IMG/VR virus record: IMGVR_UViG_2541047728_000008
Origin: a virus
Lineage: Duplodnaviria; Heunggongvirae; Uroviricota; Caudoviricetes
Strand: one strand, 5' to 3'
DNA length: 6,007 bases
Shown here: piece by piece, positions 1 through 6,007 of the stretch
Numbering within the stretch: position 1 is the first letter of the stretch
Layout of the letters: every line of letters starts with the position of its first letter
Position numbers and translations under genes: made by a program
Notes under the pieces: generated by a model
The model's database searches: none
What the model was told of the DNA's origin: nothing
Seen by the model: only the letters and a program-made list of their open reading frames with translations

Positions 1-1239
1 ATGAGCAGGGCAATTCATAGACTTAGCGACACTCTTTTACGAAAATTAAGCGGATCACCAACCACAAAAAACACCTTTTTTAATGATGGTGGCAACCTTA
101 GCGTAAGGCATTCAACCAATGGCCTGTTAACCTGGTATTTCACTTACAGGGCCGGAACAGGCAGGAAGGTAGCCCCTGAACGTCTGAGGCTGGGAAATTA
201 TCCAGATTTGAGCCTGAAAGCAGCCAGGGAAAAAGCGTCGCAGTGTCGCGCCTGGCTTGCTGAGGGTAAAAATCCACGCCATGAGCTTAATCACACCGTA
301 CAGGAAGCGTTATCACCTGTTACGGTTAAGGAAGCGCTCACTTACTGGCTTGAATCGTACGCGAAGGAAAAGCGCACAGATTACGAATCTCTGAAAAGCC
401 GGATCAATACACACATAATCAGCCATATTGGTGCTATGCCGCTGGAAAAATGCGAGCTACGCCACTGGCTGACCTGTTTTGATCAGCTTGCTATGCGTAA
501 TCCGGTATCAGCAGGATTTTTGTTACAGGTATGCAAGCAGGCGCTTAAGTACTGCCGCAAACGACGCTACGCAATTACCAACGTTCTAGATGATATGGTT
601 GTAGGTGATGTTGGGAAAAAAGCAGAAATAAGCGAGCGCGTACTAACAAACAAGGAGCTTGGGGAATTACTACGCGCCCTGGATGAAAAAATTTACACAC
701 CGTACTACAGCGCCCTGATTCGCCTCCTGATTATCTTCGGATGCCGTACCACTGAGCTAAGACGCTCTGAGGTCCAGGAATGGGATTTTAAAGAAATGCT
801 CTGGACTGTGCCGAAAGAACACAGCAAAACGAAGGTAGCAATATTCAGGCCAATACCGGAAGCGATCTTGCCGTTCGTAACGAAGCTGGTGGAGCAGAAC
901 CGACACACGGGCTTATTACTCGGAGAACTGAAAGGGCAATCATCTGTATCAGAGTACGGAAGAACGGCACACAGACGCATTAATCAAGCCCCCTGGACGT
1001 TGCACGACATCCGGCACACGTTTACAACGATGCTGAACGATTTAGGCGTGGATCCTCATGTAGTGGAGCAGCTAACCGCGCACCAGTTGCCAGGAATGCA
1101 ACGAGTCTATAATCACTCCCGTTATCTCGATGCAAAACGTGACGCTCTTAATCTATGGGTTGAGCGTCTCGAGCTTCTCCAGAACAATGATGAAAAAATC
1201 GTTGTTATGACCCCGCGAATTTACTCCCAAAATTCTTGA
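1..1239 (+). CDS. int: Tyrosine site-specific integrase, P4-like family
   Basis: 412-aa ORF starting at window position 1 (ATG), stop TGA at 1237-1239. C-terminal catalytic signature of tyrosine recombinases: Arg in FGCRTTELRR, H-x-x-R in LHDIRHTF, candidate nucleophile Tyr in RVYNHSRY. N-terminal region resembles the arm-binding domain of P4-type integrases. The true start could lie upstream of the window. Confidence 0.9.
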   Translation: MSRAIHRLSDTLLRKLSGSPTTKNTFFNDGGNLSVRHSTNGLLTWYFTYRAGTGRKVAPERLRLGNYPDLSLKAAREKASQCRAWLAEGKNPRHELNHTVQEALSPVTVKEALTYWLESYAKEKRTDYESLKSRINTHIISHIGAMPLEKCELRHWLTCFDQLAMRNPVSAGFLLQVCKQALKYCRKRRYAITNVLDDMVVGDVGKKAEISERVLTNKELGELLRALDEKIYTPYYSALIRLLIIFGCRTTELRRSEVQEWDFKEMLWTVPKEHSKTKVAIFRPIPEAILPFVTKLVEQNRHTGLLLGELKGQSSVSEYGRTAHRRINQAPWTLHDIRHTFTTMLNDLGVDPHVVEQLTAHQLPGMQRVYNHSRYLDAKRDALNLWVERLELLQNNDEKIVVMTPRIYSQNS

Positions 1240-1280
1240 CAAATTACGGCTGTTTTTCTTGCGAAAAATGGCCCTCTAAA

Positions 1281-1316
1281 ATAAATCGTCGAATATCGGC
1301 AAATATCGACGATTTA
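1281..1316. repeat. Imperfect palindrome ATAAATCGTCG(n14)CGACGATTTAT about 42 bp downstream of int stop
   Basis: 11-bp arms at 1281-1291 and 1306-1316 are exact reverse complements; the 14-nt spacer contains internal ATAT/ATAT symmetry. AT-rich and not followed by a clean U-tract, so more likely a protein-binding site than an intrinsic terminator. Confidence 0.35.
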
Positions 1317-1388
1317 TATGTGTCAAGTATTGAAAAAATTTGAAATGTCTTCTTCTTAGTTCTTATTCTCTGTTTCTTGATTGTTCCA

Positions 1389-1435
1389 ACACCTGATGGT
1401 TTATCTATTTGTTTTTAATAAGGTAATTCAGGTGT
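1389..1435. repeat. Inverted repeat pair ACACCTGA ... TCAGGTGT in the int-alpA intergenic region
   Basis: 8-bp exact reverse-complement arms at 1389-1396 and 1428-1435, 31 bp apart, in AT-rich DNA upstream of alpA. A related GTGACAC lies at 1479-1485. Possible regulator-binding site; function not inferable. Confidence 0.25.
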
Positions 1436-1648
1436 CATGCCAAATAACGACATTTTTTGTTGCGTCGCTTAAAAACTCGTGACACGATTTTAAACACTAA
1501 CGAGCTTCTACGAACCTTAGCGAACAAAGCCTTTAGCATGGTTGTGTTTTTAATTTAAGAGGTGAAAAAGAATCTAAGTAATATCCGATCTCATATATCT
1601 ACAGCTAAGAGAAAAGTTTATATACGTAATTTTTATGTAGGTTTTTGT

Positions 1649-1858
1649 ATGCGTGAAATAAATGAAGATCGCGTAATCCGTGAGGATGAATGTCGTAAGT
1701 TAACTGGAGTGTGCCGCACTACACGTTACGAACTGGAGAAAAAAGGGCGCTTTCCGTCACGTCTTAATCTGGGCGGTCGTTCTGTAGGGTGGCTGCTGTC
1801 CGAGGTTATGGAATGGGTTAAAAGCCGGGATCGCATTAATTCAGGTAAGGCAGTGTAA
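1649..1858 (+). CDS. alpA: AlpA-family phage transcriptional regulator (excisionase-like HTH)
   Basis: 69-aa product MREINEDRVIREDECRKLTGVCRTTRYELEKKGRFPSRLNLGGRSVGWLLSEVMEWVKSRDRINSGKAV has the size and hallmarks of AlpA/Xis-type regulators (HTH followed by SVGW...E..EW). ATG at 1649 preferred over the track's GTG at 1562, whose 29-aa extension is AT-rich and non-protein-like. Weak SD (AGG, spacing about 7). Confidence 0.8.
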   Translation: MREINEDRVIREDECRKLTGVCRTTRYELEKKGRFPSRLNLGGRSVGWLLSEVMEWVKSRDRINSGKAV

Positions 1859-1874
1859 AGGGGAGCATATGACA

Positions 1875-1905
1875 CATAAAACAAAGGCGACCTGGGGCGG
1901 TCGCC
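1875..1905 (-). terminator. Rho-independent terminator for leftward transcription (possibly bidirectional)
   Basis: GC-rich 7-bp stem GGCGACC (1886-1892) / GGTCGCC (1899-1905) with 6-nt loop. On the minus strand the stem is followed by TTTGTTTTAT (plus 1875-1885). On the plus strand it follows the alpA stop but has only a weak AGTTTGG tail. Confidence 0.6.
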
Positions 1906-1969
1906 AGTTTGGAAACACTAAACATAAGCATGGCAATGATAGCCTCTATCAGGCTGGTGGGCAATGCTA

Positions 1970-2146
1970 TCAGTCTGTTTCAGTGCGTTGCCATAACTGC
2001 GAAGCTCTCTCCTTTGATGAGTATTCTTTAAGGTACTTCTCAAGGGCAAAAGAACACGGCGCGAATCGTTCTGATTCATGCTCTTTCTTTCTGCGTCGTC
2101 TTTTTCGTGCAGGTGATGTTTTTTCGGTTGATTCTTCGTTGGTCAT
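1970..2146 (-). CDS. Candidate small basic protein (58 aa), in frame with and downstream of the RHH gene
   Basis: Minus-strand ATG at 2146 to TGA at 1970-1972 encodes MTNEESTEKTSPARKRRRRKKEHESERFAPCSFALEKYLKEYSSKERASQLWQRTETD. Weak SD (AGG about 8 nt upstream). Same reading frame as the upstream RHH ORF, separated by a single TAA and 57 nt. Absent from the ORF track (below its length cutoff). Could be a real second cistron, a remnant of a longer ancestral gene, or non-coding. Confidence 0.3.
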   Translation of the reverse strand: MTNEESTEKTSPARKRRRRKKEHESERFAPCSFALEKYLKEYSSKERASQLWQRTETD

Positions 2147-2203
2147 TGTGTGCGCCTGTAAAGCAATGCGCCGGAGTTCCTCACACCACGGCGCTGATAG
2201 TGA

Positions 2204-2383
2204 TTATTCTGATTCTTTGGCCTTGCGACGCTGGCGGCGTTTGATCTCGCCTCGCATGGCTGTAACGATAAATTGCGCAGTGCTCTCGCCTGTTTCTTTT
2301 ACTTGCTCCATAGCCTCAACAACTTCATGCGGGGCGCGAGCCTGTAATTTCTGTGATTTGTTATTGATATGGTCTCTTTCCAT
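2204..2383 (-). CDS. Arc/Mnt-like ribbon-helix-helix (RHH) DNA-binding protein, putative repressor
   Basis: Minus-strand ORF, ATG at 2383 to TAA at 2204-2206, 59 aa: MERDHINNKSQKLQARAPHEVVEAMEQVKETGESTAQFIVTAMRGEIKRRQRRKAKESE. Good SD (AAGGGA, 7-nt spacing). The segment KLQARAPHEVVEAM-EQVKETGESTAQFIVTAMRGEI aligns by eye with the P22 Arc pattern (FNLRWPREVLDLV-RKVAEENGRSVNSEIYQRVMESF): beta-strand with R-x-P, helix A, Gly turn, S/T N-cap, helix B. Divergent from the downstream operon and adjacent to palindromic operators. Not in the ORF track. Confidence 0.65.
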   Translation of the reverse strand: MERDHINNKSQKLQARAPHEVVEAMEQVKETGESTAQFIVTAMRGEIKRRQRRKAKESE

Positions 2384-2403
2384 TTCTGGTTCCCTTTGTG
2401 ATT

Positions 2404-2416
2404 ACTGGAATCCAGT
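2404..2416. promoter_or_regulatory. Operator O1: 13-bp palindrome ACTGGAATCCAGT
   Basis: Perfect 6+1+6 inverted repeat (ACTGGA-A-TCCAGT). Overlaps the candidate -10 (TATACT on minus strand, plus 2414-2419) of the leftward promoter for the RHH gene. Confidence 0.55.
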
Positions 2417-2444
2417 ATACACGAAAAAGACCAAAACAAAACGC

Positions 2445-2474
2445 TTGAAGTGGATTCCACTTAGTGATTATACT
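2445..2474 (+). promoter_or_regulatory. Sigma70-type promoter for the rightward replication operon
   Basis: -35 TTGAAG (2445-2450), 18-bp spacer, -10 TATACT (2469-2474); predicted start near 2481. O2 and O3 overlap both hexamers. Confidence 0.5.
2449..2461. promoter_or_regulatory. Operator O2: 13-bp palindrome AGTGGATTCCACT
   Basis: Same core as O1/O3 (TGGA-W-TCCA) in opposite orientation, with flanking C/G swapped. Overlaps the -35 (TTGAAG, 2445-2450) of the rightward promoter and lies in its spacer. Confidence 0.5.
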
Positions 2475-2484
2475 GGAATCCAGT
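2472..2484. promoter_or_regulatory. Operator O3: 13-bp palindrome ACTGGAATCCAGT (identical to O1)
   Basis: Exact second copy of the O1 13-mer, 68 bp from O1. Overlaps the -10 (TATACT, 2469-2474) and predicted start site of the rightward promoter. Confidence 0.55.
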
Positions 2485-2502
2485 TGAGTGTTTATCACTC
2501 AA
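2484..2502 (+). other. 5'-leader hairpin / palindrome TTGAGTG-TTTAT-CACTCAA
   Basis: 7-bp perfect stem with 5-nt loop immediately downstream of the predicted start site; no U-tract follows, so not a terminator. The 3' arm ends at an in-frame ATG (2502), which it would sequester. Confidence 0.4.
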
Positions 2503-2579
2503 TGCAAACGAGGCTGAAAAGGATTGCCGTCCTTTCGCAGCCTCTGACCACCAACGATAGCGAAAGTATCGAGGTAGCT

Positions 2580-2783
2580 ATGAGAAATCATACCATACAC
2601 CCGCAAGGGCGGGACTCGCACAACCTGAATAAATACATCTGGCGTTTTATCGCCCTGAGCACGGCACAACCGCGCGTGATTACCATCGAGGCCACCAGCG
2701 AACAGGAAGCGCGTCAGCAATCTCCTGATGGCTGCGTGATGGTATTCGCCGCCCGTATTCGTCAGGGGGTGAGTCATGCATAA
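2580..2783 (+). CDS. Small protein (67 aa), first gene of rightward operon; function unknown
   Basis: ATG at 2580 preceded by GAGG (2571-2574) at 5-nt spacing; stop TAA 2781-2783. Product MRNHTIHPQGRDSHNLNKYIWRFIALSTAQPRVITIEATSEQEARQQSPDGCVMVFAARIRQGVSHA. This is the only protein-like part of the track's 304-aa ORF (1869..2783). From memory only, it may resemble small Icd-like proteins of P4-type islands; unverified. Alternative start ATG 2502 (93 aa) lacks an SD. Confidence 0.6.
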   Translation: MRNHTIHPQGRDSHNLNKYIWRFIALSTAQPRVITIEATSEQEARQQSPDGCVMVFAARIRQGVSHA

Positions 2784-3003
2784 AATACCCTTTGATGTTC
2801 TTGTTCATTCTGAAAACGCATTAATCCGCGCAAAGGAAATGGACGCATTACTACTTAAGTTAATTGATGTGCCGGAAAGTGGCGATGAATCTGATTCAAT
2901 GATGTTTTCTGCCGTGCGTACGCTATTAACGCCTGTTATTAATGAATTAAATACAGTGATGGCAATTCACGAGAATAATAAAGCGCAGCACACCGGAGAA
3001 TAA
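2776..3003 (+). CDS. Small acidic protein (75 aa), function unknown
   Basis: ATG 2776 overlaps the upstream stop (2781-2783) by 8 nt, indicating translational coupling; SD AGGGGGTGA upstream. Product is acidic (about 12 D/E versus 6 K/R) and probably helical. Confidence 0.6.
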   Translation: MHKIPFDVLVHSENALIRAKEMDALLLKLIDVPESGDESDSMMFSAVRTLLTPVINELNTVMAIHENNKAQHTGE

Positions 3004-3008
3004 AAAAC

Positions 3009-3308
3009 ATGAAAAATAAAAATTCTGGCGTTACTGCCAGCGGCCCCGCTCGTCCTGAATTTATGAACGGCGATATTTACCGCGATAAATATGGCGGCAT
3101 GGTAACGATTAAAGGCGTGGCAGAACGGCGCATCACCTACCGTCGTGAAGGCTACGAATATGATTGCGTGATGCCTGTTTATCAGTTCGATCGTGATTTT
3201 TCTCTGGTGCAGGCAGTACCGCGTAGCGTGCCCACCAGCAGGGAGAAAGCACGCGCCAATATTCAGGAAATAAAAAAGATGCTTAACGTATTCAGGGGTA
3301 AAAAATGA
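3009..3308 (+). CDS. Small protein (99 aa), function unknown
   Basis: ATG 3009 lies 5 nt after the upstream stop, with GGAGAA SD at 8-nt spacing; stop TGA 3306-3308 overlaps the next start (ATGA). No recognisable motif. Confidence 0.55.
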   Translation: MKNKNSGVTASGPARPEFMNGDIYRDKYGGMVTIKGVAERRITYRREGYEYDCVMPVYQFDRDFSLVQAVPRSVPTSREKARANIQEIKKMLNVFRGKK

Positions 3309-5053
3309 AACTGGCACCGAACGTAAAAAAACAGCCACGCGGAATAAAACACAAAGACACAGAGGTAATTATTTTCGCGGGTAGTGATGCCTGGTCGCAC
3401 GCGAAACAATGGCAGGAGCAGGATGGCCCCGCATCCGGCGATAATGTGCCGCCTGTGTGGCTTGGGCCAAATCAGCTTGCCGAACTTGATGCACTGAAAA
3501 TTGTTCCGGATGGAAAAAAACGCGTAAGGCTGTACCAGGCCGGAGAACTGGATTTGGTGGAGACCAAAAAGATTGGTCAGAAGCTGGCGGCGGCAGATAT
3601 TCAGGACGCAAATTTTTACCCCGAAGGAATGCACGTCCAGAAGTGTGAAAACTGGCGGCGCTATCTGAATGCTGAGCGTGAAAATATTGCCGCAGGGCTT
3701 ACCATGCCGGAGCAGAAAAATACGCAACTGGCACAAATGGCAGACAGTGAGCGCGCACAGATGCTTGCTGGTCGATTTGATGGCGTTTGTGTGCATCCGG
3801 AAAGTGAAATCGTTCACGTATGGCGCGGCGGGGTATGGTGTCCGGTCAGCACAATGGAACTTAGCCGCGAAATGGTGGCGATCTATTCAGAGCACAGGGC
3901 CACTTTCAGCAAGCGCGTAATCAATAACGCCGTGGAAGCGTTAAAAGTTATTGCCGAACCAATGGGCGAGCCGTCCGGCGATTTGCTGCCGTTCGCCAAT
4001 GGTGCGCTTGACCTGAAAACGGGGGAATTTTCCCCGCACACGCCGGAGAACTGGATCACCACGAACAACGGCATTGAGTACACGCCACCAGCACCAGGGG
4101 AGAACATCCGCGATAACGCGCCAAACTTTCATAAATGGCTTGAGCACGCAGCCGGAAAAGACTCGCGCAAGATGATGCGTATATGTGCCGCGCTGTACAT
4201 GATTATGGCGAACCGGTACGACTGGCAGATGTTTATTGAGGCCACCGGAGACGGCGGGAGCGGTAAAAGTACATTCACACACATCGCCAGCCTTCTGGCA
4301 GGGAAACAGAACACGGTGAGCGCGGAGATGACATCGCTTGATGATGCTGGTGGGCGTGCGCAGGTTGTCGGGAGTCGTCTTATCGTCCTGGCAGACCAGC
4401 CGAAATATACAGGCGAAGGCACGGGCATCAAGAAAATCACGGGCGGCGACCCCGTGGAAATCAACCCGAAATATGAAAAGCGTTTCACTACGGTAATCAG
4501 GGCGGTGGTGCTGGCGACCAATAACAACCCGATGATATTCACCGAACGGGCCGGAGGCGTGTCACGTCGTCGGGTTATTTTCCGCTTCGACAATATCGTA
4601 AGCGAGGCAGAAAAAGACAGGGAGCTACCGGAAAAGATTGCGGCTGAAATCCCTGTCATTATCCGCCGCTTGCTGGCGAACTTTGCCGACCCTGAAAAGG
4701 CACGGGCTTTACTCATTGAACAGCGAGACGGTGATGAAGCACTGGCGATAAAGCAGCAGACGGATCCGGTTATTGAGTTTTGCCAGTTCCTGAATTTTCT
4801 GGAGGAAGCGCGCGGCCTGATGATGGGCGGCGGCGGTGACTCTGTCAGGTACACGACCAGAAACAGCCTTTACCGCGTCTATCTGGCGTTTATGGCGTAT
4901 GCAGGCAGGAGCAAACCGCTAAACGTAAATGACTTTGGCAAGGCTATGAAGCCAGCCGCGAAAGTTTACGGACATGAATATATTACGCGGAAAGTTAAGG
5001 GAGTAACGCAGACTAACGCAATAACAACAGACGATTGCGACGCGTTTTTATAA
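3305..5053 (+). CDS. Replication protein: SF3 (D5/P4-alpha C-terminal type) helicase-NTPase, putative primase-helicase
   Basis: 582-aa ORF with SD AGGGGT and ATGA overlap with the upstream gene. Walker A GDGGSGKST (aa 315-323, nt 4247-4273), Walker B-like RLIVLADQ (aa 358-365), SF3 motif C VVLATNNNP (aa 401-409). Upstream conserved block LPFANGALDLKTGEFSPHTPENWITTNNGIEYTP is typical of the D5_N / P4-family primase C-terminal region. Shorter than P4 alpha (about 777 aa), so a full primase domain is not demonstrated. Confidence 0.85.
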   Translation: MKLAPNVKKQPRGIKHKDTEVIIFAGSDAWSHAKQWQEQDGPASGDNVPPVWLGPNQLAELDALKIVPDGKKRVRLYQAGELDLVETKKIGQKLAAADIQDANFYPEGMHVQKCENWRRYLNAERENIAAGLTMPEQKNTQLAQMADSERAQMLAGRFDGVCVHPESEIVHVWRGGVWCPVSTMELSREMVAIYSEHRATFSKRVINNAVEALKVIAEPMGEPSGDLLPFANGALDLKTGEFSPHTPENWITTNNGIEYTPPAPGENIRDNAPNFHKWLEHAAGKDSRKMMRICAALYMIMANRYDWQMFIEATGDGGSGKSTFTHIASLLAGKQNTVSAEMTSLDDAGGRAQVVGSRLIVLADQPKYTGEGTGIKKITGGDPVEINPKYEKRFTTVIRAVVLATNNNPMIFTERAGGVSRRRVIFRFDNIVSEAEKDRELPEKIAAEIPVIIRRLLANFADPEKARALLIEQRDGDEALAIKQQTDPVIEFCQFLNFLEEARGLMMGGGGDSVRYTTRNSLYRVYLAFMAYAGRSKPLNVNDFGKAMKPAAKVYGHEYITRKVKGVTQTNAITTDDCDAFL

Positions 5054-5065
5054 TTTTTGGCAATT

Positions 5066-5298
5066 GCTGTCTACCTTGTCTACCTGATTACATAAAAGTT
5101 GTTTTAATTCAGTGTATTAATTTAGGTAGACAGCTTTTTTTTACTGTCTACAAGCTGTCTACCTTGTCTACCTGTTTTTGTAGCCAGCCGGAGGGATGAG
5201 TAGACATCAGGTAGATAGCGATTTTTTACTGTCTACTTCCATTAAACCCGCGTCATTACTGGCCTGAGCATCTATCAGGTAGACAGAGTAGACAAGGT
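5066..5298. repeat. Iteron array (core TGTCTACC), putative replication origin / helicase-binding region
   Basis: Exact 21-bp direct repeat GCTGTCTACCTTGTCTACCTG at 5066-5086 and 5154-5174, each a tandem dimer of TGTCTACCT. Inverted dimer copy at 5277-5297 (AGGTAGACAGAGTAGACAAGG). Exact 15-bp direct repeat TTTTTTACTGTCTAC at 5137-5151 and 5222-5236. Hexamer GTCTAC at 5069, 5078, 5146, 5157, 5166, 5231 and GTAGAC at 5126, 5200, 5279, 5288 (10 exact copies; about 0.1 expected by chance), plus degenerate copies. AT-rich tract 5087-5123 is a candidate unwinding element. Lies immediately downstream of the helicase gene. Confidence 0.65.
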
Positions 5299-5342
5299 GG
5301 GGGTAGGTCCAAAACTTTTTAAACGAGGGGGTAAAAATAAAA

Positions 5343-5600
5343 ATGCACACATCAGGAAAATTTAACAATCAGAAGAAATCACATAACCGCGCCATTGACC
5401 TTACAGAGCACTGGCTGAGGGTGGCGATAAAAATCATCGACCGCAACACGGGGGAAGGATATGCGAAAGCACATCCTGAACTAATAAGCGCATTCATGAC
5501 CACAGCGGCGGCAAACTTTGCCACGCTGACAGAACGGGAGATTGCCGAAGCGGAACAGGTAACAACCATCAACGTTAAAACCGGAGAGGTGGAATCATGA
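5343..5600 (+). CDS. Hypothetical protein (85 aa), translationally coupled to ssb
   Basis: ATG 5343 preceded by GAGGGGG; stop TGA 5598-5600 overlaps the ssb start (ATGA). Product MHTSGKFNNQKKSHNRAIDLTEHWLRVAIKIIDRNTGEGYAKAHPELISAFMTTAAANFATLTEREIAEAEQVTTINVKTGEVES has no motif I recognise. Confidence 0.55.
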   Translation: MHTSGKFNNQKKSHNRAIDLTEHWLRVAIKIIDRNTGEGYAKAHPELISAFMTTAAANFATLTEREIAEAEQVTTINVKTGEVES

Positions 5601-6007
5601 CAGCACAGATAGCCGCTTACGGGCGGCTGGTGGCTGACCCGCAGTTAAAGACCACCAGCAAGGGCACACAAATGGCTATGGCAAGCATGGCGGTCCCCCT
5701 GCCGTGCAATCAGGCAGATGACGGACAGGCGACGATGTGGTTATCCGTCCTGGCGTTTGGCAGACAGGCCGACGCACTGGCAAAACACCACAAAGGCGAG
5801 CTGGTGAGCGTGGCGGGTAACATGCAGGTAAGCCAGTGGACAGGCCAGAACGGCGAAACGCGGCAGGGCTGGCAGGTTATTGCAGACAGCGTAATCAGTG
5901 CCAGAACGGCGCGACCTGGTGGGAGCCGACGCAAGACCACAGGCACACAGGGTAATCAGCCACCAGCGGGAGGCGATGACCCTTACGGTGATGATATTCC
6001 GTTCTGA
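5597..6007 (+). CDS. ssb: Single-stranded DNA-binding protein (compact SSB, 136 aa)
   Basis: OB-fold SSB signature: YGRLVADPQLKTTSKGTQMAMASMAV ... MWLSVLAFGRQADALAKHHKGELVSVAGNMQVSQWTGQNGETRQGWQVIADSV parallels E. coli SSB ([28 protein letters not shown] ... [50 protein letters not shown]). Short Gly/Pro-rich linker and C-terminal acidic tip DDPYGDDIPF match the canonical DDDIPF tail. Stop TGA is the last codon of the window. Confidence 0.85.
   Translation: MTAQIAAYGRLVADPQLKTTSKGTQMAMASMAVPLPCNQADDGQATMWLSVLAFGRQADALAKHHKGELVSVAGNMQVSQWTGQNGETRQGWQVIADSVISARTARPGGSRRKTTGTQGNQPPAGGDDPYGDDIPF

Follow-up and report, generated by a model that had tools for sequence, protein, structure and literature searches.

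The 6,007-nt stretch of E. coli DNA described here (the window) represents, with a probability of roughly 0.92, the early (left-hand) half of a phage-inducible chromosomal island (PICI), a satellite that parasitizes phages, with the island inserted in the E. coli chromosome at the yljB 3' end, in the cspD-clpS interval. The element is a PICI of the EcCICFT073/EcCIIHE3034 type, and an ordinary one. What is new here is a small, formerly overlooked repressor-like gene, together with putative operators whose sequences appear to change with the protein across relatives. The order of parts in the window is int, alpA, a leftward YlcI/YnfO gene associated with three palindromes, a rightward operon comprising the Icd-like, orf75, DUF4222 and Pri-Rep genes, an iteron ori, orf85 and ssb. 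The initial annotation had read such an array as the regulatory-replicative core of a satellite or integrative element, similar to P4-like satellites and to Gram-negative PICIs of the int-alpA-rep kind; identity with EcCIIHE3034, the att core and the EcCICFT073 gene order all support the Gram-negative PICI reading, and each of the parts it listed (int, alpA, a divergent repressor gene with operators, a replication operon, an iteron origin and ssb) was found at sensible coordinates.

The window corresponds to positions 6697-12703 of locus L003, on contig KE699419.1 of E. coli GCA_000457005.1, and in this locus we confirmed that it begins at the int ATG. The order in the source locus is macAB-cspD-yljB followed by the island, the flank being 98.2% identical to K-12, and the contig terminates one base past the ssb stop. 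Since the source island's late half is out of view, the island may possibly be truncated or defective. An attachment site just upstream of int had been anticipated, and indeed the att core ATGATAGTTAT (attL in L003) was located between cspD and yljB, 184 bp ahead of the window. The tRNA target that had been anticipated with it was not observed: ARAGORN detected no tRNA in the 6.7 kb upstream, and the target is instead the 3' end of yljB, a 24-codon gene in the cspD-clpS spacer. By alignment, ATGATAGTTAT[C/T]TATCA is common to attL, attR and the empty K-12 site. The core matches exactly the att sites published for EcCIIHE3034 and EcCI18098, both catalogued as E. coli PICIs at cspD-clpS (Fillol-Salom et al. 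2018, ISME J, Table S1).

Parts of the window matched 1919 of 5426 complete E. coli genomes, with at least 80% of its length covered in 107, and its DNA was absent from all 50,697 phage records searched. Five relatives at the same site measure 10.5, 11.1, 14.6, 14.8 and 15.1 kb between direct repeats, and these islands carry capsid and packaging genes. An integrase, small DNA-binding regulators, a primase-helicase and an SSB are generic mobile-element parts, and to that extent would suit a prophage, ordinary or decaying, or else an integrative element of the conjugative or mobilisable sort, of which the window would be the replication and immunity module. We consider this very improbable, however, in view of the sizes of the same-site islands, the lack of called or annotated tail, lysis, relaxase or T4SS genes within them, the negative search of phage records, and the presence of alpA, which has been published as a signature that marks satellites off from prophages. 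The initial annotation had allowed that a surrounding prophage or conjugative element might come to light; as the relatives are 10.5-15 kb islands in which no such genes are called or annotated, the PICI assignment stands on this point.

The left portion of the window contains the following features.

1-1239, + strand: int, a P4-type tyrosine integrase of 412 aa (Pfam Arm-DNA-bind_3, E=9e-17; Phage_integrase, E=8e-19)
1240-1648, + strand: int-alpA spacer, A+T-rich, about 35% G+C
1649-1858, + strand: alpA, a 69-aa HTH activator of the AlpA/Vis family, excisionase-related (Pfam Phage_AlpA, E=1.7e-16)
1886-1905, - strand: terminator-like hairpin with a 7-bp stem (6 G-C pairs) and T-rich tail, placed where the leftward operon ends, convergent with alpA
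1970-2146, - strand: orf58, a small, highly basic ORF located downstream of the RHH gene (phrog_21027, E=3e-12)

The placement of int at the left end, followed by alpA on the same (+) strand, is one of the features by which Gram-negative PICIs are recognized. Int also matched the phrog_1 integrase, and its gene is 99.8% identical in DNA to that of the SY033 island (locus L001). Within the int-alpA spacer, we observed a perfect 12-bp inverted repeat (1281-1292 and 1306-1317) and a promoter-like site at 1340-1369. By analogy with experiments on EcCICFT073, this spacer is presumed to be a helper-responsive, AlpA-autoactivated alpA promoter region; in that prototype the functions of int, alpA and pri-ori are covered by published experiments, and AlpA is an activator essential for induction (PMC6092414). 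The small leftward ORF, orf58, has a 57-aa homologue in EcCICFT073 and varies between islands: locus L018 has an unrelated ORF of 69 aa in its place, and the IHE3034 annotation lists no ORF of this kind. Because its codon-position bias is not clear (13/8/13), the coding status of orf58 is only moderately supported.

The segment between orf58 and the rightward operon contains the putative switch.

2204-2383, - strand: YlcI/YnfO gene, 59 aa, a candidate ribbon-helix-helix (RHH) repressor (NCBIfam YlcI_YnfO_N, E=2.4e-20)
2403-2417: palindrome O1, TACTGGAATCCAGTA, located within the leader of the RHH gene, at -32 from its ATG
2448-2462: palindrome O2, AAGTGGATTCCACTT, lying across part of the predicted rightward promoter (-35 and spacer)
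2472-2484 (2471-2484 with the preceding T): palindrome O3, ACTGGAATCCAGT, overlapping the rightward -10/start region and lying inside the leftward promoter spacer
2445-2494, both strands: back-to-back promoter-like sites with overlapping -10 hexamers, from a consensus scan

The YlcI/YnfO protein is predicted to be RHH-like, with an extended N-terminus followed by two helices, and the best structural matches of the predicted protein are the RHH antitoxins ParD2, TacA2, MazE4, Rv0298 and VapB12. Substitutions in the gene show an excess at third codon positions. The gene is missing from the original CFT073 annotation, and its RefSeq tag there, C_RS30120, belongs to a later-added series. Our searches of the literature found no experimental work on this protein or on the present element. 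O1, O2 and O3 are the sole such sites in the window, a count matched by 1 of 200 shuffles. The rightward promoter-like site consists of TTGAAG (2445-2450) and TATACT (2469-2474) separated by 18 nt, and the leftward one of TAAACA (2494-2489) and TATAAT (2472-2467) separated by 16 nt; the scan reports consensus matches only, of which 5 were found and 3.0 expected.

Comparison of this segment among 25 loci from eight genera showed that three putative operators recur at set positions (-100, -77 and -32) over back-to-back promoter-like sites, that a scaffold of TTCAAG, TATAAT and GTATAC is kept while the operator centres vary, and that the centres covary with the RHH allele, defining about ten specificity groups. 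When 15 representative alleles were considered, each locus contained 2-3 of its own 11-mer operators (mean 2.8), against an average of 0.5 matches for operators from foreign loci, and the commonest operator positions, relative to the YlcI/YnfO ATG, were again -100, -77 and -32. The operator sequence follows residues of the N-terminal segment of the protein. The synteny of int, alpA and leftward ylcI was present in 9 of 12 non-Escherichia loci, 7 of these 9 having icd, DUF4222 or pri at the opposite flank; the gene stays next to icd/pri across genera, although its downstream neighbour changes. The initial annotation had regarded the RHH switch and the SSB as unusual additions to a satellite of this kind, and this proved incorrect: EcCICFT073 has both, as do all the examined E. 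coli relatives, whether PICI or cf-PICI (capsid-forming PICI).

The covariation of operator and allele points to a putative repressor that is not in the published model for Gram-negative PICIs, in which transcription is rightward only, AlpA is the activator and no repressor is known. Tentatively, and with somewhat more doubt than conviction, we suggest that the YlcI/YnfO RHH gene, with its three allele-specific operators, may supply the master repressor that has been missing for Gram-negative PICIs and cf-PICIs. If this were correct, YlcI/YnfO would determine immunity or specificity and sort these satellites into some ten groups or more; AlpA, once induced by a helper, would need to overcome the repressor, perhaps through transcription that starts at alpA and runs convergently into the operon of the repressor; and the published view of unidirectional transcription, with AlpA as sole regulator and no known repressor, would need revising. 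An alternative is that the RHH gene and orf58 form a small toxin-antitoxin or addiction module, with palindromes that serve for autoregulation only. The structural matches to RHH antitoxins fit this alternative, as does the order of the two genes, RHH gene first and small ORF second, which is usual for antitoxin and toxin. Yet orf58 matches no known toxin family and is the interchangeable or absent partner noted above for L018 and IHE3034, whereas the RHH gene keeps its position by icd/pri; moreover, the sites that O2 and O3 overlap include the rightward promoter before the replication operon, besides that of the RHH gene. We therefore judge a toxin-antitoxin module to be unlikely, and a repressor of the replication operon is the reading followed below.

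The remainder of the window is devoted to replication genes and their putative origin.

2580-2783, + strand: Icd-like gene, 67 aa, first in the rightward operon (NCBIfam phage_ICD_like, E=9e-20; phrog_6196)
2776-3003, + strand: orf75 (phrog_2196, E=4e-10)
3009-3308, + strand: DUF4222 gene, 99 aa (Pfam DUF4222, E=4e-24), its stop overlapping the pri start
3305-5053, + strand: Pri-Rep, 582 aa, replication initiator and SF3 helicase (D5_N, DUF5906, Pox_D5)
5060-5300, no strand assigned: ori, with ten TGTCTAC iterons in both orientations
5068, 5077, 5145, 5156, 5165 and 5230, + strand: TGTCTAC iterons
5126, 5200, 5279 and 5288, - strand: TGTCTAC iterons
5343-5600, + strand: orf85 (phrog_1231, E=2e-48), its stop overlapping the ssb start
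5597-6007, + strand: ssb, 136 aa (Pfam SSB, E=1.3e-16; TIGR00621, 60.1 bits, cut-off 53.95)

Pri-Rep combines D5_N and P-loop domains with an origin-binding domain at its C-terminus that resembles the one in P4 alpha, and it scored 110.9 bits with TIGR01613 (cut-off 108.7); residues 1-145 matched no Pfam family. Residues 486-574 matched PDB 1ka8 (E=1e-6), a chain of 100 residues whose deposited name is 'putative P4-specific DNA primase' and which we take to be the P4 alpha origin-binding domain. On the 3' side of the gene, TGTCTAC occurs 10 times in positions 5068-5294, where 0.47 copies would be expected and 0 of 200 shuffles reached ten, and the iterons surround a 79% A+T stretch (5084-5125) and a T8 run. 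A Pri-Rep gene followed by an iteron ori is among the features by which Gram-negative PICIs are defined. Pri-Rep is 90.6% identical to its counterpart in EcCICFT073, with which the ori regions are collinear, and the EcCICFT073 pri-ori segment has been reported to drive replication (PMC6092414). The small ORFs of this region also recur at their positions in relatives: 75-aa ORFs take the place of orf75 in IHE3034 and the cf-PICIs, and an ORF of 85 aa (83 aa in SY033) that of orf85 in the examined relatives of both PICI and cf-PICI kind. The SSB combines an OB-fold SSB domain with an acidic/hydrophobic tip, its C-terminus being ...GDDIPF, and the identical protein is encoded by cf-PICIs at two att sites. 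In EcCICFT073, c1497 is listed as 'ssb' with 136 aa, and SSB is named in published PICI tables and assigned to the published 'replication zone'.

A resemblance to P4-like satellites had also been claimed, and we found it to be distant. Such a satellite would rely on a P2-type helper, RNA immunity and capsid control by Sid, Psu and Delta. Several features are consistent with it: the integrase fold is of P4 type, AlpA is 43% identical to P4 Vis (ORF88), Pri-Rep residues 141-571 are 41% identical to P4 alpha with the 1ka8-matching C-terminal region included, and the iterons, like crr in P4, are placed 3' of the gene for the initiator, with similar octamers (TGTCTACC here and TGTTCACC in P4). However, Int (23% identity), AlpA/Vis and this portion of Pri-Rep are the only 3 of the 10 window proteins that have P4 counterparts, and P4 alpha has, ahead of the alignment, an N-terminal part that lacks an equivalent in the window. 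An Rfam search of the window gave zero matches of any family at E<=1, and hence no C4 or isrK immunity RNA is present in it. Also, sid, psu, delta and eps are not named in the annotated relatives L001, L002 and L005, whose late genes are of lambdoid/HK97 type (capsid and terminase), and the att site is not a tRNA. Contradicted in this way by proteins, RNA, late genes of relatives and att site, a P4-like satellite is highly unlikely and was rejected.

Within the PICI assignment there is a further question of sub-type, classical PICI or cf-PICI. A cf-PICI makes its own capsids and borrows only tails from its helper. The window is a mosaic of a classical-PICI left part and a cf-PICI-like right part: positions 1-2779, which include int, alpA and the switch, are 99.8% identical to the classical 11.1-kb PICI of SY033 (L001), and positions 2742-6007 are 99.1% identical to three cf-PICIs at cspD-clpS (L020, L021 and L025). 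The junction is at the 3' end of the Icd-like gene, at about 2720-2780. In favor of an EcCIEDL933-type cf-PICI of about 14.6-15.1 kb, rather than a classical PICI of 10.5-11 kb, are this right part, shared with islands at the same att site, and the SSB, the identical form of which is encoded at eight places among the matches listed, all of them cf-PICIs; those eight carry capsid, S78 protease, portal, connectors and terminase small subunit, and 7 of the 8 also carry HNH and TerL. The break directly after ssb would likewise suit a repeat common to a second island, and OZ040488.1 carries two islands. On the other hand, the left part best matches the classical island, the late region is absent from contig KE699419.1, and, as PICI modules recombine, the right half of the window is no predictor of the late module. 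Published work describes int, alpA and rep as shared between cf-PICIs and classical PICIs (Alqurainy et al., bioRxiv 2022.09.08.507074). We regard the chances of the two sub-types as evenly balanced.

From these observations, a mechanism for the element may be suggested. In quiescence, YlcI/YnfO dimers would occupy the three operators over the back-to-back promoters, as the comparative evidence suggests, and so would hold the Icd-like/DUF4222/Pri-Rep/SSB operon off while the repressor autoregulates its own synthesis. A lambdoid helper phage would turn alpA on, as was demonstrated for the prototype EcCICFT073 only. Transcription from alpA, which converges on the repressor operon, might lower repressor expression or read into the replication operon, although this is speculation. 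Int, possibly with aid from AlpA, would excise the island at ATGATAGTTAT. To judge from homology, the P4-alpha-like C-terminal domain of Pri-Rep would recognize the TGTCTAC iterons just 3' of pri, and the protein would open the A+T-rich spacer and work as an SF3 helicase. The island SSB would coat single strands, its DDIPF tip presumably recruiting host replisome proteins, and late genes past the window, whether a set of capsid-like, decoration and TerS-like genes or an entire capsid-forming module, would package concatemers.

Among catalogued PICIs, EcCIIHE3034 is like the window in att core, chromosomal site and gene order from int to ssb; the two are 92% identical in DNA over 93% of the window length, and their Pri-Rep proteins are 98.8% identical. 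They differ in RHH allele and operators (GTGTTGAACAC in EcCIIHE3034, CTGGATTCCAG in the window), in the stretch that separates alpA from the RHH gene, with an annotated Bro-N pseudogene in IHE3034 and orf58 in the window, and in ssb length (423 nt in IHE3034, 411 nt here). In a published test, EcCIIHE3034 barely transferred, with below 1 to 40 transductants (PMC6092414). EcCICFT073, the prototype Gram-negative PICI, located at the roxA/ycfD-phoQ site, has the order of the window, namely int, alpA, a leftward orf, leftward YlcI/YnfO, Icd-like, small ORFs, DUF4222, Pri-Rep, ori, orf85 and SSB. In contrast to the window, it has another integrase and att site (int 79% identical in DNA; core GGACATATTT), another AlpA allele (62 aa), another RHH allele with operators GTGTGGCCCAC, and three additional small ORFs upstream of DUF4222. 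The cf-PICIs have the same gene order as the window, along with the SSB identity already described. P4 is similar in integrase type, in its related Vis/AlpA, in an alpha-like initiator-helicase with the 1ka8 region, and in short iterons beside the initiator gene, but it has CI RNA immunity, sid/psu/delta/eps, an N-terminal primase domain in alpha and a tRNA att site, none of which the window has, and it lacks the RHH, Icd-like, DUF4222, orf85 and SSB genes. Finally, YlcI/YnfO is like Arc/Mnt of P22, CopG, omega and the ParD-type antitoxins in its small size and in the predicted extended N-terminus plus two helices, and these systems likewise have several palindromic operators of about 11-15 bp over promoters, as is putatively the case here.

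The initial annotation had read this DNA as the regulatory and replicative core of a satellite or integrative element, like P4-type satellites and Gram-negative PICIs. That interpretation is supported by the present analysis, with 3 corrections that concern the integration target, the parts that were considered unusual, and the distance from P4. The parts named in the annotation were all present by ORF listing and family searches of the window, as follows.

1-1239, + strand: int, P4-type tyrosine integrase (Arm-DNA-bind_3 and Phage_integrase)
1649-1858, + strand: alpA (Phage_AlpA, E=1.7e-16)
1905-1886, - strand: terminator-like hairpin
2146-1970, - strand: orf58, basic, 58 aa (phrog_21027)
2383-2204, - strand: YlcI/YnfO-family gene, 59 aa (NF041551, E=2.4e-20), the RHH gene below
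2580-2783, + strand: Icd-like gene (NCBIfam phage_ICD_like)
2776-3003, + strand: orf75 (phrog_2196)
3009-3308, + strand: DUF4222 gene (Pfam DUF4222)
3305-5053, + strand: Pri-Rep, 582 aa (D5_N, DUF5906, Pox_D5; TIGR01613 above cut-off)
5343-5600, + strand: orf85 (phrog_1231)
5597-6007, + strand: ssb, 136 aa, C-terminus DDIPF (Pfam SSB; TIGR00621 above cut-off)

The Icd-like protein, orf75 and orf85 matched nothing meaningful in Pfam at E<=5. A 304-aa + strand ORF at 1869-2783 was set aside as spurious, being antisense to orf58, the RHH gene and the operator region and having no family match in 1869-2201; a Bro-N remnant in the latter stretch (+ strand) was rejected, as no Pfam match was found there. 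A gene caller might nevertheless choose the 304-aa ORF and so mask the small RHH gene, and a 353-aa ORF is called across the region of the leftward genes in 2 relatives on the cf-PICI (capsid-forming PICI) side, L019 and L024. The orf58 product contains the run RKRRRRKK. Its gene is kept in the prototype island EcCICFT073 (57 aa), gives way to an unrelated ORF of 69 aa in the cf-PICI-side locus L018, and has no annotated counterpart in IHE3034; since a codon-position bias was looked for among its substitutions and none was seen, its translation is uncertain. The A+T-rich int-alpA spacer carries a perfect 12-bp inverted repeat, ATAAATCGTCGA / TCGACGATTTAT, at 1281-1317 (13-nt loop, 42 bp past the int stop). 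The A+T content of this repeat is too high for a typical terminator, and it may instead be bound by a protein.

The Pri-Rep protein is recorded in one contig, KE699419.1 of GCA_000457005.1, in which the window occupies positions 6697-12703 of the source locus and which stops one base past the ssb stop. Duplicate islands would account for such a break. One E. coli genome, OZ040488.1, carries 2 cf-PICIs, L019 at roxA-phoQ and L020 at cspD-clpS, whose SSB proteins are identical and whose RHH genes fall in one allele group; in L019 the protease and portal genes are separated by an IS21-family element with genes for IstB and transposase. Of 5426 complete E. coli genomes, 1919 matched parts of the window and 107 covered at least 80% of it; about one third of such genomes have PICIs of this type. 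In megablast against 50,697 phage records the window had no match.

Upstream of the window are macA, macB, cspD and yljB (24 codons), in a flank sharing 98.2% identity with E. coli K-12. In strains SY033 and IHE3034, an annotated island between yljB and clpS begins with the same genes as the window. Alignment of the source attL, the SY033 attR and the empty K-12 site placed the crossover at ATGATAGTTAT[C/T]TATCA, at the 3' end of yljB. The core ATGATAGTTAT precedes the window by 184 bp, in agreement with the expectation of an attachment site just upstream. The likely tRNA target was not borne out: ARAGORN, applied to the 6.7 kb that precede int, found no tRNA or tmRNA, and the sole tRNA nearby in a relative, a tRNA-Ser, is 3 kb past the right end, beyond clpA. 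The longest direct repeat shared by the two ends, AATGGTGTAGTTAATTT, was rejected as the core from the empty-site alignment and is an internal arm-type motif. A doubled 12-mer, GGTGTAGT(C/T)AATGGTGTAGTTAAT (also given as GGTGTAGT(C/T)AAT GGTGTAGTTAAT), is located 137 bp from the attL core, at source locus 6650-6673 (24-47 bp before the first base of the window); at SY033 locus 26868-26891 it occurs about 95 bp inside attR. With the TTGTTCG repeats that accompany it in both arms, it probably represents arm-type integrase sites; a doubled motif has been reported for helper-embedded PICIs, and the att-arm layout is similar here (PMC10111431).

Islands at the cspD-clpS site measure 10.5, 11.1, 14.6, 14.8 and 15.1 kb. 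Capsid and packaging genes are found downstream in every relative, as had been predicted. The annotation had also named beforehand the genes that would point instead to a prophage or ICE replication module (structural and lysis, or relaxase and T4SS); neither the gene calls nor the annotations of the relatives' islands include tail, lysis, relaxase or T4SS genes, and that explanation is excluded by their boundaries and gene content.

Published islands support the PICI reading. EcCIIHE3034, our IHE3034 locus, is listed in Table S1 of Fillol-Salom et al. 2018 (NC_017628.1 920272-930825, 10.5 kb) with the same att, ATGATAGTTAT, at cspD-clpS (PMC6092414). EcCICFT073 has the same gene order as the window, including 2 leftward small genes and the Icd-like, DUF4222, Pri-Rep, orf85 and SSB genes; its Pri-Rep is 90.6% identical to that of the window, and the ori regions are collinear. 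Experiments with EcCICFT073 demonstrated int-att function, replication driven by pri-ori, and an autoactivating inducer, AlpA, which needs a helper phage to be expressed (PMC6092414). The SSB and RHH genes had been regarded as unusual additions, yet both are standard parts that are present in EcCICFT073, where c1497 is listed as 'ssb' (PMC6092414); SSB also belongs, with Primase, DUF5906 and ori, to the replication zone of the 4 zones described for Gram-negative PICIs, the others being integration (int, alpA), Bro and late (PMC10111431). The source element is thus a member of a described PICI family, of an island type already catalogued at this att site, and as a common PICI it is in itself of little import. 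A full-length homologue of Pri-Rep (41% identity, 100% coverage) is encoded in a 16.5-kb phage record, LR881103.1 ('Escherichia phage vB_KppS-Ant', an 'induced prophage'), whose size points to a satellite, for example a cf-PICI, deposited as a phage.

Segment-wise BLAST divided the window into 2 parts. Positions 1-2779 are 99.8% identical to the SY033 locus, a classical island whose genes include capsid-like, decoration and TerS-annotated ones, and positions 2742-6007 are 99.1% identical to L020, L021 and L025, which are cf-PICIs at the same att site. The junction falls at about 2720-2780, in the 3' end of the Icd-like gene, whose frame is a 67-aa ORF in the window; in cf-PICIs the Icd-like N-terminus runs on into a 204-aa Ash-family protein. 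The identical SSB belonged to a cf-PICI in all 8 places shown. The element is a new mosaic member and a clear case of module exchange, with an integration/switch half of classical PICI origin and a replication half that comes from cf-PICIs. The early region therefore has no predictive value for the capsid strategy of an island, and the chances that the source island is classical or capsid-forming are about even.

The one lead in the window that we consider worth an experiment is the covarying pair of the RHH protein, a candidate ribbon-helix-helix repressor, and its operators. We found 108 homologues of the protein across Enterobacterales, and substitutions in its gene are in excess at the third codon position. 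Sequence comparison with PDB (single sequence and 32-sequence profile) gave only chance matches, to LptE and ribosomal S20. In 9 of 12 loci sampled from Serratia, Tenebrionibacter, Xenorhabdus, Enterobacter, Proteus, Citrobacter, Pectobacterium, Cedecea and Morganella, int and alpA lie on one side of the leftward gene, and in 7 of these 9 its opposite side has icd, DUF4222 or pri.

The divergent spacer at 2384-2579 contains 3 palindromes (O1 to O3) built on TGGAATCCA, the only ones of their kind in the window. An alignment of the 115 nt upstream of the RHH gene from 25 loci revealed a conserved scaffold, TCAA-[O3]-TATAAT-...-[O2]-TTCAAG-...T-rich...-GTATA-[O1]-RBS-ATG, in which the 11-mer operator centres differ by RHH allele group: CTGGATTCCAG in the window, Serratia and X. 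mauleonii; CTGGCACCCAG in 2 Xenorhabdus and Proteus, all with KSQKMSARVP; GTGTTGAACAC in IHE3034 and 5 cf-PICI loci; GTGTGGCCCAC in CFT073; and further GTGGACTCCAC, GTGAATCGCAC, GTGTGCTCCAC, GTGACTCCCAC and GTGAATACCAT. Each locus has 2-3 copies of its own operator (mean 2.8), mostly at -100, -77 and -32, as against 0.5 matches on average to those of other loci, mostly from the same group. Within the pairs L008/L009 and L014/L022, residues 9-18 of the protein are alike whereas the operators and residues 1-8 differ, and the N-terminal arm probably contributes to operator specificity.

A rightward promoter-like site (TTGAAG, 18 nt, TATACT) is overlapped by O2 at its -35 and spacer and by O3 at its -10 and start, and the spacer of a leftward one (TAAACA, 16 nt, TATAAT) also contains O3. 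The 2 -10 hexamers (leftward 2472-2467, rightward 2469-2474) overlap by 4 bases, an arrangement kept in the scaffold of the 25 loci, and RNA polymerase could therefore occupy only one of the two at a time. It is possible that the leftward pair, RHH gene and orf58, is a toxin-antitoxin system, but the case is weak, because orf58 varies and has no toxin-family match and because the rightward promoter also lies under the operators. Taking these observations together, we read the RHH protein as a putative autoregulated repressor of the replication operon. Gram-negative PICIs were described in 2018 as transcribed rightward only, with the global repressor unclear (PMC6092414). The RHH gene was probably absent from that map, we infer, because its RefSeq tag in CFT073, C_RS30120, is of a later-added series; in a literature search that covered few papers from subscription journals, we found no functional study of YlcI/YnfO/DUF3950 or of an RHH protein or repressor in PICIs. 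The candidate pair may answer what silences such an island before the helper switches alpA on.

The initial annotation had likened the element to both PICIs and P4-like satellites; the former likeness holds, and kinship with P4 is more distant. In outline the element is like P4, with counterparts of Int (23%), AlpA/Vis (43%) and Pri, but it is not a P4 family member: the counterparts are limited to these 3, none of the annotated relatives has a gene named sid, psu, delta or eps, and the whole window matched no Rfam family at E<=1 and thus has no P4-type immunity RNA. Residues 141-571 of Pri-Rep are 41% identical to P4 alpha, and residues 486-574 match PDB 1ka8 (E=1e-6), deposited as 'putative P4-specific DNA primase', which we take to be the alpha origin-binding domain. 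Residues 1-145 gave nothing meaningful in Pfam at E<=5, and residues 1-140 (window 3305-3724) matched only phrog_2850; as they contain no recognisable primase domain, the name 'primase' is owed to the helicase half. The same N-terminal segment shows the greatest divergence between the window protein and that of EcCICFT073 (60-82% identity, against 96-100% elsewhere). Non-coding positions 5054-5342 hold 10 copies of TGTCTAC in both orientations (0.47 expected; 0 of 200 shuffles reached 10), which surround a segment of 79% A+T. The annotated type-1 iterons of P4 read TGTTCACC, and its crr is just 3' of alpha; the window's iteron, TGTCTACC, is likewise just 3' of pri.

What the first reader, a model, noticed from the sequence alone, without database searches (positions are those of the whole stretch)
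2204..2383. Hidden Arc/Mnt-like RHH repressor gene masked by a spurious 304-aa ORF
The ORF track shows only a 304-aa plus-strand ORF (1869..2783) whose N-terminal two thirds is Cys/Ser-rich and non-protein-like and runs straight through a terminator and a promoter/operator region. On the opposite strand sits a 59-aa ORF with a good SD and a near-textbook ribbon-helix-helix pattern (beta-strand LQARAP, helix A HEVVEAMEQVKE, Gly turn, helix B STAQFIVTAMRGEI), transcribed divergently from the replication operon. That is the arrangement expected of a master repressor of a satellite or island, and which signal relieves it is unknown.
Basis: partly seen in the sequence, partly recalled or inferred. 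Interest (0 to 1): 0.7.

Follow-up and report, generated by a model that had tools for sequence, protein, structure and literature searches.

The report
Repressor gene nested antisense in eta-like ORF

Summary
Window = left end of an E. coli P4/PICI-type satellite island: int, alpA, two small leftward genes, icd-like, DUF4222, D5-type primase, SSB.

Three copies of an 11-13 bp site (2404-2416, 2449-2461, 2472-2484) overlap the predicted divergent promoters. Across about 50 loci from many genera the site core changes together with the RHH beta-strand. In E. coli, RHH plus operators swap as one cassette while AlpA stays identical. A specific repressor/immunity role is therefore well supported by inference.

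The "spurious" 304-aa ORF is not spurious. It starts 11 nt after the alpA stop and ends in the Icd-like domain. Its frame stays stop-free across the RHH gene and both flanks in most homologous loci, with no amino-acid constraint there. This matches P4 eta/kappa, where translating eta protects read-through transcripts from termination.

No CI-type RNA was found in the window or in 14 related loci scanned. The RHH cassette probably supplies the repressor function instead. Verdict: partly supported; a new variant of a known kind.

The parts
1..1239 (+). tyrosine integrase
   Evidence: Pfam Phage_integrase 7.8e-19 and Arm-DNA-bind_3 9.2e-17; annotated in RefSeq
1649..1858 (+). alpA (homolog of P4 vis), activator/excisionase-type HTH
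   Evidence: Pfam Phage_AlpA 1.7e-16
1869..2783 (+). eta-like long ORF (304 codons). It starts 11 nt after the alpA stop behind AAGGGGAG and shares frame and stop with the icd-like gene. It is kept stop-free but shows no amino-acid constraint outside the Icd-like domain.
   Evidence: P4 counterpart; PMC10111431 section 20
1886..1905 (-). terminator-like hairpin + T-run that would end the leftward RHH/ORF58 transcript
   Evidence: consensus scan only
1970..2146 (-). 58-aa small gene downstream of RHH (hypothetical, WP_172435545.1); not conserved with RHH outside E. coli
   Evidence: PHROG 21027 E=3.4e-12; dN/dS 0.25-0.27 in its own frame vs 0.41-0.47 in the plus frame; no tblastn hit in other genera
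2204..2383 (-). RHH repressor candidate, YlcI/YnfO family, 59 aa
2404..2416 (.). operator O1, overlapping the leftward -10-like TATACT (2419..2414) and the predicted RHH transcript start
2445..2474 (+). rightward early promoter-like site (TTGAAG-18-TATACT), internal to the eta-like ORF; analog of P4 PLE
   Evidence: TTGA[ACG]N at a fixed offset in 41/45 loci
2449..2461 (.). operator O2, abutting the rightward -35
2472..2484 (.). operator O3, overlapping the rightward -10/+1
2580..2783 (+). nested short form: Icd-like (P4 kappa/Kil-like) 67-aa gene with its own SD (GAGG)
   Evidence: NF033153 70.4 bits; P4 ORF 8168-8584 carries the same domain, 73.9 bits; dN/dS 0.23
2776..5053 (+). downstream early/replication genes: hyp75 (start overlaps the icd stop), DUF4222, D5_N/DUF5906/Pox_D5 primase-helicase

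Best explanation
The window carries the regulatory core of a P4/PICI-type phage satellite. Two genes are coded on opposite strands of the same DNA, and both matter.

(1) Leftward gene 2204-2383. It encodes a small ribbon-helix-helix protein of the YlcI/YnfO family. As a dimer or higher oligomer it would bind three direct copies of a GTG-N5-CAC-type site: O1 at 2404-2416, O2 at 2449-2461, O3 at 2472-2484. O2 and O3 cover the -35 and -10/+1 of the rightward early promoter, which drives icd/kil-like, DUF4222 and primase. O1 covers the protein's own promoter. The protein would therefore keep the toxic Icd-like gene and replication silent in the integrated state and autoregulate. This is an inferred immunity repressor. 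RHH plus operators form an exchangeable specificity cassette.

(2) Rightward 304-codon frame 1869-2783. This is the counterpart of P4 eta. It begins just after alpA (P4 vis), runs antisense through the repressor gene and across the operators and promoter, and ends with the Icd-like (kappa/Kil) domain. Selection keeps it stop-free but does not constrain its amino acids. The likely selected property is translation itself. When a helper phage switches on the alpA promoter, ribosomes following RNA polymerase would shield the read-through transcript from Rho-dependent termination and help it past bound repressor. That would bypass repression and, through convergent transcription, damp repressor synthesis.

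Shown here: gene reality, family membership, RHH-like fold, operator repeats and their co-variation with the protein, stop-codon avoidance, homology of the layout to P4.
Inferred: DNA binding, repression, translation-dependent anti-termination, the trigger.
For: RHH gene is real and protein-coding:
- NF041551 72.3 bits; 108 homologs across Enterobacterales.
- Codon-position variability in its frame is pos2 0.222 < pos1 0.296 < pos3 0.523.
- At the shared third positions, RHH two-fold codons (K, E, Q) show only transitions even where the plus codon is four-fold. RHH four-fold sites use all four bases although this changes the plus-frame residue.
- dN/dS is 0.16-0.28 in the RHH frame vs 0.31-0.45 in the plus frame.

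Fold:
- AF2 pLDDT 84.8.
- hhalign to Arc is in register, with K12/Q14/R16 opposite Arc Q9/N11/R13.

Operators:
- Three copies at fixed offsets in 40/49 loci. The core tracks the beta-strand type across genera (13 loci KSQQLNARFP with TGCGATTCA; 10 loci KS[KR]KLEARVP with GTGGCTGAC).
- E. coli L050 has an AlpA identical to that of the near-identical E. coli locus L001 (same WP_001206973.1), whose alpA translates identically to the window's, and 100% identical DNA to the window at 1869-2203. Its RHH is only 73% identical and its operator type is switched.
- 75/80 IMG/VR loci with a nearly invariant Icd-like gene carry at least 12 RHH strand types. The two examined exceptions carry other RHH-like ORFs at the same place.

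Open plus frame:
-.
- Open for 90 nt or more on the alpA side in 30/31 alpA-linked loci vs 3/15 loci without alpA.
- 534 stop-free codons in L053.
- In the intergenic segment, plus-frame dN/dS is 0.87-1.09 and total gap lengths are 24, 24 and 15 nt.

P4 precedent:
- P4 eta starts at the vis stop (ATGA) and has a C-terminal NF033153 domain.
- Mechanism as summarised in PMC10111431 section 20.
- CI-type RNAs (Rfam C4, isrK) are found in P4 but not in the window or in 14 related loci scanned.
Against: - No experimental data exist: no transcript ends, ribosome footprints or binding assays.
- The monomer AF2 model shows the N-terminal segment as weak helix, not strand. A dimer could not be modelled.
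- Operator/protein co-variation could partly reflect physical linkage of neighbouring DNA.
- Some strand types share operators or differ in them (L004 vs L005; L007 vs L030b).
- The -35 of the leftward promoter is poor.
- The open frame is broken in about 17% of RHH-bearing loci, for example the whole KSQLTTVRVP type and the Pectobacterium loci without alpA, so it is not indispensable.
- Stop avoidance inside the RHH gene also holds in loci whose flanks are closed, which the model does not fully explain.
Confidence: 0.68

Rival explanations
1. One reading: the RHH gene is the only real feature, and the 304-aa plus ORF is a chance or shadow ORF with no function.
For: The plus-frame product is Ser/Cys-rich and has no family match outside the Icd-like domain. 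Plus-frame dN/dS is about 1 in the non-overlapped parts. Antisense frames with aligned third positions tend to be poor in stops.
Against: Stop avoidance is far beyond expectation: 0/181 vs 38% in controls. Zero stops in 33/44 upstream flanks, against 1/44 and 0/44 in the other two frames. The pattern holds over 20 unrelated sequence clusters. Openness correlates with the presence of alpA. L053 has 534 open codons. P4 eta is a homologous layout with a described function.
Confidence: 0.08
2. Both genes are real, but the long plus ORF encodes a functional Eta/Ash-type protein whose N-terminal part has its own activity, rather than being merely a translated spacer.
For: 1246 database proteins cover the N-terminal extension, and many are annotated as 300-400 aa Icd-like or 'ash family' proteins. 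P4 eta is discussed as a protein gene in PMC10111431. dN/dS is 0.41-0.71 in segment 1869-1969.
Against: There is no amino-acid constraint in the intergenic and spacer segments (dN/dS 0.86-1.21). The plus residue changes freely at RHH four-fold sites. Sequence and length of the extension differ wildly between loci (128-568 codons). No domain was detected.
Confidence: 0.15
3. The RHH protein is the antitoxin of a type II toxin-antitoxin pair with the downstream 58-aa ORF (1970-2146), not an island repressor.
Against: ORF58 is absent next to RHH in all 46 non-E. coli loci. ORF58 is highly charged with no toxin family match. RHH position and operators are instead fixed relative to the icd/primase promoter.
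Confidence: 0.04
4. The plus-strand ORF is the only real gene, and the 59-aa RHH ORF is its antisense shadow.
For: Some pipelines annotate only the long plus ORF. The two frames share third positions, so conservation of one mimics conservation of the other.
Against: Amino-acid-level constraint lies in the minus frame. The model is confident and RHH-like. The curated family also includes YlcI of prophage DLP12, which sits in a different context. RHH is retained in loci where the plus frame is closed.
Confidence: 0.03

Closest known systems
Satellite phage P4 immunity/early region (vis - eta/kappa(Kil) - CI RNA - alpha primase)
   Same: An alpA/vis homolog is followed at once by a long ORF that ends in an Icd-like domain (NF033153 in both). 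A shorter nested gene shares frame and stop. A promoter lies inside the long ORF. A primase gene lies downstream. In P4, translating eta lets late read-through transcripts escape termination (PMC10111431).
   Different: P4 immunity is an RNA: Rfam C4 at 8420-8507 and isrK at 8615-8692. The window and 14 related loci scanned have neither. Instead they carry a protein gene (RHH) on the opposite strand inside the eta-like frame, plus three operators. Sequence similarity of the Icd-like parts is weak pairwise (28% over 47 aa).
Phage P22 immI repressors Arc and Mnt (ribbon-helix-helix)
   Same: Small RHH proteins with an R-x-P-x-E-V strand-to-helix motif. They repress a promoter through operators that overlap it. 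Mnt is transcribed divergently from its target. hhalign places the window protein in register with Arc.
   Different: Similarity is below any family threshold (P=1.3e-3, probability 18%; Mnt P=0.13). There is no Pfam Arc or RHH_1 hit. The target operon and genetic context differ. The operators here are three direct repeats.
YlcI/YnfO family (NCBIfam NF041551; Pfam DUF3950) of E. coli K-12 cryptic prophages DLP12 and Qin
   Same: The window protein passes the curated model (72.3 bits vs cut-off 30). YlcI shows the same strand-helix-turn-helix pattern.
   Different: YlcI lies next to the terminase gene nohD of a lambdoid prophage, not between alpA and a primase. Pairwise similarity is marginal. 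No function for the family was found in the literature searched.
Stl/Rpr master repressors of Gram-positive PICIs (SaPIs)
   Same: A repressor divergent from the excision/replication operon would keep the island silent.
   Different: No family relationship to Stl/Rpr was detected. Those are relieved by helper anti-repressor proteins. [quoted passage not shown]
Phage P1 immI (c4 RNA - icd - ant)
   Same: An icd-type gene is the first gene of a tightly repressed operon.
   Different: In P1 the regulator is an antisense RNA and no RHH gene is involved (my own knowledge of P1, not tested here). No C4 match in the window.

Membership tests
YlcI/YnfO family (NF041551) | Score above the curated cut-off of the NCBIfam model | tested here: met
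   72.3 bits, E=2.4e-20, cut-off 30, residues 9-50 on profile 1-42/42; PGAP gives the same name
Ribbon-helix-helix (MetJ/Arc) superfamily | Fold: N-terminal strand, helix A, short Gly-containing turn, helix B | tested here: inconclusive
Ribbon-helix-helix (MetJ/Arc) superfamily | Obligate dimer forming a two-stranded antiparallel ribbon | not testable with these tools
Ribbon-helix-helix (MetJ/Arc) superfamily | Sequence-specific binding to repeated operator sites through ribbon side chains | tested here: inconclusive
   Three repeated sites are present, and their core co-varies with strand residues across genera and in cassette swaps. No binding assay was possible.
Arc / Mnt families (Pfam Arc, RHH_1 etc.) | Significant match to the family HMM | tested here: not met
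   No Pfam RHH model reaches threshold. There are only weak PSK_trans_fac, CB_ParB_C and HicB hits. hhalign to Arc gives probability 18%.
P4 eta/kappa nested-gene arrangement | C-terminal Icd-like (Kil/kappa) domain | tested here: met
   NF033153 70.4 bits in the window and 73.9 bits in the P4 ORF
P4 eta/kappa nested-gene arrangement | Long in-frame N-terminal extension that starts next to the stop of the alpA/vis gene | tested here: met
   Window ATG 1869 is 11 nt after the alpA stop and follows AAGGGGAG. In P4 the ATG overlaps the vis TGA. The same holds in many loci.
P4 eta/kappa nested-gene arrangement | Constitutive promoter inside the long ORF, upstream of the short form | tested here: inconclusive
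   Consensus match TTGAAG-18-TATACT at 2445-2474. The -35-like element is at a fixed offset in 41/45 loci. There are no transcript data.
P4 eta/kappa nested-gene arrangement | CI (C4-type) immunity RNA and seqA (isrK-type) target within the long ORF | tested here: not met
   No Rfam match at E<=1 in the window. None at gathering score in 14 related loci, while P4 gives C4 74.9 bits and isrK 60.8 bits.
P4 eta/kappa nested-gene arrangement | Translation of the long ORF prevents premature (Rho-dependent) termination | not testable with these tools
   Only indirect support: selection against stops without amino-acid constraint
Gram-negative PICI / P4-like satellite | int, alpA and primase co-oriented, with small island size | tested here: met
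   The same synteny is seen in more than 30 loci. The late/packaging part of the island lies outside the window and was not examined.

The most novel reading that the evidence does not exclude
A two-strand 'immunity cassette'. A ribbon-helix-helix repressor gene lies entirely antisense inside an eta-like reading frame whose only selected property is that ribosomes can run through it. Helper-induced alpA transcripts are thereby carried, ribosome-shielded, through the repressor gene and its occupied operators. This would give promoter bypass, protection from Rho and convergent silencing of the repressor in a single step. The RHH-operator unit is swapped between otherwise identical satellites, creating a dozen or more immunity specificities. 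It would also supply the 'missing' repressor of Gram-negative PICI-type islands.
Probability: 0.4. Interest if true: 0.78.

Novelty: new variant of a known kind. Interest (0 to 1): 0.62.

Why it matters
Fillol-Salom et al. 2018 state that whether Gram-negative PICI-type satellites have a global repressor is unclear (PMC6092414). This locus offers a concrete, widespread candidate with identifiable operators and natural specificity variants.

It also gives an unusually clean natural case of antisense-overlapping coding. One strand is selected for its protein. The other is selected only to stay translatable. This can be tested directly with single synonymous mutations.

Practically, annotation pipelines flip between two incompatible gene models for the same DNA: RHH plus a short Icd gene, or one long 'Icd-like' protein. 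Both models are partly right.

Tried and rejected
- Sequence searches of the 59-aa protein and of its 40-member profile against PDB chains gave only chance hits (LptE, S20).
- Foldseek against PDB found nothing.
- tblastn of the protein against 50,697 phage records found nothing at E<=1e-3.
- A literature search for YlcI/YnfO found no functional study.
- Forti et al. 1999 on P4 eta/kappa is not held. Its content was taken second-hand from PMC10111431.
- The classical synonymous/non-synonymous frame test was rejected as the main criterion because the two frames share third positions. Third-position changes are mostly silent in both frames (21 vs 34 non-synonymous states of 242).
- CI/C4-type RNA as the immunity factor was considered and rejected.
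- AlpA as the protein that reads the operators was rejected because identical AlpA co-occurs with different operator types.
- The toxin-antitoxin reading was rejected because ORF58 is not conserved with RHH.

Full report
**What the window is.** The ORF list and family scans give this map:
- tyrosine integrase, 1-1239 (+)
- AlpA-family regulator, 1649-1858 (+)
- two small leftward ORFs, 1970-2146 and 2204-2383
- Icd-like gene, 2580-2783 (+)
- a 75-aa ORF whose start overlaps the Icd stop
- DUF4222, then a D5_N/DUF5906/Pox_D5 primase-helicase at 3305-5053
- an 85-aa ORF and SSB

An almost identical stretch lies beside cspD/yljB in E. coli SY033, followed there by a PerC-family gene. This is the integration, regulation and replication part of a P4/PICI-type phage satellite. 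The same int-alpA...RHH<>icd...primase order recurs in more than 30 loci from Escherichia, Serratia, Xenorhabdus, Proteus, Morganella, Yersinia, Pectobacterium and others.

**Checking the observation.** The 59-aa ORF is not hidden. PGAP annotates it as 'YlcI/YnfO family protein' WP_000439004.1 and annotates the 58-aa ORF downstream as hypothetical. The identical protein is on record from at least 1000 contigs. It scores 72.3 bits against NCBIfam NF041551 (cut-off 30) and E=3.4e-27 against PHROG 949, a family of unknown function. I found no functional paper on YlcI/YnfO.

**Is it a ribbon-helix-helix protein?**
- No Pfam RHH model reaches threshold. The weak hits that do appear among 40 homologs go to RHH families: PSK_trans_fac in 8 members, CB_ParB_C in 4, HicB in 1.
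- A 40-sequence alignment gives an AlphaFold model with mean pLDDT 84.8. It has helices at 19-28 and 35-58 and a conserved G-E-S turn. The N-terminal segment is modelled only weakly, as expected for a monomer of a fold whose strand forms only in the dimer.
- A profile comparison with Arc (sequence from my own memory) aligns K9-G32 with Arc K6-N29 in register at P=1.3e-3. This places K12/Q14/R16 opposite the DNA-reading Arc residues Q9/N11/R13.
- YlcI of prophage DLP12 shows the same pattern.

I take the RHH fold as likely but not proven. A dimer could not be modelled.

**Which strand is under protein-level selection?** The third codon positions of the two overlapping frames coincide (minus pos1 = plus pos2, minus pos2 = plus pos1). 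Three other tests do discriminate.
1. Variability is lowest at the second position of the RHH frame: 0.222, against 0.296 at pos1 and 0.523 at pos3.
2. Where the RHH codon is two-fold (Lys, Glu, Gln) and the plus codon four-fold, only transitions occur. Where the RHH codon is four-fold and the plus codon two-fold, all four bases occur and the plus residue flips freely (F/L, K/N, I/M, C/W).
3. In E. coli pairs, dN/dS is 0.16-0.28 in the RHH frame and 0.31-0.45 in the plus frame. The Icd-like gene serves as a control and gives 0.23 in its own frame and about 0.5 in the antisense frame.

The 59-aa gene is therefore the protein under amino-acid constraint.

**The plus ORF is nevertheless not spurious.** In this frame relationship, an antisense stop can arise only from a sense codon ending in T before CAN, or ending in T/C before TAN.
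- Among 46 distinct RHH genes, none of 181 T-capable codons preceding CAN ends in T. The figure is 38% in 216 long ORFs from the same loci.
- 44 of 46 genes have an open antisense frame, against 32-47% expected from synonymous resampling.
- From the listing I counted four-fold sites with at least three bases observed. About 33 of 37 such sites not followed by CA include T, against 0 of 4 followed by CA.
- The same frame stays open outside the gene. The 150 nt upstream of the RHH ATG (the promoter/operator region) has no stop in 33 of 44 loci (mean 0.52), while the other two frames average 4.5 and 4.3 stops. The 90 nt downstream has none in 31 of 44. These flanks fall into 20 unrelated sequence clusters.
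- Open windows of 200-413 codons are common. One E. coli island with extra inserted DNA keeps 534 codons open from the alpA stop to the Icd stop.
- Openness goes with alpA. The frame is open for at least 90 nt on the alpA side in 30/31 loci with alpA upstream, and in 3/15 without it.
- In the segments not overlapped by a leftward gene, plus-frame dN/dS is 0.86-1.21. Total gap lengths in the intergenic segment are 24, 24 and 15 nt, all multiples of three.

The frame is kept translatable, but its amino acids are not conserved. Its Cys richness is a by-product: TGY codons lie opposite the repressor's CAN codons.

**The P4 precedent.**
- The ORF that the P4 record still labels 'cI gene product' carries the same Icd-like domain at its C-terminus (NF033153, 73.9 bits).
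- Its frame is open back to an ATG that overlaps the TGA of vis, the P4 AlpA homolog.
- Mageeney et al. 2023 (PMC10111431, section 20) summarise the P4 work as follows. A constitutive promoter lies inside eta. The truncated form (Kil) is translated only after read-through. [quoted passage not shown] Translating eta prevents termination.
- The window reproduces this layout. The ATG at 1869 is 11 nt after the alpA stop and follows AAGGGGAG. A promoter-like TTGAAG-18-TATACT lies at 2445-2474 inside the ORF. A nested 67-aa Icd-like gene has its own SD and shares frame and stop.
- Many database records annotate the long form as a 300-400 aa 'Icd-like' or 'ash family' protein. PGAP elsewhere marks a plus-strand pseudogene up to the RHH gene. 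The pipelines thus alternate between two gene models.

**What differs from P4.** P4 immunity is the CI RNA. Rfam finds C4 and isrK in P4 but not in the window at E<=1. It also finds neither at gathering score in 14 related loci: 9 genome loci with the RHH gene, plus 5 RHH-bearing and 5 apparently RHH-less IMG/VR loci. Instead, an RHH gene lies antisense inside the eta-like frame.

Of 80 IMG/VR loci whose Icd-like protein is 91-99% identical to the window's, 75 have such a gene upstream, with at least 12 different strand sequences. The two 'exceptions' I examined carry other RHH-like ORFs at the same spot: one is YlcI-like, the other has an FHMRIVPELKEQF motif.

**Operators.** An unbiased search for the most repeated 9-mer in the 125 nt upstream of the RHH ATG finds three copies at fixed offsets (+22/23, +67/68, +90 to +103) in 40 of 49 loci. 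In the window these are 2404-2416, 2449-2461 and 2472-2484.

The sites have conserved GTG...CAC-type ends and a variable centre that is the same in all three sites of a locus. The centre follows the strand sequence of the neighbouring RHH protein across genera:
- KSQQLNARFP with TGCGATTCA (E. coli, Pectobacterium, Citrobacter, Proteus, Morganella)
- KS[KR]KLEARVP with GTGGCTGAC
- KSKRFDVRVP with TGTCCGACA (Pectobacterium, Yersinia)
- KSQKLQARAP with TGGAATCCA/GTGGAGTCC

There are a few exceptions (L004 vs L005; L007 vs L030b).

In E. coli 23CRST038 the DNA is 100% identical to the window over 1869-2203 and 94% over icd, and AlpA is the same protein as in the near-identical locus L001 (same accession; L001's alpA translates identically to the window's). 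The RHH gene, however, is 73% identical and the intergenic region 63%, with the operator type switched. That is a cassette swap. It excludes AlpA as the reader of the sites.

A leftward -10-like GTATACTG lies at a fixed offset in 38/45 loci and overlaps O1. A rightward -35-like TTGA[ACG]N lies at a fixed offset in 41/45 loci and abuts O2. O3 covers the rightward -10/+1.

**Mechanism proposed (inferred).** In the integrated state the RHH protein occupies O1-O3. This shuts the early promoter, so the toxic Icd/Kil-like gene and the replication genes stay off, and it limits the protein's own synthesis. For E. coli PICIs, helper phages induce the alpA promoter and AlpA activates itself (PMC6092414, PMC11773190). 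Transcripts from that promoter would continue into the eta-like frame. Because that frame is translated end to end, ribosomes would shield the RNA from Rho and help polymerase through bound repressor. Transcription converging on the repressor gene should lower its expression. Repression would thus be bypassed rather than lifted. The frame is broken in about one in six RHH-bearing loci, so this route is not universal.

**Verdict.** It was wrong that the gene is unannotated and wrong that the long ORF is noise. The element is best described as a P4-type immunity/early region in which an exchangeable RHH-operator cassette, nested antisense in the eta-like frame, appears to supply the repressor function. 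I found no description of this arrangement in the papers searched.

Noticed in passing
window 1970-2146 (-): A second small leftward gene of 58 aa, very basic (RKRRRRKK), annotated as hypothetical WP_172435545.1, PHROG 21027. It also lies antisense inside the eta-like frame with third positions aligned. dN/dS is lower in its own frame (0.25-0.27 vs 0.41-0.47). It was not found next to RHH outside E. coli.
   Followed up: partly
window 2484-2502: Hairpin TTGAGTG-TTTAT-CACTCAA directly after operator O3, at the predicted 5' end of the rightward transcript. A hairpin sits at the same offset (about +100 from the RHH ATG) in most loci, with different stem sequences (TGAATG/CATTCA, CCTTGA/TCAAGG). 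In some operator types it overlaps O3 itself, so it could be RNA structure or DNA symmetry.
   Followed up: partly
window 2554-2570; L004, L012-L014, L024, L034 at about +170 from the RHH ATG: A stem-loop just upstream of the icd-like start (CGATA-GCGAAAG-TATCG, followed by GAGG). In Xenorhabdus and other loci the loop itself carries GGAG (CATTA-TCGGAGC-TAATG). This looks like a conserved ribosome-binding-site hairpin. It might be a target of an unrecognised antisense RNA.
   Followed up: no
window about 5060-5300: A dense set of direct and inverted copies of GTCTACC/GGTAGAC(AG) in the non-coding stretch after the primase gene. These are probably the iterons of the island's replication origin.
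   Followed up: no
L053 (E. coli JNEC-KY175) 1201-2805: About 700 extra bases between alpA and RHH carry two more annotated leftward small genes and a duplicated ...KAMRRS.SHHGAD... segment. The rightward frame still stays open for 534 codons.
   Followed up: partly
window 1869-2783; proteins P0109-P0228; L052 1039-1485: Public annotation is inconsistent for the same DNA. Some records give one 300-400 aa 'Icd-like' or 'ash family' protein. Others give RHH plus a short Icd-like gene. One gives a plus-strand pseudogene that stops at the RHH gene.
   Followed up: yes
L055, L067, L072-L078, L107, L123, L130 (IMG/VR): All 12 loci with the KSQLTTVRVP strand type have the eta-like frame closed about 36 codons upstream of the icd-like start, although alpA is present in most of them. 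This is a lineage in which the read-through frame appears to have been lost or split.
   Followed up: no
L006 7519-7587: Rfam 'int-alpA RNA' (RF02996, 42 bits) matches between int and alpA in a Xenorhabdus locus. No such match was found in the window's int-alpA spacer (1240-1648).
   Followed up: no
L049 8252-8446 (E. coli K-12 ylcI): The antisense frame with aligned third positions is also stop-free in ylcI of prophage DLP12 (stops per frame 5, 0, 5), in a context without alpA or icd. This is a single case and may be chance.
   Followed up: no

Follow-up and report, generated by a model that had tools for sequence, protein, structure and literature searches.

In the immI region of phage P22 (Mnt/Arc, Pant/Pmnt) two small RHH repressors use an N-terminal β-ribbon to read operators placed over closely spaced divergent promoters, are subject to negative autoregulation and control an antirepressor. 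In phage lambda, CI and Cro share the tripartite operator OR, which consists of adjacent 17-mers between the divergent promoters PR and PRM. The lambda repressor is an HTH protein with a RecA-sensitive C-terminal domain, its gene is directed away from the lytic operon, and the region is an exchangeable immunity cassette with many specificities. The repressor gene of the Gram-positive PICIs (SaPIs) lies divergent from the xis/replication operon, at the position known from Rpr (PMC6092414), and the Stl proteins are larger HTH proteins whose repression is lifted by helper-phage proteins. Antisense RNA is used for control in the immI region of P1/P7 (c4 RNA-icd-ant) and by the CI RNA of P4. For the Gram-negative PICIs, Fillol-Salom et al. 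put induction under the activator AlpA, and EcCICFT073 was used in that work. AlpA is the published regulator of these islands, and their global repressor has been called 'unclear' (PMC6092414). Overexpression of AlpA alone induces excision and replication of EcCICFT073 (PMC6092414).

Here we analyse a stretch of 6007 bp (the window) in which three 13-bp sites separate a small leftward gene from a rightward operon that ends in a primase gene. Judged from the sequences of this element and its relatives, the sites are probably the operators of an autoregulated 59-aa RHH repressor (2383-2204) which silences the promoter of the replication operon. Functionally this arrangement comes closest to P22 immI and by position it comes closest to Stl/Rpr, but it is a member of neither system. 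Common to P22 immI and our proposal are a small RHH repressor, its N-terminal β-ribbon (proposed here), closely spaced divergent promoters and negative autoregulation. However, P22 has two RHH genes and our element one, there is no ant gene in the window, and the three 13-bp sites found here are dispersed and have a variable core between conserved TG/CA arms. The controlled genes are those of a replication operon (icd-like to primase) and not an antirepressor, and the sequence similarity is marginal (probability 20%). The likeness to lambda OR lies in the tripartite operator between divergent promoters (predicted here), in the repressor gene which is directed away from the replication operon, and in the exchangeable cassette with many specificities. 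In contrast to lambda the protein is of the RHH type, no Cro analogue was found, the sites are spaced by 45 and 23 bp, and nothing points to an activated repressor promoter. With Stl/Rpr the locus shares the position of the repressor gene and the presumed role, that is, to keep the island quiescent, but there is no homology. The plasmid RHH repressors CopG, omega and ParG differ from our case, an integrated satellite, in their setting as well as in site architecture, and many specificity types are found here.

The element and its genes

The window is a Gram-negative PICI, a satellite of E. coli phages. This follows from the presence of int and alpA, from the gene order, which is the same as in the published model PICI EcCICFT073 (including the YlcI/YnfO gene and the icd-like gene), and from the identical locus L001, in which the element runs on into terS and the major capsid gene and is situated between cspD-side genes and clpS. 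The element carries what characterizes a Gram-negative PICI, a small island at a chromosomal att site: int, alpA and a P4/D5-type primase (Pfam and NCBIfam) with a putative origin downstream, and, as seen in L001, packaging/capsid genes.

The tyrosine integrase gene (1-1239) is followed by alpA (1649-1858), both assigned by Pfam/NCBIfam. Convergent with alpA is a leftward operon on the minus strand. It contains the gene for the 59-aa YlcI/YnfO-family protein (2204-2383, NF041551), our proposed RHH repressor, and as its second gene that for a basic protein of 58 aa (1970-2146, phrog_21027). The operon ends at a terminator-like hairpin (1886-1905, minus strand) which lies between it and alpA. 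This hairpin is GC-rich, and its T-run is good on the minus strand and only weak on the plus strand, so that alpA transcription might run antisense into the RHH region. The 58-aa protein carries the conserved motif EHESERFAPCxFALExFLKEY, is present in some relatives and not in others, and has no match among the Pfam and PADLOC families and none to a toxin/defence family. Some relatives encode Bro-N or AntA proteins on the alpA side.

On the plus strand, the ORFs for the icd-like protein (2580-2783), orf75 (2776-3003), DUF4222 (3009-3308) and the D5/P4-type primase-helicase (3305-5053) overlap or abut and appear to form one operon (2580-5053; Pfam and NCBIfam families). The first-pass annotation had proposed that the sites control the replication module, and this ORF order and the family assignments support it, as the predicted rightward promoter stands in front of the operon whose last gene encodes the primase. 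Behind the primase gene come repeats and then ssb. Between 5060 and 5300, just 3′ of the primase gene, direct and inverted copies of GTCTACC/GGTAGAC are clustered (e.g. CTGTCTACCTTGTCTACCTG twice); from their sequence they look like the iterons of an origin. A further open frame of 304 codons (1869-2783, plus strand) reads through the RHH gene in antisense, crosses the operators and terminates in the frame of the icd-like gene. It is probably spurious because the intergenic length differs by non-multiples of three among relatives. The frame could mislead gene callers and mask small leftward genes.

Parts of the window are matched in 1919 of 5426 complete E. coli genomes. The switch region of 401 bp is 100% identical in E. 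coli O157 AR-0427; an at least partial match to it is present in 1337 of the 5426 genomes, and in 324 of them coverage is 80% or more. Up to six matching places per E. coli genome were counted. GenBank phages gave no match, neither to the window with megablast nor to the RHH protein with tblastn.

Three sites and two predicted divergent promoters

Re-reading the sequence returned the 13-mers of the first-pass annotation, namely ACTGGAATCCAGT at 2404-2416 (O1) and again at 2472-2484 (O3), and the inverted variant AGTGGATTCCACT at 2449-2461 (O2). A count of the consensus elsewhere had been proposed as a check. When up to two mismatches are allowed, ASTGGAWTCCAST matches just these three sites within the 6007 bp, against 0.22 expected; three matches did not occur in any of 200 dinucleotide-preserving shuffles. 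In the 24.4-kb homologous locus L001 there is one extra match only, which has two mismatches and is at chance level.

The rightward promoter that had been claimed was recovered by a consensus scan with 9 of 12 matches. It consists of TTGAAG (2445-2450, plus strand), an 18-bp spacer and TATACT (2469-2474), and its predicted start is near 2481. O2, exactly 45 bp from O1, overlaps the last two bases of the −35 element and fills the spacer. O3, 23 bp from O2, covers the last three bases of the −10 element and the start-site region. The position attributed to O1, over the −10 of a candidate leftward promoter of the RHH gene, was also confirmed, since the minus-strand TATACT (2419-2414) overlaps it. 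A repeat finder shows that O1 followed by ATA and TAT followed by O3 make up a 16-nt inverted repeat; the leftward −10 thus overlaps O1 the way the rightward −10 overlaps O3. The predicted leftward start is near 2407, and O1 would therefore cover the −10/+1 region. The leftward promoter is weak. Its −35 element, TTTTGT (2441-2436, minus strand; 16-bp spacer), is poor, and the promoter scan gives only 7 of 12 matches, which counts against our explanation. A leftward promoter-like site with a better score, TAAACA-16-TATAAT at 2494-2467 (minus strand, 10 of 12 matches), has a −10 which interlocks with the rightward −10. As it occurs in this window only and not in relatives, we have set it aside for the conserved TATACT at O1.

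Two details of the earlier description stand only in part. GTGATT, said to precede both O1 and O3, abuts O1 (2398-2403), but it is two bases away from O3 (2464-2469) and is not conserved in relatives. The sites are palindromes in this element, but most relatives have an asymmetric core between the conserved TG...CA arms and carry O2 and O3 in the same orientation.

For comparison we used about 27 homologous loci from at least 12 enterobacterial genera; 23 of them were scanned for sites, and 17 non-redundant elements were aligned. The loci were taken from E. coli genome matches of about 70% identity, from a scan of species-representative genomes, from contigs with chosen homologues and from CFT073. 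They represent E. coli, E. ruysiae, Citrobacter, Enterobacter, Pseudocitrobacter, Superficieibacter, Cedecea, Dryocola, Edwardsiella, Serratia, Xenorhabdus and Jinshanibacter. In these loci the layout is fixed. O1 and the start codon of the small gene are about 20 bp apart, an offset that is kept in nearly all of the 23 scanned loci, and O1 is followed by ATAC. Exactly 45 bp beyond O1 comes O2, abutting a TTGA(C/A)G −35 element, and after another 23-25 or 35-38 bp comes O3, on or just past the rightward −10. When the 17 elements are aligned, the columns without variation are those equivalent to A-11 and T-7 of the leftward promoter, the TTG of the rightward −35 and T-7 of the rightward −10; the A after TTG is nearly invariant. 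Invariant as well are the TG and CA arms of O2, while the 5-7 bp between the arms vary by element. With a simple promoter scan the rightward promoter is found at the same position in 13 of the 17 elements with at least 8 of 12 matches, and a weak leftward promoter, TTxxxx-16/17-TATACT, is seen at O1 in most of them. The conserved positions, together with the concerted evolution of the copies (see below), argue for the earlier prediction that the three sites are operators, and the invariance of the critical bases across the aligned elements argues for their overlap with two divergent promoters.

Database matches are often confined either to the 3′ end of the repressor gene or to the leader and the start of the icd-like gene. 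Such partial matches point to a variable cassette with conserved sequence on both sides, similar to the immunity regions of phages. We suggest that the N-terminal half of the gene and the operators constitute an exchangeable immunity cassette of about 300 bp, of which there appear to be at least 11 versions with different DNA specificity.

Several loci depart from this scheme or extend it. In L009 (E. coli A19) and L017 (Edwardsiella hoshinae), both of the QTVAAR type, O1 is degenerate and the leftward −10 reads CATACT; an extra site, GTGTTCAACAC, is located 16 bp upstream of O2 and abuts the −35 from the opposite side. One element (L006 1505-2620, E. coli SMBL, NZ_CP061914) has two complete RHH/operator modules in tandem. 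They differ in specificity type, GTGTATTTCAC versus GTGGCTGACAC, and each is accompanied by a small downstream ORF. The K-12 paralogue ynfO (L025 4757-4990, Qin prophage) was discarded as an informative relative, as it lies beside lambda-like cos/nohA and is without the three-site architecture. YnfO has an RHH-like N-terminal pattern, RNIRFPNQMIEQINIALEQKGSGNFSAWVIEA. We also scanned viral contigs for the 14-mer TACTGGAATCCAGT and obtained mostly single matches, as expected of a chance 14-mer. The 68-bp pair was present in three viral-contig loci only, and these are the same module. The scan thus gave no evidence of an operator on helper phages.

The small protein and its proposed reading head

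The NCBIfam family NF041551 (YlcI/YnfO) matches residues 9-50 of the 59-aa protein, a 42-residue N-terminal domain, with 72.3 bits at a cut-off of 30. The identical RefSeq protein WP_000439004 is annotated as YlcI/YnfO family, too, and the family comprises 757 clusters at 90% identity. Residues 10-17 are the proposed reading head. Arg16 is invariant, and the basic C-terminal tail GEIKRRQRRKAKESE is nearly so. At 59 aa the protein is without an S24 domain and without a LexA-like cleavage domain.

The adjacent small gene had been taken for an RHH gene in the first-pass annotation, and its fold model is indeed RHH-like and matches RHH repressors and antitoxins. Two helices with a G-x-S/T turn and the helix packing of the RHH superfamily are predicted. 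The region where the N-terminal β-strand is expected has short helical turns in the monomer model (residues 8-16). With hhalign, residues 9-18 fall on the strand of Arc with a pairwise E-value of 0.0011 and a probability of just 20%, and at this probability residues 12, 14 and 16 are paired with Q9, N11 and R13 of Arc. These three are the base-contacting residues in the structure of the Arc-operator complex. Among the Pfam RHH families none scored above threshold; PSK_trans_fac, CB_ParB_C and HicB were found below it. A sequence profile search of the PDB gave nothing relevant to the small protein.

Comparison with homologous elements had been proposed in order to see whether the operators co-vary with the RHH protein. 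The result is positive, as the operator core of an element goes with the amino acids at positions 12 and 14 of its small protein. There are at least 11 types of core, and all copies inside one element change together. The core identity of O1 and O2 is 0.88 within the same element versus 0.60 between head groups. Not one of 100000 partner permutations reaches the concerted value, and the result holds when each head group is represented once (n = 10). When paired elements of different genera share a head, the identity is 0.96 in the O2 core, 0.73 in the O1-O2 spacer and 0.53 in the 5′UTR of the RHH gene; the respective values for pairs with different heads are 0.61, 0.66 and 0.52. The observed association of head and core is reached by none of 20000 label shuffles.

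The head K-S-Q-K-(L/V)-Q-(A/T)-R is found with the core TGGA(A/T)TCCA in E. coli, Serratia, Xenorhabdus and another enterobacterial genome (L023), and the head Q-(A/S)-L-K-A-R with GTGGGCCAC in E. coli including EcCICFT073, in Pseudocitrobacter, in Enterobacter and in L148. The other pairs of head and core are Q-Q-L-N-A-R with GTGCGATTCAC, Q-M-T-T-(V/I)-R with GTGTATTTCAC, K-K-L-E-A-R with GTGGCTGACAC, Q-S-V-T-A-R with GTGTAAGACAC, Q-T-V-A-A-R with GTGTTTAACAC, Q-K-M-Q-A-R with GTGGAGCACAC, R-Q-K-T-A-R with GTGGGAGTCAC, Q-K-M-S-A-R with GTGGGTGCCAC and Q-K-T-S-V-R with GTGTCCxxCAC. Some loci were fetched after the pattern had been seen. The K12/Q14 heads of Serratia (L018) and Xenorhabdus (L020) came with the core TGGAATCCA, as anticipated; an S12/K14 head had the same GTGGGCCAC core as A12/K14; and the new head KTSVR was accompanied by a new core. 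The head KMQAR of L012 is K12/Q14 as in the window, yet its core GTGGAGCAC is partly different. Residues besides 12 and 14 must therefore contribute.

We note that gene and operators are tightly linked, and part of the co-variation is therefore co-inheritance. Linkage is, however, unlikely to be the whole explanation, because the sites are better kept than the DNA between them and the three copies change in concert. The comparison, with at least 11 types in at least 12 genera, suggests that alternate residues of the strand set operator specificity, which is a trait of RHH proteins.

Proposed control and its alternatives

Our proposal is grounded in the sites, their conserved placement and concerted change, the co-variation with the head and the RHH-like fold; from these we infer binding, repression, the transcription start sites and the lifting of repression. 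Dimers of the RHH protein would put their N-terminal β-ribbon into the major groove, and the core of the site would be read by the invariant Arg16 and the variable residues 12 and 14. Occupancy of O2 in the spacer by the −35 and of O3 at −10/+1 would then occlude the near-consensus rightward promoter, and the icd-like/DUF4222/primase operon would be silent. In some relatives O3 would cover the early transcribed region instead of −10/+1. The positions of the sites, in the spacer and at −10/+1 of a near-consensus promoter with a spacer of 17-18 bp, are those of steric repression. Since such a promoter needs no activator, occupancy should block RNA polymerase, as far as the positions tell. Occupancy of O1, at −10/+1 of the weak leftward promoter, would bring about negative autoregulation.

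Candidates for the lifting of repression are AlpA-driven transcription from upstream and an anti-repressor. One may speculate that the alpA promoter is read through across the convergent leftward operon, antisense to the RHH gene and on into the replication operon. It is also conceivable that the Bro/Ant proteins, which many relatives encode between alpA and the module, lift repression. As AlpA alone induces EcCICFT073, the repressor must be overridden or bypassed there, or it is not the main brake.

The first-pass annotation had likened the locus to a bistable switch in the style of lambda OR or P22 immI. A rightward product, for instance the Icd-like protein, would then be the analogue of Cro or Arc. 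Three sites between divergent promoters would suit such a two-regulator switch, and PHROGs calls the Icd-like protein (phrog_6196 and phrog_1743) a 'transcriptional repressor'. NCBIfam, however, names it a cell-division inhibitor family, and it is 91-94% identical across elements with three operator types; it does not co-vary with the variable cores and thus cannot read them. Moreover, a second RHH or HTH gene is not present in the rightward operon (Pfam, NCBIfam, PHROGs). As no second, Cro-like regulator on the same operators was found, bistability is not supported and we consider a two-regulator switch unlikely. We give somewhat less credit to a toxin-antitoxin operon, in which an RHH antitoxin would control no promoter but its own, jointly with the 58-aa protein, and O2 and O3 would lie on the rightward promoter incidentally. 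This 58-aa ORF, which has no Pfam or PADLOC match (see above), is absent from L002-L005, where the RHH gene and all operators are retained. Two of the three operators are placed on invariant elements of the rightward promoter and not on the leftward one, and where an antitoxin would have a variable toxin-binding segment, the C-terminal tail forms a basic helix that hardly varies. The dispensable downstream ORF and the two sites at the other promoter lead us to reject this reading.

The genes of AlpA and the integrase adjoin, and the sites could belong to another binder such as AlpA/excisionase, the integrase (arm sites), the primase/initiator or a host protein. Hairpins in RNA or DNA could also be involved, as O2 and O3 of the window contain a 12-nt inverted repeat that might pair. 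We hold this group of readings for very improbable. One identical AlpA (WP_000953271) is found together with three operator types, the putative origin iterons 3′ of the primase gene differ in sequence from the sites, and it is only the RHH reading head that co-varies with the core. A hairpin is not conserved in relatives and is excluded by the mostly asymmetric cores and the direct repetition of O2 and O3. For chance repeats without function only the shortness of the sites can be put forward. With the outcome of the shuffles, and with conserved positions and concerted copies across at least 12 genera, we regard chance as refuted. In our view an autoregulated RHH repressor is thus the best explanation of the three sites.

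The rightward transcript is predicted to start with a structured 5′ leader (2483-2571, plus strand) of three hairpins with an MFE of −34 kcal/mol and a z of −3.6; none of 200 shuffles is as stable. A 5′-terminal hairpin (2483-2503) precedes a GC-rich middle hairpin (2510-2544), which is followed by the near-invariant UCU(A/G)ACCA, and the Shine-Dalgarno sequence forms the end of a small third hairpin (2555-2571). The pairing of the middle and the small hairpin is kept via compensatory changes in the 17 elements (RNAalifold, 10 of 14 pairs with compensatory changes). The controlled operon opens with an icd-like gene and has a conserved structured leader in front of it, which is reminiscent of P1/P7 immI and the CI RNA of P4. 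In these systems control is by antisense RNA, whereas here we predict control by a protein on DNA. A search of Rfam with the whole window (E ≤ 1) gave no match, including C4 and isrK, and the leader is therefore not a recognisable C4, isrK or CI immunity RNA.

We found no paper on the function of YlcI/YnfO/DUF3950, and the proposed role would be the first for this family. Nor did we find an RHH regulator described for PICIs in the literature, of which mainly the open-access part was covered, so that an earlier description is possible. Tentatively, we put forward that the RHH protein could be the missing master repressor and immunity determinant of the Gram-negative PICIs, with the specificity types as immunity groups and with AlpA overriding it. 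If this were true, the at least 11 specificity classes would let several satellites co-reside; the up to six matching places per E. coli genome and the one two-module element bear on this reading. Helper-triggered AlpA would then induce the island by overriding the repressor, either by the antisense transcription considered above or through a Bro/Ant-type anti-repressor. Although the mechanism is conventional, the target appears useful to the field. The matched pairs of head and operator offer a ready-made recognition code for a minimal RHH protein, and synthetic biology could draw on them for mutually orthogonal repressors of 59 aa.

The module provides a concrete and testable repressor candidate within EcCICFT073 itself, and it goes unmentioned in the publications on Gram-negative PICIs, EcCICFT073 included, that we covered. 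It is located at L027 9474-9653 (CFT073 NC_004431 1380473-1380652) and has the QALK head and GTGGGCCAC operators. In CFT073 the RHH gene, the icd-like gene and the downstream small gene have out-of-series tags (C_RS30120, C_RS30125, C_RS30800), which suggests that these genes were added on re-annotation. The tag C_RS30120 falls between C_RS06940 and C_RS06960, and the RHH gene was thus probably not part of the original annotation.

Follow-up and report, generated by a model that had tools for sequence, protein, structure and literature searches.

The iteron array at positions 5066-5294 of the DNA analysed here is, in all likelihood, the origin from which a Gram-negative phage-inducible chromosomal island (PICI), a member of the EcCICFT073 family, replicates vegetatively. 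The DNA (the window) is a stretch of 6,007 nucleotides from IMG/VR virus record IMGVR_UViG_2541047728_000008. A feature of this kind is already known: the PICI origin of the EcCICFT073 type was functional in an assay published in 2018. Two things are shown for the window: homology to the EcCICFT073 origin, for which Rep-dependent plasmid maintenance has been published, and co-variation of the iterons with the C-terminal domain of the initiator protein. An earlier note on this DNA had proposed an alpha-like origin with a distinct specificity; this proposal is supported by the homology of the initiator to P4 alpha, by iterons that differ from those of P4, and by the same homology and co-variation.

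The genes of the window, most of which were recognised by Pfam and NCBIfam matches (int, AlpA, Icd-like, DUF4222, D5_N/Pox_D5 and SSB), all lie on the + strand except the one for the YlcI/YnfO-like protein:

1-1239, + strand: tyrosine integrase with an arm-binding domain
1649-1858, + strand: AlpA
2204-2383, - strand: YlcI/YnfO-like protein
2580-2783, + strand: Icd-like protein
3009-3308, + strand: DUF4222 protein
3305-5053, + strand: pri-rep, encoding a 582-residue D5_N / DUF5906 / Pox_D5 protein; SF3 helicase/initiator and proposed iteron-binding protein
4760..5026, + strand: Pri-Rep residues 486-574, predicted winged-helix origin-binding domain (from a sequence match to 1KA8)
5343-5600, + strand: orf85, a conserved 85-residue open reading frame (phrog_1231) that always adjoins the origin
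5597-6007, + strand: SSB gene of the replication module (Pfam SSB, E=1.3e-16)

The window thus shows the unidirectional int-alpA-...-pri-rep organisation of Gram-negative PICIs, and it is assigned to the left part (int to ssb) of such an island of the EcCICFT073 family. The same gene order is found in the model island EcCICFT073 and in complete relatives of about 10 kb that occupy the cspD-clpS interval of E. coli F11 and JNEC-KY175; orf85 is annotated at the equivalent position in CFT073, F11, KY175 and VL40. Megablast with the origin region gave matches in 392 of the 5426 complete E. coli genomes, all of them chromosomal and with a median of one per genome. The whole window was found at more than about 90% identity in no complete E. 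coli genome of the collection. A scan of IMG/VR for the iteron pattern returned mostly single chance matches, and only the contigs carrying the +, +88, -~120 triple resembled PICIs. The nearest E. coli copy of the origin lies in a decayed island of VL40 (L001, positions 8181-12014, 99.3% identity), in which pri-rep is disrupted by insertions of IS421 and ISSso6 and the origin, orf85 and ssb are intact.

Two further repeats were observed upstream of pri-rep. The palindromic 14-mer TACTGGAATCCAGT occurs twice, at 2403-2416 and 2471-2484 (68 bp apart), with a partial third copy at 2448-2459; the pair is located where the YlcI/YnfO-like gene (minus strand) and the Icd-like gene diverge, in the stretch that separates them, and looks like a candidate operator pair of the island's regulatory switch. 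Shortly after the end of int, in the AT-rich DNA between this gene and alpA, positions 1281-1317 hold a perfect 12-bp inverted repeat (ATAAATCGTCGA / TCGACGATTTAT, spacer of 13 nt) that is not followed by a T-run; it may form a hairpin or be bound by a protein.

The first iteron begins at 5068, just 3' of the pri-rep stop codon at 5053. As claimed in the earlier note, ten exact copies of GTCTAC/GTAGAC are present, and within the 6-kb window all of them fall in 5069-5293. When the window was shuffled 200 times with dinucleotides preserved, 1.32 copies were found on average and 5 at most; chance clustering was ruled out, as none of the 200 shuffles reached ten copies. When TGTCTACC was searched with at most one mismatch, 11 sites were found inside 5068-5294 and only two in the rest of the window, both TGTCTGCC and chance-like. 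The following elements are distinguished:

5068..5084, + strand: iterons 1-2, tandem dimer TGTCTACC t TGTCTACC, 9 bp start-to-start; left flank of the AT-rich region
5085..5124, no strand: AT-rich spacer, predicted DNA-unwinding site (from composition and duplex stability)
5125..5132, - strand: iteron 3, TGTCTACC on the minus strand, opposite iterons 1-2 across the AT-rich region
5135..5142, + strand: T8 tract between iterons 3 and 4; its counterpart is a T6 tract at 5222-5227 in the second D2 copy
5145..5172, + strand: iterons 4-6, TGTCTACA followed by TGTCTACC t TGTCTACC
5199..5217, - strand: iterons 7-8, TGTCTACT and TATCTACC on the minus strand
5230..5237, + strand: iteron 9, TGTCTACT
5278..5294, - strand: iterons 10-11, inverted dimer closing the array, TGTCTACC and TGTCTACT on the minus strand

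The larger repeats that had been noticed were recovered as well. The two copies of the 21-bp direct repeat GCTGTCTACCTTGTCTACCTG, at 5066-5086 and 5154-5174, are exact; another direct repeat, of 15 bp (TTTTTTACTGTCTAC, 5137-5151 and 5222-5236), sits within a longer direct repeat of 28 nt (D2, 89% identity); and the inverted dimer corresponds to an inverted repeat (I1) at 5274-5294 that is 90% complementary to the dimer at 5068-5088. The orientation had been described as forward copies on the left and reverse copies on the right; the actual order is interleaved, + + (AT) - + + + - - + - -. Comparison of homologues showed that the conserved unit is TnTCTACC, with the core TCTAC(C), rather than GTCTAC, since position 2 of the octamer can be G, A or C. 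Iteron 8 lacks the G and is therefore missed by a count of GTCTAC.

The AT-rich spacer of the earlier note was delimited to 40 bp (5085-5124, 17.5% GC). Within the intergenic region no duplex is less stable than this block, which has a 30-mer ΔG of about −31.6 where the window averages −40.9 (sd 3.7) and so lies some 2.5 sd below mean stability; within the window as a whole, the int-alpA intergenic region is less stable. It is placed off-centre, with two iterons on its left and nine on its right. An AT-rich block is found at the equivalent position in most of the mapped relatives of the TCTACC class and of the P4 type, and is absent or shifted in L029. The AT-rich region of E. coli PICI origins has been named as a possible melting site (PMC6092414).

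E. coli PICI origins have been described as a pair of iteron groups with an AT-rich stretch between them, immediately 3' of pri-rep (Fillol-Salom et al. 2018, ISME J, PMC6092414). The array of the window aligns colinearly with the pri-rep/orf intergenic region of EcCICFT073, and every one of the 11 TnTCTACC iterons is in register; the AT-rich block is placed identically, the location 3' of pri-rep and 5' of orf85-ssb is the same, and so is the organisation of the island. The iterons of the window were equated with those of EcCICFT073 by this alignment, the published iteron letters being given only in an image (Fig. 2a of PMC6092414). The intergenic origins of the window and CFT073 are only 72% identical, and the differences include the spacers and position 2 of the octamer, where several window iterons have G and those of CFT073 have A or C. 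Among five E. coli copies, 92% of the iteron-core columns were invariant against 55% of the spacer columns (Fisher p=1e-8, a value that is overstated since the copies are related), which is evidence at the sequence level that the iterons are under selection. Iterons 1-2 were invariant in these five copies, and their position and orientation are kept across genera. The two islands also differ in their integrases, that of the window being of the cspD-clpS island type (EcCIIHE3034/EcCI18098) and not of the CFT073-site type.

The function of the homologous region was assayed with pKO3-blue, a temperature-sensitive plasmid. A fragment carrying pri and ori of EcCICFT073 gave colonies at the restrictive temperature of 44 °C, showing that the plasmid was maintained; the delta-pri construct gave no colonies, and with the delta-ori construct their number was significantly reduced but not reported as abolished (PMC6092414). 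From its homology to this tested origin, the feature of the window is taken to be an allele of the published origin.

The proposed initiator, Pri-Rep, has Pfam matches to D5_N, to the P-loop domain DUF5906 and, at the C-terminus, to Pox_D5, and it matches TIGR01613, the C-terminal domain of P4-family primases. It is 91% identical to the Pri-Rep of EcCICFT073; over the last ∼430 residues, which comprise the helicase and C-terminal domains, identity is about 99%, and nearly all differences are found in the first 150 residues. The nearest protein found (98% identical) is that of Shigella flexneri SFBU1023 (L009). Residues 141-571 align with residues 326-756 of P4 alpha at 41% identity, covering the helicase and the C-terminal binding domain, and on this basis Pri-Rep is regarded as a true homologue of alpha. 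Residues 486-574 match positions 2-89 of the chain of PDB 1KA8 (E=1e-6, a sequence match), which we take to be the origin-binding winged-helix domain of P4 alpha, the domain reportedly described by Yeo et al. in 2002.

The N-terminal part of the protein shows no relation to that of alpha. The first ∼140 residues (3305-3730) have no Pfam or NCBIfam match and do not align to residues 1-325 of alpha. Their best match is phrog_2850, a family to which no function is assigned; a weaker match is to positions 84-186 of phrog_864 (E=1.9e-20), which PHROGs labels DNA primase. Judged by these searches, the protein is named 'Pri-Rep / DNA primase family protein' without having a recognisable primase catalytic domain. 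Within pri-rep, at 4441-4451, the sequence GGGCGGCGACC was noticed, which matches lambda cosN at 11 of its 12 positions. It encodes the conserved motif ITGGDP and is kept in all relatives checked (L004:10454; L002:11402; L005:11127), and its likeness to cosN is probably a coding coincidence.

Phage P4, with its ori and crr, was the system compared in the earlier note. The proposal of an alpha-like initiator and a different octamer held up, and the nearest known system was found to be the Gram-negative PICI origin. Our comparison with P4 draws on its GenBank annotation (NC_001609) and on general background. The two systems share, besides the homologous initiator and the 1KA8 match, octamers of the form TnT..ACC and tandem dimers spaced 9 bp start-to-start. 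The annotated type-1 iterons of P4 are TGTTCACC, which differ from TGTCTACC of the window at two central positions, and neither TTCACC nor TGTTCA was found in the 400 bp downstream of the window's pri-rep. Unlike alpha, Pri-Rep lacks the N-terminal primase part of ∼325 residues and has the unrelated N-terminus of ∼140 residues instead, and the gene content of the island is PICI-like.

The crr of P4 follows immediately on the 3' side of alpha, just as the array follows pri-rep, and each 120-bp crr unit is oriented < > > > .. < <, a pattern similar to that in the middle of the array. Together with the homology of the initiators, this raises the possibility that the array is an auxiliary Rep-binding site, a crr-like enhancer or copy-control element, with initiation taking place at a second iteron site, as P4 ori and crr are 4.5 kb apart. 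We regard such a role as very unlikely. A second iteron cluster was found neither in the window nor in three complete islands (CFT073, F11 and KY175), where TCTACC sites cluster only at the array (with no other copy in the window); these elements thus have a single cis site rather than a bipartite ori and crr, and the 120-bp duplication is missing. Moreover, the array has its own AT-rich block between convergent iterons, and the pri-ori fragment of EcCICFT073 alone maintained a plasmid (PMC6092414). It is the lack of a second cluster combined with this sufficiency that makes the crr-like role unlikely. Overall, the sequence comparisons indicate that the array works like a P4 alpha origin, yet belongs to the PICI origin family and not to the P4 ori/crr system.

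The co-variation of iterons and initiator was determined from loci found by searching species-representative genomes with an alignment of P4 alpha and three PICI Pri-Reps. Of 364 confirmed loci, 80 were analysed (41-98% identity), and in most of these a short motif recurs 6-13 times within the 400 bp that follow the stop codon. The iteron classes were counted as follows, with the window, P4 and EcCICFT073 included alongside the scanned loci:

TCTACC, the class of the window: 18 loci
TTCACC / TGTTCA, the P4 type: 16 loci
GTGTTCA: 3 loci
GTCACT: 2 loci
GTATAC, CCTACC, GGACAG and GCACTG: 1 locus each

Between 11 and 13 TnTCTACC sites with conserved order, orientation and spacing were found in Shigella, Rosenbergiella, Xenorhabdus, Symbiopectobacterium, Yersinia and Raoultella, while a Pantoea locus has the left six sites only. 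Loci with P4-type TTCACC iterons have their scaffold in common with the TnTCTACC loci. Where the initiator of an E. coli PICI is unrelated, a different array occupies the equivalent position: the DUF927 allele of EDL933 has 11 copies of TAACCCGCA, and the RepA-family allele of EH2252 has 7-8 copies of AGTGGGGA. Some 30 loci of the Xenorhabdus/Photorhabdus type (L030-L063, proteins mostly of ∼800 residues) showed only weak repeats (GATGTA / TATACA, 3-5 copies) within 400 bp of the stop codon on its downstream side; here the origin is either more degenerate or located elsewhere.

Across 43 loci, C-terminal domains (residues 485-575 of the window protein) had an identity of 0.64 when the iteron class was the same and of 0.40 when it was not; the helicase cores gave 0.65 and 0.54. 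From the gap in C-terminal identity it follows that the iteron class goes with the C-terminal domain, and in these alignments it tracks that domain as expected if the domain reads the iterons.

The same comparison bears on the possibility that the repeats are chiefly transcriptional operators, bound by Pri-Rep, AlpA or the YlcI/YnfO-like protein and controlling orf85-ssb or read-through from pri-rep, with no role in initiation. The array does lie directly upstream of orf85-ssb, and no terminator-like site was found between pri-rep and the array or elsewhere in 4900-5500. Plasmid iteron arrays, too, often also autoregulate. Against this, the iteron class co-varies with the C-terminal domain of Rep (the comparison covered Rep domains), a scan of 4900-5500 for sigma-70-like promoters gave no match on the + strand and a single one, at chance level, on the minus strand, and TCTAC is nearly absent from the control regions of alpA and the ylcI/icd-like genes, with two isolated copies. 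In addition, deletion of the homologous EcCICFT073 region impairs replication (PMC6092414). There is, in our estimate, little chance that the array serves mainly as an operator; a secondary autoregulatory role of the origin is possible. A known RNA family was ruled out for the array, as the window gave no Rfam match anywhere at E≤0.1.

Satellites carry cos sites of their helpers, and repeats with inverted symmetry can bind a terminase or a recombinase, so that a packaging (cos/pac) or site-specific recombination site was also considered for the array. The repeats, however, track the C-terminal domain of the helicase protein, the two ends of the islands are where the att sites lie, and the exact 12-mer of lambda cosN in EcCICFT073 is located ∼3.5 kb downstream of its origin (L004:14629); an exact copy is also present at L004:15368. 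With the exact cosN elsewhere, the array was ruled out as a cos site, and packaging or recombination in general is scarcely credible as its function.

The reading as an origin also finds a parallel in the SaPIs, whose ori and Rep were reportedly studied by Ubeda et al. The helicase core of Pri-Rep matches the structure of SaPI5 PriRep5 (7OLA, E=6e-15), an SF3 helicase core, and a C-terminal winged helix is shared with the SaPI Reps, which in Pri-Rep is predicted and would read the iterons. SaPI Reps bind iterons downstream of rep via this winged helix and self-load at the AT-rich centre (Qiao et al. 2022, PMC9371898). Binding and melting of a SaPI origin by its Rep need no ATP. The arrangement described for SaPI origins, at least two opposed iterons on each side of an AT-rich region downstream of rep (PMC9371898), is seen in the window as + + (AT) - followed by more iterons; in both cases the iterons are directly downstream of rep and the AT-rich region lies between iterons that point in opposite directions. 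The SaPI iterons differ in being penta- or hexamers of unrelated sequence, the similarity of the proteins is distant, and the AT-rich block of the window is off-centre (2 + 9 iterons).

By homology, and with SaPI Rep and P4 alpha as precedents, we propose that after induction the C-terminal winged helix of Pri-Rep would bind the 11 TnTCTACC octamers. Rep assemblies on the iteron sets at both sides of the AT-rich block would then melt 5085-5124, and the SF3 helicase would self-load there without a separate loader. The single-stranded DNA-binding protein of the island (SSB, 5597-6007) probably coats the unwound strands. Priming could be provided by the N-terminal 140 residues of Pri-Rep or by the host DnaG.

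Two sets of loci illustrate how iterons and initiators vary among relatives. The Pri-Rep homologues of Pseudocitrobacter faecalis (L010) and Escherichia sp. ESNIH1 (L011) differ at 17 of 626 residues. Five of the 17 differences are C-terminal, including N598T and M601V in the predicted wing, and the iterons, at matching positions within the 330 bp after the helicase stop codon, are GGTATACAC in the one and GGTGTTCAT in the other. Judged from these sequences, the pair may be a natural specificity switch. Escherichia ruysiae (L023) and Kluyvera georgiana (L067) have iterons of the TCTACC class, yet their C-terminal domain is otherwise like that of the P4-type (TTCACC) group, with five extra residues (GPDKG) inserted in the predicted wing. 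By this combination, one iteron class is found on two domain lineages.

A broader reading, to which we give slightly less than even weight, is that the PICI origins, P4 crr and the arrays after alpha-like helicases in Enterobacterales and Aeromonas derive from one ancestral scaffold (>> AT < > >> .. << > AT <<), in which a change of only the octamer's central bases, together with a few residues of the wing, would re-code the specificity. The octamer would be of the type TnNNNACC, with TCTACC, TTCACC, TATACC and GAACACC as its classes and the L010/L011 pair as an illustration. If true, a shared scaffold would contradict the published view that the P4 and PICI replicons evolved independently, and would amount to a natural 'specificity code' for self-loading SF3 initiators.

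For the island itself the result is an annotation rather than a discovery: the origin, its iterons and the likely melting site are fixed to the base in a PICI of the EcCICFT073 family. PICIs with a near-identical C-terminal domain of Pri-Rep and TnTCTACC iterons should cross-replicate or be incompatible. The region would be a ready-made minimal replicon for PICI-based delivery vectors, and the set of loci from different genera provides natural pairs of iterons and binding domains with which the choice of origin by self-loading SF3 initiators can be studied.
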